Shown here: positions 1 through 64,000 of the stretch, one piece after another
Numbering within the stretch: position 1 is the stretch's first letter
Layout: the number at the start of each line of letters is the position of its first letter
DNA from: Caulobacteraceae bacterium
GTDB taxonomy: Bacteria; Pseudomonadota; Alphaproteobacteria; Caulobacterales; Caulobacteraceae
Length of the DNA stretch: 64,000 nt
Direction of reading: 5' to 3'
Assembly: GCA_035541575.1 (NCBI GenBank)
Contig: DATKMZ010000036.1
Span: 486 to 64,485, forward strand
Notes under the pieces: generated by a model
Seen by the model: the letters and a program-made list of their open reading frames with translations, nothing else
What the model was told of the DNA's origin: nothing
Database searches by the model: none
Program-made: the position numbers and the translations under genes

Positions 1-387
1 AAGCCCGGCGTAGACCTCGGCGTAGACCGCCTCGTAGCGCCGCGCGTAGGGTCCGCCTGGGCGAACGTCCGCGCCGCCGCCCGTCAGGCCGACGTCCCAC
101 GCGGTCTCGCCGATCCGGTGCGCATAGCCGACGTAGGCGGTGTAGCTCAGCGCGTCGCGATCGATGGCGCTCGCGCCGGTGACGCCCGCGTAGAGGCCGC
201 TGGGCGCATCGTAGCTCAGCGTGACGCCGATCGCGGGCCTTCCCTCGCTGAGGGAGACGCCCCGGTAGCGATTGTCGGACTGGAACTCGGCCTGGATCGC
301 AACTTGCGCCGCGGCCGGCGTCGTAGCGGCGAGCGCAAGGCCCGCCCAGATCGCGCCCAGCCAAAGCGGGCGCGGCCCCAACGTCAC
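1..387 (-). CDS. TorF-family (TIGR02001-like) putative outer-membrane porin, 3' end runs off the window
   Basis: Not in the ORF track. Manual translation from GTG at 387, which overlaps the TGA of the upstream subtilase (GTGA): MTLGPRPLWLGAIWAGLALAATTPAAAQVAIQAEFQSDNRYRGVSLSEGRPAIGVTLSYDAPSGLYAG. Signal peptide plus the SDxRYRGVSLS..PA motif typical of this family. Confidence 0.8.
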   Translation of the reverse strand, partial: MTLGPRPLWLGAIWAGLALAATTPAAAQVAIQAEFQSDNRYRGVSLSEGRPAIGVTLSYDAPSGLYAGVTGASAIDRDALSYTAYVGYAHRIGETAWDVGLTGGGADVRPGGPYARRYEAVYAEVYAGL

Positions 388-1610
388 TCGCGACGGCCCG
401 GGTCGAACGCCGCCTCGCGCAGCGGCGCGGCCGCGCATCTGTGGCCCGGGCCGAGCAGCGTCGCGCAGGCGTCGATAGCTCCGCCCGTCGGCGCTGTGGC
501 CAGCCTCAGCGGCGAGATGGGCGTGCGCTGGCGTATGAGCGCGACGAGGCCGCTGACGTGCGCGGCGGCGAACGAACTGCCGTTCACCAGCGCCCATTGG
601 CCGCCGGGCGTCGTGGTCGGCACCCCTTCCCCAGGCGCGGCGTAGACGCCGGCGGGCGCGCGGCCGGCCGCCTCGTCGGCGACTGCGATGACGCCAGGAT
701 GCGAGGCCGGGAAGCCGCCCGCCGGCAGCGCGGCGTCGAACGCCGCGACGGTGACGATGCGGCGCGCGTGGGCGATGTCGAGCAGCTTGCCGAGCAGCAG
801 GTCCGGCGGGCCGGCGATGCTGAGGTTCACCACCTGCGCGCTGTGGTCGATCGCGAAGCTGAGCGCCTTGGCGAGGCTCAAGGAGTCGCAAACGGTGTCA
901 CCCGCCGGCTCCTGCCAGCAGGCGCGCAGGGCCATCAGGCGCGAGCCCGGGGCCACGCCGGCGATGCCGACGCCGCGCGCGGCGATCACGCCGGCGACCG
1001 CGGTGCCGTGCCGTTCGGGCGTCTCGCCGTGGCCGGCGGCGAAGTTCTGGCTGACCGCGACCTGGCCGATGAGGTCGGGGTGTTCGCGGTCGACCATGCT
1101 GTCCACCACGGCCACGCGCACGTTGCGGCCGGTCGAGACGGTGTGGAGCAGCGCCAGGCGCCACTCCTTCGCCGCGGGCTGCGCCAGGAAGAGGCGGCCC
1201 TGCGGGGCCACGACGCCCTGGCCGCGGTAGAGGTTCATCGCCTGCGACCAGGCCACGGCCGGGTCGTGCGACAGGTGTTCGGCCATCTCGACCGTCGACT
1301 TGCCGGGCGGGGCGACAAACACGAAGCAGTCGACGCCGACCAGGGGCATCGGCCAGTTGTCGGCGACGGTCAGGCCGTTCTCGCGCGCCAGGCGGTCGGC
1401 GATCCGCCGCCGTGCGTTCTGGTCGGCGCCGCCGCCGTAGCCGCCGCCGAAGTCGGCGTTGGGGCTGGCGTGTTCGGGTGGCAGGCGCAGCATCACCAGC
1501 ACTTCGCGGCCGGGATCGGTCGGCTCGGCCGCGTTGGCGAGCGCCGTTCCGCCGGCGAGGACGAGGGCGCACGCCGCAACCCAGCCGCTGATGTGGGCCA
1601 GAAGTCTCAT
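384..1610 (-). CDS. Secreted S8 (subtilisin-family) serine peptidase
   Basis: Triad motifs VAVVDSMVD, RHGTAVAGVI and NGSSFAAAHVSG. Signal peptide MRLLAHISGW..ALANA. ATG 1610 overlaps the anti-sigma stop (ATGA). The ORF-track extension to 1949 is spurious. Confidence 0.9.
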   Translation of the reverse strand: MRLLAHISGWVAACALVLAGGTALANAAEPTDPGREVLVMLRLPPEHASPNADFGGGYGGGADQNARRRIADRLARENGLTVADNWPMPLVGVDCFVFVAPPGKSTVEMAEHLSHDPAVAWSQAMNLYRGQGVVAPQGRLFLAQPAAKEWRLALLHTVSTGRNVRVAVVDSMVDREHPDLIGQVAVSQNFAAGHGETPERHGTAVAGVIAARGVGIAGVAPGSRLMALRACWQEPAGDTVCDSLSLAKALSFAIDHSAQVVNLSIAGPPDLLLGKLLDIAHARRIVTVAAFDAALPAGGFPASHPGVIAVADEAAGRAPAGVYAAPGEGVPTTTPGGQWALVNGSSFAAAHVSGLVALIRQRTPISPLRLATAPTGGAIDACATLLGPGHRCAAAPLREAAFDPGRRE

Positions 1611-2251
1611 GGCGTGTCTCCCGCGATCGGCTCGGCCAGCGCGACGGCGGAACTGGCGCGCAGCGCCTTGAGCGCGGCTTCGCGCTGCGGCCGCGCGACG
1701 CGCAACGCGAAGGCGTCGGCGCCGTTCGGGCCCTCGGCGATCTGCGCGCCGCTGGCCCGCAAGACCTGGGCGATGTCTGCCGCTCGGGCCTCGGGCCTGA
1801 ACACCACCAGCACGTCGGCCGGCGGGCTCGGCGTGGGGCTGCTCAGAGCATGGAAGCGGGCAGGCGGCTCTGGCGCCGCGGCCTTCTGTGCGGGGACGGC
1901 GAGGAGGGCGACGATCGCCACGCCGGCGGCCGCGGTCCAGCCGAGCCAAGGCGTCCGCCAGGCCCTGACGGCCGCTCCGCGCGCCGCGGCGAAGGGGCCG
2001 CGCGGCGTTTCCGCCTCAGCTACACGGCGGCGCATGGCCTCCCATCCGCGCTCGATGTCGAGGGGCAGGGCGCCGACCTCGGCCTCGAGCCGCTGCTCGA
2101 GCAGAAGGTCCGCGCGGCACTTGGCGCAGGTCTCCAGGTGCGCAGCGACGCGCGCCCGCTCGTCGGCCTCCAGCCGGCCGGTCACGTACCAGGGCAACAG
2201 GAGCTGCGTGTCCTGGCAACGGTCGCCGGGGAGGCGGATCACCTTGCCCAT
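1607..2251 (-). CDS. Zinc-binding (zf-HC2/ZAS) transmembrane anti-sigma factor
   Basis: LLPWYVTGRL..HLETCAKC (HxxxCxxC), one TM segment (WLGWTAAAGVAIVALLAV) and a small C-terminal periplasmic domain. Lies directly downstream of an ECF sigma gene. Confidence 0.9.
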   Translation of the reverse strand: MGKVIRLPGDRCQDTQLLLPWYVTGRLEADERARVAAHLETCAKCRADLLLEQRLEAEVGALPLDIERGWEAMRRRVAEAETPRGPFAAARGAAVRAWRTPWLGWTAAAGVAIVALLAVPAQKAAAPEPPARFHALSSPTPSPPADVLVVFRPEARAADIAQVLRASGAQIAEGPNGADAFALRVARPQREAALKALRASSAVALAEPIAGDTP

Positions 2252-2258
2252 CGCCGCA

Positions 2259-2861
2259 TCAGAGCCAGTCGGCCAGCCGGCCGGGCAGCTTGTCGCGGAG
2301 GCGGCGGCGTGCGTGGAACATGCGGGTCTTCACAGTGTCCACCGGACAGTCCATCAGCTCGGCGATCTCGCGGTAGCCGATCTCGTGGAAGTAGGTGAGG
2401 TCGACGACCGCGCGGTGGTCGGCCGAAAGGCCGCCGATCGCGTCCAGCAATAGCTCCTGCACCTGGCGGCGGCCGAGCTGCTGCTCGGGTCCCGCCTCGC
2501 CGCTGGGGCGCAGGTCCGCGTCGAGATCCTCGACCGGCTCGTCGTGGCGGCTCAGCGCCTTCAGCGCCTTGCGGTAAGCGATGGCGAAGATCCAGGTCGA
2601 GACCTTGCTGCGGCCGTTGTAGCGCTCCGGCTGCTTCCAGACGACGAGCATGGTGTCGTTCAGCACTTCTTCCACCAGGTGCGGGCGGCGCAGGATCACG
2701 TTCAGGAAGCGCGTCAGGCGGGGATGGTAGTCGCGGTACAGCGTCTCGAACGCACGCAGGTCCTTGGCGCCGATGCGCTCGAGGAGCCGCACGTCGTCGG
2801 ACGCACGCTCCTGCGAGGTCGCCCCGGTCGCGCCGCTGGCCGCACCCTGCCTGCCGAACAT
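2259..2861 (-). CDS. ECF RNA polymerase sigma-70 factor
   Basis: Region 2 AFETLYRDY..EEVLNDTMLVVW..KVSTWIFAIAYRK and region 4 REIAELMDCPVDTVKTRMFHARRRL. Confidence 0.95.
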   Translation of the reverse strand: MFGRQGAASGATGATSQERASDDVRLLERIGAKDLRAFETLYRDYHPRLTRFLNVILRRPHLVEEVLNDTMLVVWKQPERYNGRSKVSTWIFAIAYRKALKALSRHDEPVEDLDADLRPSGEAGPEQQLGRRQVQELLLDAIGGLSADHRAVVDLTYFHEIGYREIAELMDCPVDTVKTRMFHARRRLRDKLPGRLADWL

Positions 2862-2886
2862 CCAATGTCCCTACACTACGGACGGT

Positions 2887-2914
2887 AGTTCCCGGTCCGG
2901 GCCACAAGGTTCAA
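2887..2914 (-). promoter_or_regulatory. Putative ECF autoregulatory promoter TTGAACC-N15-GGAACT
   Basis: Minus strand: TTGAACC ttgtggcccggaccg GGAACT, ending 26 nt before the sigma ATG. The same motif occurs at 4819-4846 and 4903-4930. Confidence 0.75.
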
Positions 2915-2955
2915 TCCCGCCGGGCCGCGAAGTGTAGGCCAACCGCGCCGGCGCG

Positions 2956-3354
2956 TCACTTCAGCGAGCCGAGATAGGCGATCAGCTGGTCGAGCTGCTG
3001 CGGACTCTTCAGGCCCGGATAGGTCATCTTCACCCCGGGCAGGTAGCGCTGCGGCGCCGGCAGGTAAGCGCGAAGGCGGTCGGGGGTCCAGGCGAAACCG
3101 GCGTGCTTCATCGTCGTCGAGTAGGCGAACCCCGCGATAGATCCCGCGGGCCGCCCCACGACGCCGAACAGCGGTGGGCCGATCAGGGCCGGGCGGCTCC
3201 GCGCGTCCGAGTGACAGGAACTGCACTGGGAGGCGAACACGCCCCGGCCGGCGGCGGCGTCGGCGACGGGGCCTGGCGAGGCGAGGGCGGACGCTGGGGT
3301 GACGGCGGCGAGCATCACGGCGCCGAGCGCCGCGCGAACTAGAACGCGGTCCAT
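2956..3354 (-). CDS. Periplasmic class I c-type cytochrome (cytochrome c2 family)
   Basis: MDRVLVRAALGAVMLAA.. signal peptide, CSSCH heme motif, IGPPLFGVVGRPAGS, distal Met in PGVKMTY. The start overlaps the upstream gene end by 16 nt. Confidence 0.9.
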   Translation of the reverse strand: MDRVLVRAALGAVMLAAVTPASALASPGPVADAAAGRGVFASQCSSCHSDARSRPALIGPPLFGVVGRPAGSIAGFAYSTTMKHAGFAWTPDRLRAYLPAPQRYLPGVKMTYPGLKSPQQLDQLIAYLGSLK

Positions 3355-4682
3355 GTGAAGAGCCTCAAGGTGTTGATGTCGGACGCCCGACGCCCTGCTC
3401 CGTCGAAATCCGTGCTCGCGCCGGCGAAGCGCGTGTAGGCCGTGTACTGAAGGCCGACGCGCAGGTTCAGCCGCCGCTTCGGCTGCGCATCGCCGCCGAA
3501 CGGCGTGCCGTCGATCTGCACCATGACGCCGCTCGTGTCCGGCCGCGCCGTGCGGCTGGCGGCGTAGAGCAGCGGATCGGCTGAACCGCTGGTGTCGAAC
3601 CCGGCCACCGTCAGGCCGATCTTGTTTCGCCAGTAGTAGGCGACGTCGCCGCGCACGTCGTCGAGGACGTCGTGCGCGTTGGCGGCAAGGCCCAGCGGCT
3701 GCGAGGCTCTCAGATCCTGACGTTCGTGCGTGAAGCGGGCGTTGAGGGTGACGACATCGCCGTTCGAGAGCGCGATGTAGTCCGACGCGTCGATTCCTGC
3801 GTCCGTGAGGACGTCGCTGACCCCCGCGCTGCGGTCCCGGGCGGGGAAGACGCCGGCCCGCAGGAAGAAGGCGCCGCCCTCCAGCGTCTGCTCGCCGAAC
3901 GTCTTCTGCCAGGCGAAGCGGGCGTAGGGGGCGAAGCCATCGATGTCGCCCGGACCGATCGGGTCGGCGCCAACGTTGCGCAGGAAGCGCGTGCTCGGCG
4001 AGCCGTAGGCGCCGGCCTCGAGGTAGACTTCGGAGTCCACCCAGGCGTAGCCGGTGAGGCCGATCACTTCCTGGGCCAGCGCGCCTGAGACCAGCGGCGC
4101 GGCCGGCGCCGACGGCGCGAGCGCGGAGTCGGTGTAAGGGTAACCCCACGCCGGCAGCGTATTCCAAGGGTCCTGGACCGTCGGATTGTTGTTGAGGCTC
4201 GCGCCGAAAAGGACGGTGGAATCGCCGAAGCTCTTCGTGGTCACCGCGCGCAGATCGGCGTTGTCCCAGCTGAAGCTTTCGCCGACGCCGTCGTAGGTGA
4301 CCTGCGCAAACGCGCCGAGATGCTGCCCCGCGCCGCCGGCGATGAACACGCTCACCTGGTCGAGCGCGACGTTGTTGTTGTCGTGGAAGCCGGGCGGCGG
4401 TCCGTCCTGGTCCTTCTGCGTGTTCAGGTACGAGGCGACCGCCATCACCGCGAGCGGGACGTTGATCGGGCCGGTGCGCGTCGTGTAGCCGCCGATCTTG
4501 AAGTTGCGGCCGTAAGGCGTGAGCTGAGGGCCGAAGCCCCCCACGTGGCAGGCCTGACACGGCTGGCCGGTCTGGGCCGCGAACGCCGGCACTGCGTGCG
4601 CCGGACCGGCGAGGACGAGGATCGCTCCGGCGCAGATCGCACCGGCGATGCGAAAATCAAAATCCACCCGTCGCGACCACAT
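3339..4682 (-). CDS. Cyc2-like fused monoheme cytochrome / outer-membrane beta-barrel
   Basis: After the signal peptide (AHA): VPAFAAQTGQPCQACHVGGFGPQLTPYGRNFKIGGY, matching the Cyc2 N-terminal pattern PxFARQTGxxCxxCH..PQLTPxGRxFK..G(Y/F). The remainder is Tyr/Trp-rich beta-strands ending in Phe (WTAF). The start may instead be GTG 4667. Confidence 0.8.
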   Translation of the reverse strand: MWSRRVDFDFRIAGAICAGAILVLAGPAHAVPAFAAQTGQPCQACHVGGFGPQLTPYGRNFKIGGYTTRTGPINVPLAVMAVASYLNTQKDQDGPPPGFHDNNNVALDQVSVFIAGGAGQHLGAFAQVTYDGVGESFSWDNADLRAVTTKSFGDSTVLFGASLNNNPTVQDPWNTLPAWGYPYTDSALAPSAPAAPLVSGALAQEVIGLTGYAWVDSEVYLEAGAYGSPSTRFLRNVGADPIGPGDIDGFAPYARFAWQKTFGEQTLEGGAFFLRAGVFPARDRSAGVSDVLTDAGIDASDYIALSNGDVVTLNARFTHERQDLRASQPLGLAANAHDVLDDVRGDVAYYWRNKIGLTVAGFDTSGSADPLLYAASRTARPDTSGVMVQIDGTPFGGDAQPKRRLNLRVGLQYTAYTRFAGASTDFDGAGRRASDINTLRLFTWTAF

Positions 4683-4818
4683 CTATTGGTCTCGCCAAAT
4701 AAGCTCTGCTTCTGGACTGTCGATCACCACCGCTCGGGGAGGTTACAACCAGCTAGTCGGAACGAAGTACGGTCATCGATCGCTGGATAACCTCCGAGGG
4801 TGCTGCGTCTGCGGCGTC

Positions 4819-4846
4819 AATACCCGCTACGCGCGAAACGGTTCAA
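4819..4846 (-). promoter_or_regulatory. Putative ECF promoter for the cyc2-like operon, TTGAACC-N15-GGTATT
   Basis: Minus strand: TTGAACC gtttcgcgcgtagcg GGTATT gac, about 140 nt upstream of the 4682 start. Confidence 0.65.
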
Positions 4847-4902
4847 ACGCGCGGATGGGGTGACGCGCGGTGGCGGAGGGCCGCTGTTTTTCGCCATCTG
4901 GT

Positions 4903-4930
4903 TTGAACCGTGGCCGCTCAGACGGGAATC
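4903..4930 (+). promoter_or_regulatory. Putative ECF promoter for the TIGR03118 operon, TTGAACC-N15-GGAATC
   Basis: Plus strand: TTGAACC gtggccgctcagacg GGAATC gac, 92 nt upstream of ATG 5023. Confidence 0.7.
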
Positions 4931-5022
4931 GACGGGCGCTGATCCCGCTTCGCGCGGCGGAGATCGGGGGGCTCAAGCGCGCCGAGGCGGCCCGTCGAAG
5001 CGAGGTTGGAGAGGAGCCCCCG

Positions 5023-6156
5023 ATGAAAACTGCAGCCGCACTCGCAAGCCTGGCCCTGGGCCTGATGGCTACCAGCGCGCTGGCGACGCCACGACCGCTC
5101 AGCGACGCGCAGCTGAGCGGCATCGTCGCCGGCGCGAACTTCATTGTCATCGACGAGATTTCCGACACCAACACGGTGGGCGCCAATCCGCCCGACGGCG
5201 CGCTGGTCAACGCCTGGGGCCTGTCGGAATTCCCGGATGGCGGCCCGCTGTGGGTCTCCAACAACGGCTCCGGCACGTCGACGTTCTACAACTTCAACAC
5301 GTTCGCGAAGGTCGGCCAGATCACCGTGCCCGGCTCAGGCGGCGCGCAGGGTGTGCCGACCGGCACTGTGTTCACCAGCGTCAAGGGCGACGACTTCGCC
5401 GTCACCGAGAACGGCAAGACCAGCCACAGCTTCTTCCTGTTCGATGGCGAGGACGGCACGATCTCCGGCTGGACGCCGGCGGTCGACCCCGGTTCGGCGG
5501 TCATCGCGGTCGACCAGTCGATGAGCGGCGCGGTGTTCAAGGGCCTGGCGATCGACGTGGACGCGTCCGAGCACCAGGACCGCCTGTTCGCCGCGGACTT
5601 CGTCCAGAACAAGGTCGAGGTGTTCAACGGCAAGTTCCAGCAGATCGGTTCGTTCACCGACAATTCGCTGCCGGCCGGCTATGCGCCGTTCAACGTCCAG
5701 GTGCTGCACGACAAGGTCTACGTAGCGTTCGCGCTGCGGGGCGACGGACTCGACGAGCAGCATGGCGCCGGTCTCGGCTTCGTCGAGGTGTTCAACGAGC
5801 ACGGCGTGAAGATCAAGACGCTGGTCTCCGGCGGGCCGCTCAACGCGCCGTGGGGCCTGACGATAGCGCCCAAGAGCTTCGGCAAGTTCGCCGGCGCGCT
5901 GCTCGTCGGCAACTTCGGCGATGGCAAGATCAACGCCTTCAACCCGAACACCGGCGAGTTCCTCGGCACGCTGAGCTCGCCCGGCGGCGCGCCGGTCTCG
6001 ATCGACGGTCTCTGGGCGTTGCGTAACGGACCTGACGGTTCGGTCGTATTCTCTTCCGGTCCTGACGATGAAAACCATGGCCTGGTCGGCGTCATCCGAC
6101 CCAGCTGGGCCAAGGCGTCCTGGGCGTACCAGTCGCACGTCGTCATGGGCCACTAG
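5023..6156 (+). CDS. Secreted TIGR03118-family protein (probable beta-propeller) with a double-glycine-type leader and no PEP-CTERM tail
   Basis: SD gaggag, then MKTAAALASL.. signal peptide. Family motifs LVNAWGL, PTGTVF, GEDGTISGW, FKGLAI, LPAGYAPFNVQ, PLNAPWGL, LLVGNFGDGKINAF, IDGLWAL. Confidence 0.85.
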   Translation: MKTAAALASLALGLMATSALATPRPLSDAQLSGIVAGANFIVIDEISDTNTVGANPPDGALVNAWGLSEFPDGGPLWVSNNGSGTSTFYNFNTFAKVGQITVPGSGGAQGVPTGTVFTSVKGDDFAVTENGKTSHSFFLFDGEDGTISGWTPAVDPGSAVIAVDQSMSGAVFKGLAIDVDASEHQDRLFAADFVQNKVEVFNGKFQQIGSFTDNSLPAGYAPFNVQVLHDKVYVAFALRGDGLDEQHGAGLGFVEVFNEHGVKIKTLVSGGPLNAPWGLTIAPKSFGKFAGALLVGNFGDGKINAFNPNTGEFLGTLSSPGGAPVSIDGLWALRNGPDGSVVFSSGPDDENHGLVGVIRPSWAKASWAYQSHVVMGH

Positions 6157-6169
6157 TCCTGGTCTGCCG

Positions 6170-6871
6170 GTGACCCGTCCCTCGCACGGGCGGACCAGTT
6201 CGGCCGCGTTCGCCATCGCTACAACCCTCGCGGCGGTGGCGAACGCGGCCGTAGTCTTCGCGGCGGCGCGCCCGGACGCGAAGCTGATCCATTCCCTCGC
6301 CGAGATCCGCAACGCGCAGGTGGTCCGCCAGGAGTGGGACCTCTCGTGCGGGGCTGCGGCCGTGGCCACGGTGCTCACCTACCAGCTGGGCCACGCCGTA
6401 ACCGAGCGGGAGGTAGCGCTCGCCCTGCTGCGGCGGACGACGCCGGCGCTGGTGCGCAGCCGTCAGGGATTCTCGCTGCTCGACCTCAAGATCTATGCGG
6501 CCACGCAAGGGTACGCGGCCGCCGGTTACGCCGACATGGATCTCCCCGACCTGGATGCCGCCGCGCCGGCGATCGTGCCGATCCGGTCGCACGGTTTCCG
6601 GCACTTCGTGGTCTACCGGGGCCGAGCCGGCGGCCTGGTGCTGGTGGCCGATCCGGCGTTCGGCAACCGGACGATGCCGGAGGCGGCGTTCCGCGAGGCA
6701 TGGGCCGGCGGCGTCGGCTTCGTCGTATTCGACCCGGCCGATCCGCACCCGCCCAATCGCATGGGCGCGCCGGCCGGGCTCTTTCTGGCAACGAGCGCCC
6801 AAGCGGAACGCCGCGCCGTCTTCGGCCCAGGGCCTGTCGTCGCCAGCAGTCCGGTGGGGAGCGCGCCATGA
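6170..6871 (+). CDS. Stand-alone periplasmic C39 cysteine peptidase (FapD-like)
   Basis: VVRQEWDLSCGAAA (Cys), FRHFVV (His), VADPAFGN (Asp), GFSLLDLK. N-terminal hydrophobic signal. GTG 6170 chosen as start, 13 nt after the upstream stop. Confidence 0.9.
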   Translation: MTRPSHGRTSSAAFAIATTLAAVANAAVVFAAARPDAKLIHSLAEIRNAQVVRQEWDLSCGAAAVATVLTYQLGHAVTEREVALALLRRTTPALVRSRQGFSLLDLKIYAATQGYAAAGYADMDLPDLDAAAPAIVPIRSHGFRHFVVYRGRAGGLVLVADPAFGNRTMPEAAFREAWAGGVGFVVFDPADPHPPNRMGAPAGLFLATSAQAERRAVFGPGPVVASSPVGSAP

Positions 6872-7995
6872 ACCGCTTCGCAATGCTCGCAATGGCCGCC
6901 GCGGGCTTCGCGCTCGCAGGGCCGGCGCTCGCCCAGCCGCTGACCCGGGAAGAGCTGCAGCAGGCGCTGGCCCAGCGCGACCAGGCTATCGCCGCGCTCG
7001 AAAGGCGGATCGCGGCGCTGGAAGCGCAGCAAGGGCGCGAAACACCGCCGGCTGCGAGCGCGATCAAGACCGTGCCAGCCACCGACGCCGCGCCCGGCGC
7101 CGGCGTCGCCGCAGCCGCTTCGGGCGCAAGCGCCGGCGACGAGGTCGCGCTGCAGGCGCTCTCGCGCGGCCTGGTGCAGCGCGGGCTGCTGCTGCTCCCG
7201 GCGTGGAGCTTCGAGCTCTCCCCGAGCGTCGGCTACGACCACTCGCAGCAACAGGGTCTGGCGCTGGTCGACACGCCCGAGGGCATCTCGACCGTCAACG
7301 ACCGGCGCCAGCGCGACGACGACATCGAGCCGGCGATCAGCGCGCGGCTCGGCCTGCCCTGGCGCAGCCAGGTGCAGATCAGCGTCCCGTTCGATTGGAA
7401 GCGCACCTCGTCGGCGCTCGGCGACAACGCCGAGATCAACCACACCGCCGCGCATGTCGGCGACGTGCAGGTGGAGTTGAGCCACCAGTTCCTGGTGGAG
7501 GACAGCGGCTGGCGGCCGGACCTCATCGCCGGCATCGGCTGGCGCGCCCCGACGGGACTCAACGCCTACAAAGCCGAAGTCGCGGCGGTGGCGAACGGCG
7601 TCGGCAGCAACGCGGTCACCGGACGTCTGACGGCCCTGAAGACAATCGATCCGCTGGTCGTCTTCTCGACGCTCTCCTACGCCCACAACTTCAGCTATCC
7701 GCAGAGCGTCGGTCGCGTCACGGTCGGCGACACCGCCGACTGGGTGCTCGGAGGCCTCCTGGCCGTCAGTCCCGACACTTCGCTCAGCTTCGGCTTCGAC
7801 CAGCAGTTCAAGATGGTCACCCGCGTGAACGGCGCGAAGATCGCCGGCAGCGACGGCGTCGCGGCCTCGGCCCAGTTCGGCCTCGATCAGGTGCTGAACG
7901 CGCGCGCGCTGCTCGACGTGACGGTCAGCGTGGGCGTCACCAAGGACGCACCGGATTACGCCGTCATGGTCTCGCTGCCGATCCGGCTGCGGTGA
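6868..7995 (+). CDS. FapF-like outer-membrane beta-barrel transporter with N-terminal coiled coil
   Basis: Signal peptide, heptads EELQQALAQRDQAIAALERRIAALEAQQ, an Ala-rich linker, then ALSRGLVQRGLLLL..GDVQVELSHQFLVE..PDLIAGIGWRAPTG..PDYAVMVSLPIRL. ATGA-coupled to the C39 gene, as fapD/fapF-type pairs are. Confidence 0.75.
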   Translation: MNRFAMLAMAAAGFALAGPALAQPLTREELQQALAQRDQAIAALERRIAALEAQQGRETPPAASAIKTVPATDAAPGAGVAAAASGASAGDEVALQALSRGLVQRGLLLLPAWSFELSPSVGYDHSQQQGLALVDTPEGISTVNDRRQRDDDIEPAISARLGLPWRSQVQISVPFDWKRTSSALGDNAEINHTAAHVGDVQVELSHQFLVEDSGWRPDLIAGIGWRAPTGLNAYKAEVAAVANGVGSNAVTGRLTALKTIDPLVVFSTLSYAHNFSYPQSVGRVTVGDTADWVLGGLLAVSPDTSLSFGFDQQFKMVTRVNGAKIAGSDGVAASAQFGLDQVLNARALLDVTVSVGVTKDAPDYAVMVSLPIRLR

Positions 7996-8015
7996 GGCGC
8001 CCTCGGCGACGGCGT

Positions 8016-8816
8016 TCAGGCAGACGCCGGGAACTGGTCGGCGAGATAGCGCAGATCGGCGGCCATGCCGGTGTTGGCGGTGACGCCGAGACCCAACCAG
8101 TCCTGCATCTGCGGCCCGAGCGAGGCCTGGGTCTCGGCCGAGAGGCAGGCGTTCCAGTTCACCTGAGGCCTGAGGAAGGGGACCGTGTAGTAGCCAAACA
8201 GCAGCGCCCGGTCCTCGTCGTTGGTGACGTTGGCGCCTGAGGTGTGCCACATCCGCCCGTCCATCACGACGATCGAGCCGGCTTTCGCTTCGAATGGCGT
8301 CAGGCGTTTGTCCGCATCCGGCGGAACCTCGGCGCGCGTGCGCCAGCGGTGACTGCCCGGGATGTAGAGCGTGGCGCCGTTGTCGCGACGCACGTCCGTC
8401 AGGCACCAGATGATGTTGACCGCCCACGGCTGCAGCCAGGGCTCGGGCACGACGAGCGACTGGTCCGAGTGCAGCGCCATCGACTCCGAGCCGGGCCGGG
8501 CGATGTTGGCGGTGAAGTTCGAGATCAGGAACTGCGGGCCGATCACCTGCCGCACCATCTCGAGCGCGACCGGATGCTGGATCAGTTCGCGGAATATCTC
8601 GTCGCGCTCGAGCAGGTAGAAGACCCGCACGTTGCTTGCGTTCGGATCGAGCACCGGCAGGAACGTCGGCATGCCCCGCCGCTCGCTCTCGTCGGCCGCC
8701 GCCCAGAGCCTTCGCAGCGCGTCGGCCGTCTTTGCGGGCGGGAGCACGTTCGGCACGACGCACCAGCCGTCCTCGGCGAGCCGGACCTTGGCGTTGTCTG
8801 CCGCTGACCCGTCCAT
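8016..8816 (-). CDS. Phytanoyl-CoA dioxygenase (PhyH) family Fe(II)/2OG dioxygenase
   Basis: ALHSDQ (HxD), TDVRRDNGAT, WHTSG..NVT..DRAL. Confidence 0.88.
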   Translation of the reverse strand: MDGSAADNAKVRLAEDGWCVVPNVLPPAKTADALRRLWAAADESERRGMPTFLPVLDPNASNVRVFYLLERDEIFRELIQHPVALEMVRQVIGPQFLISNFTANIARPGSESMALHSDQSLVVPEPWLQPWAVNIIWCLTDVRRDNGATLYIPGSHRWRTRAEVPPDADKRLTPFEAKAGSIVVMDGRMWHTSGANVTNDEDRALLFGYYTVPFLRPQVNWNACLSAETQASLGPQMQDWLGLGVTANTGMAADLRYLADQFPASA

Positions 8817-8830
8817 CGTCCTTTGCGCCC

Positions 8831-9652
8831 CTAGGCCGGCGAAGCGCCGTTCACGAGGCCGAGCCCCTGGGTCTTGTAGCCCAGCAGCACCAGCGCCTCG
8901 TCGGAGGCGAACTGGCGCACCTCGGGCCGCAGCGACAGGAACCAGTTCTCCTGGGTGCGGTAGATCGGGCGCGTGTACCAGGCGAACACGCCGACGCGGC
9001 CCTGATCTCGGGTCACGTTGTTGCCGGTGCGATGCCACACCCGGCTCTCGAACACCACGGCAGAGCCGGCGGAGGTCTCGACCGGCACGGTCCTGACGCC
9101 AGCGTCGGCCGCGCCCGGCGAGCGGTTCAGCCGGTGGCTCCCGGGCGCGAAGCAGGTCGCGCCGTTCTCGGCGGTGAAGTCGTCGAGGCGCCAGGCGACA
9201 TTCAGCCCCTGCGGCGCGGCGGGCCAGGGCTCAGGCACGAACAGCTGATCTGCGTGCAGCACCATCTCGCCGCCGCCTGGATAGGTGATGTTGGCTGAGA
9301 TGTTGCCCAGCGCCGCCGGCCAGCCCAGCACGCCTTTCACGTAGGCGACGGCGAGTGGGTGGAATGCGAGGTCCTCGAACAGCGGGTCGCGGCTCAGCAC
9401 GTTCCAGACGCGCGCGTTGGTCTCGTCGTGCGCATAATCGAGGCCGAACTTCTGGGTTCGGGCGCGGTCCCGGTCCGACTCGGCGGCGCGGTACAGCGCC
9501 TCGCGCGTCCGCTTAAGGGTATCGCCCTCGAGCACGTCCGGCACGATGGCGAGGCCGTAGTCGGCGATGTCGCGCAAGCCTTGGGCTACGTCGCGCGTCG
9601 GCGGCGGGACGTCGAGATCGGGCGCGTCGGCGGCGCGGTGCTGAACGGCCAT
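8831..9652 (-). CDS. PhyH family Fe(II)/2OG dioxygenase (tandem paralog)
   Basis: VLHADQ, DDFTAENGAT..PGSH, VWHRTG.N. Start MAVQHRAAD at 9652. Confidence 0.88.
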   Translation of the reverse strand: MAVQHRAADAPDLDVPPPTRDVAQGLRDIADYGLAIVPDVLEGDTLKRTREALYRAAESDRDRARTQKFGLDYAHDETNARVWNVLSRDPLFEDLAFHPLAVAYVKGVLGWPAALGNISANITYPGGGEMVLHADQLFVPEPWPAAPQGLNVAWRLDDFTAENGATCFAPGSHRLNRSPGAADAGVRTVPVETSAGSAVVFESRVWHRTGNNVTRDQGRVGVFAWYTRPIYRTQENWFLSLRPEVRQFASDEALVLLGYKTQGLGLVNGASPA

Positions 9653-9817
9653 GGGCGGGTCTCGGGTATTCTCTACACCCAGAGCCTGAACCGCCTGACC
9701 CCTGGGAACACAACGGCCGGCGCAAGCCGATCGGCGTCGATGATGCCGCGCGATAGAGGTCCGAAAACCGCGAGTGGAGCCCTGGGCCAACACCCTTCGC
9801 CGCGCCATATTGGCGGT

Positions 9818-10357
9818 ATGATCCGTTACGCCATCTTCGAAACCGCGATCGGGTGGGCCTCGATCGCCTGGAACGACAAAGGCCTCGTTGCGGTCCGCCT
9901 GCCCGAGCGCGACCCCGAAGGAACGCGTCGCGCCGTCCTGAAGCGCTTTCCCGAGGCCGTGGAGCGCGATCCCGTAGGCGAAGGCTGGGGTCCTCTCATC
10001 GAGGGCGTGCGCGCACTGATGCGTGGTGAGAAGGCCGACCTCTCGGCGGAGCGGCTCGATCTCGATCGCACGTCCGACTTCAACGCCCGGGTCTATGAGA
10101 TCGCCCGTCAGGTCCCGCCCGGCGAGACGACGACCTATGGCGAGATCGCGTTCCGGCTCGGCGACCGGCTGCTGGCGCGCGACGTCGGCGTCGCGCTCGG
10201 GCAGAACCCCTGGCCGATCGTCGTGCCCTGCCATCGCGTCACCGCGGCCGGCGGCAAGCTCGGCGGCTTCTCGGCGCCGGGCGGCGCGCGCACGAAGCTG
10301 AAGCTGCTGGCGATCGAGGGCGCGGCCGTGGCGGCCCAAGGCGAGCTCTTCGCCTAG
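9818..10357 (+). CDS. ogt: Methylated-DNA--protein-cysteine S-methyltransferase
   Basis: VPPGETTTYGEIA..NPWPIVVPCHRV active-site motif. Confidence 0.92.
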   Translation: MIRYAIFETAIGWASIAWNDKGLVAVRLPERDPEGTRRAVLKRFPEAVERDPVGEGWGPLIEGVRALMRGEKADLSAERLDLDRTSDFNARVYEIARQVPPGETTTYGEIAFRLGDRLLARDVGVALGQNPWPIVVPCHRVTAAGGKLGGFSAPGGARTKLKLLAIEGAAVAAQGELFA

Positions 10358-10377
10358 AGGTTAGCCCTCGCGGTCGT

Positions 10378-10482
10378 GCGTGGTTCGAGATGCGCCTGCG
10401 GCGCTCCCCAGCATGCCGAAGATTGGAAGGACGCGCAGGAGTTCGTCATCCTGAGGAAACGCGAAGCGGCGTTTCGAAGGAC
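10378..10482. repeat. Palindromic intergenic repeat, family A copy 1
   Basis: gcgtggttcgaga..cgctcccc.gcatg..cgtcatcctgagga..tcgaaggac, between convergent genes. Confidence 0.85.
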
Positions 10483-11700
10483 CTAACCCCGACGGCGCTC
10501 GCCGACGCGACGCTTGGGCTCGCTCCAGGCTTCGAGGTCGCCCTCGTCCCAGACGCGCTCGGACGCGCTGGCCTCGTCCATCTCGGTCAGCGGCGTGCCG
10601 AGCGAAAGCGCCGACAGCAGATTGCGCAGTCCGTCGTAGATGGTCTCCGGCGAAAGCTGGCGGGTGCGCAGACCGGGAAACTGGTGCGCCCAGTAGCTGG
10701 TCAGCTGTTCGAGCCGGCCCATGCGCTCGCCGAGCCTGTTGAAAAGGCGCGGGCCGTCGATCAGGAAACGGCGGAATGGCTCGGGCGTGCGCTGCGCGGT
10801 CAGCGCCTCGAAGACGTCCTCGTAGATACGGAACGCGTCGGCGATGCGCCGCTCGCAATCGGAGACGAGGTCTTCCAGCTGGCTTACGGCGTAGCGAACG
10901 AAGCGCGCGGAGTCCGGGTCGAACCGCGACGCGTCGACCGCACCGATCGAGCGGCGCGTCGCCTTCACTTCCGGCATGATCGCGCGGCTGCGCCAGCGGT
11001 AGTAGAGCACCGCCTTCCAGCAGAACATCGCCTGCGCGAACTCCTCGGGCTCCATCTTGAGCGCCTGACGCAGCGGCATCAGCTCGGGACTGTCGCCCGA
11101 GGCGAGGATCAGCTCCGAGAGACGCTTGGCCTGCGCGTCGGAGACCGTGGCGCCGCCGAAGCAGAGGCCGATCAGCGTCTCGACCTGGTGGGCGACGAAG
11201 TCGCGCATCTCCGACTTGTCGGTCGGGCTGAGGCGGAAGTAGCAAGGCGAGACGGTGATCTTGTTGGCGGTCAGCGCCTCGTGCAGCAGGAACGGATCGA
11301 GCGTGGGCAGCTTGTCGAGCAGGCGCAGCACCGCGATGTCACGCGCGATGTCGAGGCCGTTCCAGTCGAGGTGTCGGGCGAGCAGCTCGGCGAGGTCCGG
11401 GTCGTCCACCAGCAGGAACTGGCCACCGAGGTCGAGATCATCCGGGTCGAAAGGGAAGATGACCTTGGTGACGATCGCGCCCCGTTCGGTGTTGGACTCG
11501 AACTCGCCCGCCCGGGGGTGATGCTTGACGATGATCGTGCGGTTGAGCACCGGGTGCGCGAACATGGGCCGGTTGTGATGGTCGGGGTCCTCGCCGGCCT
11601 CGACCCAGAGTGAGTGCAGGTCGAGCACGCGCGCCGACGACGACCGCGCGGTGATGCTTCTCAGCGTCTGGACGCCGGAGAGGTGGGGAAGGCCGCGCAT
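10483..11700 (-). CDS. Hypothetical protein (about 405 aa, cytoplasmic, alpha-helical)
   Basis: Long ORF with protein-like composition (LNRTIIVKH, TKVIFPF..DLDLGGQ, LDKLPTLDPFLLHE). No family recognised. Start uncertain. Confidence 0.75.
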   Translation of the reverse strand: MRGLPHLSGVQTLRSITARSSSARVLDLHSLWVEAGEDPDHHNRPMFAHPVLNRTIIVKHHPRAGEFESNTERGAIVTKVIFPFDPDDLDLGGQFLLVDDPDLAELLARHLDWNGLDIARDIAVLRLLDKLPTLDPFLLHEALTANKITVSPCYFRLSPTDKSEMRDFVAHQVETLIGLCFGGATVSDAQAKRLSELILASGDSPELMPLRQALKMEPEEFAQAMFCWKAVLYYRWRSRAIMPEVKATRRSIGAVDASRFDPDSARFVRYAVSQLEDLVSDCERRIADAFRIYEDVFEALTAQRTPEPFRRFLIDGPRLFNRLGERMGRLEQLTSYWAHQFPGLRTRQLSPETIYDGLRNLLSALSLGTPLTEMDEASASERVWDEGDLEAWSEPKRRVGERRRG

Positions 11701-11941
11701 GAACCGTCGCGTCTTTGAGTTGAGCTGACGCCAGTTAGCACGCCGACTCCTTAACAAACCGCCGAGCCGCACCGCTCGGTCGCGAAAAATCTACAGGGGC
11801 TCGGCGCATCCGCCGGTGTCGTCGCTGCGGCGTTGCGCCGCATTAAGGCGGATTGCCATCGTTAGGTCGAAAACCGGCCCATTTCGCGCCTGCGTGACAC
11901 CTTTTGATCGGTCGAGTCACCGGGCAGGGACGGAGACGGGC

Positions 11942-12271
11942 GTGAAGGACTATGTCGACGTTGCCGGCGCGTCCGGCGCCACCTATCGCTTCATGCGACT
12001 CAAGGAGGGCCGCCCGCTGTCGCCGATGGGCGGCAACTTCATCTATGGCCGGTACACCGGCGAGCAGTTCGAGATCATCTACGCCAGCCAGGTGCAGAAC
12101 CTGCTGAAGGACGCCCGCAACCGCTGGAACGAGGCGCAGCAGCGCTACCAGGTCAGCGACCTCTACTCGCGGCTCAACATCTCGGAACGCGTGCGCCACC
12201 TGGAGTTGGCCGACATCGTCGACGCCAACCACCCTCCAATGAACTCCAGCCCAGAGCTTAAGGCCGGGTGA
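11942..12271 (+). CDS. Small hypothetical protein
   Basis: GTG start after ggagac; VKDYVDVAGASGATYRF..; high GC3. Confidence 0.7.
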   Translation: MKDYVDVAGASGATYRFMRLKEGRPLSPMGGNFIYGRYTGEQFEIIYASQVQNLLKDARNRWNEAQQRYQVSDLYSRLNISERVRHLELADIVDANHPPMNSSPELKAG

Positions 12272-12280
12272 CGCTCCGCC

Positions 12281-12368
12281 GTCACCCGGGAGGCCGCGTG
12301 GCGGCCATCCGGGACGTTGTGGAGCTCTGCCCCGGATGAGTCCCGGTTCGCGGGCTCTCCGGAATGAC
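12281..12368. repeat. Palindromic intergenic repeat, family C (GTCA..CCGG..CCGGAATGAC)
   Basis: gtcacccggg..atccgggac..tcccgg..ccggaatgac between convergent genes. Confidence 0.7.
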
Positions 12369-12370
12369 CG

Positions 12371-13174
12371 TCATTTGGAGAAGATCGGGTTCAGCAAACG
12401 ACCGCCGGCCGAGCCGGCGAAGGCGGTGAACGTGCCCTTATCGACGATCTCCTGTGCGGCGCTCAGCGCGGCCGCGAAGGCCACGCCCGCCAGCGCACCG
12501 CCGAGGCTGATGCGGCGCACGCCGTAGCTCTCAGCTGTCGACACGGGGATGCCGGGTGAGAGCAGGTTGACGGGCTTGGGCGCCACCGCCTGCACCACGG
12601 CGCGGATCTGCGCCTCGTCGCGGATGCCGGGCGCGTAGAGGCAGTCGGCCCCGGCCGCCGAATAAGCCTTCAGACGCCGCACCACTTCGTCGAGGTCGGG
12701 CGCGCCGCGGATGAAGCCTTCGGCGCGGCCGGTCAGCACGACTCCCGATCCAGTCCGGTCGATCGCCGCGCGGGCTGCCGCGACGCGGGCGACCGCCAGG
12801 TCGAAGTCGTAGAGCGCGCTGCCCGAGTAGTCCTCGACCGAGAGGCCGGCGACGCCGGTGTCGACGGCCAGCGCGACGTTCTTCGCGACCTCGTCGGGCG
12901 CGTCCGCGAAACCGTTCTCGAAATCGGCGTTCAGCGGCAGGTCGCTGCCGTGCGCGAGCGACGAAAGGTGCAACAGCACCTCGTCGAGGCTGACCTGGCC
13001 GTCGGCGCGGCCCATCGACCAGGCCATGCCGGCGCTGGTGGTGGCGAGCGCCCGGAAGCCGAGATGCTGGAGGATCTTGGCCGAGCCTACGTCCCAGGGG
13101 TTGGGCAGCACGAAGCAGCCGCTCTCGTGCAGGCGGCGGAACGCGGCGCGCTTCTCGGCGGCGGATGTGGCCAT
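12371..13174 (-). CDS. Isocitrate lyase / PEP mutase family protein
   Basis: PNPWDVGSA, LATTSAG, LNADFENGF, GLSVED, AGADCLYAPG. Confidence 0.9.
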   Translation of the reverse strand: MATSAAEKRAAFRRLHESGCFVLPNPWDVGSAKILQHLGFRALATTSAGMAWSMGRADGQVSLDEVLLHLSSLAHGSDLPLNADFENGFADAPDEVAKNVALAVDTGVAGLSVEDYSGSALYDFDLAVARVAAARAAIDRTGSGVVLTGRAEGFIRGAPDLDEVVRRLKAYSAAGADCLYAPGIRDEAQIRAVVQAVAPKPVNLLSPGIPVSTAESYGVRRISLGGALAGVAFAAALSAAQEIVDKGTFTAFAGSAGGRLLNPIFSK

Positions 13175-13296
13175 GGCAGGTCCTTCTCGGGCTTGGGCGC
13201 GGGCCTTATCGCGGCCGGTGCGGGCCGCTGCAATAAGGTGCAGACCGTAAGGTCCCAATCTCGCCAGCAGCGAACGCGGCTGATAAGGGGCCCGCC

Positions 13297-14046
13297 ATGA
13301 GCAAGATCGCCCTCATCACCGGCGCGGGCAGCGGAATCGGCAAGGCGAGCGCGCTGGCGCTGGCTGGCGCGGGATGGTCGGTCGCGCTTTGCGGGCGGCG
13401 TCTCGACCGCCTGGAGCCGGTGCGCGCCGAGGCGGAGTCGAAAGGCGCGGACGCGGTCGCGATCGCAGCCGACGTCGGCGATCCGGCTGCGGTCGGCGCC
13501 GTGTACGGCGAGGTCGAGGCGCGCTTCGGCCGGCTCGACCTTCTGTTCAACAACGCGGGGACCGGCGCGCCGCCGAAGCCGATGGAGGACCTGACTGTCG
13601 AGGAGTGGCGACGCGTGGTCGACACCAACCTCACCGGCGCCTTCCTCTGCACGCAGGGCGCGTTGCGGCTGATGAAGCGTCAGGACCCGCGCGGCGGGCG
13701 GATCATCAACAACGGCTCGATCTCGGCTCATGCGCCGCGGCCGAACTCGGCGCCTTACACCGCGACCAAGCACGCGATCACCGGGCTCACCCGCTCGACG
13801 GCGCTCGACGGGCGGGCGTTCGACATCGCCTGCGGCCAGATCGACATCGGCAACGCCGAGACGCCGCTCACGGCGCGGATGGCCGGCGGCGTGCCGCAGG
13901 CCGACGGCCGCATCGCACCGGAGCCGGTGATGGACGTCGAGGACGTCGCCCGCGCGGTCGTCTACATGGCCGAACTGCCGCTATCGGCCAACGTGCAGTT
14001 CATGACCGTGATGGCGACCAAGATGCCCTACATCGGGCGGGGGTGA
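13297..14046 (+). CDS. SDR family oxidoreductase
   Basis: [17 protein letters not shown]. Confidence 0.92.
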
Positions 14047-14051
14047 TCCAT

Positions 14052-14185
14052 CCCTTTCCCTCTGTGGGGAGGGCGTCGGCGCGCAGCGTCGATGGGTGGG
14101 GTGTGGGGAACCCAACGATGGCGCCCGTCCCGTGACACCCCCACCCGATCGCTTCGCGGTCTGCCCTCACCATGAAGGGGAGGGA
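14052..14185. repeat. Palindromic intergenic repeat, family B (CCCTxCCC..GGGGAGGG hairpins)
   Basis: ccctttccctctgtggggaggg..ccctcaccatgaaggggaggga. Confidence 0.75.
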
Positions 14186-14199
14186 GCCGAGCGCAGCTG

Positions 14200-15402
14200 T
14201 CAGAACATAACCCCCGCTTCCGCGAGCAGGCGGGCCTGGGTGTCGTCGGTCCCGAACGTGCCGAACATCAGGCCGGGCGTGCCGCCGCCGACGCCGGTGT
14301 ACGAGAACTCGCCGCGGACGAAGAAGATGCCCTGCTGATAGGTCGGCGTCACCGTGATCGACCAGGCGTCGGAGTCTACGCCGTAGCCCAGCAGGTTCGC
14401 CGCACCGTGCGACTTGATGTACTCGACCCGGCCGGCCAGCGACCAGTGCGGGTTGAACTGGTACTTCGCCAGCACCGCGAAGCCGATGGTGTCGCCCGAG
14501 AACGAGACGCCCGGGATGTTCGGCGAGCTGTTGTACTGCAGGTAAGGCGAGATCGTCAGCGGGCCCATGTTGTGGGTGAAAATCAGGTTGTAGATCTGGC
14601 CGTTGTTCTGCTGCACCGGCGTGGCGAAGGTCGCCGTCCGCGCGGTGCCAGCGTTGCCCTCGGCGGCGAACGTCAACGCGTCGGTGTTCTTGAAGGTGTA
14701 GGTGATGAGGCCTGACAGCGCCGTGTAGGTGTCGGAGTAGTAGCCGTCGGTCACCGCGCCCGAGATCGCCCAGGGGCCGTTGGTGTAGTTGACCTGCACG
14801 CCTTTGCTGACGGCAGGCTCCTGGTTCCAGAGCAGGCCGCGCTGGATGTCGTAGTTCTCGAACGAGAACGTGTACTCGTCGCCGATCAGCGTCGGCAGCG
14901 CCCCGACCATAACGTTCAGGTTGGAGTTCGGCACCAGCTTGATGAAGCCTTGCGGCGCATAGCCGTAGGTGTTGTCGGTGATAGTCTTGGCCTTGTAGTA
15001 GGGCGTGCCGAGACTCGGCAGGTCGTAGGCGCCGACCTGCAGGTAGAACTGGATCGGCCCGTCGGTCTTGTTCAGGATGATCTGGGCGTTCGAGAAGTCG
15101 CCGTAGAAATCCTTGTTGTGATTGCCGAAGGCGTCGAACGCTGGGTGCGACTGCCAGAGTGCGAAACCGGACACCACCCCGTCGACCATCACCTTGCCGA
15201 TCGGACCGGCGTCGAAGGTGGCCGGGCTGCCGTTGGCGACGAGCGGACCGGCGACGCTCGGGTAAGGCATCGGCGTCGGCTGCGGCGCCGCCGGCGCGGC
15301 CGCGGAACCGCCCGCCGGCTGATCGTCCGCGAGCGCCGAGCCCGCCAGCAAGAGGCCGACGCCGGCTGATCCGGCGCACAGCAACAACTTCAGTTTCGTC
15401 AT
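14200..15402 (-). CDS. Outer-membrane beta-barrel protein (putative BBP2/DUF1597-type porin)
   Basis: Signal peptide, Asn/Tyr/Gly-rich beta-strands, PHWSLAGRVEY..TVTPTY..FVRGEFSY, terminal Phe. Confidence 0.75.
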   Translation of the reverse strand: MTKLKLLLCAGSAGVGLLLAGSALADDQPAGGSAAAPAAPQPTPMPYPSVAGPLVANGSPATFDAGPIGKVMVDGVVSGFALWQSHPAFDAFGNHNKDFYGDFSNAQIILNKTDGPIQFYLQVGAYDLPSLGTPYYKAKTITDNTYGYAPQGFIKLVPNSNLNVMVGALPTLIGDEYTFSFENYDIQRGLLWNQEPAVSKGVQVNYTNGPWAISGAVTDGYYSDTYTALSGLITYTFKNTDALTFAAEGNAGTARTATFATPVQQNNGQIYNLIFTHNMGPLTISPYLQYNSSPNIPGVSFSGDTIGFAVLAKYQFNPHWSLAGRVEYIKSHGAANLLGYGVDSDAWSITVTPTYQQGIFFVRGEFSYTGVGGGTPGLMFGTFGTDDTQARLLAEAGVMF

Positions 15403-15704
15403 TCGAATTATCCCCTTATGCGCGCCCGCCCGGCCCTTGCCGGTTTCGCGGCGCCTGGCCGGCGGGCTCTTTTCGACCGCCCGAGCCCATCTCGGGCGCC
15501 GGGGCGTGGCGCGAACAGCTTCGTCTGGGCGCCCGGGAGTCCGCGCCCGACGCCGACTGTTTCTTGTGCGCCGCCGGCGGCGCTCTGCCGCAAAATTAGG
15601 CAGGGGTCCGCGGCCGCCGGCCCCGGTCAGCCGTCACGCTAAGCCGGATGTGCGTAAGGATTCGACGGCGCTCGGCGGCGGCGGGTGTAAGCGCCGCGTA
15701 AGCC

Positions 15705-16505
15705 TCAGCGCATCGCCATGGACGCGCGGCCGAGGTGGGAGCCGGCGTCCACGAGCAGAGTCTCGCCAGTGATGTGCCGCGCCGCCGGCGAGGCGAAGAA
15801 GATCGCGCCCGGCGCGATGTCCTCGGGCGTAGAAGCGAGCTGCAGCGGGGTCGAGGCGGCCGCGCCTTCCCGCAGGCGGTCGACCGCCGCCGCCGGCAGG
15901 CCGCGCCCGAACCAGGGCGTGTCGATGTAGCCGGGGCAGATCACGTTGACCCGGATCTTCGGCGCGAGCGCCCGGGCCAGCGACAGCGTCATGGTGACGA
16001 GCGCGCCCTTCGAGGCGGCGTAGGGCACCGAGGAGCCGATCCCGGTGACGCCGGCGATCGAAGAGGTGTTGACCACCGCGCCGGGCTGTGGCGCGGCTTC
16101 GAGCAGGCTGCGGCAGGCGCGCACCATCTGGAACGCGCCGATCACGTTCACGGCGTAGATGCGCGCGAAGTTCTCGGCCGAGACCGCATCGAGGTCGGCA
16201 TGGTTGGCGAACGTGGTCTGGCCGGCGTTGTTGAACAGCGCGTCGATGCGGCCGAACGGCTCGGCGGCCGCGGCGATCTTGCGGCAGTCGGCGTCCTCGG
16301 CGACGTCGCCCTGCACCAGCACCGGCTCCGCGCCGGCCGCGTTGACCCGCCGCGCGGTCTCCTCGGCCTCGGCGGTGTTGTGAGCATAGTTGATCACGAC
16401 CGCAGCCGCGCCCTTCTCGGCCACGCCCACGGCGATCGCTCGGCCGAGCCCGCTGGAGGCCCCGGTCACCACCGCCACGAACCCTTCGAGATCTTTCCCC
16501 GCCAT
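15705..16505 (-). CDS. SDR family oxidoreductase
   Basis: [19 protein letters not shown] aggagg before ATG 16505. Confidence 0.92.
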
Positions 16506-16529
16506 CGCCGTCCTCCTTTGTCTTCTTAT

Positions 16530-16682
16530 CCTCACCCGCCCGCAGAGGCGGGGAGGTGGCGTGGCGCGTAGCGCCGCGCCGGAGGGGGCGCAAGGCGGCG
16601 AACGCAGCGCTGGCGGCCTTGCGTCGCTTCCACCCCCGCGCCCCACGCGGCGGTCCCCCTTCCCCGTTGCGCGGGGAAGGGG
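16530..16682. repeat. Palindromic repeat, family B, filling the divergent SDR/queF spacer
   Basis: cctcacccgcccgcagaggcggggagg..cccttccccgttgcgcggggaaggg. Confidence 0.75.
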
Positions 16683-16695
16683 CTATTGCACGACC

Positions 16696-17148
16696 ATGGA
16701 CGACCTGCACGTCACCCAGCTCGGCCGCACGGTCGCGGCGCCGGCGAGTCCGGACGAGGCCGTGCTCGAGCGCGTGCCGAACCCACAGGCCGGCCAGCTC
16801 TTTCTCGCCCGCTTCACCGCGCCGGAGTTCACCTCGCTCTGCCCGGTGACCGGTCAGCCCGACTTCGCGCGCCTGGTGATCGACTACGCGCCCGACCAGT
16901 GGCTGATCGAGTCGAAGTCGCTGAAGCTCTATCTCGGCGCCTTCCGCAACCACGGCGCCTTCCACGAGGACGTTACGCTGACGATCGCGCGGAAGATCGT
17001 CGAGGCGGCCGAACCGACATGGCTGCGCATCGGCGGCTACTGGTATCCAAGAGGTGGCATCCCGATCGACGTCTTCTGGCAGACCGGCGCTCCGCCCGAT
17101 GGCCTCTGGCTGCCGGATCAAGGCGTCGAACCTTACCGGGGGCGGTGA
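16696..17148 (+). CDS. queF: NADPH-dependent 7-cyano-7-deazaguanine (preQ0) reductase
   Basis: [30 protein letters not shown]. Confidence 0.96.
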
Positions 17149-17360
17149 CCGGCCGGCCCCGTTCGGGCTCGCGATCAGGAGCCGCCGGCGGCCTTGCGTT
17201 CGCGGCGGGCGCGGCGGCCTTCGCATCACCCGCGCCCCGGAGTGTCGTGGGGGCCCACCCTCTCGTCCCGGCGCGCTCGGCGCCAAAGCGGCGGTGGGAG
17301 CAAGCTTCACTGCGTGTTACGCCTCTGCAACCGTCGATAGGGCGGTGGAAGGGGAGTGCG

Positions 17361-17903
17361 ATGCGCCATGCCTTGCTTTGCGTCGCCGCCGGCCTGGTGC
17401 TGATGGCGGCGTGCTCGAAGAAACCCGAAGCGGCCCCTGCGGCCAACGCCGCGTCCTCCGTGGCGACGCCTGCCGTCGCGCCGGCGCCAGCGGGCCCTGC
17501 GGTGTCCGGGGTTTTCACCGGAGACGGCCAGCCGGCGACACTGACCCAAGTGACGGCCCATCCGGACGATCCCTTCGACGGACAGCCGGTGACGGCGATC
17601 GTGTTCACCGCCAAGGACCAGGGCGGCGATCCGAAGGCGGCCATCGCCGCCCTGTTCGGCAACTACGGCGAGGCGATCGTCGCCAGGGTGACGCCGGACG
17701 GCAAGCTGGTCGGTGCGGACGTCGTCCACCCGGGGCTGAAGACGCCGGGCGGCGCGTCCGTCTCGCTGAGCGGCGTGCTGACGATCGAGAACTACAAGAG
17801 CGACGGCGGCCAACTCTCCGGGCGCCTCACCTCGAACGGCGACCAGGACGTGTTCGGCCACAAGCTCAAAGTAGATCTGACCTTCCACGCCAAGGCGCCC
17901 TGA
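17361..17903 (+). CDS. Hypothetical lipoprotein
   Basis: Lipobox LMAAC, Ala/Pro linker, beta-rich domain. Confidence 0.75.
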   Translation: MRHALLCVAAGLVLMAACSKKPEAAPAANAASSVATPAVAPAPAGPAVSGVFTGDGQPATLTQVTAHPDDPFDGQPVTAIVFTAKDQGGDPKAAIAALFGNYGEAIVARVTPDGKLVGADVVHPGLKTPGGASVSLSGVLTIENYKSDGGQLSGRLTSNGDQDVFGHKLKVDLTFHAKAP

Positions 17904-17978
17904 CGCCGCCCCTGTTCGCCCTCGGCCATAGGCGCCAAAAGGTCGCCCATTCGGCTTTCCACATTTTGAGGTGCGATC

Positions 17979-19001
17979 ATGGACTACGTCCGCATGGGGT
18001 CGACTGGGACCCGCGTCTCCCGGCTTTGCCTGGGCTGCATGAGCTTCGGCGGCGGCGCCGACTGGATGCTGGATGAAGAGGCCAGCCTGCCGATCGTCCA
18101 GAAGGCGCACGAGGCCGGGATCAACTTCTTCGACACGGCCGACGTCTATTCGCGCGGCCAGAGCGAGGAGATCCTCGGCCGGGCGCTGAAGACGCTGAAC
18201 GTGCGCCGCGACGAGACGGTGGTCGCCACCAAGGTGTTTAATCCGATGGGCCGCGGGCCGAACAAGGCCGGCCTCTCGCGCAAGCACATCCTGCAGTCGA
18301 TCGACGCGAGCTTGACGCGGCTCGGGCTCGACTACGTCGACCTCTACCAGATCCACCGCTTCGACTATCAGACCCCGATCGAGGAGACGATCGAGGCGCT
18401 GGACGACGTCGTGAAGTCGGGCAAGGCGCTCTACATCGGCGCCTCCTCGATGTTCGCCTACCAGTTCTCGAAGTACCTGCACCGCGCCGACCACCTCGGG
18501 CGGACGCGCTTTGCGATGATGCAGAACCACTACAACCTCGCCTACCGCGAGGAGGAGCGCGAGATGAACCCGCTCTGCCTCGAGGAAGGCGTGGGCCTCA
18601 TCCCCTGGAGCCCGCTGGCGGGCGGCTACCTCGCTGGCAACCGCGACGAAGGCACCGTGCGCTCGCAGTCGGCGATGGGTCGCGGCCGCTACAACCGGCC
18701 GGAGGACAAGGCGGTGCTCGACGCGCTTCGGCAGGTCGCCGCCCAGCGCGGCGAGGCGCCGGCGCAGGTGGCGATCGCCTGGCTGCTCGCCAAGCCGGCC
18801 GTCACCGCGCCGATCATCGGCGTGACCAAGCCGCACCACATGGACGATCCGCTGAAGGCGGTGGAGAGCCCGCTCTCGCCCGAGGAGATCGCGATGCTGG
18901 AGGCGCCCTACGCGCCGCAGGCGGTGATCGGCGCGATCACGCCGGCCGACATGGCGGGGCGGCTGGCCAGAGCCGGCGCGCCCAGGCGGGAGGCGGCGTA
19001 G
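17979..19001 (+). CDS. Aldo/keto reductase
   Basis: SRLCLGCM, INFFDTADVY, VVATK, DYVDLYQIHRFD, PWSPLAGG. Confidence 0.93.
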   Translation: MDYVRMGSTGTRVSRLCLGCMSFGGGADWMLDEEASLPIVQKAHEAGINFFDTADVYSRGQSEEILGRALKTLNVRRDETVVATKVFNPMGRGPNKAGLSRKHILQSIDASLTRLGLDYVDLYQIHRFDYQTPIEETIEALDDVVKSGKALYIGASSMFAYQFSKYLHRADHLGRTRFAMMQNHYNLAYREEEREMNPLCLEEGVGLIPWSPLAGGYLAGNRDEGTVRSQSAMGRGRYNRPEDKAVLDALRQVAAQRGEAPAQVAIAWLLAKPAVTAPIIGVTKPHHMDDPLKAVESPLSPEEIAMLEAPYAPQAVIGAITPADMAGRLARAGAPRREAA

Positions 19002-19006
19002 GGGTT

Positions 19007-19642
19007 TCAGCCCTCCCACTCGCTGACGAGTGTGTCCACCTCGGGGCGGACGCGCTCGAGCGGGGTCTCGGCGCTCTTGCCCAGGTGCACGAAGCCGGCG
19101 ACGCGCTCGGTCTCGCCGAGGCCGAGCAGGCGCCCGGCCGCCTCGTCGTAGGCGTACCAGTCGGTGATCCAGTTGGCCCCGTAGCCCATCGCCTGGGCGG
19201 CGATGATCAGGGTCATGCAGACCGCGCCGGCCGAGAGACGCTGCTCCCACTCCGGGATCTCGCCGGGCGTATGGCGCGAGACGACGGCGACGGTCAGCGG
19301 CGGGGCCTTGATCTTGCCGAGCTTGGCCTTCTGCCGCTCGCTGTCGGCGCGGCCCTCGGCGATTGCTTCGAGGCCGGCGATGAACCGCGCCTTGGCCTCG
19401 CCGCGCAACACCACGAAGCGCCAGGGGAAGAGCTTGCCGTGGTCAGGCACGCGGGTGGCGAGCCGCAGCAGAGTGGCCAGCTCGGCGTCAGTGGGGGCGG
19501 GCGCGGTCAGCGTGAGGGCCGAGGCCGAGCGGCGGCGGGCGAGGAAGGCCAGCGTCTCGGGCGAGGCCTCGATCGGCGCCGCCTCGCCGAACGCCGGCGC
19601 GTTCGGAACGATGAAGGGCAAGGCAGGGGCTTCCGGATCCAA
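19007..19642 (-). CDS. Nitroreductase family protein (YdjA-like)
   Basis: RRSA..RVPDHGKLFPWRF..GYGANW.T. TTG start. Confidence 0.9.
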   Translation of the reverse strand: MDPEAPALPFIVPNAPAFGEAAPIEASPETLAFLARRRSASALTLTAPAPTDAELATLLRLATRVPDHGKLFPWRFVVLRGEAKARFIAGLEAIAEGRADSERQKAKLGKIKAPPLTVAVVSRHTPGEIPEWEQRLSAGAVCMTLIIAAQAMGYGANWITDWYAYDEAAGRLLGLGETERVAGFVHLGKSAETPLERVRPEVDTLVSEWEG

Positions 19643-19812
19643 GGGATTGGCAACCTCGCGGAGGTAGAACGGCGCCCGCTAGTCTGCAATGTAGCGCCGC
19701 TGGCATTTTTGTCAGAAACTCTGGCTGGCGCAGGTTGCTGCGCGACGCCATATCGCGGGCAGGGAGAAAGGCGCCGTCCAGGCGCCTGAAGGGTAAGGAA
19801 CGGTCGGCGCAC

Positions 19813-20643
19813 ATGGTTCAACGCCTCGAAGTCGTCGAATCCGCCGGCGCGCCGCCTGTCTGGGCCGCGCTGCGCAACGAAGCCGAGCACATTGCTGCGA
19901 CCGAGCCGAGCCTCGCTTCGCTGCTGAACGCGGTCGTGCTTCGGCACGGCAATCTCGCCCGAGCGCTCTCGTACCAGCTCGCCCGCAAACTCGGCGACCA
20001 GGAGCTGCGGGCTATGAGCCTGCGCGAGATCTGCGAGGAGGCCTATTCGGCCGACCCGACGATCATTCCCGCCGCCGAGGCTGACCTGAAAGCGGTGTTC
20101 GAGCGCGACCCGGCCTGCCGCGGCTACGTGCAGCCGTTCCTGTTCTTCAAGGGCTTCCTGGCGTTGGAAACGCACCGCGTCGGCCACTGGCTCTGGCGCG
20201 AGGGCCGCGAGGCGATGGCTTTCTACCTACAGAGCCGCATGTCGGAGCTGTTCCAGGTCGACATCCATCCCGCCGTTCCGATCGGCAAAGGCGCGTTCCT
20301 CGACCATGGCACCGGCATCGTGATCGGCGAAACCGCGGTCATCGGCGAAGACGTCTCGATGCTTCAGGGCGTGACCCTGGGCGGCACCAGCGCCGAGCGC
20401 GAGGATCGTCACCCGAAGATTGGCCGCGGCGTTCTCCTGGGCGCAGGGGCGAAGGTGATCGGCAACATCAAGATCGGCGACTACGCCAAGGTGGCGGCAG
20501 GCGCGGTCGTGCTGCAGCCGGTGCCGTCGGGTTGCACCGCCGTCGGTGTGCCGGCGCGGCTCGTGAACTGCCCGACCTGCGCCGAGCCGTCCAAGACGAT
20601 GGACCAGACGCTGCCGGACGCGGCGTACGACTACGTGATCTGA
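19813..20643 (+). CDS. cysE: Serine O-acetyltransferase
   Basis: FKGFLALETHR, VDIHPA, DHGTGIVIGETA, DRHPKIG hexapeptide repeats. Confidence 0.96.
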   Translation: MVQRLEVVESAGAPPVWAALRNEAEHIAATEPSLASLLNAVVLRHGNLARALSYQLARKLGDQELRAMSLREICEEAYSADPTIIPAAEADLKAVFERDPACRGYVQPFLFFKGFLALETHRVGHWLWREGREAMAFYLQSRMSELFQVDIHPAVPIGKGAFLDHGTGIVIGETAVIGEDVSMLQGVTLGGTSAEREDRHPKIGRGVLLGAGAKVIGNIKIGDYAKVAAGAVVLQPVPSGCTAVGVPARLVNCPTCAEPSKTMDQTLPDAAYDYVI

Positions 20644-20648
20644 GGCGT

Positions 20649-20761
20649 GCGTGGTTCGAGACGCGCTCTGCGAGCGCTCCCCACCATGACCAAGGAGGGG
20701 GCGACGTTCCGCTGGTCGTCGTCCTGAGGAGCCCCGCGCATCGGGCGTCTCGAAGGACGCA
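20649..20761. repeat. Palindromic intergenic repeat, family A copy 2
   Basis: gcgtggttcgagacgc..gctccccaccatga..cgtcgtcctgaggagc..gcgtctcgaaggacgca. Confidence 0.88.
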
Positions 20762-20836
20762 CCGAGCCACAGCAGGGGTTTCCCTTTTCGGCGAACCCCG
20801 ACTAGGTTCGCGCCCGATCACGACCGGAGCGCCGAC

Positions 20837-21046
20837 TTGGACCAGAAAGACATCGAACGAATCCAGGCGCACCTGAAGCGCACGTTCGGCAATCCGCACA
20901 TCCAGCTACGGGCCCGCGAGCGACAGAAGGACTCCGCCGAGGTGGAGCTGAAGGGCGAATTCATCGGTGTCGTCTACGAGGACGAGGACGAGGACGGCTC
21001 GTTCCTGTTCGAGATGGCGATCCTGGCGGAGGATCTGGACGCCTGA
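20837..21046 (+). CDS. DUF3126 family protein
   Basis: 69 aa, YL(K)RTFGN..DSAEV..EFIGVVYEDEDEDGSFLFEMAIL pattern. Sits downstream of cysE. Confidence 0.85.
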   Translation: MDQKDIERIQAHLKRTFGNPHIQLRARERQKDSAEVELKGEFIGVVYEDEDEDGSFLFEMAILAEDLDA

Positions 21047-21057
21047 GTGCGGACGGT

Positions 21058-23112
21058 GTGACTGAGCTAGCCGGGTCCCGCGTACGTCCGGCGGCCCCGC
21101 TTCCTATTCCAGACGGCGCCGGCTTCAGGTCCGACATCAACGGCCTGAGGGCGATCGCGATCGCCGCAGTGGTCGCATTCCATCTCGCCAACGGCGCCGC
21201 GCCTGGCGGCTTCGTCGGCGTCGACGTGTTCTTCGTCATCTCTGGCTACCTGATGACGAATATCGTCCTCGGCGGCTTGCGGACCGGACGCTTCCGTCTC
21301 GGGCGGTTCTACCTGGCGCGGTTGAGGCGGATCGGACCTGCGCTGGTGGCGTTCTGCGCGCTGCTCTGGCTCTTCGGCGCCGTGGCGCTCGATCCCTGGA
21401 CCTTCCAGGACCTCGCCAAGTCGCTGCCCTACGCGCTGCTCTTCGTCTCCAACATCGTCTTCGCCCGCGGCGGCGGCTATTTCGCGCAGGACTCGAGCCT
21501 CAACTGGTTCCTGCACACCTGGTCGCTGTCGGTGGAGTGGCAGTTCTACCTGCTCTACCCGCTGCTGCTCATCGCGCTGGCTCGTTGGGCCGCGGCGCCG
21601 GCGCGGATGTGGGGGGCGATCGCGGCGCTGGCCGCGGCCTCCTTCATCCTGGCGGTCGCACTGCCGCAGCGGGCCTGGACCTTGGACTTCTACGTGCTGC
21701 CGACGCGGGCGTGGGAACTGCTCGCCGGCGCGTTGTGCGCCGGCCTCGAGTCTCGGCTGCGCATGACCGGCGTCATGCGAGGGCTGCTGCACGTCGTCGG
21801 TATGGTCCTGATCGCGCTCGGCGTGGCGGTGGCCCGGCCCGGCGAGCAATGGCCCGCCTGGCCTACCCTGCTGCCGGCCGGAGGCGCGGCCCTCGTCATT
21901 GTCTCGGCGCTGCGCAAGTCCGGATGGGCGGAGGTCCGCGCCGTCGATTGGATCGGCCGTGCGTCCTATTCGATCTACCTCTGGCACTGGCCGGTCGTTG
22001 TCTGGATGCGTCGCTCGGCGATCGAGCTCACCTGGCCCGTCGCGATCGCGGCGCTCGCCGCGATGCTGGTGCTGGGGGTCGCCTCCTACTGGCTCGTCGA
22101 GCGGCGGCTGACTGGATGGCTGTTCGCGGCGCGGCCCTGGCGCTGGGCGCTCGGCGGCGCCCTCGCGGCCGTGACCCTGGCGCTGGCGCTGACCGCCGGA
22201 GCGACCGGCGGGCTGGAGGCGCTGCGGACGGCGGGGATGCCCGGCCCGGTGAGAGCCGCGCTCGCCGACGACCGCCGGGCGGCGCGCGACTGGGCCTATC
22301 CGCAGGTCTGCGGGCGGCTCGCTCACCAGGGCTCGCTGATCTCCTGCCAGATCGGCGATCCGACGGCGCGCCAGGTCCTGGTCCTGGGCGACTCTCACGC
22401 CGACCAGCTCGGTCCGAGGTATGCGCATGCGTTCGACCACGTGCGCGGGGCTGGTCTGACCATCATCTCCATCGCCGGCTGCATCCCGATCCCGCACGTC
22501 TCGGTGCGCGGCAGCTTCCTGTGCGGACGGTCCTGGGACGAGGCGTACCGCTACGCCGAGACCGCGGGGTTCGCGCGCGTGGTCGTGGTCTCGGCCTGGC
22601 CGCGCTACTTCGACCGGCACGCCGACACGCTGCTGGGCCTCACCCGGATCGACCGCGGTTTTGCGCCGGCGACCGCCCCCAGCACAATCGAGGCCGTCGC
22701 GGACGCTGACTTCACCCTCCTGGCGGCGGCGGTTCGGCGGTTGCAGGCGCATGGCGTCCAGGTCGTGGTGATCGGAACCACGCCCGGGGCGGGCGCGAGC
22801 GATCCGCGGGCGATGTACGCCCGTGCGTTTTGGCGGGGCGAGCTCGCCACCCCGCCACTCGAGCGCGCGGACTACGAGCGCCAGACGGGGCTTGTCCGGC
22901 AGCGCCTGGCGTGGCTCGGCCGAACCACTGGAACGGTGCTGGTCGACCCGCTGGACGGCCTGTGCCTGCAGGGCGTCTGCCCGACGACGGAGGGCGGGCG
23001 GACGCTCTACAAGGACTTCGGGCACTATCGCGCCTCGATGATGACGAGCGCCCGGTTCGCCTATCTGGATCCCTGGCTGGCGCCCGCCGCCCCGCCGATC
23101 CGCTTGAAGTAG
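21058..23112 (+). CDS. Acyltransferase-3 / SGNH fusion O-acyltransferase (OafA-like)
   Basis: FRSDINGLRA, GFVGVDVFFVISGYLM, HTWSLSVEWQFY; SGNH motifs LGDSHA and DFGH. Confidence 0.92.
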   Translation: MTELAGSRVRPAAPLPIPDGAGFRSDINGLRAIAIAAVVAFHLANGAAPGGFVGVDVFFVISGYLMTNIVLGGLRTGRFRLGRFYLARLRRIGPALVAFCALLWLFGAVALDPWTFQDLAKSLPYALLFVSNIVFARGGGYFAQDSSLNWFLHTWSLSVEWQFYLLYPLLLIALARWAAAPARMWGAIAALAAASFILAVALPQRAWTLDFYVLPTRAWELLAGALCAGLESRLRMTGVMRGLLHVVGMVLIALGVAVARPGEQWPAWPTLLPAGGAALVIVSALRKSGWAEVRAVDWIGRASYSIYLWHWPVVVWMRRSAIELTWPVAIAALAAMLVLGVASYWLVERRLTGWLFAARPWRWALGGALAAVTLALALTAGATGGLEALRTAGMPGPVRAALADDRRAARDWAYPQVCGRLAHQGSLISCQIGDPTARQVLVLGDSHADQLGPRYAHAFDHVRGAGLTIISIAGCIPIPHVSVRGSFLCGRSWDEAYRYAETAGFARVVVVSAWPRYFDRHADTLLGLTRIDRGFAPATAPSTIEAVADADFTLLAAAVRRLQAHGVQVVVIGTTPGAGASDPRAMYARAFWRGELATPPLERADYERQTGLVRQRLAWLGRTTGTVLVDPLDGLCLQGVCPTTEGGRTLYKDFGHYRASMMTSARFAYLDPWLAPAAPPIRLK

Positions 23113-23612
23113 ATCAGCGTGCCGGTGAGTCCGCCAAGCGGCTTGAAGGCGTAGTCGGGGATTGCGCCGGCGAACTCGAAGCCGAGGCGCTCATAGAGCG
23201 GCGCCGCGCCGTCCTCGGCCGCGGTGTCGAGCGTGAGCAGGGTGCGCCCTCGCTCGGCGGCGATGCGCTCCGCCTCCAGCATCAACGCGCTGCCGACGCC
23301 GCGGCGACGGTCGCGGACGCGGGTCATCAGCTTGGCGATGTCGGCGCGGTGGGGCTGGTTCTGCGGCGTTTCGAGGTCGAGCGTGACCGTGCCGGCGAGC
23401 TCGCCGGAAAGTCGCGCGCCCAACACCACCCGCTTGCCGGCGTCGGCGGCCGCGAGCGAGCGGGTCCAGAAGTCGGCCGCCTGGTCGGGCGCGAGCGGAT
23501 GCATGAAGCTGACCGAGCCGCCGCTGGCGACGGTCTCGATCAGAAGCTCGGCCAGCGCCGCGACGGTCGCGGGCGAGGCGGAGAGCCGCGCGATCTCGAT
23601 GCCGGCCTGCAT
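23061..23612 (-). CDS. GNAT N-acetyltransferase
   Basis: NQPHRADIAKLM..RRRGVG..LLTLDT..LYERLGF. Confidence 0.9.
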   Translation of the reverse strand: MQAGIEIARLSASPATVAALAELLIETVASGGSVSFMHPLAPDQAADFWTRSLAAADAGKRVVLGARLSGELAGTVTLDLETPQNQPHRADIAKLMTRVRDRRRGVGSALMLEAERIAAERGRTLLTLDTAAEDGAAPLYERLGFEFAGAIPDYAFKPLGGLTGTLIYFKRIGGAAGASQGSR

Positions 23613-23617
23613 CGGCG

Positions 23618-24184
23618 TCAGACCCGGGCCACCACGACGAGATAGGTGCAGGGTGATGCGCTCTCATTGACGAAGGCGGAGTCGGCCGGCGGTCCGAAAG
23701 CCAGGCAGTCGCCGGCGCCGAGCCGGCGCGCCTCTTCACCTTCCTCGATCGTCACCTCTCCGTCGAGCACCCAGACCACCTGACGGATCCGACGGTAGGA
23801 CGCGGCCGGAATTCCGACCCGCGCACCGGCCGGCAGTTCCACGCGCACGAGCTCGATCGGATGGTCGGGCCGCTCGAACACCTGCCGGCGCAGGTAGCCG
23901 CTGGCGGGATCGCGCCAGATCGGCTGGTCGGCGACGCGCGAGAGCCTGTCGGCGCCGCCCTCGGCGCGCGCCAGCAGACCGGCCAGGGTCAGGTCGAACG
24001 CGTCGGCCAGCCGCAGGAGGAGGCCGGCGGTGGGGCTGGATTCGCCGCGCTCGATCTTGCTGATCGCCCCGCGCGAGACGCCGGACCGCTCGGCGAGATC
24101 CGTCAACGACCAGCCGCGCGCTTCCCGCTCGAGCCGCAGTCGCATGGCGAGCCGCGCCTCGGCGTCATCTTCAATAGTAGACAT
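23618..24184 (-). CDS. XRE-family HTH regulator with cupin domain
   Basis: WSLTDLAERSGVSRGAISKIERGESSPT plus C-terminal cupin (LGAGDCL.F). Confidence 0.92.
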   Translation of the reverse strand: MSTIEDDAEARLAMRLRLEREARGWSLTDLAERSGVSRGAISKIERGESSPTAGLLLRLADAFDLTLAGLLARAEGGADRLSRVADQPIWRDPASGYLRRQVFERPDHPIELVRVELPAGARVGIPAASYRRIRQVVWVLDGEVTIEEGEEARRLGAGDCLAFGPPADSAFVNESASPCTYLVVVARV

Positions 24185-24232
24185 TCATCTACTATTATGG
24201 ATTCCTGCGATCGAGGCAAGGGAGAAGCCAAG

Positions 24233-24721
24233 ATGCGGATTCGCGATGCGACCCCGGCGGACCTGCCGGGCGTCCTGGCGATCTACAACGACATCATTGC
24301 GACCTCGACCGCGATCTATACCTCCGAGCCGACCACGCTCGCCGAGCGGACCGCCTGGTGGGAGATGCGCCGCGCGCGGGGTTATCCGCTGATCGTCGCC
24401 GCCGACCGCGACGAGATCTTCGCATTTGGCTCGTTCGGCGACTGGCGGACCTCGCCCGGGTATGTGTCGACAGTCGAGCATACAGTCCACGTCCGCGCCG
24501 ACTGTCGGCGCCGCGGCCTTGGCCGGGCCATTGTCACCGATCTCATCGAACGGGCGCGCGCCCTCGGCAAGCACGTCATGCTCGGCGGCATCGACGCCGA
24601 CAACTCCGCCTCGCTCGCCCTCCACGAGGGCTTGGGCTTCGAGCGCGCGGCCCTGCACCGGCAAGTGGCGCGCAAGTTTGACCGCTGGCTCGACCTGGTG
24701 TTCGTGCAGCGTCTGCTCTGA
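24233..24721 (+). CDS. GNAT N-acetyltransferase (phosphinothricin acetyltransferase/YncA-like)
   Basis: IRDATPADL..IYN, VEHTVHV..RRRGLG, NSASLALHEGLGF, KFDRWLD. Confidence 0.9.
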   Translation: MRIRDATPADLPGVLAIYNDIIATSTAIYTSEPTTLAERTAWWEMRRARGYPLIVAADRDEIFAFGSFGDWRTSPGYVSTVEHTVHVRADCRRRGLGRAIVTDLIERARALGKHVMLGGIDADNSASLALHEGLGFERAALHRQVARKFDRWLDLVFVQRLL

Positions 24722-24733
24722 CCCCGCCTTCGG

Positions 24734-24931
24734 TCAGGCAGCGTCGCAACCGTCGGGCGTCGCCGTGCGAACGCCGGGCAGCGTGTCGCCATAGACGGGC
24801 GGCGGGGCGGAGCAGCGGACGATCAGGTGGGCGAGCAACTCGGGCCCCGCGTCGATGACCGGCGGCTCGCCGAACACGGCGATCCAGAGCGCCTGAAGTT
24901 CCTGCTTCGCGTCGGTCATGCGGCTCGCCAT
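24734..24931 (-). CDS. Small hypothetical protein
   Basis: 65 aa; ALWIAVFGEPPVIDAGPELLAHLIV; start may be 24919. Confidence 0.6.
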   Translation of the reverse strand: MASRMTDAKQELQALWIAVFGEPPVIDAGPELLAHLIVRCSAPPPVYGDTLPGVRTATPDGCDAA

Positions 24932-25117
24932 CCTGGTCTGGCGTCGCCCCCCAGCGAGGACGCGAGCCTGAGACCATCGAGTTAACCGACCGTTGCATTA
25001 CTCGCGCAATCTCGGAATACGTGTCTCGCCGCTTCGCGGCACAGCCTCGCTGGATCACCGAGGGTTGATCATCCTGCACGCGGGGCCGAGAGTGGCCGCA
25101 TTCATTGGGGGGTTCAA

Positions 25118-25468
25118 ATGCGCACTTTCAGCACCCTTGCGGCCACGACCGCCGGCGTCGCCTTCGCAGCCTGCGTCGCGCTGGCGTCTGCGCCAGCCGC
25201 CTTGGCCGACGCGCCGCCCGCACAGGGCGGCTCGACGCCTGCGCCGCCGCCAGCCACAGGCGCCCCAGCAAAGCAGGCCAGTTCCGATGACCCGAACCAG
25301 GTAATTTGTCTGCGGGTCGAGGACACCGGCTCGCGGCTGCCATCGTCGCGCGAGTGCCACACGCGCGCCCAGTGGGTTCAGCTCAGGGCCTCGGGGATGG
25401 ACACGCTGGGCGTGGCCAACGCCGCACGCCTGCCGGCGACAGACCCGGGCTCGCCGACCGGCCGCTGA
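25118..25468 (+). CDS. Small secreted protein with a C-x5-TGSR-x5-C motif
   Basis: Signal peptide, Pro/Ala linker, QVICLRVEDTGSRLPSSRECHTRAQW. Confidence 0.75.
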   Translation: MRTFSTLAATTAGVAFAACVALASAPAALADAPPAQGGSTPAPPPATGAPAKQASSDDPNQVICLRVEDTGSRLPSSRECHTRAQWVQLRASGMDTLGVANAARLPATDPGSPTGR

Positions 25469-25475
25469 GCCCTGG

Positions 25476-27137
25476 TCAGGCCGCCGCGGCGGCCGTGTCC
25501 TCGAATACGGGCGCCTCGATCGGCGCGAGCGGCGGGCGGCCGAGGATCATGTCGGCGGCCTTCTCGGCGATCATGATCGTCGGCGCGTTGGTGTTGCCGC
25601 CGACGAGCGTCGGCATCACCGAGGCGTCGATCACCCGAAGCCCCTCGAGCGCCTGCACCTTCAGCGCGCCGTCGACCACAGCCAGCGGATCGCCGGCCCG
25701 GCCCATCCGGCACGTGCCGACCGGGTGATAGATCGTCTCGGCGTTGGCGCGGATCCAGGCGTCGATCTCGGCGTCGGTCTTCACGTCCGCGCCTGGGAAC
25801 TCCTCGGCGCCGGCGATCGCCTTCAGCCCCGCCTGCGCGGCGAGTTCGCGGGTCATCTTGGTTCCCTCGCGCAGCGCGCGGCGATCCTCCTCGGTGGAAA
25901 GGTAGTTGGCGAAGATCGCCGGGTCGGCCAGCGGATCGGCGGACGCCAGCCCGACCCGGCCGCGGCTCTCGGGCCTCAGCTGGCAGACGTGGATCGAGAA
26001 GCCGTCCTTCGCCACAGCCTGCTTGCCGTGATCCTTCATGATCGCCAGCACGCAGTGCAGCTGCAGGTCCGGCCGGTCGAGATCGGGCCGCGACTTCAGG
26101 AAGGCGCCCGCCTCCAGGAAGTTCTGTCGTCCGAACCCCTGGCCGAACAGCAGGTAGGCGAGGCCGGTGGTCAGCCGGTTGATTCCAGTCGAGTACGAAT
26201 AGGCGGTCTTGGTGGTCGGGGTCTCCCACGAGAGGATCACGTCGAGGTGGTCCTGCAGGTTCTCGCCGACGCCCTTCAGCGGGTGGACCGGCGTCACGCC
26301 CGCGGCTTTCAGCCGGTCCGGATCACCGATCCCGGAGAGCTGCAGAATCTGCGGCGATTGGACCGCGCCGGCGCTCAGCAGCACCTCGGCGTCGGCGTAG
26401 GTCCGCTGCGTCTGGCCGTTCTGCACGAACTCGACGCCGACGGCGCGGCCCTTCTCCACCAGGATGCGCGTGGTGCGGGCGCCGACCTCGACGGTCAGGT
26501 TCGACCGCTTGCCGGCGATCGGCGCGAGGTAGGCGGCCGACGCGCTCCAGCGCTTCCCGTCCTTGATCGTCATCTGGTAGGGCCCGAAGCCCTCCTGCTG
26601 GAAGCCGTTGAAATCCTTGGTGCGGCGGTAGCCCGCCGCGACGCCGGCCTCGATGAAGCCGCTGTAGACCGGGTTCTTCGACGAGGCCCTGGAGACGTAG
26701 AGCGGCCCCTCGCCGCCGTGATAGGCGTCGGCGCCGCCCTCGAACGTCTCGGCGCGCTTGAAGTAGGGCAGCACGTCCGAATAGCCCCAGCCTGTGAGGC
26801 CCATCTGGCGCCAGAGGTCGTAGTCGCGGGCGTGGCCGCGGACGTAGATCATGCCGTTGATCGACGACGACCCGCCGAGCCCGCGGCCCCTCGGCCACCA
26901 GAGCTTGCGATCGCCGAGGTTGGGCTCGGGCTCGGTCCAGAAGCCCCAGTTGTAGTCGCCCTTCTGGCTGATCAGGCCGCCGACCCCCGCGGGCATGCGC
27001 ACCATCAGCGAGTTGTCCTTGGGCCCAGCTTCGAGCAGCAGCACGCGGGTCGCCCCGTCGGCCGAGAGTCGGTTGGCGAGCACGCAGCCGGCCGACCCGG
27101 CGCCAATGACGATGTAGTCGAACCGGCCGTCGGCCAT
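25476..27137 (-). CDS. GMC oxidoreductase (choline dehydrogenase-like)
   Basis: GAGSAGCVLANRLS, GGSSSINGM, YHPVGTCRMG, GNTNAP. SD aggggag before ATG 27137. Confidence 0.93.
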   Translation of the reverse strand: MADGRFDYIVIGAGSAGCVLANRLSADGATRVLLLEAGPKDNSLMVRMPAGVGGLISQKGDYNWGFWTEPEPNLGDRKLWWPRGRGLGGSSSINGMIYVRGHARDYDLWRQMGLTGWGYSDVLPYFKRAETFEGGADAYHGGEGPLYVSRASSKNPVYSGFIEAGVAAGYRRTKDFNGFQQEGFGPYQMTIKDGKRWSASAAYLAPIAGKRSNLTVEVGARTTRILVEKGRAVGVEFVQNGQTQRTYADAEVLLSAGAVQSPQILQLSGIGDPDRLKAAGVTPVHPLKGVGENLQDHLDVILSWETPTTKTAYSYSTGINRLTTGLAYLLFGQGFGRQNFLEAGAFLKSRPDLDRPDLQLHCVLAIMKDHGKQAVAKDGFSIHVCQLRPESRGRVGLASADPLADPAIFANYLSTEEDRRALREGTKMTRELAAQAGLKAIAGAEEFPGADVKTDAEIDAWIRANAETIYHPVGTCRMGRAGDPLAVVDGALKVQALEGLRVIDASVMPTLVGGNTNAPTIMIAEKAADMILGRPPLAPIEAPVFEDTAAAAA

Positions 27138-27320
27138 CGACAACTCCCCTACGAAGGTGACGAGGGCGTCACTTTAGCCCGTCGACCGGCGGTGGCAAAG
27201 CGTGACGCCACGAGAGGGGCGCGGCCTGATCGTCGCGGGGCTGGCGCGGGCGGTTGGCTGACGCGTGGTGAAGGCGGATTGGATCGCGCCGCCACTCGCC
27301 GCTACTCAAGGAGACGCGCC

Positions 27321-28109
27321 GTGACTGCCCACCACATCCGCTTCGACGTCGACGCCGCGGGCGTCGGGACGATCACGATCGATCGCCCCGAGAAGCGCAA
27401 CGCGATGACCTATGCGATGCTGGGCGCGTTCATCGAGGCGATCGGCAAGGCGGGCGAGGACGACCGCGTGCGGGTGCTGATCGTCACCGGCGCCGGCGGC
27501 ACCTTCTGCGCCGGCACTGATCTGGCGGACCTCGCGACCGTTCCCGGGGAGACGCGCGGCGTGCGCGGCCGCTCCGACCAGCACGACGTCTGGTGGCCGC
27601 TGGTCGCCTGTCCGAAGCCCGTGATCGGCGCGATCGACGGCTATGCGGTCGGCATGGGCGCGGAGTTCACCAGCCAGTGCGACGTGCGGATCGTCACCGA
27701 CCGCGCCCGCTTCGCCTGGAACTTCGCTCAGCGCGGCCTGGTGCCCGACACCGGGGCGGGCTCCTGGCTGCTGCCGCGGCTGATCGGCCCGTCGCGCGCG
27801 CTGCGGCTGCTCTATTCGGCGGGGTTCCTCGAGGCGGCCGAGGCCAAAGCGATTGGCTACGCCAACGAGGTGGTTGCGCCCGAGGCGCTGATGGACACGG
27901 CCCGCGCCGAGGCTGAGCGGTACCTGGCTTGCTCGCCGTTCTCGCTGCGGCGGATGAAGCAGTTGGTCTGGCAGGGGCTCGAGCGCGACGTCGCCAGCCA
28001 CATGGCCGCCCATGTCGAGGCGCTGTCGGCCTGCTTCAAGTCCGAGGATCACAAGGAAGGCGTCGCCGCGTTCCTCGAGCGGCGGCCGGCCAAGTTCGTA
28101 GGTCGCTAG
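27321..28109 (+). CDS. Enoyl-CoA hydratase/isomerase
   Basis: RPEKRNAM, FCAGTDL, GYAVGMGAE, DHKEGVAAFLERRPAKF. Confidence 0.92.
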   Translation: MTAHHIRFDVDAAGVGTITIDRPEKRNAMTYAMLGAFIEAIGKAGEDDRVRVLIVTGAGGTFCAGTDLADLATVPGETRGVRGRSDQHDVWWPLVACPKPVIGAIDGYAVGMGAEFTSQCDVRIVTDRARFAWNFAQRGLVPDTGAGSWLLPRLIGPSRALRLLYSAGFLEAAEAKAIGYANEVVAPEALMDTARAEAERYLACSPFSLRRMKQLVWQGLERDVASHMAAHVEALSACFKSEDHKEGVAAFLERRPAKFVGR

Positions 28110-28175
28110 GTCGGCGCGACATTACGCGAGGAGAGCGAAGGGTGTAGGCTCGCGGCTTCTGACGGAGGCGATCCG

Positions 28176-28976
28176 ATGCCCGACGACCTGGCCGCCCGCG
28201 CGCCGAACTACGATCCTCGGATTCCCTGCATCAAAGACCAGGTCTCGCCGGCGGAGTGGGCCGCGCGGGTGGACCTCGCGGCCTGCTACCGGCTGATCGA
28301 CCTCTACGGGATGAGCGATCTGATCGCCAACCACGTCTCGGTCCGCGTCCCGGGCGAGCCTGAGCACTTCCTGATCAACCCGTACGGCCTGCTTTACGAC
28401 GAGATGACAGCCTCCTCGATGTTGAAGATCGACCTGGACGGCAATGTCATCGCCCAGCCGCCGTTCGACTATGGCGTCAACCGCGCCGGCTTCGTGATCC
28501 ACGCCGCGATCCACCGCGCCCGCCACGACGCGCAGTGCGTGATCCACACTCATACGGCCGCCGGCATGGCGGTCTCGGCGCTGGACTGCGGCCTCTTGCC
28601 GATCACCCAGACCTCGATGCGCTTCGCCAAGCACGCCACCCACGCCTACGAGGGCGTGGTGCTGAACCTTGACGAGCAGGCGAGGCTGGTCGCCGATCTC
28701 GGCGACTGCGAGCTGATGATCCTGAAGAACCACGGCCTGCTGGTCGTCGGCCAGACGATCCCGCAGGCCTTCAACCACATCCACCGCGCCGAACTCTCCT
28801 GCCGCACGCAGCTGATGGCGATGGCGACGGGGGCCAAGCTGGTGACGCCGCCGGACAATGTGATCGAGCAGACCTTCCAGGCCTACCAGCCGCACGTGCG
28901 CCGCCCGTTCGGCGTGCTCGACTGGCCTGCGCTGCTGCGCAAGCTCGACCGGCTGGACCCGTCGTACAAGACCTGA
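28176..28976 (+). CDS. Class II aldolase/adducin family protein
   Basis: NHVSVRVP, GFVIHAAIH, CVIHTH, ILKNHG. Confidence 0.92.
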   Translation: MPDDLAARAPNYDPRIPCIKDQVSPAEWAARVDLAACYRLIDLYGMSDLIANHVSVRVPGEPEHFLINPYGLLYDEMTASSMLKIDLDGNVIAQPPFDYGVNRAGFVIHAAIHRARHDAQCVIHTHTAAGMAVSALDCGLLPITQTSMRFAKHATHAYEGVVLNLDEQARLVADLGDCELMILKNHGLLVVGQTIPQAFNHIHRAELSCRTQLMAMATGAKLVTPPDNVIEQTFQAYQPHVRRPFGVLDWPALLRKLDRLDPSYKT

Positions 28977-28991
28977 GCGGACGCGCCGCCT

Positions 28992-29774
28992 TCAGCGCCC
29001 CTTCCACTGCGGCGGGCGGCGCTCGGCGAAGGCTTTCGGGCCCTCGACAAAGTCTTCCGAGCGGTAGAGCGCGGCCACCGCCTCGTAGCGGTTCTGGCCC
29101 TTGATCGCGGCCTCCAGCGTCGGTTCGTCGAGGCCCTTCAGCACCGCCTGCTTGGAGGCGCGCACCGACATCGGGCTGCATTCGGCGATCAGGCCGGCCC
29201 AGCGCCTGGCGGCGTCCAGCAGCTCGCCCGGGGCGACCACTTCGTTGACGAAGCCGAGCTCGAACCCCTCGCGCGCCGTGACCCGGCGGCCGGTCAGGAT
29301 CATGCCCATCGCCCGCTTCAGCCCGATCTGGCGGGGCAGGCGGTGCACGCCGCCGGCCAGCGCCGCCAGGCCCACGCGCGGCTCGGGCAGGGCGAAGACC
29401 GCGTTCTCCGAAGCGATGATCAGGTCGCAGGCGAGCGCGATCTCGAACCCGCCCCCCATAGCGACTCCGTTGACCGCCGCGATCAGCGGCTTGGTCAGGT
29501 CGAAGCGCGAGGTCAGCCCCGCGAAGCCCGAGGGCGGCGAGCCCATCTTCCCGCCCGACGCCTGGTGCTTGAGGTCGTTGCCGGCCGAGAACGCCCGGTC
29601 GCCCGCGCCGGTGACGATCGCCACCCACTGTCCGGCGTCGGCGGCGAAGTCGTTGAACACCTCGTCGAGCTCGAAGTGCGCGTCCGAGTGCAGCGCGTTC
29701 ATCACCTCCGGCCGGTTCAGCGTGACGGTGGTGACCGGGCCGTCCTTGGCGACAGCGACGTATTTGTAGGCCAT
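28992..29774 (-). CDS. Enoyl-CoA hydratase-related protein
   Basis: NRPEVMNAL, AFSAGNDL, GGGFEIALACD, EGPKAFAERR. The ORF-track extension to 31742 is spurious. Confidence 0.92.
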   Translation of the reverse strand: MAYKYVAVAKDGPVTTVTLNRPEVMNALHSDAHFELDEVFNDFAADAGQWVAIVTGAGDRAFSAGNDLKHQASGGKMGSPPSGFAGLTSRFDLTKPLIAAVNGVAMGGGFEIALACDLIIASENAVFALPEPRVGLAALAGGVHRLPRQIGLKRAMGMILTGRRVTAREGFELGFVNEVVAPGELLDAARRWAGLIAECSPMSVRASKQAVLKGLDEPTLEAAIKGQNRYEAVAALYRSEDFVEGPKAFAERRPPQWKGR

Positions 29775-29864
29775 GGCGCGCTTCCTCTCGCGGTTCCTCG
29801 GGGCCGATCCTGGCCGCCTGACGCCATGGAAAGCAATGGCCTGGGCTCTCCCTGCATTCCGCTG

Positions 29865-30068
29865 ATCCCGGCGAAGGCCGGGACCCAGGCAGGAACTTGA
29901 GGGCGAACCGGGTCTCGTCGGGTCGCGCGAGGTTCGTCGAACACGCGAGGCGCTTCTCGAAGGGTTTCTTGTCCTCGCGTCGAACGAAGTGCTCGCAGTC
30001 CGCGCTCTCCCTTGCCATATCGCGTCAACGCAACCGCTTCCTGCCTGGGTCTCGGCTTCCGCCGGGAT
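29865..30068. repeat. Element with 29-bp imperfect terminal inverted repeats (family C arms); MITE/REP-like
   Basis: Left arm atcccggcgaaggccgggacccaggcagg (29865-29893) and right arm cctgcctgggtctcggcttccgccgggat (30040-30068) are 26/29 complementary. Confidence 0.75.
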
Positions 30069-30104
30069 GGGCGGGAAGGGGAGACCGGGACTCGGAGCGG
30101 AAGA

Positions 30105-30947
30105 ATGAGCGAAGCTGCGGAACCGAACGCCGCCCAGGTCGCGTACTGGAACGAGAACGCCGGCCCGACGTGGGTCGCCATGCAGGACGCGCTCGACGAG
30201 CAGCTGGAAGGCCTCGGGCAAGGCGTGATCGCCGTGCTCGACCCGAAGCCGGGCGAGCGGATCATCGACGTTGGCTGCGGCTGCGGGGCGACGACGCTGG
30301 AGCTCGCGCGACGCGTCGGTCCGGGCGGACACGTGCTGGGCGCCGACATCTCGGCGCCGATGCTTGCGGTGGCCAAGGCGCGTGCGAAAGCCGTCGGGCT
30401 CACGCAGGCCGACTTCGCGGAGGTCGACGCCCAGACCCACGCGTTCGAGCCGGCCGATGGCGTCCTCTCGCGCTTCGGCGTCATGTTCTTTTCGGATCCG
30501 GTCGCGGCGTTCGCCAACCTGCGGCGCGCATTGACGCCCGGCGGCCGCGTCGCCTTCGTCTGCTGGCGGGCGATGGCCGACAATCCGCTGATGACCGTCC
30601 CGCTGGCGGCGATCCTGCCGCTGCTGCCCGAGCCGCCCGCCGCCCCGCCGCCGGGCGCGCCGGGACCGTTCGCCTTCGCCGACCGCGACCGCCTCTTCGG
30701 CATCCTGAAGGACGCCGGCTTCGCCGACATCCGGATCGACGCGCACGACGAGCCGATGGGCTACCGCAGGCTCGAGACCGCGGTCCAAACGGCGCTCAGC
30801 ATGGGTCCGGTCGGGATGGCGAGCCGCACGAACCCCGACCTGCGGCCGCGCTTCGAAGTCGCCGTGCGCGAGGTGCTCGCCGCGCGCGCCGCGCCGGACG
30901 GGAGCCTTCGCATGCCGTCCGCCACGTGGTTCGTCCGCGCGAGCTGA
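30105..30947 (+). CDS. Class I SAM-dependent methyltransferase
   Basis: IIDVGCGCG motif I, GADIS, SRFGVMFF. Confidence 0.9.
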   Translation: MSEAAEPNAAQVAYWNENAGPTWVAMQDALDEQLEGLGQGVIAVLDPKPGERIIDVGCGCGATTLELARRVGPGGHVLGADISAPMLAVAKARAKAVGLTQADFAEVDAQTHAFEPADGVLSRFGVMFFSDPVAAFANLRRALTPGGRVAFVCWRAMADNPLMTVPLAAILPLLPEPPAAPPPGAPGPFAFADRDRLFGILKDAGFADIRIDAHDEPMGYRRLETAVQTALSMGPVGMASRTNPDLRPRFEVAVREVLAARAAPDGSLRMPSATWFVRAS

Positions 30948-30962
30948 AGGGAGAGACGGACA

Positions 30963-31733
30963 ATGGACTGCGACTGGCAGGCGATCGCGACGGACCTCGA
31001 GCAGCTCCTGAAGCTGCGGAGCATCCCTTTCGGCATGAAGCTCTATGAGCGGCGCGCGGACATGGAGGCGATCCCGCGCATCCGCCGGCCGACGGCGGTG
31101 CACACGCTCGATCAGCTGGTCGGGCAGGCGGCCCGGCTGGGCTGGACCGTCGGCGTGACGTCCGAGGATCTCGTCGGCGCGCAGTGCCGCGCTGTGGTCG
31201 GCCTGGGCGCCGCCAAGACCAACGACTGGCGCTCGGGCCGCAGCATGACCGGCGTCTGGTTCTCGACCCAGCAGGACGCACAGGCGCACCAGGAAGCCAT
31301 GCACTGCGTCCCCGACGGCCGCTACGAGGCGCTGGCGGTCGGACCGCTGGCGGCGGGACGTCTCGGCGCGCCCGACATTGCGCTCTTCTACGCCACGCCT
31401 GGCGCGATGATCTATTTCATCAACGGCCTGCAGTGGTCGGGCTACAAGCGCTTCGACTGGAGCGTCGTCGGCGAGAGCGCCTGCGCCGATAGCTGGGGCC
31501 GCGCGCTTTCCCGCCGCGAGCCCAGCCTCTCGATCCCCTGCTTCGCCGAGCGCCGCTACGGCGGCGTGCTCGACGACGAGATGCTGATGGCGACGCCGCC
31601 CGAGCACCTCCTCAAGGCGATCGAGGGCATGCGGGCGCTGGCCAAGAACGGCTTCCGCTACCCGTTCCCGCAATACGGCGTGCAGCAGGATGTCCGCGCC
31701 GGCATGGCGGTCAGCTACGGCGAGCGGAAGTGA
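30963..31733 (+). CDS. DUF169 family protein
   Basis: PDIALFYATP, ESACADSW, SIPCFAERRYGG..DDEM. Confidence 0.8.
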   Translation: MDCDWQAIATDLEQLLKLRSIPFGMKLYERRADMEAIPRIRRPTAVHTLDQLVGQAARLGWTVGVTSEDLVGAQCRAVVGLGAAKTNDWRSGRSMTGVWFSTQQDAQAHQEAMHCVPDGRYEALAVGPLAAGRLGAPDIALFYATPGAMIYFINGLQWSGYKRFDWSVVGESACADSWGRALSRREPSLSIPCFAERRYGGVLDDEMLMATPPEHLLKAIEGMRALAKNGFRYPFPQYGVQQDVRAGMAVSYGERK

Positions 31734-31756
31734 GCGCGCCACAGGCGTGAGAAGAT

Positions 31757-31840
31757 TTTACCGCTGAGGCGCAGAAAAGGCGCGGAGGCCGCAGAAGGCC
31801 TCGGCGTACCCCGCGCCTTCTCCGCGCCTCAGCGGTGAAA
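31757..31840. repeat. Long inverted repeat, family D, between convergent genes
   Basis: tttaccgctgaggcgcagaaaaggcgcgg..ccgcgccttctccgcgcctcagcggtgaaa; arms of about 29 nt. Confidence 0.8.
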
Positions 31841-31883
31841 TGGCGCCTGCGGCGCTCGCCACCCTTCCAGGTGTCCGCTTCGC

Positions 31884-32411
31884 TTAGGTCGCCGCCAGGC
31901 CCGCCTTGAAGCGTTGCCAGTTGCGGACGTAGCTGAGCGAGCCCATGCCCATGCGGGCGGCCTGTTCGGGGGAGAGCTCGCGGGCGACCTTGGCCGGGGC
32001 GCCCAGGATCATCGAGCCGTCGGGGAATTCCTTGCCCTCGGTGATCAGCGCGCCCGCGCCGACGAGGCAGTTCTTCCCGATCTTCGCCCCGTTCAGGACG
32101 ATCGAGCCGATGCCGATCAGCGAGCCATCGCCGATCTCGCAGCCGTGAAGCATCACCATGTGACCGACTGTCACGTTCGATCCAATGGTCAGCGGCGATC
32201 CCATGTCGGTGTGCAGAACAGAGTTGTCCTGAACGTTGGAATTCTCGCCGATGGTGATTGGTTCATTGTCGCCGCGCAGCACTGCGCCGAACCACACGCT
32301 GGCGTTCTTCTTCAGGATTACATGACCCGCCACCACCGCATTCGGCGCGATCCAGTATTCGCCGTTCTCGGGGTACGTCGGCTCTCGGTCGCCCAATCTA
32401 TAGGCAGTCAT
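31884..32411 (-). CDS. Gamma-carbonic anhydrase family protein (YrdA/PaaY-like)
   Basis: [32 protein letters not shown]. Confidence 0.92.
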
Positions 32412-32667
32412 CCGCACACATCCTATTCTTAATTTTGCCGGCTTGATTAATGGATCGGAAACCACGCTAGATCATTCTAGTTCGGCGATTCGAGGGGGCG
32501 AAAGCCCCACCGTAGCGTCCCGCCGTTCGGGCCATCCGCGCGGCGCCTCCAGTACGGAGAACCGGGTGTCGCTTTCAGCGGTCGGGCGGGACATCCCGCC
32601 CCCCACGATGCGAGCAGGACCGCCGCCCAGGCGCGTCAGCCCCCTCTCTTCATTCCAGCCGAACCCA

Positions 32668-32699
32668 GGGCGAGCCGTTACGGACTCGCCCTTTTTCTT
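32668..32699 (+). terminator. Intrinsic-terminator-like hairpin directly upstream of phoH
   Basis: gggcgagccg-tta-cgg(a)ctcgccc followed by tttttctt, 21 nt before ATG 32721. Confidence 0.7.
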
Positions 32700-32720
32700 G
32701 CCCCGTCACGGAGCCCAAGC

Positions 32721-33479
32721 ATGACCAAGCGAGCCCTCAAGCGCATGACCCGCGAAGGCGCGTTCGACGCCGCCCAGTTCGACGACGCCAACGTGCGGCG
32801 CCTGCCGCTGGCGCGCGGCTGGTCGCCGGTCGCGTTCGAGGCGGATCGCGAGCAGGGCTACCTGAAGACGATAAAACCGAAATCGCCCGGCCAGGCGCGC
32901 CTGATGGAGGCGATCGACGCCAAGGCGCTGGTGCTGGCGCTTGGCCCGGCGGGGACGGGCAAGACCTATCTCGCGATCTCCAAGGCGGTCGACGCGCTCG
33001 AGAGCGGCCGCGTCGCGCGGATCGTGCTCTCGCGCCCCGCGGTCGAGGCCGGCGAGTCGATCGGCTTCCTGCCTGGCGAGATGGAGGACAAGCTCGCGCC
33101 CTATCTGCGGCCGCTCTACGACGCACTCTCCGACCGGCTCTCGATGAAGCGGGTGCGCGCGCTGATGGCCGAGGGGGCGATCGAGATCGCGCCGGTGGGC
33201 TTCATGCGTGGGCGCACGCTCAACAACGCCTTCGTCGTCATCGACGAGGCGCAGAACTGCACCTACGTGCAGCTGAAGATGCTGCTGACCCGACTCGGCT
33301 GGTCGTCGACCATGGTGATCACCGGCGACCCCGCCCAGTCGGATCTGCTGCCGGCGCTGTCCGGCCTCTCCGAGGTCGCCGCCAAGCTCGAGACGCTCGC
33401 CAACATAGCCGTCGTCCGCCTCGCCGACGCCGACATCGTCCGCCACCCGCTGGTCGGCGAGATGCTGTCGGTGCTCTGA
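32721..33479 (+). CDS. phoH: PhoH family ATPase (short form)
   Basis: GPAGTGKT, LSRPAVEAGE.IGFLPG, FMRGRTL, DEAQN, GDPAQSDL. Confidence 0.92.
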   Translation: MTKRALKRMTREGAFDAAQFDDANVRRLPLARGWSPVAFEADREQGYLKTIKPKSPGQARLMEAIDAKALVLALGPAGTGKTYLAISKAVDALESGRVARIVLSRPAVEAGESIGFLPGEMEDKLAPYLRPLYDALSDRLSMKRVRALMAEGAIEIAPVGFMRGRTLNNAFVVIDEAQNCTYVQLKMLLTRLGWSSTMVITGDPAQSDLLPALSGLSEVAAKLETLANIAVVRLADADIVRHPLVGEMLSVL

Positions 33480-33482
33480 AGC

Positions 33483-33570
33483 TGCGTCCTTCGGGACGCC
33501 CGCAGCGCGGGCTCCTCAGGATGACATTCGTCATGGTGAGGAGCGCCTGACTAGGCGTCGCGAACCACGC
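33483..33570. repeat. Palindromic repeat, family A copy 3 (reverse orientation)
   Basis: Reverse complement reads gcgtggttcgcgacgc..gctcctcaccatga..gtcatcctgaggagc..gcgtcccgaaggacgca. Confidence 0.88.
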
Positions 33571-33574
33571 TGCG

Positions 33575-34438
33575 TTAGATCGGTCGATCGCCCGCTACGG
33601 TCGTGCGGTGCATCACACGCAGGTGGCCGTCGTAGCCCCCTGTGGCGTTGTGCATGGCTCGGCGGTTGTCCCACATCGTCAGCATGTTCGCCGACCACTT
33701 GTGGCGGTAGACGAACGCGTCGGCCAGCATGTGCTTGAAGAGGAACGCCAGCAGCGCCTCGCTCTCGGCGGCGCTAAAGCCCTCGACGCCGATTGTGTAG
33801 GTCGGGTTGACGAAGAGCGCCCGTCGGCCGTCGTCGAGGCGGCGCACGAGCGGGTGGCTCTGCGTCTTTTCCGCTTCGGGGCTGGGCAGGATCGTCATCC
33901 CCTTGCGGCCCTCCTCCCTGGCGAAGAAGCCGGACGGGCCGTAGGGCCGGGAAGCCGAGTGGATGGTTCTGAGCGGCGCCAGCATCTCGCGGAAGGCGGG
34001 GCTCAGCGCCTCGTAGGCGGCCACGGCGTCGGCATAGAGCGTGTCGCCGCCCACCGGCGGGACCACCTTGGCGTGAAGGATCGTCGCGGCGGGCGGCGTC
34101 TCCTGGAAGCTCCAGTCCGAGTGCCAGCCGCCGCCGAAGACGCGCGCGATCTCGTCCGGCTCGCGGCGCACCTCGAGGATGTGCGGCCGGTCCGCCAGCG
34201 GCGCGACGTACGGATCCCAGCCAAACGGGCCGAGCTGCAGCGTGAAGGCCTCGAGCTGGTCGTGGTCCAGCGGCTGGTCCGGGAACCAGAGCACCCCGTG
34301 GGCGAGGAACGCCGCCTTGACCGTCGCGAGCGCGTCCGGCGCCAGCGGCCGCGAGAGATCGAGCCCGCTCACCCCGGCCCCGAAGCCGCTGGGGTTGGGC
34401 GTGATCCTGAGCGTCGCGGGGGTCTCTACGAGGGTCAT
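33575..34438 (-). CDS. TauD/TfdA family Fe(II)/2OG dioxygenase
   Basis: WHSDWSF, GGDTLYAD, HPLVR, WDNRRAMH..R. Confidence 0.93.
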   Translation of the reverse strand: MTLVETPATLRITPNPSGFGAGVSGLDLSRPLAPDALATVKAAFLAHGVLWFPDQPLDHDQLEAFTLQLGPFGWDPYVAPLADRPHILEVRREPDEIARVFGGGWHSDWSFQETPPAATILHAKVVPPVGGDTLYADAVAAYEALSPAFREMLAPLRTIHSASRPYGPSGFFAREEGRKGMTILPSPEAEKTQSHPLVRRLDDGRRALFVNPTYTIGVEGFSAAESEALLAFLFKHMLADAFVYRHKWSANMLTMWDNRRAMHNATGGYDGHLRVMHRTTVAGDRPI

Positions 34439-34472
34439 GGGCTAAGGTTTGCTCTGAAAAGCGCCGCTCATC

Positions 34473-34516
34473 AAACCCTTCCCCCTCAGGGGGAAGCGCC
34501 CCGAATGGAAGGGTTT
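34473..34516. repeat. Short family-B-like hairpin between co-directional genes
   Basis: aaacccttccccctcagggggaag..ggaagggttt. Confidence 0.55.
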
Positions 34517-35277
34517 CATCCAGAGATCGAAAATCCTCCGTCGACAGCCAGCGAGACGCCGGTGACGAAGTCGGAGGCGGGGCTTGAGAGGAACACCGCC
34601 GGGCCCTCGAAATCCTCCGGCTCGCCCCAGCGGCCAGTCGGCGTGCGCGCCACGATGGCGTCGTTGAAGCTCTGCGAGCCCTTGGCGCCGGCGGTCATGT
34701 CGGTGGTGATCCAGCCGGGCAGAACGGCGTTGACCTGGATGTTGTCGACCGCCCAGGCGGCGGCGAGCGACTTGGTCAGCTGGATCAGGCCGCCTTTCGA
34801 TGCCGCGTAGGCCGGCGTGAACGGCGCGCCGAAGATCGCGTACATCGAGCCGATGTTGATGATCTTGCCGCCGCCCTGCGCCTTCATGATCGGATAGGCG
34901 GCCTGCGAGGCGATCAGGACCGCGGTCAGGTTGGTCTGCAGCACGGCGTTCCAGTCGCCCAGCGCCAGCGACTGCGGGCGCCCGCCGCGGGCGATGCCAG
35001 CGTTGTTGATGAGCACGTCGAGCCGGCCGAACTTCGCGCGCGCCTCGTCCGGCAACGCGCGGCAGGCGGTCTCGTCCGCCACGTCGACCTCGACCCCCGA
35101 GCAAGAGGCGCCGAGTCGCGTCAGCTCGGCGACGGCCGCCTTGTTCTTCTCCGGATTGCGCCCGGCGATCACGAGGCTGGCGCCCGCCTTCGCGAGGCCC
35201 CGCGCCATCCCCAGTCCGATGCCGCCGTTGCCGCCAGTGACGAGGGCGACGCGGCCCGAAAGGTCGAATAGGCCCAT
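34516..35277 (-). CDS. SDR oxidoreductase (KduD/glucose dehydrogenase-like)
   Basis: TGGNGGIG, NNAG, YAASK, NAVLPG. Confidence 0.92.
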   Translation of the reverse strand: MGLFDLSGRVALVTGGNGGIGLGMARGLAKAGASLVIAGRNPEKNKAAVAELTRLGASCSGVEVDVADETACRALPDEARAKFGRLDVLINNAGIARGGRPQSLALGDWNAVLQTNLTAVLIASQAAYPIMKAQGGGKIINIGSMYAIFGAPFTPAYAASKGGLIQLTKSLAAAWAVDNIQVNAVLPGWITTDMTAGAKGSQSFNDAIVARTPTGRWGEPEDFEGPAVFLSSPASDFVTGVSLAVDGGFSISG

Positions 35278-35280
35278 TGC

Positions 35281-36066
35281 TCAGCCTCGCGGCGCGCGCT
35301 TCTGGGCCAGGGCCGCGACGCTCGAGGTCCCGATCGGCCCGGCCTCGTCGTAGAGCCAGCATTCGGCGACGGCGACGCCCTGGCTCGACTGGTGGTTCCT
35401 CACCTCGAACCCGATCCATTCCGTGACCGGTGTGCGGGCGAGATACAGCGTGATGTCGCTGTTGATCCAGTTCAGCCCGGAGGAGCCCGAGTTGGCGAAC
35501 GGGCTGGCGAAGTCAGCGGCGAGCGCGACGCGCACGAAAGGCGTCGACGTCTCGCCCTCGACGATCTCGCGGAAGTCGCTCATCCAGAGCCGCTTGTCCG
35601 GCCCCGCCGTGCCGAAGCCGCCGCTGATCGGCCGCGTCTCCCACATGCCGCCCATCGACGAGCGCGGCTCTGCGGGTGGAGGAATGTCCGCGGGCTTAGG
35701 CGCGTCCCAGTTCGGCGGGCTCCAGACCTCGCCGTCCGGGTTCTCCGACTTGCGCAGGAACTGGCAGGTGGCCCTGGCCATGCTGACGCCGCCGACGATG
35801 TACTCGGCGTCGATCACCTTGATCCGGTGGCCGATGCGGATCGGCGTCACGGTCACCGCCGCCGCCGAGAGGTCGGGCAGCCGATACATGTCGATCGTGA
35901 ACCGGGCCGGCGTCAGCTCGGGTTCGCCATGTTGCTGCTCGATCTCGTGGGCGAGCAGGCCGGCGACCACCCGGCCGTGCAGGGACGTCGGGCTCCAGGG
36001 ACCTCGCGCGCTCTGGGTGGGCTGGTACGCGTCGCCGCTGCGACGGAAGAAGGGTTCGTGGCTCAT
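35281..36066 (-). CDS. Acyl-CoA thioesterase-like (double hotdog) protein
   Basis: ARGPWS..LHG..VAGLLA, ALAADF, INSDITLYL.R.P..EWIG. Confidence 0.85.
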   Translation of the reverse strand: MSHEPFFRRSGDAYQPTQSARGPWSPTSLHGRVVAGLLAHEIEQQHGEPELTPARFTIDMYRLPDLSAAAVTVTPIRIGHRIKVIDAEYIVGGVSMARATCQFLRKSENPDGEVWSPPNWDAPKPADIPPPAEPRSSMGGMWETRPISGGFGTAGPDKRLWMSDFREIVEGETSTPFVRVALAADFASPFANSGSSGLNWINSDITLYLARTPVTEWIGFEVRNHQSSQGVAVAECWLYDEAGPIGTSSVAALAQKRAPRG

Positions 36067-36126
36067 CGAGCGGAGCTATGGCGGATTCCCGGCCGCCGGG
36101 CGAGGCCGACGCAGCGGAAGTGGCGC

Positions 36127-37230
36127 TCAGCGACGCTGGTCGTTGGTGCGGTCGCGGTACATGCATTGGCCGAGCGTGCCGGCCGCGCCCCAGACCTGGT
36201 CGACGTAGGTCAGGATGCCGAGCGAGCGCGTCTCGGAGATCATCTCACTCTGCGGCGTATAGCGGACGTAGCCGCCGTAGGCGTGCGCCTTGTCGACGGT
36301 CGCGTGCAGCACGCGCTGGTCGGGCAGCACCAGCGTGTAGCCGTAGGCCTCGAACCCGCCGCGCGCGGAGTTGTTGAAGTTGTCGAACTGGCTCTGCGGC
36401 GTGTGCGCCTGGGCCTGCTCGCCGGTCGCGATCTGCCGCACCGAAAGCCGCGACTTGATCCCGCTCGCACCGTAGATCGACATCGGCCGCCTCGTGCGGG
36501 CGGAGGCCAGGAAGTTCCCGGCCATCGGGCCGCCGACGGGATCGGTGTCGCGAACCTTCGTCCCGCCGGAGACCGAGGCGTGCCGGCCGGGTGACGGCCG
36601 GCGGCTCGCCAGGATCTCGCCGTTCGAGTGCGACCAGCCCATCATCCAGTCGCGGCTGTGGCGCAGGTGCGCCTCGACCGCGTCGCGGTACTGGTTCGCC
36701 TCCTGGAACGCCGGGGTGAAGATGGTCGAGGCGAGCTGGATGGCCCAGCGGCCGTCGTTGTTGGTGACGGCGTATATCCCCTCGCAGGTTTCCAGCTTCT
36801 CGCCCCAGGGCGCGTGGCGGGTGAAGGAGAGGGCGAGCCCGACGTTGATCGGGTTGAACGTCATCAGCTCGAGGCCGGCCAGCATGTCGTAGCTTCCGGG
36901 CATCACCGATAGCCCGCCGTGGCCTTTCACGTCCTGCGCGCCGGAGAAGTCGAACTGGTGAGGCGGAGCGTCGAGGAAGGCGGCGCGAGTCTCGAAGACG
37001 CTGGCCTCGACGCCTTCGTAGATCGCGAACGGGAAGTGCAACGTGGCGGCGATGGCCTTGAGGTCGCGGCGCACGACGGCGGTGAAGAACGCCATCATTA
37101 CCTGCATCGCCGTCGGCGCCGACTCCTCGAAATAGGTCGGGAAGCGGCCGTCGAGCATGCCGCCGTCGCGCCAGCCAGCGGGCGGCTCGGCGGTCGTGAG
37201 GTCGTGAGGCTCGAGCACGTCGGTCATCAT
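36127..37230 (-). CDS. Hypothetical protein, possibly two NTF2/SnoaL-like domains
   Basis: 367-aa ORF, high GC3; LHFPFA.., FTRH..GEKL..GIYAVTNNDGRWAI and ATVDKAHAYGGYVRY resemble NTF2-like strands. Confidence 0.65.
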   Translation of the reverse strand: MMTDVLEPHDLTTAEPPAGWRDGGMLDGRFPTYFEESAPTAMQVMMAFFTAVVRRDLKAIAATLHFPFAIYEGVEASVFETRAAFLDAPPHQFDFSGAQDVKGHGGLSVMPGSYDMLAGLELMTFNPINVGLALSFTRHAPWGEKLETCEGIYAVTNNDGRWAIQLASTIFTPAFQEANQYRDAVEAHLRHSRDWMMGWSHSNGEILASRRPSPGRHASVSGGTKVRDTDPVGGPMAGNFLASARTRRPMSIYGASGIKSRLSVRQIATGEQAQAHTPQSQFDNFNNSARGGFEAYGYTLVLPDQRVLHATVDKAHAYGGYVRYTPQSEMISETRSLGILTYVDQVWGAAGTLGQCMYRDRTNDQRR

Positions 37231-37316
37231 TTCCTCCCAAATCCGCCGTCGCCGGCTTGACGAGGCGCGTCTCTATGGTCACCGCTGACCAAAATTCTAG
37301 CGCGAAGGAGGACGCC

Positions 37317-38126
37317 ATGGAATTCACCGACGTTCGCTCCGAGGATGGCGTCACGCGCCGCTCGTTCGAGCTTACCGTCGCCGGCGAGACCGTGCCGGCG
37401 GTGATCTGGGCGCCGGAGGGCGCGAAGGGACCCAGGCCGCTCGTGCTGATGGGCCACGGCGGCTCGCAGCACAAGAAGACGCCGGGCATCCGGGCGCGGG
37501 CGGCGCAGTACGCCAAGAAGCTCGGCTATGCGACGCTGGCGATCGACGCGCCCGGCCACGGCGACCGCATCAGCCGCGACGACGCGGCCGCGCTCGCCCG
37601 CGACGTCGGCGCGCGCGTCACCGGCCAAGCTCCGGCCGGCTGGACACCCGAGCGGCTGAAGCAGATGGCCGAGCGGTCGGCGCGAGCCGTCCCCGAGTGG
37701 AACGCCGCGCTCGAGGCGGCGCTTGGCTTCGACTTTGTGGGCCGTGACGGGCCGGTCGGCTACTGGGGCGTCTCGATGGGGACGGCGATCGGCGTGCCGT
37801 TCGTGGCGCAGCAACCGAGGATCACCGCGGCGGTGTTCGGCCTCGCCGGTCTTCGCCCCGACGCGGAGGCGATGGCGCAAGCCGCGAAGAGGATCACCAT
37901 CCCGGTCGAGTTCGTGTTCCAGTGGGACGACGCCGTCGCCGCCCGCGAGCACGGCATAGCGCTCTTCGACGCGTTCGGCTCGGCGGAGAAGACGATGCAC
38001 ATCAATCCCGGCGGCCACATGGGCATCCCGAACTTCGAGGGCGCGAGCTGGGAGCGCTTCTTCGTGCGGCATCTCGGGACCGCCGCAGAGCCAGCGCTGG
38101 AGCGGGTGACGGTCGCCGCCGAATAA
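37317..38126 (+). CDS. Alpha/beta hydrolase (dienelactone hydrolase-like)
   Basis: SD aaggagg; LMGHGGS, WGVSMG nucleophile elbow, QWDD, NPGGH. Confidence 0.85.
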   Translation: MEFTDVRSEDGVTRRSFELTVAGETVPAVIWAPEGAKGPRPLVLMGHGGSQHKKTPGIRARAAQYAKKLGYATLAIDAPGHGDRISRDDAAALARDVGARVTGQAPAGWTPERLKQMAERSARAVPEWNAALEAALGFDFVGRDGPVGYWGVSMGTAIGVPFVAQQPRITAAVFGLAGLRPDAEAMAQAAKRITIPVEFVFQWDDAVAAREHGIALFDAFGSAEKTMHINPGGHMGIPNFEGASWERFFVRHLGTAAEPALERVTVAAE

Positions 38127-38140
38127 ATCTTCGGCGCGGC

Positions 38141-38167
38141 TGTCGATCCGGGCTTAGCTCGTCCGAC
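38141..38167 (+). promoter_or_regulatory. Putative ECF42 promoter TGTCGA-N17-CGAC
   Basis: tgtcga tccgggcttagctcgtc cgac, 50 nt upstream of the DGPF gene. Matches the TGTCGA / CG(A/T)C motif reported for ECF42. Confidence 0.65.
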
Positions 38168-38217
38168 TGGGGATTGCGGCGAGATGGTGCGCCGCGAAGC
38201 CGAAACGGAGCGAACCC

Positions 38218-38559
38218 ATGCAGTACATGCTGCTGATCTACAGCGCCGAGAGCGACGACCAGAGTCAGAACCAAGCTCAGCTGATGGCCGACTACGGCGC
38301 CTTTACGCAGAGCATTATCCAGACCGGCGCCTTCAAGTCGGCCGATCGGCTGAAGCCTGTCTCGACCGCCACCACGGTGCGGGTGCGCGACGGCAAGACG
38401 CTGACCACCGATGGCCCGTTCGCCGAGACCCGCGAGCAGCTGGGCGGCTACTACCTGGTGGAGGCGAAAGACCTCGACGAGGCGACAGCCATCGCCGCCA
38501 GGATTCCGACCGCCAAGCACGGCTCGATCGAGGTGCGGCCGGTCTGGGCGATGGGATAA
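38218..38559 (+). CDS. YciI/DGPF domain protein
   Basis: TDGPFAETREQLGGYYLV..GSIEVRPV. Confidence 0.93.
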   Translation: MQYMLLIYSAESDDQSQNQAQLMADYGAFTQSIIQTGAFKSADRLKPVSTATTVRVRDGKTLTTDGPFAETREQLGGYYLVEAKDLDEATAIAARIPTAKHGSIEVRPVWAMG

Positions 38560-38565
38560 CGGCGT

Positions 38566-38684
38566 GCTTGGTTCGAGACGCGGCCCTCGGGCCGCTCCTC
38601 ACCATGAACGGGGTATGGGGCGTGGCCAGGCACAGCTCTCGTCATCCTGAGGCGCCCGCGCGAGCGGGCGTCTCGAAGGACGCA
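38566..38684. repeat. Palindromic repeat, family A copy 4, overlapping the 5' end of the ECF42 gene
   Basis: gcttggttcgagacgc..gctcctcaccatga..cgtcatcctgaggcgc..gcgtctcgaaggacgca. Confidence 0.88.
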
Positions 38685-39911
38685 CGGACCGTCGACGAGG
38701 CCTTCCGCCGTCACGGGACGGAGGCGCTCGCCACGCTGATCCGGCTGGTGGGCGACTTCGACCTGGCGGAGGAGGGGCTGCAGGAGGCTTTCGCCGCCGC
38801 CGCGGTGGCCTGGCGCGACGCGCCGCCCGCCAACCCGCGCGCCTGGCTGATCACGGTCGGCCGCCGCCGCGCGCTCGACCAGCTTCGTCGTCGGATCGCT
38901 TTTCGCGCCCGCCAGGACCAGCTGGAAGCCGAGGCCGAGATCGAGCATCAGGCCGCGCCCGAGGACGTTGACGAAGCCGCGGCCGCCTTCGGCGACGACG
39001 ACTTGCTTCGCCTCGTCTTCACCTGCTGTCACCCGGCGCTGAGCCTGGAGGCGCAGGTGGCGCTGACGCTGCGCACGGTCTGCTCGCTCTCGACCGCCCA
39101 GGTCGCCCGCGCCTTCCTCGTCAGCGAAGAGACGATGGCCCAGCGGCTGGTGCGCGCGAAGGCTAAGATCCGAGCCGCAGGGATTCCCTACCGCACCCCG
39201 CCGCGCGAGCTGCTCGACGAGCGGATTCAGGGCGTCCTCGCGGTGATCTACCTCGTGTTCACCGAGGCCTATGCGGGCGATCCGCGTCAGAGCCTGGCGG
39301 CCGAAGCGATCGGTCTCGCGCGCCGGCTGGCCGCGCTTCTGCCCGGCCGCGGCGCCGTCCAGGGGCTGCTCGCGCTCATGCTGCTGCACGAGGCCCGCCG
39401 CCCGGCGCGCTGGAACGCCGCCGGCGATCTGGTGCTGCTCGAGGACCAGGACCGCGCGCTCTGGGACGCCGGCATGATCGCCGAGGGCCTGGCGCTGGTC
39501 GAGCCCGCGTTGAAGGCGCAGACCCCGCCGTCGCCTTACGCCGTGCAGGCCGCAATCGCCGCGCTGCACGGCCAGGCGCGGACCGCCGCCGAGACCGACT
39601 GGCGCCAGATCGTCAGCCTCTACGCCGTGCTGATGCGCCTTTCGCCCTCGCCGGTGATCGAGCTGAACCACGCCGCGGCGCTGGCCATGGTCGATGGACC
39701 GGCCGCCGGCCTCCGGATGGTCGAGGCGCTGACGGCGCGGGGATCGCTCGCCGGCTACGATGCGCTTCCAGCCACCCGGGCCGATCTGCTCAGGCGTCTG
39801 GGCCGGGCTGGCGACGCGCGGACCGCTTACGAAGAGGCGCTGCGGCTCGCCCGGCACGATCCGGAGCGAAGGTTCTTCCGCCGCCGCCTCGCAGAGCTCG
39901 AGGCTCGTTGA
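38604..39911 (+). CDS. ECF42-type sigma factor with C-terminal TPR/DUF6596 extension
   Basis: LATLIRLVGDFDLAEE, LRLVFTCCHPAL, MAQRLVRAKAKI, LEDQDRALWD, YAVQAAIAALH; downstream of a DGPF gene. The start (ATG 38604 or GTG 38622) lies within the repeat. Confidence 0.88.
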   Translation: MNGVWGVARHSSRHPEAPARAGVSKDARTVDEAFRRHGTEALATLIRLVGDFDLAEEGLQEAFAAAAVAWRDAPPANPRAWLITVGRRRALDQLRRRIAFRARQDQLEAEAEIEHQAAPEDVDEAAAAFGDDDLLRLVFTCCHPALSLEAQVALTLRTVCSLSTAQVARAFLVSEETMAQRLVRAKAKIRAAGIPYRTPPRELLDERIQGVLAVIYLVFTEAYAGDPRQSLAAEAIGLARRLAALLPGRGAVQGLLALMLLHEARRPARWNAAGDLVLLEDQDRALWDAGMIAEGLALVEPALKAQTPPSPYAVQAAIAALHGQARTAAETDWRQIVSLYAVLMRLSPSPVIELNHAAALAMVDGPAAGLRMVEALTARGSLAGYDALPATRADLLRRLGRAGDARTAYEEALRLARHDPERRFFRRRLAELEAR

Positions 39912-40031
39912 GACTAGCCGAAGGTTTCAGCGTCGCAGCACGCCTGTCATCGTTCGGCGCCATTCCACGCGAAGGAAACCGCGCTGCCGGCGCGTTATAG
40001 GGACGCCGGTTCTGGTCGGAGATGAGGGTCC

Positions 40032-40313
40032 ATGTCGTCGTACAAGCGTCTCGTCGCGGCGGTCGCCGCCTTTCTCACCCTTGCCGCCGCGGTTGTGGCG
40101 ACAGCGCAGCCGCAGGGCGGCGGGCGGGTTCGCCAAGCTTGCCAGGCCGACCTTCAGAAGGTTTGCCCTGACGCGAAGCCGGGACCCGGCGGCAGCCTGC
40201 GCCAATGCGTCCGCGACCACTTTGGCGCGCTTTCGGCCCCCTGCCAGGACGCTATCCGCGCGCGGATGCAGCAGCGCCAGGGCGGCGCCGGCGCGGGTGC
40301 TGCGTCGGCCTGA
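40032..40313 (+). CDS. Small secreted four-cysteine repeat protein
   Basis: Signal peptide; ACQADLQKVCPDAKPG..QCVRDHFGALSAPC. Confidence 0.8.
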   Translation: MSSYKRLVAAVAAFLTLAAAVVATAQPQGGGRVRQACQADLQKVCPDAKPGPGGSLRQCVRDHFGALSAPCQDAIRARMQQRQGGAGAGAASA

Positions 40314-40419
40314 GACGGGAGCACATGGTCCTCGGCCGACCGCGACTCCGTTTTGTTGTGACGCATTTTCGGCCTATGGCGCTTGCCACGGCGCAACTGT
40401 CCTTGCGGAGACCCTTGGC

Positions 40420-40695
40420 ATGACCTTCCTGCGCTTCGCCGCTGCCGCCGCCGCTCTCGCCTTTTGCGCCGGCGCGGCTTCGGCGGCATCGATCACTGCC
40501 GCCGAAGTGCGGGAGATCTGCAAGGCGGACTTCGACAAGGCCTGTCCCGACGCTCAGCCCGGCCACGGCGCGCTCGGCAAGTGCGCGCGCAAGCACTACC
40601 GCGAGTTCGACAAGCCGTGCCAGAAGGCGCTCAGATCCTACCATGGCGGCCAGCTGGATCAGGGCGCGCCGAGCGCCGCGACCAACGCCACCTAG
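40420..40695 (+). CDS. Small secreted four-cysteine repeat protein (paralog)
   Basis: Signal peptide; ICKADFDKACPDAQPG..KCARKHYREFDKPC. Confidence 0.8.
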   Translation: MTFLRFAAAAAALAFCAGAASAASITAAEVREICKADFDKACPDAQPGHGALGKCARKHYREFDKPCQKALRSYHGGQLDQGAPSAATNAT

Positions 40696-41090
40696 CGAAG
40701 CGTCTCTCGGAAGAACCGCACGACGTCGGCGTCGATGCTCTCGACCGTCGTCGGCTATCGGATGCTGGAGAAGGTGGATCGATTCAGGCCGCACATGATC
40801 GAGCCGCTGTCCCAAAACGACCTCGAGGATCTCGTTATCGAGGCAGCGATCGGCGCGCCGCCGACACCTTGAAGCTTGAGTTTGGGCCGCCCCCTGCGAT
40901 GGTGCGTCGCGGGACTTCGACTTGCCGCGCAGCCACATTCCTGCCACAAAGCCCGCCTCTAAGCTCAATCGCCGGTCGTCGTGTACCGACTGGCCCGCGT
41001 CACCGGACCGATCCTTGCAGGGTGCAAGGCGCTCCGTCGGCGAGATGGCGGAGGGCGCACTGGCCCTCGTAACAAGGGACACGAAACCGT

Positions 41091-41975
41091 TTGTCTTTGT
41101 TTGTGAAAGCGCGCCGGCCGGCGCGCGCGCTCGCGGTTGCGGGCCTGGTTGGCCTCGCAGCGAGCGTGGGCGTTGGCGCGACCTATCTGGCCGGTGGCCC
41201 GACCGCCGATGTCACGCAGAAACCTGTTGTGATTCCGATCGCTGCGGCGACCAGGGCGACTCTCGCCTATGCTGCGGCGCAACATCCGAGCCTCCCGCAG
41301 CTGCGTGGGCCGCTCTCGGTTCCGACCCAGGCCGACCCGGCGCTGCTGCAGGCCGCGGCGTTCCAGGCGTCCGCGCCGTTCCGCCTCGCCAACCCTGACG
41401 CGGCCGCGCACGACCTCGATTGCCTGACCGCCGCTGTCTACTACGAGGCCCGCGGCGAAAGCCGTGAGGGCCAGGCGGCGGTTGCGCAGGTGGTGCTGAA
41501 CCGCGTGCGCAGCCCCTCGTTCCCCAAGACTGTCTGCGGCGTTGTCTACCAGGGCGCGGCGAGCCACGCCTGCCAGTTCAGCTTCGCCTGCGACGGCCAG
41601 ACCGGCGAGCGGCACGAGGCCGACGCCTGGGAACGCGCGCGCGCGGTGGCCTCTCGCGCTCTCGGCGGCTACGTGATGGGCGCCGTCGGCAGCGCGACCC
41701 ACTTCCACGTCGCATCGCTCGGCGGGATCTGGGGGGCCGGGATGGTGCGCATCGCCCAGGTCGGTCAGCACGTGTTCTACGGCTTCAGCGGCCATCGCGG
41801 CGCGATCGCCCGGGACGAAGTGGCCCGCAATTCCGCGGCCGACGCCGTCCAGGCTGCGAGCGCTCTGGTCGCGCCGGCGGCGCCGGCGCCGGTCGAAGGC
41901 AAGACGGACGAGGCGCCGACAGCCGTGGCTGCGGTCCAGGCGGCGACGCCGGTCAGCGTGGCGACCGCATCCTGA
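41091..41975 (+). CDS. SleB-like cell wall hydrolase (Hydrolase_2)
   Basis: CLTAAVYYEARGE..GQAAVAQVVLNRV..FPKTVCGVVYQG..CQFSF.CDG. Confidence 0.92.
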   Translation: MSLFVKARRPARALAVAGLVGLAASVGVGATYLAGGPTADVTQKPVVIPIAAATRATLAYAAAQHPSLPQLRGPLSVPTQADPALLQAAAFQASAPFRLANPDAAAHDLDCLTAAVYYEARGESREGQAAVAQVVLNRVRSPSFPKTVCGVVYQGAASHACQFSFACDGQTGERHEADAWERARAVASRALGGYVMGAVGSATHFHVASLGGIWGAGMVRIAQVGQHVFYGFSGHRGAIARDEVARNSAADAVQAASALVAPAAPAPVEGKTDEAPTAVAAVQAATPVSVATAS

Positions 41976-42049
41976 CGCGCGAGGCCGGTTGCCAGTCCGG
42001 CGTGGCGCGACATGATGGCTGACGGCATCGAGTCGTCAGGGGAGCGTCC

Positions 42050-42631
42050 ATGTCGCTAGTCGCGGAACGTCAGCTGTCCGAGAGCTTGCTCGGCAAGCCG
42101 TACGAAGAGCTGACGCCGATCCAGAAGAGCGTCATCGATCTCGTCGCCAGCGAGAACCCGTCGAAGGAGCACCCGGCGCTCGCCGTCGACGAGCGCACGT
42201 TCTGGGAACGTCTGGCCGATCACGTCGCGGCGATCGGCGGCTCGTGGGGCTTCATCTTCGGCTTCTTCGTCGTGCTGGCCGGATGGGTGCTGATCAACAG
42301 CAGCATCGCCCTGAAGAACCCTTTCGATCCCTACCCCTACATATTCCTGAACCTGATGCTCTCCATGCTGGCGGCGATCCAGGCGCCGGTGATCATGATG
42401 AGTCAGAACCGCGCGGCGGCGAAGGACCGCGAGGCGGCAGAGCACGACTATATCGTCAACCTCAGGAGCGAGCTCGAGTTGATGCATCTGCACGACAAGC
42501 TGGACGCGGTGCGAGAGCGCGAGCTGGAGGTGCTGATCCGCGGCCAAAGCGAGACGATCGACCTCCTCAAACAGCAGGTGGCCAGTCTCGAAGTGGCCTT
42601 CAAGCAGCACGAAGCCGCCGAGGAAAGCTGA
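42050..42631 (+). CDS. DUF1003 membrane protein
   Basis: GSWGFI, FDPYPYIFLNLMLS.LAAIQAPVIMMSQNR. Confidence 0.92.
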   Translation: MSLVAERQLSESLLGKPYEELTPIQKSVIDLVASENPSKEHPALAVDERTFWERLADHVAAIGGSWGFIFGFFVVLAGWVLINSSIALKNPFDPYPYIFLNLMLSMLAAIQAPVIMMSQNRAAAKDREAAEHDYIVNLRSELELMHLHDKLDAVRERELEVLIRGQSETIDLLKQQVASLEVAFKQHEAAEES

Positions 42632-42703
42632 CCGGTCCTCCGCCTCGGCTTCACTAGTTGAACAGTCGCTCAAGCGTCCCCACCTGGGGCGCCGGAGTGA
42701 TGA

Positions 42704-43675
42704 ATGTTCGATTCTGATCTGAGTTCCCCCGCCGTCCCGCGGCCCACCGAAACCCAAGCCCTCGACGCCTATTCCCAGGTCGTCACCGCCGCGGTCGAAC
42801 GTGTCGGCCCCGCTGTTGTCCGCGTCCATCCCCGCGCGAAGGGCCGTTCAGGCGTCGGCTCCGGCGTCGTCGTCTCCCCGGATGGCCTCATCCTCACCAA
42901 CAGCCACGTCGCGCAGAAGACCGCCGCGCACGACATCGTGACGCCGGAAGGGCGCACGCTGACCGCGCGCCTGCTCGGCGACGATCCCGACACCGACCTC
43001 GCCCTGCTGCGCGTCGACGATGCCGTGACAATGCCGGCGGCCAGGCTCGGCGACAGTCAGGCTCTGACCCGCGGCCGGCTGGTCGTCGCCATCGGCAACC
43101 CGCTCGGCTTCGAAGCGACCGTAACCGCTGGCGTCGTCTCCGCGCTCGGCCGCTCTCTGCGCGGCCAGGGCGGGCGGCTGATCGAGGACCTTATCCAGAC
43201 CGACGCCGCGCTCAATCCTGGCAACTCCGGCGGCGCCCTCGTCTCGTCTGCCGGCGAGGTGGTCGGGATCAACACCGCCGTGATCGCCGGCGCGCAGGGC
43301 ATCTGCTTCGCCGTCGCCAGCAACACCGCCGCCTTCGTGCTGGGCGAGCTGCTGGCGCACGGCCGTGTGCGCCGCGGCTGGATCGGCGTTGCGGTCCAGC
43401 GTGCGGCGATCCCGCGCCGCCATGCGGTCGCCGCCGGGATCGCGCAGGATTCCGGCGTGCTGATCACCTCTATCGACGCCGGCTCGCCGGCGGCGCAGGG
43501 CGGCCTCGTCGAGGGCGATGTCGTGATCGCGGCCGGCGAGCGGCGGACGACCGGCGCGGACGACCTGATCCGTGCGCTCGACTGGCGCAGCCTCGAAGCG
43601 CCGCTCCCGTTGACGGTGCTGCGCCGTGGACGCCTGGAGCATGTGACGGTCACCCCGAGGCTGCGGACGAGCTAG
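42704..43675 (+). CDS. S1C (HtrA-like) serine protease with PDZ domain
   Basis: ILTNSHV, DTDLALL, IQTDAALNPGNSGG. No obvious signal peptide. Confidence 0.92.
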   Translation: MFDSDLSSPAVPRPTETQALDAYSQVVTAAVERVGPAVVRVHPRAKGRSGVGSGVVVSPDGLILTNSHVAQKTAAHDIVTPEGRTLTARLLGDDPDTDLALLRVDDAVTMPAARLGDSQALTRGRLVVAIGNPLGFEATVTAGVVSALGRSLRGQGGRLIEDLIQTDAALNPGNSGGALVSSAGEVVGINTAVIAGAQGICFAVASNTAAFVLGELLAHGRVRRGWIGVAVQRAAIPRRHAVAAGIAQDSGVLITSIDAGSPAAQGGLVEGDVVIAAGERRTTGADDLIRALDWRSLEAPLPLTVLRRGRLEHVTVTPRLRTS

Positions 43676-43689
43676 CCTCGGCGGAGGGT

Positions 43690-44535
43690 TCAGACGGAGT
43701 CCAGTCCGATGTCGAGCACCGGCGCCGAGTGGGTGAGGGCGCCGACGCTGATCACGTCGACGCCGGTCTCGGCGATCGCGCGCACCGTCTCCAGCGAGAC
43801 GCCGCCCGAGGCTTCGAGCACCACCTTGCCTTCGGCCCGGGCGACCGCCGCGCGCAGGTCCGCCAAGCTGAAATTGTCGAGCATGACCACGTCCGGTGCT
43901 TCGGCCAGCGCCTCGTCGAGCTGCGCCAGGCTGTCGACCTCGGCCTCGACCTTGACGAGGTGGCCGGCGAAGGCCCGCGCGCGGCGGATCGCGGCCCCGA
44001 CGCCCCCCGCCGCGGCGACGTGGTTGTCCTTGATCAGGATCGCGTCGTCGAGGCCGAAGCGATGGTTGACGCCGCCGCCGCAGCGCACGGCGTATTTCTC
44101 GAGCGCGCGGAGCCCAGGGGTGGTCTTCCGAGTGTCGGTGATCACGGCGCCCGTGCCGGCCACAGCGTCGACGTAGGCGCGGGTCAGCGTCGCGACGCCG
44201 CTCAGGCGCCCCAGCAAGTTCAGCGCGGTCCGCTCGGCCGAGAGCAGCGCGCGGGCGTTGGCGTTCACCTCGGCGATTGCGGTCCCGGGCTGAAGCGTCT
44301 CGCCATCGTCGACCTGGGTCTCGAACCGGGCGGCCGGGTCCAGCGCCAGCACCGCTAGCCGCGCACACGCGAGGCCGGCGACAACGCCCGCCTTGCGGTT
44401 GGCGAACCGGGCCGAGAGTCTGGCTTCGGCGTCGATGCAGGCGGCCGAGGTGATGTCGCCGGCGCGGCCGAGGTCCTCCGCCAGCGCCGCGCGCACGATT
44501 GGCTCGACGATCAGATCGGGCAGGGGCTCGAGCAT
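43690..44535 (-). CDS. nadC: Nicotinate-nucleotide pyrophosphorylase (carboxylating)
   Basis: [51 protein letters not shown]. Confidence 0.96.
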
Positions 44536-44537
44536 GA

Positions 44538-46052
44538 TCAGGCGGCGGCGACCGCTGGCGCGGGCGACAGCGTCACGCGGCTGCGGATCGCCGGTCCCAG
44601 CTCGGGGTGGTCGGTCCTGAAGTGCGCGCCGCGACTCTCGCGGCGAGTCAGCGCGCCCTCCGCGACGAGCCGGGCGGCGACGAGCGGCAAGGCGCGGCCG
44701 TGGGCGGCCTCGAGCCCTGCGATCGTGGTCAGCAGGCGGCGCAGACCCGCGCCGTCGCGCACCACGCCGGCGTCCTGGCTCATCGCCCGGCGCAGGGTCT
44801 GCAGGGCCGCGTCTGGCAGGTCGGGCGCGGGTGCGGGGGGCGTCGGCGCGGTCCCGGGGTCGGCGGCCCTCGCGGCCGCGCGGCCGGCGCGGGTTCCGAA
44901 CACCGCCGCTTCCAGCAGCGAGTTCGAGGCCAGCCGGTTCGCGCCGTGAACGCCGGTCGAGGCGCACTCGCCGGCGGCGAAGAGGCCGGGCAGGGTCGCC
45001 GCGCCCTCGGCGTCGGTCTCGACCCCGCCCATGTGATAGTGCACCGCCGGGACCACTGGGATCAGGTTACGGCGCGGGTCGATCCCCGCAGCCATCGCCG
45101 CGGCGAAGACGGCCGGGAACTCGTGCGGGAAGGCCGCGCCGATCGCATCCCGCGCGTCGAGGAACGCTCCGCGCCCCGCTCGCCGTTCGGCGGCGATCGC
45201 ACGGGCGACGACGTCGCGCGGCGCGAGCTCGGCGGCGGCGTGATAGCGGGCCATGAACGCCTGGCCGTCGCGGTTCACGAGCTTCGCGCCCTCGCCGCGC
45301 AGCGCCTCGGTGGCGAGCGGCGCCGGATCGCCGCCGAGGTCCATCGCGGTCGGGTGGAACTGCACGAATTCGGCGTCCGCGATCGCCGCGCCGGCGAGCG
45401 CGGCCAATGCGAGGCCCTCGCCCCGCACCTCGCGCGGCGTCGTCGTCACCGCGTAGAGCCCGCCGAGCCCGCCGGTCGCGAGCACCGTCGCCGGGGCGAC
45501 GATCTCCGTCAGCCAGCCGCCAGCGTCCTCGACCAGTGCGCCGCGGACGCGCCCGGCGCGGTCGGTGAGGAGTCGTCGGGCGCGAACGCTCTCGCGCACC
45601 TCGATCGAGGGGTTGCGGCGGACGGCGGCGACCACCGCCTCCATGATCGCCCGGCCCGCCCCGTCGCCGCCGACGCGGGCGACACGGGCGCGGCTGTGGG
45701 CGGCCTCCAGGCTCTGCGCGAACGTCCCGTCGGCGGCGCGGTCGAACGGCGCGCCGAGCGCAGCGAGGCGGCGCACCGCCGCCGGCCCCTCGCGGGTCAG
45801 GATCGTCACCGCCTGCGGGTCGCACAGGCCGGCGCCGGCGGCGATCGTGTCGGCGGCGTGGAGCGCGGGCGCATCGTCGGCGGAGAGCGCCGCGGCCATT
45901 CCGCCCTGCGCCCAGGCTGACGAGCAGCCACTCGCCAACGGCGCGGCTGCGAGCACGAGCACGGGGCGCGGCGCGGCCGCCAGCGCCGCCGACAGCCCCG
46001 CGAGCCCCGCGCCGATCACGAGGACGCCGTCGAAATGCCTGCGGTCGGTCAC
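44538..46052 (-). CDS. nadB: L-aspartate oxidase
   Basis: [62 protein letters not shown] start coupled to the upstream stop. Confidence 0.95.
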
Positions 46053-46867
46053 CGGCCTACTCCGAAGCTGCCGAACGAAAGGAAATGCGTGTCGACGCGC
46101 AGGTCGGCCGCGGCGAGAGCCAGCGCGGCGGCGCAGAGGCCGAGCGCCAGCACGTAGAGCGCCAGTCCCAGCGCCCATTCGCCCCAACTCAGCGGCCGCG
46201 CGGTGGGCCGAAGCTGGCCCATGCGCAGCGATCCCAGCACGCTGAGGCCGATGAAGACGGGCGCGATCAGAGAGCCGCGGCTCAAGGTCCAGAGCACGGC
46301 GAGGCCGCCGACGACAACCAGCGCCAACCGCTCGAGCTGCGGATGGATGCGGGCCAGCACCGGGCCGAGCGCCTTCGAGCCGTCGAGCGGCGGTGCGGGC
46401 GCGAGGTTGAGCAGATTGAACCCGGCCACGACGAGCGCGCCGACGTCCCAGCCGCGCTGGCCGGTCCACGCGGCGAGACCGAAGAAGGGCAGGGCGGCGG
46501 CCAGGCCAAACACCGGACCGGCGAGCGCGATCACGACGCCCTTGAGCTCGGTGTCGGGCGGCCGCGCCATCGTCGCCGCGCCGCCGAAGAACGGGATGAT
46601 GCGGATGCGGCTTGGGCCGCTGCCGGCGGCGTTGATGACGAGCACGTGTCCGAACTCGTGCACGAAGACGCCCAGCACGGCGGCCACCGCTCCGAGCCAG
46701 CCGATCTGCCAGGCGATCCAGGCGGCCAGGATCAGGGTCGAGACGCCGCCCCAGAAGAATTCCGCGAGCGGCGAGGTCTTGGCGTCCGGCGGCGCTGGCT
46801 CCGGCTGCGGCTCGGGAACGGCCCAGGGCGAGACGGGCGTCGGATCGGTGATCGGCGTCTCAGACAT
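46049..46867 (-). CDS. Site-2 (M50) intramembrane metalloprotease
   Basis: [25 protein letters not shown]; multiple TM segments. Confidence 0.9.
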
Positions 46868-47375
46868 CGGCCGCCTCCAGCGCCGCTCGATGGTGCGCGG
46901 CCGAGGGCTCGCTGAAGCAGCAGAACACCACCCTCGCCGGGCGGTCGTCCTCGGCCAGCGCTGCGCGCACGGCCCCTACCGCGATCCTCGCCGCCTGGTC
47001 GGCGGGATAGCCATAGATCCCGGTCGAGATCGCCGGAAAGGCGATGCTGGCGAGGCCGTGCTCGCGGGCGCGTTCGATCGCGCGGCGATAGCAAGAGGCC
47101 AGCAGGTCCGGCTCGCCACGCCGGCCGCCGTTCCACACAGGGCCGACGGCATGGATCACGTACTTGGCGGGCAGGCGGTAGCCGCGGGTGATCTTGGCCT
47201 CGCCCGTCGCACAGCCGCCGAGCGCGGCGCACTCGGCCGCGAGTTCCCGGCCCGCCGCGCGATGGATCGCGCCGTCCACGCCGCCGCCGCCCATCAGGCT
47301 GGTGTTGGCGGCGTTGACGATGGCGTCGACCGCAAGGGTGGTGATGTCCGCCACGATGACCTCGATCCGGCTCAT
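46860..47375 (-). CDS. Macrodomain protein, O-acetyl-ADP-ribose deacetylase (MacroD/YmdB-like)
   Basis: [45 protein letters not shown]. Confidence 0.93.
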
Positions 47376-47842
47376 TAGTCCGCCAGCAGCCAGTAGAGGT
47401 CGGTGCGCAGCCTGGCCGGATCTTCCTCCCAGTCGCCGTAGACTTCCCAGCTGACGCTGGCGCGCTTCAGACCCATCGCGTCCATCTGTGCGATCGCCGC
47501 ATCGCCAGTGGCGGGGATGCCGTCGTAGGGGCCGACGTGCGCGACCGTCGCGGCGCGGCCGGCCGGTGTCGCCGAGGCGATCACCTCGCCCTCGGGCGAA
47601 ATCGGCTCGGGCGTCTGCACGCCCACCTCGATCAGCAACCTCACGTCCGCCGGAGCGCCGGCGGCCGCCTTGTAGACCACCACGTTGTGGCCGAGGCCGG
47701 TCACCTGGCGGGCCCGCAGCACGGCGTAGACCTTGTCGAGCCGGCTCACGATCGCCTGGCCGAGCCCGTTGCGCGGCGCCCAGCCGCCAACTGCCGCGAT
47801 TGGCGTCGCCACGACAGTCACCTGGGTGAGTTCCACGGGCAT
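47375..47842 (-). CDS. GyrI-like small-molecule binding protein
   Basis: [43 protein letters not shown]-coupled to the macrodomain gene. Confidence 0.8.
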
Positions 47843-47850
47843 CGCGCGCC

Positions 47851-48936
47851 TCAGATCAGCTCCACGTCGACGTGGTGGCGCGCCTTCACGAGGTCGTAGC
47901 GCGCCGGCCGCTCGGGCGGGGGCAGGTCGATCATCCGCTGCACGGCCAGCCGCGCGCGCTCGGCGACGTCCGGCGCGACGGTCACCTCGAACCGCTCCTC
48001 GAGCAGCGCCTCGTGGATGTTCTCGAGGCTGATCCGCTTCATGTGCGGGCAGAGATTGCAGGGGCGCACGAACTCGACGCCGGGGGCCTCGGCGGCGATG
48101 TTGTCGGCCATCGAGCACTCGGTGATCAGCACCACTTGCCGCGGCTGACGCTTGATGACGTAGTCCGACATCGCGCTGGTCGAGCCGGCGAAGTCGGCCA
48201 GCTCCAGCACCTCGGCCGGGCACTCGGGGTGAGCCAGGATCTCGGCGTTCGGCCAGGCTTCTCGCACCTGCCGGATGTCCTCGGCCTCGAAACGCTCGTG
48301 CACTTCGCAGCGCCCCTGCCAGGCGATGATCCTGATCTCGGTCTGGCGCGCGACGTTGCGGGCGAGGAACTCGTCCGGCAGCAGGATCACCCTGTCGGTC
48401 CCGGCGGCCTTTGCGGCGGCCTCGACCACCTGCACCGCGTTCGCGCTGGTGCAGCAGATGTCGGTCTCGGCCTTCACCTCGGCGGTGGTGTTGACGTAGG
48501 TGACGACCGGCACGCCGGGGTAGCGCTGCTTGATCAGCCGCACGTCCGCGGCCGTGATCGAGGCGGCGAGCGAGCAGCCGGCGCGCAGGTCGGGGATCAG
48601 CACCTTCTTCTGCGGCGAGAGCACCTTCGAGGTCTCGGCCATGAAGTGCACGCCGGCCTGGACGATGATCGCCGCCTCGGTGCGGGCGGCCTCGCGGGCC
48701 AGGCCCAGGCTGTCGCCGATAAAGTCGCCGACGCCGTGGAAGATCTCGGGCGTCATGTAGTTGTGGGCCAGGATGACGGCGTTCTTCTCGAGCTTCAGCC
48801 GGTTGATCTCGACGATCAGCGGCGCGTGGGCGCGCCATTCGATCGGCGTGACGCGGGACTTCACCTTCTGCCAGACGCCCGCCGCGGCGGTCTCCACCTC
48901 GGGGGTGAAGTCCAGCAACGTGGTTCCGTCGGCCAT
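47851..48936 (-). CDS. nadA: Quinolinate synthase A
   Basis: [49 protein letters not shown] aggagg. Confidence 0.96.
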
Positions 48937-48946
48937 GGGATCCTCC

Positions 48947-48967
48947 TTTTGCTCACTTTGAGCATTT
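48947..48967. promoter_or_regulatory. NadQ-type operator (proximal)
   Basis: ttttgctcactttgagcattt against consensus ttATRCTCannntGAGYATaa; abuts the nadA SD. Confidence 0.75.
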
Positions 48968-49013
48968 CCTTGGCCTGAAGAAACGCCGCACCCGCTTGGG
49001 CCGGCGTTCTCCC

Positions 49014-49034
49014 TTATGCTGAAACTGAGCATAA
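49014..49034. promoter_or_regulatory. NadQ-type operator (distal)
   Basis: ttatgctgaaactgagcataa, one mismatch to the consensus. Confidence 0.85.
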
Positions 49035-49224
49035 GTCGCGAAGTCCATATAGACCGTGGTTCGCCCGGCGCAAACCCCCGCGCCCTCTTTTTTCGCTCAC
49101 GAAAGCTGGAAGCCGTTTCAGCGCGCCTCTGCGCTCCCGCCGAAACCGGCGCCCAGCGCCGCCGGTTCCCTTGTGAACAAACCGTCAGGGGCGTCCGGCT
49201 CTGCAAGCTGCTATAGGCCCGCCG

Positions 49225-50361
49225 GTGTCACCCCGGCGCAGAGGACGGAACTTCGTCGCGGCGTGCCTGACGCTCGGGCTCGCCGCCTGCGGGGCCATGT
49301 CCGCCGATCGCGCCGGCGACAGCACCCAGCGAATCGTGGTCCAGGCGGGCCGCCTCACGCCAGCCGGCTTCGCGCGGCTCCAGCAAGGGATGGACGCCGG
49401 CGCGGCGCGGATCGCCGCCAGGTTCGATCCGGAGGCCCGGGTCGACTCCTGGGATCGTCCTGCGGGATGGATCTCGCTCGATCTGGCGCGGCCCCCCGTG
49501 CTGCCGCTCGCCATCGCCGACGCCGCGCAGCTCAACGCCGTGCTCCCTGTCGACGACACCGGCCTTGCGCCCGCGCAGCCGTTCTACCTGACCGCCTCGG
49601 GCGCTGAGCGGCAGCGCGCGACCCTCTGCATGACCCAGGCCGTCTATTACGAGGCCGCGCTCGAGCCGCTCGAGGGCCAGCAGGCCGTGGCCCAGACCGT
49701 GATCAACCGCGTCCGCCACCCGGACTTCCCGAAGTCGATCTGCGGTGTCGTCTATGAAGGCTCGCAGCTGCCGATCGGCTGCCAGTTCTCGTTCACCTGC
49801 GACGGCTCTTTGGCCCGCCCGCCGATCGAGCCTTACTGGAGCCGCGCGAGAGACGTCGCGCTCGCCGCGCTCTCGGGGTTCGTCGCCAAGGACGTCGGCT
49901 CGGCCACGCATTACCACGCCGACTACGTCTTCCCGCGCTGGGGGCCGCAGATGGTCAAGATCGTGCAGCTGGGCGCGCACATCTTCTACCGCTACCCAGG
50001 TCCGGCCGGCGCGCCGCAGGCCCTGACCGGCCGCTATGGCGGCGGTGAGCTCGCGGTCTCGATGGCCGGCCCGACGGCGGCGGCGATCGCCGCGGCCAAG
50101 GCCGCCTTGCAGGCGGGTCAGGTCGAGATGCTGGCGTCGAACGCGGCGGGTGAGCGGCCGCGGCTGGTGATCCCGGCGGCCGATGCGGGCGCACCCGTAA
50201 CGGTGGTCCCACCGCGCCCGGCGCTGCCCGGCCAGATCGTCGCGGGACGCCGGGTGCCGACCCGGGCCGAGATCGCCCGGATCAACGCGACGCTGTCGCC
50301 GCCGCCATCCAGTCCCGGCGATGCCCCGATGACGACGTCAGGCGCTGACGGCCAGCCTTAG
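49225..50361 (+). CDS. SleB-like cell wall hydrolase, probable lipoprotein
   Basis: Lipobox LAAC; CMTQAVYYEA..GQQAVAQTVINRVRHP.FPKSICGVVYEG..CQFSFTCDG, HYHADYV.P.W. Confidence 0.9.
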   Translation: MSPRRRGRNFVAACLTLGLAACGAMSADRAGDSTQRIVVQAGRLTPAGFARLQQGMDAGAARIAARFDPEARVDSWDRPAGWISLDLARPPVLPLAIADAAQLNAVLPVDDTGLAPAQPFYLTASGAERQRATLCMTQAVYYEAALEPLEGQQAVAQTVINRVRHPDFPKSICGVVYEGSQLPIGCQFSFTCDGSLARPPIEPYWSRARDVALAALSGFVAKDVGSATHYHADYVFPRWGPQMVKIVQLGAHIFYRYPGPAGAPQALTGRYGGGELAVSMAGPTAAAIAAAKAALQAGQVEMLASNAAGERPRLVIPAADAGAPVTVVPPRPALPGQIVAGRRVPTRAEIARINATLSPPPSSPGDAPMTTSGADGQP

Positions 50362-50840
50362 CCGAACGCCCGCGGGTAGGCGACCTTGACCGGCGTGGCG
50401 AGGGCGCCCGGGACCAGCTCCAGCGCCATGAAGGCGGGCAGGTCGGCGTATGGCGAGGCGATGCTGGCCACCGCTGCGTGCGAGAAGCCGAAGCGCGGAT
50501 AGTAGGTCGCGTGGCCCAGCACCACGACCGCCTCGGCGCCCAGCGCCTTCACCGCCTCGATCCCGGCGTCGCAGAGCGCCTCGCCGACGCCGCGGCCCTG
50601 TGCGTCCGGCCGCACGGCGACCGGCCCGAGGGCGGCGATCCGTCGGTCCGCGGGGTCGGTGGTCGTCCGGCTGAACAGGATATGGCCGGTGATCTCGCCG
50701 GCTTCCTCGAACACCAGCTCGACCAGCGCCTCGCCTTCCTCGCGCACCCGACGGGCGATCTCGGCCTCCGCCTCGCGACCGAACGCGGCGGTCTCCACGT
50801 CGTGGATGGCCTGGAAGTCGCGTGCTTTGGGGGGCCTCAC
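50358..50840 (-). CDS. GNAT N-acetyltransferase (YhbS-like)
   Basis: GHILFS, LGPVAVRPD.QGRGVG, VLGH..YYPRFGF. GTGA-coupled to trxB. Confidence 0.9.
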   Translation of the reverse strand: MRPPKARDFQAIHDVETAAFGREAEAEIARRVREEGEALVELVFEEAGEITGHILFSRTTTDPADRRIAALGPVAVRPDAQGRGVGEALCDAGIEAVKALGAEAVVVLGHATYYPRFGFSHAAVASIASPYADLPAFMALELVPGALATPVKVAYPRAFG

Positions 50841-51838
50841 CACGCCCCGATCTTCTCCGCCTCGTGATGCGAGAGCGGCTTGTGCGCCGCCTCGTGGTCC
50901 TTCTCGGCCAGGAACCGCACCGCCTCGAGCGCGGCCATGCAGCCCATGCCCGCGGCGGTCACCGCCTGACGGTAGACGTCGTCGGTGACGTCTCCAGCGG
51001 CGTAGACGCCCTCGATCGCCGTGGAGGCCGTGCCGGGCGCCACGTGCAGATAGCCGGCCGGGTCCATGTCGAGTTGGCCCTTGAACAACTCCGAGGCAGG
51101 CGCGTGGCCGATGGCGACGAACACGCCGTCGCAGGGCAGGTCGCGCAACTCGCCGGTCTGCGCATGCTTCAGCCGCACTCCGGTGACGCCCGCCGGATCG
51201 GTCTGGCCCAGCACCTCGTCGATCGCGTGGTCCCAGATCACCTCGATCTTCGGATTGTGGAACAGGCGCTCCTGCAGGATGCGCTCGGCGCGCAGCTCGT
51301 CGCGGCGATGCACGAGCGTCACCTTGCTCGCGAAGCTGGTCAGGAACAGCGCCTCTTCGACCGCGGTGTTGCCGCCGCCCACCACCACGACCTCCTTGCC
51401 GCGATAGAAGAAGCCGTCGCAGGTGGCGCAGGCCGAAACGCCGAAGCCGCGGAACGCCTGCTCCGACGGCAGCCCCAGCCACTTCGCCTCGGCGCCGGTG
51501 GAGATGATCAGCGTCTCCGCCAGCCAGACCTCGCCGCTGTCGGTGCTGACCCGGAACGGGCGCTGCGAGAGATCCGCGGCGGTGACGATGTCGTTCACCA
51601 TCTCGGCGCCGACCGCCTCGGCTTGCGCCTTCATCTGCTCCATCAGCCACGGGCCCTGGATCACCTCGGCGAACCCTGGGTAGTTCTCCACGTCGGTGGT
51701 GATGGTCAGCTGGCCGCCCGGCGTCAGGCCGGCGATCAGCACGGGTTTCAAGAGCGCCCGGGCGGCGTAGACCGCGGCGGTGTAGCCGGCAGGGCCCGAT
51801 CCGACGATCAGGCAGCGCGTGCGGCGGGGTTCGGTCAT
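50837..51838 (-). CDS. trxB: Thioredoxin-disulfide reductase
   Basis: GSGPAGYTAA, GGQL..TTDVENYPG, SACATCDG, GGGNTAVEE, RQAVTAAG.GC. Confidence 0.96.
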   Translation of the reverse strand: MTEPRRTRCLIVGSGPAGYTAAVYAARALLKPVLIAGLTPGGQLTITTDVENYPGFAEVIQGPWLMEQMKAQAEAVGAEMVNDIVTAADLSQRPFRVSTDSGEVWLAETLIISTGAEAKWLGLPSEQAFRGFGVSACATCDGFFYRGKEVVVVGGGNTAVEEALFLTSFASKVTLVHRRDELRAERILQERLFHNPKIEVIWDHAIDEVLGQTDPAGVTGVRLKHAQTGELRDLPCDGVFVAIGHAPASELFKGQLDMDPAGYLHVAPGTASTAIEGVYAAGDVTDDVYRQAVTAAGMGCMAALEAVRFLAEKDHEAAHKPLSHHEAEKIGAW

Positions 51839-51928
51839 GGCGGCCTTTTTCGCGGACGATTCACCGCGCAATATGTAAGCGAGGCGTGGGCCTAGGGCGA
51901 GGGCGGCGCATTGACGGAGATCGACCGC

Positions 51929-52312
51929 TCACACATCGCCGCGCTGGTAGATCGCGATGGCGTACCCGTCGGGGGTGAGGACAACGAACTCGGTATGGCC
52001 CGCGAGCCGGATGAAGGTCGGGGGGCCTTCACAGACGGCGCCAAGCGCCTGGGCCTTGGCGTAAGCCGCCCGGACGTCCTCGGAGCGGAAATAGAGCAGC
52101 ACGCCCGCCCCTCGTTTCGCGCCTTCCGGCAGCCGCGCGCCACCGTGCTCCTCGGCGTCGGCGTGATGCAGCTGAACGACCAGCTGCCGGTCCGCGTCGA
52201 CGAGCATCTCGTATTCCGGACCGCCGTGGGCGCTGCGCAGACCCAACAGCGATTGCAGCCACCGCGACGACGCCTCTACGTCATCGACGAACAGCATCGG
52301 CTCGAACGCCAT
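51929..52312 (-). CDS. VOC/glyoxalase family protein
   Basis: LFVDDVEAS..LLG, VLLYF..EDV.AAY..A..LGA, TPDGY. Confidence 0.8.
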   Translation of the reverse strand: MAFEPMLFVDDVEASSRWLQSLLGLRSAHGGPEYEMLVDADRQLVVQLHHADAEEHGGARLPEGAKRGAGVLLYFRSEDVRAAYAKAQALGAVCEGPPTFIRLAGHTEFVVLTPDGYAIAIYQRGDV

Positions 52313-52392
52313 AGCGAACCCTCCCTTCGGTCTGGCGACGGAACTCTAGCCGGGAACGGGCGAATGGACAGCCTCGCCGCAGCAGCCTCGCG

Positions 52393-53436
52393 GTGAACAT
52401 CGCGCCGCGAATCCTGTTCCTCGCCGACGCCGGCCCGCAGGTCGGCGGCGGCCACGTGATGCGTTGTCTGACCCTCGCGCGGGCGCTGGGCGGGCGCGGC
52501 GGCGAGTGCGCCTTCGTCGAGTCCCGCGCCGCCGCGCCCATCTTGCGCCGGTTCGGTTGGCCCGGACAGACCGTGCTCGCGATGACCGAGGCGGAAGACC
52601 TCGCCGGCCTCGTCGCCTACGCCGAAGACTTCGCCCAGCGCCTGACGGCCGACGTGGTGGTGATCGACCACTACGGCGCAGGCGCCGACGAGGATGTCGC
52701 GCTGGGCGGGATGGACCGGCGCGTGGTGGCGATCGACGATCTCGCCAACCGGCCGCGGCGGGCCAATCTCCTGGTCGATCCGGGCTACGGCCGACGGCCG
52801 GAGGCCTACCGCGACCTCACGCCGGTCGACGCCCTGATCCTGACCGGGCCGGCCTATGCGCTGGTGCGCCCGGACTTCGCAGCCGCCCGCTCCCGCGCTC
52901 TCAGCCGGCGCGCCCGCCACGGTCCGGTGAGACGCGCGCTGGTGGCGCTGGGCCTGACCGACGTCGGCGCCGTCACCGGCCGCGTGGTGCGGGTGCTGGC
53001 GGGCCTCCTCGGCGAGATCCGGCTCGATGTCGTGATCGGGGGCGGGGCCGAGAGCCTGCCGGCGCTGAGAGCGGCGGCCGCGGTCGACCGTCGCCTGCGG
53101 CTCTGGGTCGACACCGGAGAAATGGCGTCCCTGATGGCCGACGCCGACATCGCCGTCGGCGCCGGCGGTTCGAGCGTCTGGGAGCGTGCGACGGTCGGGC
53201 TGCCGTCGGCGACCGTGATCCTGGCCGAGAACCAGCGCCCGATGATCGGACAGATGGCCGCCGCGGACTTGACGATCGGCGTCGATGTCGAGGCCAGCGA
53301 CTTCGATGATCGTCTGCGCGAGGCCTGGTCGCAGCTGGTCTCGGACGCCGAACTGCGCTGGCGCTTCACGGAGCGTTCGTCCGACCTCTGCGACGGCCAC
53401 GGCGCGGAACGGGTCGCCGAGGCGATCCTGCGCTAG
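52393..53436 (+). CDS. pseG: UDP-2,4-diacetamido-2,4,6-trideoxy-beta-L-altropyranose hydrolase
   Basis: ADAG..VGGGHVMRCLTLA, VVIDHY, AIDDL, GAGGSS.WER..GLP..AENQ. Confidence 0.88.
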   Translation: MNIAPRILFLADAGPQVGGGHVMRCLTLARALGGRGGECAFVESRAAAPILRRFGWPGQTVLAMTEAEDLAGLVAYAEDFAQRLTADVVVIDHYGAGADEDVALGGMDRRVVAIDDLANRPRRANLLVDPGYGRRPEAYRDLTPVDALILTGPAYALVRPDFAAARSRALSRRARHGPVRRALVALGLTDVGAVTGRVVRVLAGLLGEIRLDVVIGGGAESLPALRAAAAVDRRLRLWVDTGEMASLMADADIAVGAGGSSVWERATVGLPSATVILAENQRPMIGQMAAADLTIGVDVEASDFDDRLREAWSQLVSDAELRWRFTERSSDLCDGHGAERVAEAILR

Positions 53437-53524
53437 CCCTGTTCCGGCGCCTACCAAGCGTTGCTTTTGCCCCGTCGGGGTCTAAGGTCGCCGCGCCCCG
53501 CAGTAGGGCTGAGGGAGACAGACA

Positions 53525-53773
53525 ATGAGGACGCGTTCAACGGTCATTCTCGCCGCCGCCGCGCTCGCGGTGGGCGCCGGCATCGGTTTCGGCGTGGGCG
53601 CCCAGCCCAATCAGCCGCACATGCAAAACGCGCTGTCGTCGCTGCAGTCCGCGGCCAGCGAGCTCAAGGTGGCCCTGCACAACAAGGGCGGCCACCGCGT
53701 CAAGGCGCTGAACCTGACCAACCAGGCGATCACCGAGGTGCAAGCCGGCATCGCCGCCGGCGAAGGCGACTGA
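53525..53773 (+). CDS. Small secreted helical protein
   Basis: SD gggag; signal peptide; QPHMQNAL..L..A..EL..A.HNKGGHRVKAL. Confidence 0.8.
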   Translation: MRTRSTVILAAAALAVGAGIGFGVGAQPNQPHMQNALSSLQSAASELKVALHNKGGHRVKALNLTNQAITEVQAGIAAGEGD

Positions 53774-53824
53774 TTGCCTCGCCGTCCGCGGCCTGACCCG
53801 CGGCCGCGGACGGCCGATTCTTAC

Positions 53825-54397
53825 CTAGACCAATACGGGCGGCTCGAAGCCGCGAACGCGGAGTCGCTGGCCCATCGCGGCGCGGTTGGCGCGCCAGTCC
53901 TCGGCCAGCAGGCCGAGCCCGAGCACGTCGACGCGCGCGCCCTCCTTGACCACGTGACCGCGGAAGCGCGCCTCGATCTGGAAACCGAAGGTTTCGTGCA
54001 GCTTCCAGACCGGCTCGTTCGAGGCCAAGACCTCGCACCAGAGCTTGGCGAACTTCAATCCCTCGAACACGTATTCCAGCACCCAGTACTCGACGTAGGA
54101 ACCGAGTCCCAGGCCGCGCACGGCGGGGTCGGAGAGGTAGTAGGCCCAGGCGCAGCGCTGGTTGCGCCGGTCGATGTCGTAGAGGTTCGCGAGCCCAACC
54201 GGCGCGCCGTCGGACGTAATGATCCAGTAGGTGCGCGAAGGATCGTCCGGAATGCCCGCGAACCAGGCCGCGTGCTCTTCCGGCGAGATGACGTGGTCGG
54301 TGTACATGTAGGCGCGGACGTCGGGAGAGTTGCGCCAGGCCAGGATCCGATCCCGGTCGCCGGGTTCAAGCGGCCGCAACTCGACCCGTGGCGCCAT
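53825..54397 (-). CDS. pseH: UDP-4-amino-4,6-dideoxy-N-acetyl-beta-L-altrosamine N-acetyltransferase
   Basis: WRNSPDVRAYMYTDH.IS.EEH..WF, CAWAYY, KLWCEVL..N..V.KLH..FGF. Confidence 0.85.
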   Translation of the reverse strand: MAPRVELRPLEPGDRDRILAWRNSPDVRAYMYTDHVISPEEHAAWFAGIPDDPSRTYWIITSDGAPVGLANLYDIDRRNQRCAWAYYLSDPAVRGLGLGSYVEYWVLEYVFEGLKFAKLWCEVLASNEPVWKLHETFGFQIEARFRGHVVKEGARVDVLGLGLLAEDWRANRAAMGQRLRVRGFEPPVLV

Positions 54398-54442
54398 GCG
54401 AATCTCCGCTCCCCCGAAAGGCGAGTCTAGCCGACTTTCCGA

Positions 54443-55165
54443 TCAGATGCGCCGCTCGCCGCCGAGTCGGGCGAGGTCCGGGCGCGAGCGGACCAAGGCG
54501 CGGACGTCGTCGGAGGTGAAGGCCGGGCGGCCGGGATAGAGCCCTTCGTAGACCGCGCGAACGAACTCGTAATCGTGCGCGTAGTCCACCGTCCAGCGCA
54601 CGTCGCCTTCGTCGGCGTTCTGGCTCAGCCAGGCCTGGCGGTAGAGTTCCGGATGGCTGTGCAGCGCCCACGTGACGTGCTCGTGCTCCTCGGGCGTCGA
54701 CGCCCGCGCCGCCGCCGCCCGCAGCGCCGCCGGGGTCATCGCCTCGACGTCGAGACCTTTCGGAAAGGTCCGGCGCTCGGGCGGGGTGTTGGAGCCGTAG
54801 TCGACGCCCATGCTCACCACCTTGTCGATGGTCGCGTCGATCACCTCGGGGTCCGCGAGCGGGCAGTCGGCGGTCAGCCGCACGACGTGGTCGGCCGGGC
54901 CGAACGCGTCCAGCGCGCCGATGAAACGAGCCAGCACGTCGTCCAGCGAGCCGCGATGGACCGCCACCCCCGCGCCGATGACGGTCTCGGCCAGTATGTC
55001 GTCTTCCGGCTCATCGCTCGTCGCCATGACCAGTCGGTCGATCAGCCGGCTCCGTGAGACCCGCTCGATCTGACGCAGGATCATCGGCGCGCCGACGAGC
55101 GGCAGCAGCGCCTTGCCCGGCAGCCGGCTGGAACTCATGCGGGCCTGGAGGATCGCGAGAATCAT
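54443..55165 (-). CDS. SpsF/FlmC-type cytidylyltransferase
   Basis: ILQARMSSSRLPGK, GSLDDVL.RF, VRLTADCPL.DP, FPKGLDVE, EHVT, RWTVDY..D. Confidence 0.88.
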   Translation of the reverse strand: MILAILQARMSSSRLPGKALLPLVGAPMILRQIERVSRSRLIDRLVMATSDEPEDDILAETVIGAGVAVHRGSLDDVLARFIGALDAFGPADHVVRLTADCPLADPEVIDATIDKVVSMGVDYGSNTPPERRTFPKGLDVEAMTPAALRAAAARASTPEEHEHVTWALHSHPELYRQAWLSQNADEGDVRWTVDYAHDYEFVRAVYEGLYPGRPAFTSDDVRALVRSRPDLARLGGERRI

Positions 55166-55174
55166 CGCGAAGGT

Positions 55175-55260
55175 GGGTGGTTCGAGACGCGCCTTCGCGG
55201 GCGCCCCCCACCGCTATTCGTCATCCTGAGGAGCCACGCAGCGGCGTCTCGAAGGACGCA
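55175..55260. repeat. Palindromic repeat, family A copy 5, filling the greA-flmC spacer
   Basis: gggtggttcgagacgc..cgtcatcctgaggagc..gcgtctcgaaggacgca. Confidence 0.88.
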
Positions 55261-55734
55261 CTAGACCCACTCGATCTTTAGGATCTCGTAGGCCTTCACG
55301 CCGCCCGGGGTGTTCACCTCGACGACATCGCCGATCTCCTTGCCGATCATGGCCCTGGCGATCGGCGAGGCGATCGAGATCTTGCCCGAGCGCACGTCGG
55401 CCTCATGCTCGCCGACGATCTGGTAGCGGGCCGACTCCTCGGTGTCCTCGTCGACGACGCTGACGGTCGCTCCGAACTTCACCTGGTCGCCCGAGAGCTT
55501 CGAGACGTCGATGATCTGGGCGCGCGCGATCCGGTCCTCGATCTCGGCGATGCGGCCTTCGATCCAGCCCTGCCGCTCCTTGGCGGCGTGATACTCCGCG
55601 TTCTCCGAGAGGTCGCCATGCGAGCGCGCCTCGGCGATGGCGGAGATCGCCGTCGGCCGCTCCTGGGACTTCAAACGCTTCAGTTCCTCGTCGAGGGCTT
55701 GATAGCCCTCGGCGGTCATCGGCACCTTTTCCAT
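55261..55734 (-). CDS. greA: Transcription elongation factor GreA
   Basis: [34 protein letters not shown]. Confidence 0.97.
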
Positions 55735-55862
55735 ACGGGTGTGGCTCGACTCGCCCTTCTTGAGAAATCTCTCCGGCCGCGGGCGCGGACGTCCGGGGGG
55801 AGAAAGACTAGGAGCGACGGCGCGGAAACTCAAGAGCCCGGTTGCGCCGCACAAAAAAGCGG

Positions 55863-56105
55863 CTAGCCGGCGAGGCGCGCGACGTCCGCGAGCAGGCTGG
55901 CGGGCGAGAAGGGCTTGGCGATGAAGCCGTTCATGCCGGCGGCGCGGTAGGCCTCGAGCTGGTGGCCCATCACGTCGGCGGTCAGCGCGATCACCGGCAT
56001 GTCGGTGAGCGGCCCGCCCAGCGCGCGGTTGCGGCGGGTCGCCTCCATCCCATCCATGCCGGGCATGTTGATGTCCATCAGCACCAGATCGGGCGGCGCG
56101 GCCGT
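55863..56105 (-). pseudogene. 5'-truncated response-regulator receiver domain
   Basis: [42 protein letters not shown] is present, but beta1-alpha2 is missing. The upstream in-frame sequence is unrelated and hits a TAG. Confidence 0.7.
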
Positions 56106-56216
56106 CTCGGCGTGAGGCGGCAGCCGAGGCGCGCCAGGCCAGCTGGCGTCGGCTCTCGCCCGGGCGCCGGCTTTGCGCTAATGGCGCCCGGGTAGTCAGC
56201 GAGCGGGGCGCCTCAT

Positions 56217-57518
56217 TTGGCCAATCTCATCGTGCGGGGCGGGCGGCCGCTCAGGGGACGCGTGATCCCCTCGGCCAACAAGAACGCGGTGCTGCCGATC
56301 CTCTGCGCGACGCTGCTCACGGACGAGCCGGTGACGCTGCGCGGCGTGCCCGACATCACCGACGCCAGGCAGATCGTCGAGCTCTTCCAGCGGCTTGGCA
56401 GCGAGGTCGACGTCGATTTCGCGAGCGGCGTCCTGAAGGTGCGCCACAACGGGCGCCTGCGCACTGAGGCCGCGCGCCTGCCGGAGGGCATGCGCTCGTC
56501 GATCATGCTGATACCCGCGCTGCTGGCGCGGCTGGGCGAGGCGCGGATCGAGGGAGACGTGAAGGGCTGCACGCTCGGCGTGCGCGAGATCGACCCGCAC
56601 ATCGAGGTATTCCAGACCTTTGGGGTCTCGGTGACGCCTGAGCGGGGCGCGCTGGCGCTCTCAAATCGTGGAACCAACGGCCGTCCGTTCGCCGCCGCCA
56701 GCCACTGGCTCGACTACGCGTCGGTGACGACGACCGAGAACTTCGTGCTCTGCGCGGCGACGGCCGAGGGAACCTCGACGCTGACAAACGCCGCCTCTGA
56801 GCCGCACGTGCAGGAGTTCTGCGCCTTCCTCTTGAAGATGGGCGCCAAGATCGAAGGCGTCGGCACGAGCCGGCTCGTGGTCGAAGGGGTGGAGCGGCTC
56901 TCGGGCGCCGAGCATGACTTCACCGAAGACTTCCACGAGATCGCGACCTTCCTGGCGCTGGGGGCGATCACCGGCGGTGAGGTGGCCGTGCGCAACGCCC
57001 GTCCCGACCAGTTCCCGCTGATCGACCGCACGTTCGGCAAGTTCGGCGTCGAGGTGAGCCACGAGAACGGCTGGTCGTCGGCGCGCGCGCCGGGACCGCT
57101 GAAGGTGGCGCACCCGTTCACGGCGTACATCCTGCCCAAGGTCGAGGCCGCGCCCTGGCCCTACCTGCCGGTCGACCTCTTGCCGATCTTCATCGCGCTG
57201 GGCGCCCGCGCCGAGGGCGAGATGCTGTACTGGAACAAGGTCTACGAAGGCGCGCTGGGCTGGACCTCCGAGCTCGCCAAGTTCGGCGCCCACGCGCTCT
57301 CGTGCGATCCGCACCGCGTGATCACCTTCGGCGGCAAGCCGCTCGCGCCGGCGACGGTCGAGAGCCCCTACATCATCCGCGTCGCGATCGCGCTTCTGAT
57401 GCTGGCCGCCAGCATCGAGGGCGCCTCGAAGATCCTCAATGCCGACCCGATCCGCAGAGCGCATCCGCGCTTCGTCGAGAACCTGATCGCCCTGGGCGCC
57501 GACGTGGAGTGGGCGTAG
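56217..57518 (+). CDS. murA: Divergent UDP-N-acetylglucosamine 1-carboxyvinyltransferase (MurA paralog)
   Basis: [26 protein letters not shown] (catalytic Cys and Arg), [24 protein letters not shown] start. Confidence 0.85.
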
Positions 57519-57600
57519 CCCCTTTACCCATGAGGCTGCGGCCGTCCGCCAAGCGGACGTTGCGAAGCTCCGGAGCAATGGGCGGTTCTCTGGCGGACGC

Positions 57601-58452
57601 TCAGAGCACGGGCAGGCAGATTTCCGTCACCAGGTCCGCCGGCGCGGTCGTGTGCGGATCGTTCAGGTAAATCTCGATGATCGGCCCGTCGCGACGACGC
57701 TCGCCGCTCGTCGCCAACCAGTCGAAGAGTTCAGCGTAGGCCGCGCTGAGGCCTGCGTAGGGGCCCCGAAGGAGCACAACGGCGTGGCGCCCGCCGGGCA
57801 GGGTCCCTACCTGCACCTCGTCATCGCCATCGACGTCTGCGGCCACGCTGATGCCGGCTTCGGAGCGCAGCTCAGTCGCCGGGACCGTGTTGGCGTCGTC
57901 GAGGTAAACGGCGACACCGACAGCGTGGGCGCCGGTGAGGCCGCGGGGCGCCGCCCAGGCGTAGAGCCGTTCGAAGACAGACGCGATCTTGTGGTGCGGG
58001 CCCTTGTGCGTGAGGTACGCGAACCGCATCGGCGCACGATCCTCTATGGCGACGGCCATCGGTGTCTCCTTTCCGTCCGGTCGGCGGGAAGCGCTTCTGG
58101 CATGCAGGCCACCTCGGGCTCGAAAGGCCGAAGGCGTCTCGCGGTAGGCCGCCTTGAACGCCCGACCGAAAGCGGCCAGCGAGCCGTACCCAGCGCCTCG
58201 AGCGACCCGGGTCATCGGCGCGGTCGTGGTCAGAAGCTGGACTGCGGCCCTGTCCAGTCGCAACCGGGACAGGGTCTCGGCCGCGGTCTCGCCCCACAAT
58301 GCGCGGTAGATGCGGTGGAAGTGGTAGGGCGACAGGCAGGCGACGCCAGCCAGTCGGTCGAGGTCGAGCGGATCGTCCAGGTGGGCGGCGATATGCGCGG
58401 CGACCCTTCCCAGGCGACGTACGTAGCTTTCAGTGGTCGCTCGGCGAGGCAT
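57601..58452 (-). CDS. AraC-family regulator with GyrI-like effector domain
   Basis: LDLDRLAGVACLSPYHFHRIY, VARGAGY.S..AFGRAFK, C-terminal EIYLNDP..TEICLP. Confidence 0.92.
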   Translation of the reverse strand: MPRRATTESYVRRLGRVAAHIAAHLDDPLDLDRLAGVACLSPYHFHRIYRALWGETAAETLSRLRLDRAAVQLLTTTAPMTRVARGAGYGSLAAFGRAFKAAYRETPSAFRARGGLHARSASRRPDGKETPMAVAIEDRAPMRFAYLTHKGPHHKIASVFERLYAWAAPRGLTGAHAVGVAVYLDDANTVPATELRSEAGISVAADVDGDDEVQVGTLPGGRHAVVLLRGPYAGLSAAYAELFDWLATSGERRRDGPIIEIYLNDPHTTAPADLVTEICLPVL

Positions 58453-58522
58453 TGCGGCAGCTTAGCCGCCAACACATTGATCTGGGTTGCGCAATTGGCC
58501 GTCCTGCCACGCCCGGTCCGCT

Positions 58523-59650
58523 TCATGAAGGGGTGACGCACCCGGCGAGCCCCACGCGCAGCGCGGGCTCGGGAACCCGGGTCCAGGCGGCCAGGCGAGC
58601 GAGTGCGGGCGGGAAGAGTCCGAGGGCGAACAGGGCCGGCTGTGGACCGGGCCAAGCTTCCAGGCGCCGCTGCAGCCAGCGCGCCAGCCCGACCGGCCGG
58701 GCAATGTCGGCATGCAGCCGCGCGTGATAGGCGCCGGCGTCGGCGCCTTCCAGGACCGCGCGCGCCGCCAGGCTGGCGCTGTGGAGGGCGATGGACATGC
58801 CGTCGCCCGAGAAGGACGCGATCACCGCCGCCTGGTCGCCGAGCCGGAACAGGCTTGGCCAGCCTCCGCCGCTACGGTGCACGAAACCGAAGGGAACATC
58901 GGAAATCGTCAAGGGCCGCGCGGATAGTTCGACCGCGTCGCCAAGCCGCGCCTGCAGGTGCGGCTCGGCGAGCAGGCGGCCCAGCAGCAGGGGCCAGGTT
59001 CGGCCAGCCGCATCGAAGCGCTCGCGGCGCACCAGCAGACACAGGTTGGCGACGCCGTCTTCGACGAGTTGCAGACCCGCATAGCCGCCGTCGAAGACGA
59101 CGATCTCCACGAAGCCTTGCAAGGCGGCGCGCATCGTCTCGCTCAGGCGGAAGTAGCTCTTGAAACCGATCATGCCCTGGTCGGCGCCCGAGACGTCGCG
59201 GCGCGCGCCACGCACGTCGTGCTTGCCGCTGGCGAGCAGGGTGGTGGACGCCTCGAGCTCTCCGACGCTGGTCTCCAGACGGCCCGGCGCGATGCTCCTG
59301 ACAGCAACGCTGCGCTCGACGCACGCGCCGGACCGCTCGGCGTGGCCCAGGACCGCCTCGTCCAGCCGCCGGCGCGTCAGGCCCAGGGCGGTGAAGGGCA
59401 GCGGCGAGACGACCGAGCGTCGCCCCGAGATCAGGCGAACGGCGCCGATCCGGGCTCCGCCCAGCGGGCCGAGGTCGAGCCCGATCGCAGTCAGATATGC
59501 CTGCGCCTCGGCGGATAAGAACTCGCCGCAGATCTTGTCGCGCGGCTCGCGCTCGCGTTCGAGCAACAGCGGCCGGACGCCGGCCCGGGCGAGGATGGCG
59601 GCGGCCGACCCACCGGCCAAGCCGCCGCCCACGATCACCACGTCCGTCAC
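58523..59650 (-). CDS. FAD-dependent oxidoreductase/monooxygenase (geranylgeranyl reductase-like)
   Basis: VGGGLAG, DKICGEFLS, LGDQAAVI.SFSGDGMS.AL.S. GTGA-coupled to the methyltransferase gene. Confidence 0.88.
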   Translation of the reverse strand: MTDVVIVGGGLAGGSAAAILARAGVRPLLLEREREPRDKICGEFLSAEAQAYLTAIGLDLGPLGGARIGAVRLISGRRSVVSPLPFTALGLTRRRLDEAVLGHAERSGACVERSVAVRSIAPGRLETSVGELEASTTLLASGKHDVRGARRDVSGADQGMIGFKSYFRLSETMRAALQGFVEIVVFDGGYAGLQLVEDGVANLCLLVRRERFDAAGRTWPLLLGRLLAEPHLQARLGDAVELSARPLTISDVPFGFVHRSGGGWPSLFRLGDQAAVIASFSGDGMSIALHSASLAARAVLEGADAGAYHARLHADIARPVGLARWLQRRLEAWPGPQPALFALGLFPPALARLAAWTRVPEPALRVGLAGCVTPS

Positions 59651-60357
59651 CTGACCCGTCCGACGCAGATGCGGAAGGGGAAGCGCCAGTCGATGGCGGC
59701 GCTTTGCGGCGCGATCCCAGCGGCGGCGAGCAGGCGCAGCCAGTCGGCCCGCGTGAAGGCGCGCGCCACTGAAATTCTTCCGTCGTGCCGCACCATCCGG
59801 TGAAGCAAGGTCGCCGCCGAGAGGACGGTGAACCCATAGTAGGCAATGGGGTGACGGTGGAGATCGTTGATGAACCACCCCCGCCGGGCGTTGCCTTCCA
59901 TCCAACCAATGAAACGGACGAGTTGGTCGTCGCTCATGTGATGGGCCACGAGCGAGCTGACGACGAAGTCGATCGGCTCGCCTGGCGCGTAGTCGAAGAC
60001 GTCGCCGACGAGATAGTCGATCCGAAAGGCAGGATCGGTCGCCGCGGCGGCGGCCGTCGCGCTCCACGGGCTCAGGTCGATGCCGGTCAGGCGCGGCCGC
60101 AGGCCCCTCCTCGTGGCCCAGCGGTGGATGGCGCGCAGCATGTCGCCCTGACCATAACCGACGTCGAGCAGCGTGAACGAGGCGCCGCGCTGCAGGGAGC
60201 GCGTCGCCCCCGCGAGCCACCGCAGGGTGGGCGGTCGCGCCAGAGTGAGGGTGTTGGCCCTTGCGAGGGAGTCGAGGCAGGCGGTCAGATCCTGCTCGGC
60301 GACGCCGGGCGCCTCCATCTCCTCCAGTTCGCTGGACCGGGCGGCGAAGCTGCGCAC
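59647..60357 (-). CDS. SAM-dependent methyltransferase
   Basis: LLDVGYGQGD, GIDLSP, SSLVAHH, INDLHR, HDGRISVARAF. Confidence 0.88.
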   Translation of the reverse strand: MRSFAARSSELEEMEAPGVAEQDLTACLDSLARANTLTLARPPTLRWLAGATRSLQRGASFTLLDVGYGQGDMLRAIHRWATRRGLRPRLTGIDLSPWSATAAAAATDPAFRIDYLVGDVFDYAPGEPIDFVVSSLVAHHMSDDQLVRFIGWMEGNARRGWFINDLHRHPIAYYGFTVLSAATLLHRMVRHDGRISVARAFTRADWLRLLAAAGIAPQSAAIDWRFPFRICVGRVR

Positions 60358-60365
60358 GGCGACGC

Positions 60366-61466
60366 TCAGGCCAGGACCTTGAAACGAAAGCTCTCCGCCG
60401 CGAGGCCGGGTCCGAAGGCGACGGCGAAGCCGTTGCCGCCCTCCGCGCCGGCGGTTCGGGCGCCGCCCAGGATCCGCTTCAGCACGAACATCAGGGTCGC
60501 CGATGACATGTTGCCGAAGTCCCGCAGCACGCTTCGCGACCAGCCCAGCATCTGGGGCGCCAGCTCGAACGCGGTCTCCACTGCGTCAAGGATCGTCCGA
60601 CCGCCGGCATGGACCGCCCAGACGTCGTAGTCCTCCGGCCGGGAGCCCCTCAGCAGGCCGGCGTCGTCGTTCCTCACGCTCTCCGCCGCCAGCGCCCGGG
60701 CGATGCGGCCAGGCACCTCGCCGGAGAGATGCATGTCGAACCCGAAGTCGCCGATCCTCCAGGTGATCGCCTCCGCGGTGTCGGCGATGGCGGCCGCGCG
60801 AAAATCGACCAGGGCGACCCCTCGCTCCTCGGCCGTGACCAACGCGGCCGAGCAGCCGTCGCCGAACAGCAGCATCGCCAGGATCTTCTGCAGGTCGCCC
60901 GCCGGCTGGAAGTGCAGCGTGCAGAGCTCCAGGTTGACCACCAGCACCCGAGCGCTTGGCTCGGAGCGCACGAAATGGTGGGCGAGGCGTAGCGCGTTGA
61001 CCGCCGCGTAGCAGCCCATGAAGCCGACGACCGTTCTTTCCACGCCTGGGTTCAGGCCCGCCGCCTCGACGATCAGCTGGTCGAGACCTGGCGCGATGAA
61101 GCCCGTGCAGGACGCCACCACCAGGTGCGTGATCCGTTCTCGCTCGCCTTCCAGGCCAAGGTCGTCCAAGGCCCGCATCGCGAGCCGCGGCGCGCTGACC
61201 TCGAAGCGCCGCATGCGCTCGGCCGTCGAAGGCGACCCGTCGAGCGAATAGAACCCGTCGGTGTCCCCGATCACCCTGCCGCCCTGCCTCACCGGCTCGA
61301 AATACGAGAACCGATGGTCGATGCCGGCGCGATCGGCCATGCGCCGGAACAGCGCTTGTTCGCGCGGCTTGCTCATGGACTGAACGATGTAGTCCCGGAA
61401 CGCGGCGTGGATGTCATGCGGGGGTGTCGCCGTCCCGATCGCATTGACGTGCGCGGTCGTCACCAT
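60366..61466 (-). CDS. Type III polyketide synthase
   Basis: Cys-His-Asn triad in FMGCYAA, WAVHAGG and FGNMSS; LFGDG; AFGPGL. Confidence 0.95.
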   Translation of the reverse strand: MVTTAHVNAIGTATPPHDIHAAFRDYIVQSMSKPREQALFRRMADRAGIDHRFSYFEPVRQGGRVIGDTDGFYSLDGSPSTAERMRRFEVSAPRLAMRALDDLGLEGERERITHLVVASCTGFIAPGLDQLIVEAAGLNPGVERTVVGFMGCYAAVNALRLAHHFVRSEPSARVLVVNLELCTLHFQPAGDLQKILAMLLFGDGCSAALVTAEERGVALVDFRAAAIADTAEAITWRIGDFGFDMHLSGEVPGRIARALAAESVRNDDAGLLRGSRPEDYDVWAVHAGGRTILDAVETAFELAPQMLGWSRSVLRDFGNMSSATLMFVLKRILGGARTAGAEGGNGFAVAFGPGLAAESFRFKVLA

Positions 61467-61982
61467 GACGGCTCCAGTTCAGCGTTACGGTGACAAGGCC
61501 CGCAGGAATGGCTCCGGGCTTCGGAGGGCGCTAATCACCTACCCCCGGGTCTGCAGTTAATTCCCCCGGTGCGCATTCGGTTCAATGTCTACTTTCCCTG
61601 GACCGACTGGCCAAGCGCTCAGAATCGGTGGTCTCCCAGACGAGGGCCTGTCCGGACGTTCGGGCTCCCATGGCTCAGCTTGACTCGATGGTGTGTCGGC
61701 CCCGCGCACCGAAGCGTCCGATCAGGCATCGGTATCAGCCGACAGAACAGAGTTAATGACCATAAACCAAAGAGCGATTCGCGTCTTCAATCGGGCTGTA
61801 TAGGTTCCATCCGGTGCGCCGAAAATCACGTCTGAACTGATCGTCGGAATTGGTATCATCCATACTCGCGGACAATACGAAACTGTTGTACCCTCATCAG
61901 GGACTAAACTTTCGTGGTAACCAAGTGTAAGGACATTGCACTTAGAAGCACGCCTCTTCACATCACCTGGAGGGGTGAACCT

Positions 61983-62999
61983 ATGCCGAAGGCATCAAGA
62001 TCCAAGCCGAGCGTACGCGCTTCCGGGCGCGCCACGGCCGCTCGGCCTGCCCGCTCTCTCAAATCCGGTCAGCCTGCGAAGAGGCGGGCGGCGCCGGCGA
62101 AGTCCGCCACGAAGGCGACGAAGCCCGTGAAACCGACAAAAGCCGTTCCGGCGGTCAGATCTGCGAAGGCCGCTGCGAGACCGACCGCTCGAAAGCCGGT
62201 TCGCGCGGCCAAGCCGGCCCCGAAGACCGTTCGGAGAGCCAAGCCCGCCAAATCCAGCGTGCAGCGGCGCGTTGCGGCCAAGCCGGCCAAGGCGCCGGTC
62301 GCCAAGAAAGCGACCAAGGTGACCAAAGTGGCGAAACCGGCGAAGGCCGCACGTCCAGTGTCGAAGGCCAAGCCAGCCAAGAGCGCCGCGTTGAAGCGTA
62401 GCGCCACGGTCAAGGCGCGCCCGGTGGTCAAGCGTTCCAACGCAACCAAGACGCCCGCCAAGTCCGCTAAGACCATGGCGCCCAAGGCCAAGGCGGCCAA
62501 GGCCGCCACCGCTCGCAAGGCGGCGAAACCGTCAGCCAAGCCCCAGGCGGCGCGCCGCGCCGCCCCGGCGAAGGCCTCGCGACTTGTCGCCAAGGCCCGG
62601 TCAGCGAAGAAGACGGTGAAGGCGACCTCGGCGCGCAAGGCCGTCAAGCGAGCCGCCCCGGCCAAGGTGGCCAGGTCGGCGCCGAGCCGCGCGACCAAGG
62701 TGGTCAAGGCGGCGAAGGCCGCCAAGGCGGCGATGGCGGCGAAGGTCGCGAAGTCGGCCAAGGCCGCCAAGTCGCTGCGCGCGACGAGGAAGGGCAAGGT
62801 CGTCAAACTGACCAAGGCGACGACCAAGTCGCCTAAGTCCGCCAAGAAGCCTGCCATGCGTAAGCCCGCGATGCGTAAGCCTGCGATGCGCAAGGCGGCG
62901 AAAGCGGTCGCGGTCTCCAGGCCGGTCAAGCCAGCCAAGCCCAAGCTGACGAAGGTCAGCAAGACCGCGAGTCGGGCGAAGGCCAAGAAGGCAGCCTAG
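61983..62999 (+). CDS. Histone H1-like Lys/Ala/Pro/Arg-rich basic protein
   Basis: SD ggaggg before ATG 61983. 338 aa of AKPA/KAAK-type repeats with AAG/GCC codon bias in this frame. Confidence 0.8.
   Translation: MPKASRSKPSVRASGRATAARPARSLKSGQPAKRRAAPAKSATKATKPVKPTKAVPAVRSAKAAARPTARKPVRAAKPAPKTVRRAKPAKSSVQRRVAAKPAKAPVAKKATKVTKVAKPAKAARPVSKAKPAKSAALKRSATVKARPVVKRSNATKTPAKSAKTMAPKAKAAKAATARKAAKPSAKPQAARRAAPAKASRLVAKARSAKKTVKATSARKAVKRAAPAKVARSAPSRATKVVKAAKAAKAAMAAKVAKSAKAAKSLRATRKGKVVKLTKATTKSPKSAKKPAMRKPAMRKPAMRKAAKAVAVSRPVKPAKPKLTKVSKTASRAKAKKAA
62847..62891 (+). repeat. Three tandem 15-bp units encoding KPAMR
   Basis: aagcctgccatgcgt aagcccgcgatgcgt aagcctgcgatgcgc. Confidence 0.9.
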
Positions 63000-63005
63000 C
63001 GACGG

Positions 63006-63034
63006 GGAGGCGGCGACACACGCTCGCCGCCTCC
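63006..63034. terminator. GC-rich hairpin after the H1-like gene, between convergent genes
   Basis: ggaggcggcga-cacacgc-tcgccgcctcc; no clear U-tract. Confidence 0.55.
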
Positions 63035-63163
63035 TGTCGCTCAAGCGAACGGCGCTTCAGCTGGCGGTCAAGCATCTGGGGCTGGTCGCCGTGGCCGCGG
63101 TCCGCTCCGCGCCGCCTTCGGCGACCGCCTCAGGCGACGCCGCGCCGCCACGCGAGCCCGGTC

Positions 63164-63805
63164 CTAGCGGCAGCGCTCGTCGGTCGAGCGGCCGCCGCAG
63201 AGGTAGACCTGGTCGGCCAGATACCGGTCGGCTTCGGCCTCCGTCTTGAGTAGCGCCGCGGCGCGCGCCTCCTGGCCCTTCGGGAAGCTCAGCAGGTCGC
63301 CGTTGGATGAAGGCGGCACGCGCAACTCCCATGAGATCGAGTAGAGCGCATCGTCGCCAGCGATCACCTTGTAGAAGAGGTGCACGCCGAAGGCCTGGCC
63401 GCGCTCGGTCCCGCAGCGGACCTGGCCGTAAGCGACCCTGAGGCCGCCTTCCAGCTGCGGCGTCGGCCCTGACACCCCGACGCCCGCGCAAGCGCCGCCA
63501 ACGTGGGCGTAGATCGTCTTCAGGAACGCGCTCGGGTCCGCGCCACGGTTGGCGACGAACGCCTGGTCGGTCAGCATCTCGCTGTAGTCGTCAACGGCGT
63601 GGGCGGCCGGAACCTGCTCATGGATCCAGCCCTGCGGCCCCGACTTGTCGGTGATCCGCTTCCATGGCGCGCCAGGGTAGGGGGTCATCACCAGCCGCTC
63701 CCCGGCCGCGAAGGCCGCGCTGGCCGAGAGCGTCAGCGCCGCCGCCAACAACAGGGTCGCCCATCCGCGCAAGTTCACCCTCCGGCGGAGGTCGGACCGG
63801 CTCAT
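63164..63805 (-). CDS. Secreted hypothetical protein
   Basis: Signal peptide ending AAFA; four Cys. Confidence 0.7.
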   Translation of the reverse strand: MSRSDLRRRVNLRGWATLLLAAALTLSASAAFAAGERLVMTPYPGAPWKRITDKSGPQGWIHEQVPAAHAVDDYSEMLTDQAFVANRGADPSAFLKTIYAHVGGACAGVGVSGPTPQLEGGLRVAYGQVRCGTERGQAFGVHLFYKVIAGDDALYSISWELRVPPSSNGDLLSFPKGQEARAAALLKTEAEADRYLADQVYLCGGRSTDERCR

Positions 63806-63872
63806 GCGGCCCCCGCTTGCGTGCTGATACGTCGTCTGCAGCCAAGCTCCAAACCGCGCCCCCCTACCTCCG

Positions 63873-64000
63873 TCAGGCGGCGAAGGCGGCGCGGAAGTTC
63901 TCCGGGGTCACGAAGCCCACGTACTCGGCCTGCATCTCCGCGGTCAGCACCTCGATCAGCACACGGTCCTCGAGCCAGAACTCGATCACGCCGAACTTGC
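63873..64000 (-). CDS. C-terminus of a hypothetical protein (5' part outside the window)
   Basis: KFGVIEFWLEDRVLIEVLTAEMQAEYVGFVTPENFRAAFAA then stop. Confidence 0.65.
   Translation of the reverse strand, partial: KFGVIEFWLEDRVLIEVLTAEMQAEYVGFVTPENFRAAFAA

Follow-up and report, generated by a model that had tools for sequence, protein, structure and literature searches.

The locus at the start of the window

The window, meaning the whole stretch of 64,000 nucleotides analysed here, begins with an operon for an ECF sigma factor, its putative anti-sigma factor, a subtilase and a porin. Next to it lie an operon for a Cyc2-like cytochrome-porin and a cytochrome c and, divergent from that one, an operon for a TIGR03118-family protein, a C39 peptidase and an outer-membrane protein (Table 1). 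These genes had been named in an earlier note, and domain models confirmed the calls for the ECF sigma factor, the zf-HC2 anti-sigma factor, the S8 and TorF/Gcw_chp proteins, the TIGR03118, C39 and FapF-like proteins (the last a distant relative of FapF/FilC) and the cytochrome c. The haem-porin, for which no Pfam family matched, was recognised by its Cyc2-type features.

Table 1. Genes and predicted promoters of the locus, in window coordinates
Feature	Position	Strand	Evidence
TorF/Gcw_chp-family outer-membrane porin	1..438	-	Gcw_chp 46.6 bits (cut-off 24)
Secreted S8 subtilase, 408 aa	384..1610	-	Peptidase_S8 1.8e-21
Single-pass ZAS-type anti-sigma factor, 214 aa	1607..2251	-	zf-HC2 6.6e-10
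ECF (group IV) sigma factor, 200 aa	2259..2861	-	Sigma70_r2 1.4e-12, Sigma70_r4_2 8.6e-13
Predicted ECF promoter P-sigma	2881..2917	-	exact pattern match; matrix 25.9 bits, genome rank 2
Periplasmic class I cytochrome c, 132 aa	2956..3354	-	Cytochrom_C 1.3e-8
Cyc2-type fused cytochrome-porin, 447 aa	3339..4682	-	signal peptide, one CXXCH, predicted 16-strand barrel
Predicted ECF promoter P-cyc2	4813..4849	-	exact pattern match; matrix 29.4 bits, genome rank 1
Predicted ECF promoter P-T3118	4900..4936	+	exact pattern match; matrix 19.6 bits, genome rank 3
TIGR03118-family secreted protein, 377 aa	5023..6156	+	TIGR03118 309.4 bits (above cut-off 79.95)
Stand-alone C39 peptidase	6068..6871	+	Peptidase_C39 3.1e-13
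Outer-membrane protein, 375 aa, N-terminal coiled coil, distant FapF/FilC relative	6868..7995	+	FapF 79.8 bits

The sigma factor contains only the sigma-2 and sigma-4 domains and scores 88.5 bits with TIGR02937, above the cut-off of 42.9. It falls, by score, within none of the curated NCBIfam sigma subfamilies; the best of them, PRK12515, gave 141.5 bits against a cut-off of 236 and was rejected, and none of 14 control genomes contained a PRK12515 member above the cut-off. The genome encodes about 12-19 ECF-like genes, and this one is the sole member of its subfamily there (one match at E<=1e-30). The anti-sigma gene follows after a gap of 7 nt. Residues H38, C42 and C45 of its product (HxxxCxxC) are invariant across 53 orthologues, and an AF2 model (mean pLDDT 83.6) predicts a transmembrane helix at residues 102-123 and a periplasmic beta-alpha-beta-beta-alpha-beta domain at residues 147-208. 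Concerning this terminal domain, the top Foldseek hits were subtilisin propeptides (TM 0.63-0.68) mixed with ribosomal S6 and ACT domains, at E values of 0.007-0.08, and the protein matched Fervidolysin_NPro-like weakly (19.2 bits, under the cut-off of 21). The ATG of the S8 gene overlaps the anti-sigma stop codon (ATGA). The TorF gene is cut by the window start: read from the contig, its frame runs on to C36:~160, its true start is probably near 389, and the truncated piece of 146 aa scored 42.7 bits with TIGR02001 (cut-off 47.15). The four-gene cassette is nearly universal across 80 further loci from Caulobacteraceae, Sphingomonadaceae and a few Beta- and Gammaproteobacteria; where the loci extended far enough, the S8 gene was present in 62 of 64 and the TorF gene in 57 of 59.

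The Cyc2-like protein has a hydrophobic leader that ends in AHA, followed by a single CQACH (residues 42-46), and its haem region reads AVPAFAAQT-GQP-CQACH-VGGFG-PQL. In the published Cyc2 signature, AxPxFAR[Q/K][T/Y] precedes the haem site and PxL follows it (Keffer et al. 2021, PMC8406198). PQL fits the latter, and in AVPAFAAQT an A replaces the R, the exact AVPAFARQT being present in relatives such as L052 and L074. Of the features used to recognise Cyc2, the protein has the signal peptide and the single CXXCH and, at 447 aa, exceeds the minimum length of 365 aa; an AF2 model (pTM 0.80) places 16 strands between residues 77 and 446. The protein resembles the Cyc2 of Acidithiobacillus ferrooxidans and Cyc2PV-1 of Mariprofundus (PMC8406198) in its signal peptide, single CXXCH, near match to AxPxFA(R)QT, PxL, length above 365 aa and predicted barrel. 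It differs from these iron oxidases in the A for the motif R, in its partner, which is a c-550-like cytochrome and not a HiPIP, and in its hosts, Caulobacteraceae and Sphingomonadaceae; the iron-oxidase type is putative here. The cytochrome c gene overlaps the Cyc2-like stop codon, and its product matched the c-550 CycA model at 2.9e-20, under the cut-off. Cyc2 homologues occur in 27 of the 36 genomes of the genus; most of them, including the second copy in this genome (C112), lack the promoter motif described below, so that control of Cyc2 by this sigma factor is not obligatory.

In the third operon, the TIGR03118 protein bears the leader PLSDAQLSGIVAG after its signal peptide, and this leader is shared by all eight homologues that neighbour a C39 gene and by none of the 11 that do not. 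The listed C39 ORF overlaps the 3' end of the TIGR03118 gene, which leaves its start codon uncertain. Together, the peptidase and the 375-aa protein are similar to FapD/FapF and FilB/FilC, their best NCBIfam hits, in pairing a periplasmic stand-alone C39 peptidase with a coiled-coil outer-membrane protein. The scores, however, are far below the equivalog cut-offs (for the peptidase, 106 bits against 475 with FilB and 94.3 against 330 with FapD; for the outer-membrane protein, 79.8 against 700 with FapF, besides 25.9 bits with FilC). Since the TIGR03118 gene is moreover the only upstream gene, a Fap functional-amyloid system was rejected, and no amyloid or pilin subunit gene was found at this locus. 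From the "Fap-type export" proposed previously we thus retain the resemblance and drop the identity of the system. The likely cargo of the pair is the globular TIGR03118 protein with its LSDxQLxxIVAG leader.

A bipartite motif upstream of three operons

The pattern TTGAACC-N13-CGGGWAYY matched the window exactly at 2914-2887 and 4846-4819 on the minus strand and at 4903-4930 on the plus strand, as found by pattern search and direct reading, in agreement with the three sites of fixed spacing in the earlier note; 100 shuffles contained no match. All three sites are intergenic, fall within 2 kb and are oriented toward the adjoining gene. In a search of the 4.24 Mb genome (188 contigs) these were the only matches, all inside the window, and base composition predicts about 0.03 strict hits per genome by chance. 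The relaxed form TGAACC-N13-CGGGWA added one genome-wide match, which is intragenic (C65:40732). Considered alone, TTGAACC occurs eight times in the window, against 2.4 expected. The remaining five copies lack the second box, because in a scan with the independent matrix described below no other window position reaches 12 bits. The earlier note had listed six of the eight copies, leaving out those at 46416 and 61579. A sigma-70 consensus promoter, sought in positions 1-8400, was not found. A search for RNA runs containing this sequence found none.

In P-sigma, the -35 box (TTGAACC, 2914-2908) is followed by the -10 region CGGGAACTAC (2894-2885), from which transcription would start at about 2878-2880, giving a leader of about 20 nt to the sigma ATG at 2861. 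P-cyc2 has its -35 box at 4846-4840 and the -10 region CGGGTATTGAC at 4826-4816, about 130 nt of leader separating it from the Cyc2-like ATG at 4682, and in P-T3118 the same elements lie at 4903-4909 and 4923-4933 (CGGGAATCGAC), with a leader of about 85 nt to the ATG at 5023. The latter two promoters are back-to-back, with 56 nt between their -35 boxes.

To score these sites we used a 37-nt weight matrix whose training set consisted only of sites that precede sigma orthologues in 19 other genomes. Its -35 half was picked by searching for TGAAC and its -10 half was unselected, so that full independence is confined to the -10 half and the downstream tests. In this unselected half, A29 was found in 18, T30 in 16 and A33 in 17 of the 19 training sites. 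For the second box, previously written as CG-GG(A/T)A(C/T)(T/C), the better form, with A at position 29, T or C at 30 and A at 33, is GGnAYnnAC. Out of about 8.5 M genome positions, the matrix ranks the three window sites first to third (29.4, 25.9 and 19.6 bits). The best match outside the locus (C158:512-548) has 18.0 bits, near the score of P-T3118, the weakest of the three.

Motif conservation in orthologous loci was a check named by the earlier note, and it gave a positive result: of 79 further loci, 63 carry a site of at least 17 bits no more than 330 nt upstream of the sigma gene. Most of these sites end 15-25 nt before the sigma orthologue and some lie farther away, and the loci without a scoring site mostly have TGAACC...GCAC variants. 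A further 46 distinct sites of at least 17 bits were counted in 0.81 Mb of related loci, compared with about 0.2 expected from the background of the present genome. The three-promoter layout of the window is exactly repeated in two MAGs, L072 and L076, and is similar in L089; all three have a site at the position of P-cyc2, and in the alignment the boxes are conserved whereas spacer and flanks vary. Sites upstream of TIGR03118 genes were present in L072-L076, L096, L109, L115, L127, L130, L140, L151, L155 and L156. Within the genus, strict-pattern sites were found in 14 of 20 genomes possessing the sigma gene and in 1 of 17 lacking it (Fisher p = 1.2e-4). The sites of that lone sigma-negative genome are a six-copy repeat.

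In relatives, motif sites precede genes for TIGR03118, HiPIP-Cyc2, NHL propeller, cupredoxin, cytochrome b561, YceI, PEP-CTERM and RTX proteins, and those for TIGR03118 and HiPIP-Cyc2 also have sites unlinked to the sigma gene. The regulon had been called self-contained, which holds for the present genome and fails for relatives with such unlinked members. The Cyc2 of relatives follows an Iro-like HiPIP, the carrier named beside Cyc2 in A. ferrooxidans. These HiPIP proteins scored 45-61 bits with NF041615, aligning over their full length at E 9e-12 to 8e-17, and none had a Pfam HiPIP match; they resemble Iro, and with a cut-off of 100 bits the equivalog assignment was rejected. The proposed circuit is found in many soil and wetland bacteria.

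Probable reader of the motif and proposed output of the regulon

The three motif copies are very probably promoters read by RNA polymerase with the ECF sigma factor of 2259-2861. We assign the motif to this member of the 12-19 or so ECF-like genes because of adjacency, the logic of autoregulation and co-occurrence. From sequence comparison we infer, as the earlier note had proposed, that one ECF sigma factor would autoregulate its operon and co-activate both flanking operons. Four comparative tests support this: conservation of the site upstream of the sigma gene, its recurrence before TIGR03118 and Cyc2 genes, linked or unlinked, the ranking by a matrix derived from relatives, and co-occurrence within the genus. 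They likewise support, on the same grounds, a regulon that is autoregulated and, in this genome, local.

At rest, the sigma factor would be held by its co-transcribed anti-sigma factor, a membrane protein with a cytoplasmic zinc-finger ZAS domain, a single transmembrane helix and a small domain in the periplasm. An envelope signal would inactivate the anti-sigma factor, most likely by proteolysis involving the always-adjacent S8 subtilase, although synteny and a weak fold resemblance are all that supports a signalling role of this subtilase. The freed sigma factor would then transcribe its own operon (sigma, anti-sigma, S8 and TorF-type porin), providing positive feedback with a built-in reset, together with the Cyc2-type cytochrome-porin and periplasmic cytochrome c, and the TIGR03118 protein, C39 peptidase and FapF/FilC-like outer-membrane channel. 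In relatives, the same sigma/promoter pair would control Iro-like HiPIP, cupredoxins, cytochrome b561/YceI, and beta-propeller and PEP-CTERM proteins.

Such a module recalls RpoE-RseA-DegS/RseP of E. coli and SigW-RsiW-PrsW of B. subtilis, with which it shares a two-domain sigma factor, a co-transcribed single-pass anti-sigma factor, a predicted bipartite promoter with an AAC-type -35 box before its own operon and an associated protease gene; the sigma factor itself is distantly similar to the RpoE and SigW structures (E 1e-14 to 1e-8). Here, however, the protease is a secreted S8 subtilase whose gene lies within the operon, the terminal part of the anti-sigma factor is a small, predicted ferredoxin-like domain weakly resembling subtilase propeptides, a TorF-type porin is a fixed fourth member, and the -10 element is GGnAYnnAC and not CGTC or TCTGA.

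Given the targets across relatives, the output of the regulon would consist of redox and surface proteins that are secreted or reside in the periplasm or outer membrane. There is not far from an even chance that it serves a general envelope-stress or surface-remodelling response to a signal other than iron or redox, with Cyc2, HiPIP and cupredoxins as incidental members. The heterogeneity of the targets, which besides PEP-CTERM and RTX-like proteins comprise TPR proteins, Gly-rich small proteins and DUF6662 outer-membrane proteins, argues for this explanation, as do the near-universal members being sigma, anti-sigma, S8 and TorF alone and the presence of Cyc2 within 6 kb at only 10 of 80 loci. 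It is less easily reconciled with the recurrence of Cyc2, Iro-like HiPIP, cytochrome c, cupredoxin, cytochrome b561 and YceI in independent lineages.

It is improbable that the motif, although real, is read by another ECF sigma factor or a DNA-binding regulator, the adjacent sigma gene being merely one target. The dozen or more ECF-like genes would offer other readers, and GAAC-type -35 boxes are common to many ECF groups; but the motif tracks this very sigma gene across the genus and accompanies it in Alpha-, Beta- and Gammaproteobacterial loci, and a bipartite, strictly oriented element of fixed spacing that lies close to the sigma start, in single sites without dyad symmetry, has the traits of a promoter and not of an operator. 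Slightly less probable still is that only the sigma promoter is real and both sites of the divergent region are non-functional look-alikes, arisen by chance or local duplication, with the flanking operons outside the regulon: the score of P-T3118 is indeed near the best background match and 85-130 nt is a long leader for an ECF promoter, but L072 and L076 have sites at both positions, sites with variable spacers and flanks precede TIGR03118 and Cyc2 genes in many other arrangements, about 0.03 strict hits per genome are expected by chance, and no sigma-70-type promoter is detectable for the flanking operons in positions 1-8400.

We found no paper tying an ECF sigma factor to Cyc2, and to our knowledge Caulobacteraceae and Sphingomonadaceae are not known as iron oxidisers. 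A bolder and rather doubtful proposal is that the cassette, in these two families and some Beta- and Gammaproteobacteria not regarded as iron oxidisers, is a dedicated Fe(II) or periplasmic-redox sensor-regulator for extracytoplasmic electron transfer, set off by its own subtilase cleaving a domain of the anti-sigma factor that mimics a propeptide. The cassette would then turn on Cyc2-type porin-cytochromes, their periplasmic carriers (Iro-like HiPIP, cytochrome c and cupredoxin) and the secreted TIGR03118 propellers. If this were true, the sigma factor would be the first transcription factor known for neutrophilic cyc2, and its release would represent a new activation route for an ECF sigma factor. 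The sigma factor is a first testable candidate regulator for Cyc2-type cytochromes.

A predicted promoter motif confined to one locus of the genome

Three copies of one ECF-type promoter motif, each upstream of a predicted operon, had been described in the earlier note, and direct reading together with pattern matching confirmed all three positions. The pattern TTGAACC-N13-CGGGWAYY has three matches in the window and none in 100 shuffles, and the first box by itself, TTGAACC, occurs eight times against 2.4 expected; the remaining five copies lack the second box, as the same note had stated for three of them. In the entire assembly (4.24 Mb, 188 contigs, 70% G+C, with the window at C36:486-64485) the strict pattern is matched only by the three copies in the window. 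A relaxed form adds a single intragenic match on contig 65 (C65:40732), which lies within overlapping long ORFs, stays under 12 bits in the matrix scan described below and was rejected as a chance occurrence.

Genes, predicted promoters and leaders of the locus (positions in the window)
Feature	Coordinates	Strand	Basis or sequence
TorF/Gcw_chp porin	about 438 or 389 to beyond window start	-	gene call
S8 subtilase	1610-384	-	gene call
zf-HC2 anti-sigma factor	2251-1607	-	gene call
ECF sigma factor	2861-2259	-	gene call
Motif copy upstream of sigma operon	2914-2887	-	TTGAACCTTGTGGCCCGGACCGGGAACT; direct reading and pattern match
Class I cytochrome c	3354-2956	-	gene call
Cyc2-like haem-porin	4682-3339	-	gene call
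Predicted Cyc2 transcript leader, untranslated	4683-4812		
Motif copy upstream of Cyc2-like operon	4846-4819	-	TTGAACCGTTTCGCGCGTAGCGGGTATT; direct reading and pattern match
Motif copy upstream of TIGR03118 operon	4903-4930	+	TTGAACCGTGGCCGCTCAGACGGGAATC; direct reading and pattern match
TIGR03118 protein	5023-6156	+	gene call
L[ST]DxQ[LM]xx..AG leader of TIGR03118 protein	5098-5133		
C39 peptidase	6068-6871	+	gene call
FapF/FilC-like outer-membrane protein, distant	6868-7995	+	gene call

The sigma gene is separated from the anti-sigma gene by 7 nt, and the anti-sigma stop codon overlaps the S8 start as ATGA; therefore the sigma gene and the three genes behind it form one tight operon. Simple scans of positions 1-8400 found no sigma-70 consensus promoter and no meaningful terminators, and an Rfam search of the same positions gave no credible family. 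The source is a wetland MAG, whose DNA runs are wetland metagenomes; a search for RNA runs of this MAG gave none.

A second test, based on a weight matrix, was designed without the window's own sites. Orthologues of the sigma factor (57-73% identity) were identified in 18 further genomes of its GTDB genus, and the 300 nt upstream of each of them contain TGAACC and a second conserved block at a fixed distance. The 37-nt matrix was built from 19 sites upstream of sigma orthologues: T5-C10 (TGAACC) is nearly invariant, positions 11-13 are T-rich and G26 is found in 15 of the 19 sites, while in the -10 half A29 is found in 18, T30 in 16 and A33 in 17. It should be noted that the -35 half was picked by eye and seeded by the motif under test, while the -10 half arose unselected from the alignment. 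In the window, exactly three positions score 12 bits or more, the same three that the earlier note had described. In a scan of all of the genome's roughly 8.5 million positions, as the note had proposed, this relatives-only matrix ranks the same sites first, second and third with 29.4, 25.9 and 19.6 bits, the last just marginally above the best background match (18.0 bits). That match (C158:512-548, on another contig) occupies a doubtful position. It shares sequence with the stop codon of a short-chain dehydrogenase gene, and its end lies 1 nt ahead of the start codon (ATG) of a secreted beta-lactamase-family hydrolase; it could be a leaderless target or a chance occurrence, and we retain it as a doubtful candidate only.

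Conservation of the sigma factor, its cassette and the motif

The sigma alignment, run against 185,579 species genomes, returned 406 relatives, the best 80 of which (60-78% identity) define the loci studied here. Most of these belong to Caulobacteraceae, Phenylobacterium and Asticcacaulis MAGs, with a few from Beta- and Gammaproteobacterial MAGs; cultured carriers are Caulobacter sp. S45, Sphingomonas oligophenolica, S. oligoaromativorans, Rhizorhabdus argentea, Phenylobacterium sp. LjRoot225, Asticcacaulis solisilvae and Sphingomonas sp. 7/4-4. Among these best 80 loci the cassette sigma, anti-sigma, S8, TorF hardly varies: of the related loci that extend far enough, 62/64 have S8 and 57/59 have TorF. 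The earlier note had named missing conservation in orthologous loci as a ground for refutation; the motif is conserved, since 63 of 79 loci have a site scoring 17 bits or more within the 330 nt that precede the sigma gene, usually with its end 15-25 nt from the gene, and most of the remaining upstream regions have TGAACC...GCAC variants.

The sigma subfamily has a single member in the genome studied. The best NCBIfam subfamily match of the sigma factor, PRK12515, scores 141 bits against a cut-off of 236, so that the protein falls into no curated subfamily, and no member was found, at the PRK12515 cut-off, in 14 model or control genomes. In its main text, the paper that reclassified the ECF sigma factors mentions no peptidase context. 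In Asticcacaulis solisilvae, a cultured strain, the 736-kb plasmid pAS1 (locus L140) carries the entire cassette and a motif-preceded TIGR03118 gene; this location fits the cassette's patchy spread across classes and suggests horizontal transfer.

The motif also co-occurs with the sigma gene. When the strict pattern TTGAACC-N15-GGNAYNNA was run over 61 genomes, it was found in 14 of the 20 genus genomes that carry the sigma gene (27 sites in total) and in one of the 17 that do not (Fisher p = 1.2e-4). The matches in that one genome, G011, were rejected as a promoter set, being accidental matches to a dispersed repeat, TTGAACCACGGAAAACACGGAGGGCACGGA, present in six copies on six contigs, which resembles a small mobile or REP-type element. 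The motif can be assigned, indirectly and from sequence, to the sigma factor of the window as its putative recognition site.

Predicted target genes and the Cyc2-like protein

Besides the sigma-proximal sites, 0.81 Mb of related loci contain 46 distinct sites of at least 17 bits, all oriented toward a downstream gene, where about 0.2 would be expected from the background of the genome studied (one non-locus match per 8.5 million positions). The genes that follow encode TIGR03118 proteins (11 loci), Cyc2 homologues, either directly or after a small TAT-signal four-cysteine protein (6 loci), NHL-type propellers, cupredoxins (Cupredoxin_1, 4e-11), cytochrome b561, a YceI protein, PEP-CTERM proteins, RTX-repeat proteins, a rubrerythrin-like membrane protein and a Gly-rich small secreted protein. 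For the small TAT-signal protein, the Iro iron-oxidase HiPIP model NF041615 gives E-values of 9e-12 to 8e-17, with scores under the equivalog cut-off. The gene of the Gly-rich protein (about 130 aa; L080, L085, L090, L097 and L135) follows a strong motif site and is divergent from the sigma gene; the protein has the conserved block HTTGQP(S/N)Q(S/T)C...TPGN...APGSAFNP and falls into no family of Pfam or NCBIfam.

Genomes of the genus also have sites without linkage to the sigma gene; these precede TIGR03118 genes (G010, G035 and G023) and, in G010, a HiPIP-Cyc2-NHL operon. Just upstream of the latter, a short ORF (L152, G010:C408, 2684-2980) resembles S8 only in the N-terminal segment ahead of the catalytic part (residues 35-133, 46% identity) and may encode a free-standing propeptide-like protein. 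Two MAG loci, L072 and L076, share the layout of the window, with FapF-C39-TIGR03118 divergent from Cyc2-cytochrome c and then the sigma operon; in both, three sites score 25-37 bits, and the arrangement in L089 is similar. When the divergent regions of the three loci were aligned, conservation was confined to the two motif copies, between which the loci differ by 12-32 nt in length.

Cyc2 proteins are recognised by a signal peptide, one CXXCH with a family motif before it and PxL after it, and a length above 365 residues (Keffer et al. 2021, PMC8406198). The Cyc2-like protein of the window has a signal peptide, one CXXCH, PQL as PxL and more than 365 residues; its pre-haem motif reads AVPAFAAQT, with A for the consensus R, and relatives have the exact AVPAFARQT. 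Its AF2 model is a 16-strand barrel (pTM 0.80). Homologues are present in 27 of 36 genus genomes and were found in none of the other sampled families of the order. Most of those in the genus follow a HiPIP gene and are without the motif, and therefore the sigma factor would control just some Cyc2 copies. The genome studied has a second homologue (C112:6417-7739, 61% identity), which lies behind an Iro-like HiPIP gene with a TAT signal and lacks the ECF motif; one predicted regulated and one unregulated copy would therefore coexist. The predicted leader of the Cyc2 transcript, about 130 nt in the window and 171-261 nt in L072, L076 and L089, has no Rfam match; since relatives have an Iro-like HiPIP gene at its position, it may be what is left of that gene, or may act as a regulatory element.

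Concerning the TIGR03118 operon, the earlier note had proposed a Fap-type export system. A C39 peptidase and a distant FapF/FilC-like gene are indeed present, but their scores fall well short of the equivalog cut-offs for Fap and Fil. After the signal peptide of TIGR03118, a leader L[ST]DxQ[LM]xx..AG occurs in the window and in L072-L076, L083, L089 and L119; it is present in all 8 TIGR03118 proteins with an adjacent C39 gene and in none of the 11 without one. This pairing fits a C39-dependent processing and an export via the FapF/FilC-like channel.

A putative activation route and a possible theme of the regulon

The anti-sigma factor has the invariant HxxxCxxC of ZAS domains, one transmembrane helix and a confidently modelled C-terminal domain with the order beta-alpha-beta-beta-alpha-beta. 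Its Foldseek matches have weak E-values and include subtilisin propeptides (TM 0.63-0.68 on target) alongside ferredoxin-like folds of a generic kind, a Pfam match to the Fervidolysin N-prodomain is sub-threshold, and no match was found among PDB sequences. The modelled fold is compatible with a propeptide-like partner of the adjacent S8 protease, although this evidence is not specific.

The comparisons show the motif's sequence, its uniqueness, its conservation and its co-occurrence with the sigma gene; we infer the transcription starts, the induction, the signal and the proteolysis as follows. The ZAS anti-sigma factor would hold the sigma factor until an envelope cue leads to its loss, possibly by action of the in-operon S8 protease on the periplasmic domain and then by intramembrane cleavage; the freed sigma factor would transcribe three units, namely the sigma operon itself, the Cyc2-like gene with that of cytochrome c, and the export operon of TIGR03118. 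A locus of this kind resembles the familiar autoregulated ECF sigma systems. The redox carriers that recur among the targets suggest periplasmic or extracellular electron transfer, or metal/redox functions, as the theme of the regulon, but the rest of the target set is heterogeneous, and a general surface-remodelling response is an equally open explanation.

On the basis of sequence comparison, the locus would represent an ECF cassette of four genes that is widespread and uncharacterised, has a defined promoter motif and controls a regulon that includes Cyc2-type porin-cytochromes. Full-text literature searches gave no paper that connects ECF or anti-sigma factors to the control of cyc2, and TIGR03118 came up there only in passing. 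Microbial iron oxidation is inferred from genomes and metagenomes mainly by means of the marker gene cyc2 and, to our knowledge, almost nothing is known about cyc2 regulation outside acidophiles. The conserved sigma/promoter pair offers a directly testable handle on this regulation, cultured carriers exist, and through the regulon the uncharacterised TIGR03118 family gains the same functional context as Cyc2. The pair, being compact and apparently orthogonal, may also serve circuit design in synthetic biology, and the four-gene cassette with its in-operon subtilase may represent an undescribed route of ECF sigma activation.

Follow-up and report, generated by a model that had tools for sequence, protein, structure and literature searches.

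In a stretch of 64,000 nucleotides of a Caulobacteraceae genome from a wetland metagenome (the window), a Cyc2-type fused monohaem cytochrome-porin is encoded together with a c2-type cytochrome c, and we consider it probable, at about 0.6, that the two form an ECF-controlled, Fe(II)-linked conduit that carries electrons into the cell. No other marker of neutrophilic iron oxidation is used as widely as Cyc2; iron oxidation has never been shown for the hosts of most of its homologues, whose function is a matter of open debate. The features of the locus are collected in Table 1.

Table 1. Features of the haem-porin locus, given as positions of the window.
Feature	Position	Strand	Basis
Secreted S8 subtilase	384..1610	-	Pfam Peptidase_S8, E = 3.5e-21
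Anti-sigma factor, N-terminal zf-HC2 and periplasmic C-terminal domain	1607..2251	-	Pfam zf-HC2, E = 6.6e-10
ECF sigma factor, 200 aa	2259..2861	-	Pfam Sigma70_r2 and r4_2; NCBIfam sigma70-ECF TIGR02937 above cut-off
ECF-type promoter of the sigma gene (autoregulation)	2888..2914	-	Genome motif scan
Periplasmic class I (c2/mitochondrial-type) cytochrome c, 132 aa, signal peptide	2956..3354	-	Pfam PF00034; PDB matches
Cyc2-type fused monohaem cytochrome-porin, 447 aa	3339..4682	-	ORF; AlphaFold2 model with 16 strands; Foldseek; clade profile
Most conserved non-haem segment of the porin, ASLNNNPTVQDPWNTLPAWGYPYTDS, residues 161-186: end of strand 5 and start of the long strand 5-6 loop (porin L3 position)	4125..4202	-	Conservation and AlphaFold2 model
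Haem module AVPAFAAQTGQPCQACHVGGFGPQL, residues 30-54; CxxCH at 42-46; consensus Arg replaced by Ala36	4521..4595	-	Alignment with the Keffer 2021 motif (PMC8406198)
Signal peptide of the porin, residues 1-30, predicted cleavage after AHA	4593..4682	-	Read from sequence
ECF-type promoter TTGAACC-N14-GGGTAT of the porin-cytochrome operon, some 135 nt ahead of the start codon ATG	4820..4846	-	Genome motif scan
ECF-type promoter, third copy, oriented towards the divergent TIGR03118 operon	4903..4929	+	Genome motif scan
Divergent operon, likely of the same regulon	5023..7995	+	NCBIfam, Pfam, partial FilB/FapD-like matches, synteny
TIGR03118 family protein	5023-6156	+	NCBIfam TIGR03118, 308.8 bits
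C39 peptidase	6068-6871	+	C39 Pfam match
Outer-membrane protein, N-terminal coiled coil	6868-7995	+	As for the operon

The porin reading frame begins with MWSRRVDFDFRIAGAICAGAILVLAGPAHA, continues with VPAFAAQTGQPCQACHVGGFGPQLTPYGRNFKIGGY and closes with TWTAF, so that the barrel ends in Phe. Its A-x-A cleavage site, immediately before VPAF, is kept in the alignment of homologues. The single CxxCH of the protein is CQACH at residues 42-46 (context AVPAFAAQTGQPCQACH-VGGFG-PQL); none of 120 full-length representatives deviates from CxxCH, and in these sequences this motif and the 25 residues surrounding it are the best conserved part of the porin. Met80 was conserved in just 69% of these 120 sequences, and no residue stands out as a certain distal ligand of the haem. 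Beyond the haem module, residues N164, N165, P167, D171, N174, W179 and P182 were conserved in 86-98% of the 120 representatives, and the strand 5-6 loop sits between the model strands 155-164 and 207-215; segment 161-186 may form a constriction loop or the haem pocket.

The AlphaFold2 model of the porin (mean pLDDT 78.4, pTM 0.79) has 16 beta strands within residues 77-446, while the haem segment has a pLDDT below 50, haem itself not being modelled by the program. Its top Foldseek matches were 16-strand porins, including OprO 4rjw and OprP 2o4v (E = 8e-8), both of which have also been reported as matches of Cyc2PV-1 (PMC8406198). A search of PDB sequences with the porin returned nothing meaningful, and neither the porin nor six of its canonical-motif relatives matched a Pfam or NCBIfam family, even at E values up to 10; in RefSeq, the relatives are labelled 'hypothetical protein'.

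According to the definition of Keffer 2021, a Cyc2 protein has a signal peptide, one N-terminal haem and a 16-strand OprO/OprP-like barrel, is longer than 365 residues, and carries AXPXFAR[Q/K][T/Y] before CxxCH and PXL 4 residues after it (PMC8406198). The porin has this architecture, and its sequence A-V-P-A-F-A-A-Q-T agrees with the motif at 8 of 9 positions; the exception is the 'defining' Arg, here Ala, at a position which is variable across the clade of the porin (A, V, E, D, I, M or Q). In addition, PQL sits two residues later than in the consensus (CH-VGGFG-PQL), the spacer having 5 residues where the consensus has 3; proteins with this longer spacer make up a supported subclade of 49 of 121 representatives. 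Because the Arg is replaced and the spacer is longer, the haem pocket may differ from that of canonical Cyc2. The haem His is residue 46, close to His47 in both Acidithiobacillus ferrooxidans Cyc2 and Cyc2PV-1 and to His44 in Cyt572 (PMC13741234).

A search with the profile of the clade retrieved 3300 clusters at 50% identity (E ≤ 1e-3). The Cyc2-specific motif PxFARQT..CxxCH..PxL was present in most of the best representatives, and a CxxCH close to the N-terminus was found in 128 of the listed representatives, 83 of which have ARQT ahead of the haem site. Full-length identity between the porin and homologues with the canonical motif is 35-37%. One of them, a Ralstonia solanacearum protein (AVPAFARQTGMACMACH..PEL), aligned with residues 37-447 at 37% identity (E = 1e-59), and downstream of its gene, in the manner of cyc2-cyc1, lies that of a dihaem c4-type cytochrome. 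Homology was also full length to Acidiphilium, and a published network ties the Acidiphilium homologues to AfCyc2 (PMC10654088). Judged by its sequence, and lacking the 'defining' Arg, the porin is a divergent branch of the Cyc2 superfamily and not a textbook Cyc2, and adds a divergent member to a family already known. The authors of the Cyc2 survey caution that function is not transferable across long branches (PMC8406198). The preliminary description of this DNA had announced a Cyc2-like porin with a signal peptide, a haem site and a beta-barrel ending in Phe in a Caulobacteraceae-like genome; the results above bear it out on each of these points, the architecture, the motif and the motif-bearing homologues on the first, the single CxxCH, the TWTAF end and the 16 modelled strands on the second, and on the last, the best relatives, which are Caulobacteraceae including Phenylobacterium.

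The genes of the porin and of the cytochrome are translationally coupled and overlap by exactly 16 nt (3339-3354), the ATG of the latter spanning the codons of Thr443 and Trp444 of the porin (acATGg). The cytochrome carries CSSCH at residues 44-48 and KMTYPG, with Met110 as ligand. It matched Pfam Cytochrom_C PF00034 with 36.5 bits against a cut-off of 21.3 (E = 1.3e-8) and scored 72.7 bits with the NCBIfam equivalog CycA c-550, under its cut-off of 240. Full-length matches among PDB sequences were cytochrome c, cytochrome c2 and the cy domain of a cbb3 supercomplex (E values of 4e-26 to 3e-22), which place it in the class that feeds terminal oxidases. The overlap with a class I cytochrome c gene (CSSCH, distal Met) had been noticed beforehand and stands as described, and the coupling of the porin to a periplasmic cytochrome c, also proposed then, gains support from the comparison of loci.

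Among 82 compared loci, identical 16-nt overlap geometry was found in 22, and a redox carrier gene adjoined the porin gene in about nine out of ten. The directly adjacent partner on the same strand was a HiPIP in 40 loci and a c2-type cytochrome in 30-36. Since CxxCH is invariant and the overlap recurs in 22 of 82 loci, the arrangement of porin and cytochrome c is not due to chance; we rejected the cytochrome as a chance neighbour, overlap and adjacency being conserved across loci. On the homologue tree the type of partner (HiPIP or cytochrome c) changed at least 8 times. These flips led us to reject an old split into two paralogous families, one of HiPIP-type and one of cytochrome-c-type porins, and they mean that the partner is a soluble carrier of high potential whose type can be exchanged. 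The near-constant adjacency to such a periplasmic carrier supports a role of the porin in electron transfer.

The ECF-type pattern TTGAACC-N14-GGGWAY had exactly three matches in the genome of 4.24 Mb, all of them at this locus and correctly oriented, where the pattern had itself been derived from these three sites, so that independent support comes from orthologous loci alone. The reversed pattern, used as a control, had no match, and the expectation in the window was 0.02. In the orthologous loci the promoter is conserved upstream of the porin operon (L005, L006 and L063) and ahead of the sigma gene (L005, L006, L033, L038 and L063), and TTGAACC-N16-GnAyTnAC precedes both the sigma gene and the porin operon in L005, L006 and L063. 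A scan of positions 1-8200 for sigma-70-like promoters found none, and an Rfam scan of positions 1-9000, which include the leader of about 135 nt, gave no match. ECF control of the porin operon, likewise put forward in the preliminary description, is supported: its motif is common to the sigma gene's own promoter, unique to the locus in this genome and conserved in orthologous loci. The sigma factor of the locus itself would be the one that reads TTGAACC.

The S8 subtilase gene overlaps the end of the anti-sigma gene by 4 nt and is syntenic with the sigma and anti-sigma genes in L005, L006, L033, L038, L058 and L063; the TIGR03118 operon and the sigma module occur together in L005, L006, L038 and L058. 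Locus L063 belongs to the cultured Novosphingobium sp. FSW06-99, in which the Cyc2-like, cytochrome c and sigma genes are laid out as here. A literature search on TIGR03118 brought up nothing relevant. The anti-sigma factor also has a weak Fervidolysin_NPro-like match in Pfam (E = 0.0017, under the cut-off). About 90% of the loci of the porin family have neither the sigma module nor the promoter motif nearby, so this mode of control is lineage-specific.

When compared with known Cyc2 proteins (A. ferrooxidans Cyc2, Mariprofundus Cyc2PV-1, Leptospirillum Cyt572 and Ghiorsea Cyc2TAG1_1; PMC8406198, PMC7029218), the porin shares the signal peptide, the one CxxCH with its His at about residue 46, A-x-P-x-F-A-x-Q-T before the haem and P-x-L after it, the 16-strand OprO/OprP-like barrel, a length of 440-485 residues and a periplasmic cytochrome gene next door. 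It departs from the consensus in the Ala at the clade-variable Arg position and in the CxxCH-PxL spacer, and differs further in the RuBisCO-less wetland heterotroph that hosts it and in the ECF-type promoter of its operon. The order of a haem-porin gene and then a periplasmic c-type cytochrome gene is that of cyc2-cyc1, known from the A. ferrooxidans rus operon (PMC10654088) and from Ralstonia and other Burkholderiales. However, the partner in those pairs is a dihaem c4; the porin described here is paired with a c2/mitochondrial-type cytochrome that has one haem or, in sister loci, with a HiPIP, and rusticyanin and cox genes are missing from its operon. PioABC of Rhodopseudomonas palustris (porin, decahaem cytochrome and the HiPIP PioC) likewise pairs an outer-membrane redox conduit with a periplasmic HiPIP (PMC13741234), a likeness that applies to the HiPIP-type sister loci and to this genome's own porin paralogue, flanked by genes for a HiPIP and an inner-membrane cytochrome b561. 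PioB, in contrast, encloses a separate decahaem protein in a barrel of 26 strands, whereas the porin has 16 strands and a single fused haem; the two systems share no homology.

In the reading we prefer, the porin is a 16-strand barrel of the outer membrane, and the roughly 45 N-terminal residues of the mature protein would bear a single covalently bound c-type haem. It probably exchanges electrons with an external donor: a small soluble reductant, most probably Fe(II), would enter the barrel and reduce the haem, and the electron would pass to the periplasmic c2-type cytochrome and on to a cbb3 (or aa3) oxidase. The wetland origin of the DNA agrees with this reading. The genome contains the cbb3 oxidase gene ccoN (740 bits), and no RuBisCO was found in it. 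In such a heterotroph, the conduit would provide auxiliary energy or detoxify Fe(II) and other reductants, and would not sustain lithoautotrophy; auxiliary or detoxifying Fe(II) oxidation is the most likely function of the porin operon. Expression would not be constitutive, since the operon has an ECF-type promoter in common with the sigma/anti-sigma/S8 operon and the TIGR03118/C39/outer-membrane-protein operon, and this shared promoter implies that it would be switched on within an envelope response.

A wider reading, which we put forward as speculative, takes the whole locus as a self-contained, inducible envelope response of wetland heterotrophs to extracellular Fe(II) or reducing stress, and the branch as an overlooked Fe(II)-oxidising reservoir. 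The S8 subtilase would act on the anti-sigma factor, which has a periplasmic domain similar to a subtilase prodomain, and the ECF sigma factor thereby set free would turn on both the electron drain made up of the Cyc2-type porin and the c2-type cytochrome, and a secreted TIGR03118 protein with a C39 peptidase and an outer-membrane channel of its own.

The shared regulation also lends itself to another interpretation, in which the pair is mainly an envelope-stress or redox-sensing device that reports or buffers the external redox state and yields no energy, within an ECF regulon that chiefly serves the secretion or processing of the TIGR03118 protein. The promoter common to the three operons agrees with it, as do the heterotrophic host and the occurrence of the sigma module beside cytochrome-c-type and HiPIP-type porin operons alike (L005, L006, L033, L038, L058 and L063). 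We regard it as doubtful, given that around 90% of the family loci do without the module and the motif, which means that porin and carrier work independently of them, and that nothing ties the haem porin to the anti-sigma factor.

Electrons might also flow outwards, from the respiratory chain through cytochrome c or HiPIP to the haem porin and on to an oxidant outside the cell or in the periplasm; Fe(III) chelates, Mn(III/IV), humic quinones and reactive oxygen species are examples. This direction would suit the genome's own paralogue, adjacent as it is to a quinone-linked protein, the cytochrome b561, and high potential is not a rule throughout the family, as a recently characterised Cyc2 at a low -130 mV shows (PMC13692758). 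Nevertheless, cytochrome b561 is adjacent in just 2 of 82 loci, c2-type cytochromes and HiPIPs classically donate to oxidases or reaction centres and not to terminal reductases, and all three characterised members of the family are Fe(II) oxidases (PMC8406198, PMC13741234), which makes outward flow unlikely. Less probable still is an ordinary diffusion porin in which CxxCH plays no part in electron transfer and the haem is purely structural or absent. The lack of any family model for the protein, the RefSeq label of its relatives and the poorly modelled haem segment speak for it; against it stand the conservation of CxxCH and its surroundings, higher than anywhere else in the porin, and the redox carrier gene beside the porin gene in some nine tenths of the loci.

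The published filter for tree building, PXFAR[Q/K][T/Y] (PMC8406198), would have left out this porin; because the porin fails this Arg-containing motif, published trees may under-count the branch to which it belongs. On the wider, speculative reading, the Arg-less, long-spacer subfamily, left out by such a filter, would amount to a so far neglected capacity of soils and wetlands to oxidise Fe(II). The clade further offers a tractable route to the function of Cyc2 homologues, being common in cultivable alphaproteobacterial heterotrophs with the partner carrier encoded alongside the porin gene, and the dedicated sigma/anti-sigma pair of some lineages could be manipulated to force expression. Roughly one in four Caulobacteraceae species has a member of the Arg-less, long-spacer subfamily, which is also widespread among Sphingomonadales and in Rhizomicrobium. 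The named isolates that carry the porin gene of the clade include Novosphingobium sp. FSW06-99, N. malaysiense, Polymorphobacter arshaanensis and Sphingomonas oligophenolica.

The haem porin begins with a signal peptide, MWSRRVDFDFRIAGAICAGAILVLAGPAHA, followed by VPAFAAQTGQPCQACHVGGFGPQLTPYGRNFKIGGY, contains a single CxxCH (residues 42-46) and ends in TWTAF. The product of the adjacent gene has its own signal peptide, a CSSCH at residues 44-48 and a KMTYPG methionine, of the type typical of class I cytochromes; it matched Pfam Cytochrom_C, and full-length alignments were obtained to mitochondrial cytochrome c, to bacterial c2 and to the cbb3-supercomplex cytochrome cy domain (E 4e-26 to 3e-22). 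The preliminary description had reported a signal peptide, a haem motif and a porin ending in Phe, with a 16-nt overlap between this gene and that of a class I cytochrome c (CSSCH, distal Met), and that observation is correct in every detail. Within the overlap (3339-3354), the cytochrome c ATG spans the Thr443 and Trp444 codons of the porin gene (acATGg), using the last base of the former and the first two of the invariant latter. Because the start codon is built within these codons, the porin's conserved C-terminal beta-signal and translational coupling would constrain each other. The comparison covered 82 loci: that of the window, that of the same-genome paralogue and 80 taken from species-representative genomes (592 confirmed in total). 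The identical overlap geometry occurred in 22 of the 82.

Features of the haem-porin locus, its surroundings and the same-genome paralogue locus L003 (genome G000, contig C112, region 6074-8449)
Feature	Position	Strand	Remark
Fourth gene, roughly 255 aa	1-438, on to position 159 of C36, the contig holding the window	minus	beyond S8 protease; ends WFF
S8 subtilase	384-1610	minus	overlaps anti-sigma gene by 4 nt
zf-HC2 anti-sigma factor	1607-2251	minus	
ECF sigma factor	2259-2861		downstream of porin/cytochrome c pair
Promoter TTGAACC-N14-GGGWAY	2888-2914	minus	in front of sigma gene
Cytochrome c ORF, 132 aa	2956-3354	minus	overlaps porin ORF by 16 nt
Haem-porin ORF, 447 aa	3339-4682	minus	ORF reading
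Promoter TTGAACC-N14-GGGWAY	4820-4846	minus	in front of porin operon
Promoter TTGAACC-N14-GGGWAY	4903-4929	plus	in front of divergent TIGR03118 operon
Divergent operon	5023-7995	plus	TIGR03118, C39 peptidase, outer-membrane protein; ECF promoter in common with porin operon
Two ORFs, 340 and 502 aa	8016-10339	minus	just outside regulon
TAT-signal HiPIP, PF01355	L003:6074-6373		precedes second haem porin
Second haem porin, 452 aa	L003:6384-7742		same genome
Inner-membrane cytochrome b561, PF01292	L003:7826-8449		after second haem porin

The AlphaFold2 model of the porin, built on 49 homologues (mean pLDDT 78.4, pTM 0.79), contained 16 beta strands from residue 77 to 446, while the haem segment (residues 27-52) had a pLDDT below 50, as expected without the cofactor. 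Foldseek against the PDB returned 16-strand porins only, among them OprO (4rjw) and OprP (2o4v) with E about 8e-8, which were templates reported also for Cyc2PV-1 (PMC8406198).

Pfam and NCBIfam yielded a model for neither the porin nor its canonical relatives, which RefSeq names 'hypothetical protein' or 'cytochrome C'. Cyc2 has been defined by a signal peptide, one CxxCH preceded by AXPXFAR[Q/K][T/Y], a motif that the authors called unique to Cyc2, a PXL following the haem site, and a porin of 16 strands, the whole being at least 365 aa long (PMC8406198). A profile built from the porin's clade was run on 1.84 billion representatives of clusters formed at 50% identity. It retrieved 3300 clusters with E<=1e-3, of which 630 reached E<=1e-30; among the representatives listed in which an N-terminal CxxCH was found, 83 of 128 carried ARQT at the exact motif site. 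Over residues 37-447 the porin shared 37% identity (E 1e-59) with a protein encoded on a Ralstonia solanacearum megaplasmid; this protein reads AVPAFARQTGMACMACHVSFPEL, and its gene is followed by that of a dihaem c4-type cytochrome, the arrangement of cyc2-cyc1. The porin was also 35% identical to a protein of Acidiphilium cryptum JF-5 plasmid pACRY03, and a similarity network ties Acidiphilium homologues to A. ferrooxidans Cyc2 (PMC10654088). Its haem histidine is residue 46, as compared with His47, His47 and His44 in three characterised Cyc2 proteins (PMC13741234). From the architecture, the ARQT-bearing homologues and these identities we conclude that the porin is a predicted member of the Cyc2 superfamily, which bears out its earlier designation as Cyc2-like. 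At the locus on the conjugative Acidiphilium plasmid (L085), the homologue lacks the Arg (FAAQT); a transposase adjoins it, and a gene for cytochrome c follows some 500 nt downstream. Match H3 (CP084173.1), with scores identical to those of L085, comes from a plasmid record that bears the name Acidithiobacillus ferrooxidans, which would point to horizontal transfer or else to a mixed culture.

The window porin departs from the Cyc2 consensus in two respects: the motif Arg is replaced by Ala, and the gap between CxxCH and PxL has five residues (VGGFG) instead of three. Among 82 alphaproteobacterial relatives, the Arg position was occupied by A, V, E, D, I, M, Q or T, with Arg only once. All long-spacer proteins on the 121-representative tree grouped in one clade of 49 (support 0.93). 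Of the long-spacer representatives, 21 lack the Arg, and all of these belong to that clade. The published tree of 1,593 sequences relied on the motif filter PXFAR[Q/K][T/Y] (PMC8406198), which would have dropped the window porin. Apart from the haem module, conservation is highest in NNxPTxxDxWNTxPAWGxPY, which runs from the last part of strand 5 into the long strand 5-6 loop, where porins have their L3 constriction loop; this stretch may contribute to the haem pocket or to a metal site. Met80, 69% conserved, was the only widely conserved candidate for the sixth ligand.

A small TAT-signal HiPIP was encoded directly upstream of the porin on the same strand in 40 of the 82 loci (this genome's own copy being PF01355), and a c2-type cytochrome was adjacent, usually downstream, in 30 to 36; both occurred together in two, and most of the remaining loci were situated at contig ends. 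The coupling to a periplasmic cytochrome c proposed beforehand is thus upheld by this adjacency and by the overlap. Partner type was clustered on the maximum-likelihood tree, yet it changed at least 8 to 9 times, which indicates that the predicted partner is a soluble one-electron carrier of high potential whose type is interchangeable. This pairing is the strongest sequence-level evidence for haem electron transfer across the outer membrane.

Since c2-type cytochromes and HiPIPs classically feed oxidases or reaction centres, inward electron flow is favoured. The sequence establishes the components, how they are linked and the promoter; beyond these we propose a mechanism. A reductant in soluble form, with Fe(II) the likeliest candidate, would enter the barrel and reduce the predicted haem, and the c2-type cytochrome would take up the electron in the periplasm and pass it to a cbb3/aa3 oxidase. 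The genome encodes a cbb3 oxidase (ccoN match, 740 bits); at 97% completeness, it yielded no RuBisCO large subunit. A heterotroph might gain extra energy, or remove Fe(II) ahead of its reaction with oxygen species. Export of electrons through the porin is hinted at by the cytochrome b561 neighbour of the paralogue, where the trio looks like a complete path from outer membrane through periplasm to inner membrane, and by a characterised Cyc2 whose potential is low (PMC13692758); however, such a neighbour was rare (2/82 loci), and the carrier types render outward flow quite improbable. A mainly sensory or stress role of the pair within the ECF regulon is somewhat unlikely, and conservation makes an inert haem unlikely as well.

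The promoter pattern TTGAACC-N14-GGGWAY had exactly three matches across the 4.24-Mb genome, although it was derived from these same sites, so that conservation is the independent test; the reversed-pattern control gave 0 matches, and 0.02 were expected in the window. The same motif, in the form TTGAACC-N16-GnAyTnAC, precedes the sigma gene in five compared loci (L005, L006, L033, L038, L063). All loci that share the porin/cytochrome c/sigma layout (L005, L006, L063) have it ahead of the porin operon as well, as do two HiPIP-type operons adjoining a sigma module (L033, L042). The TGAACC background was 0.22 per kb per strand. ECF control of the operon, suspected previously, appears real here but lineage-specific, because most other family loci lack both module and motif. 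Scans of the locus found no sigma-70-like promoter and no Rfam element.

At least six further genomes show conserved synteny of the sigma/anti-sigma/S8 trio. The periplasmic C-terminal region of the anti-sigma factor gave a weak, sub-threshold match to the N-terminal prodomain of subtilases (Fervidolysin_NPro-like, E 0.0017); with the S8 gene next to it, this suggests that the protease may act on the anti-sigma factor or be held by it. The fourth-gene product is outer-membrane beta-barrel-like, as judged from sequence, and in five other loci (e.g. L063:7745-8548) relatives of it are encoded close to the sigma module. In the divergent operon, the secreted TIGR03118 family protein (308.8 bits) gave nothing informative in Pfam, PDB or literature; the C39 peptidase gave partial FapD/FilB-like matches and the outer-membrane protein has an N-terminal coiled coil, a layout that recalls the FapD/FapF amyloid secretion pair. 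The two ORFs beyond it look by eye like putative phytanoyl-CoA dioxygenase (PhyH) family members, and we saw no link to the haem porin.

The family was present in 50/201 Caulobacteraceae species genomes (10/27 genera), often in two copies, in 14 of 19 sampled same-genus genomes, and frequently in Sphingomonadales and Rhizomicrobium. That Cyc2 homologues also occur outside the known iron oxidisers is well documented (PMC8406198, PMC10654088), and FeGenie surveys have reported cyc2 from communities of aerobic anoxygenic phototrophs (PMC13702023). In the literature we found no paper that mentions Cyc2 together with either Caulobacter or Phenylobacterium in such a context. Three features deserve note: a haem module that lacks the Arg and has a long spacer, a partner for which c2 and HiPIP are interchangeable, and a dedicated ECF promoter. 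Wetland metagenomes contain DNA of this locus.
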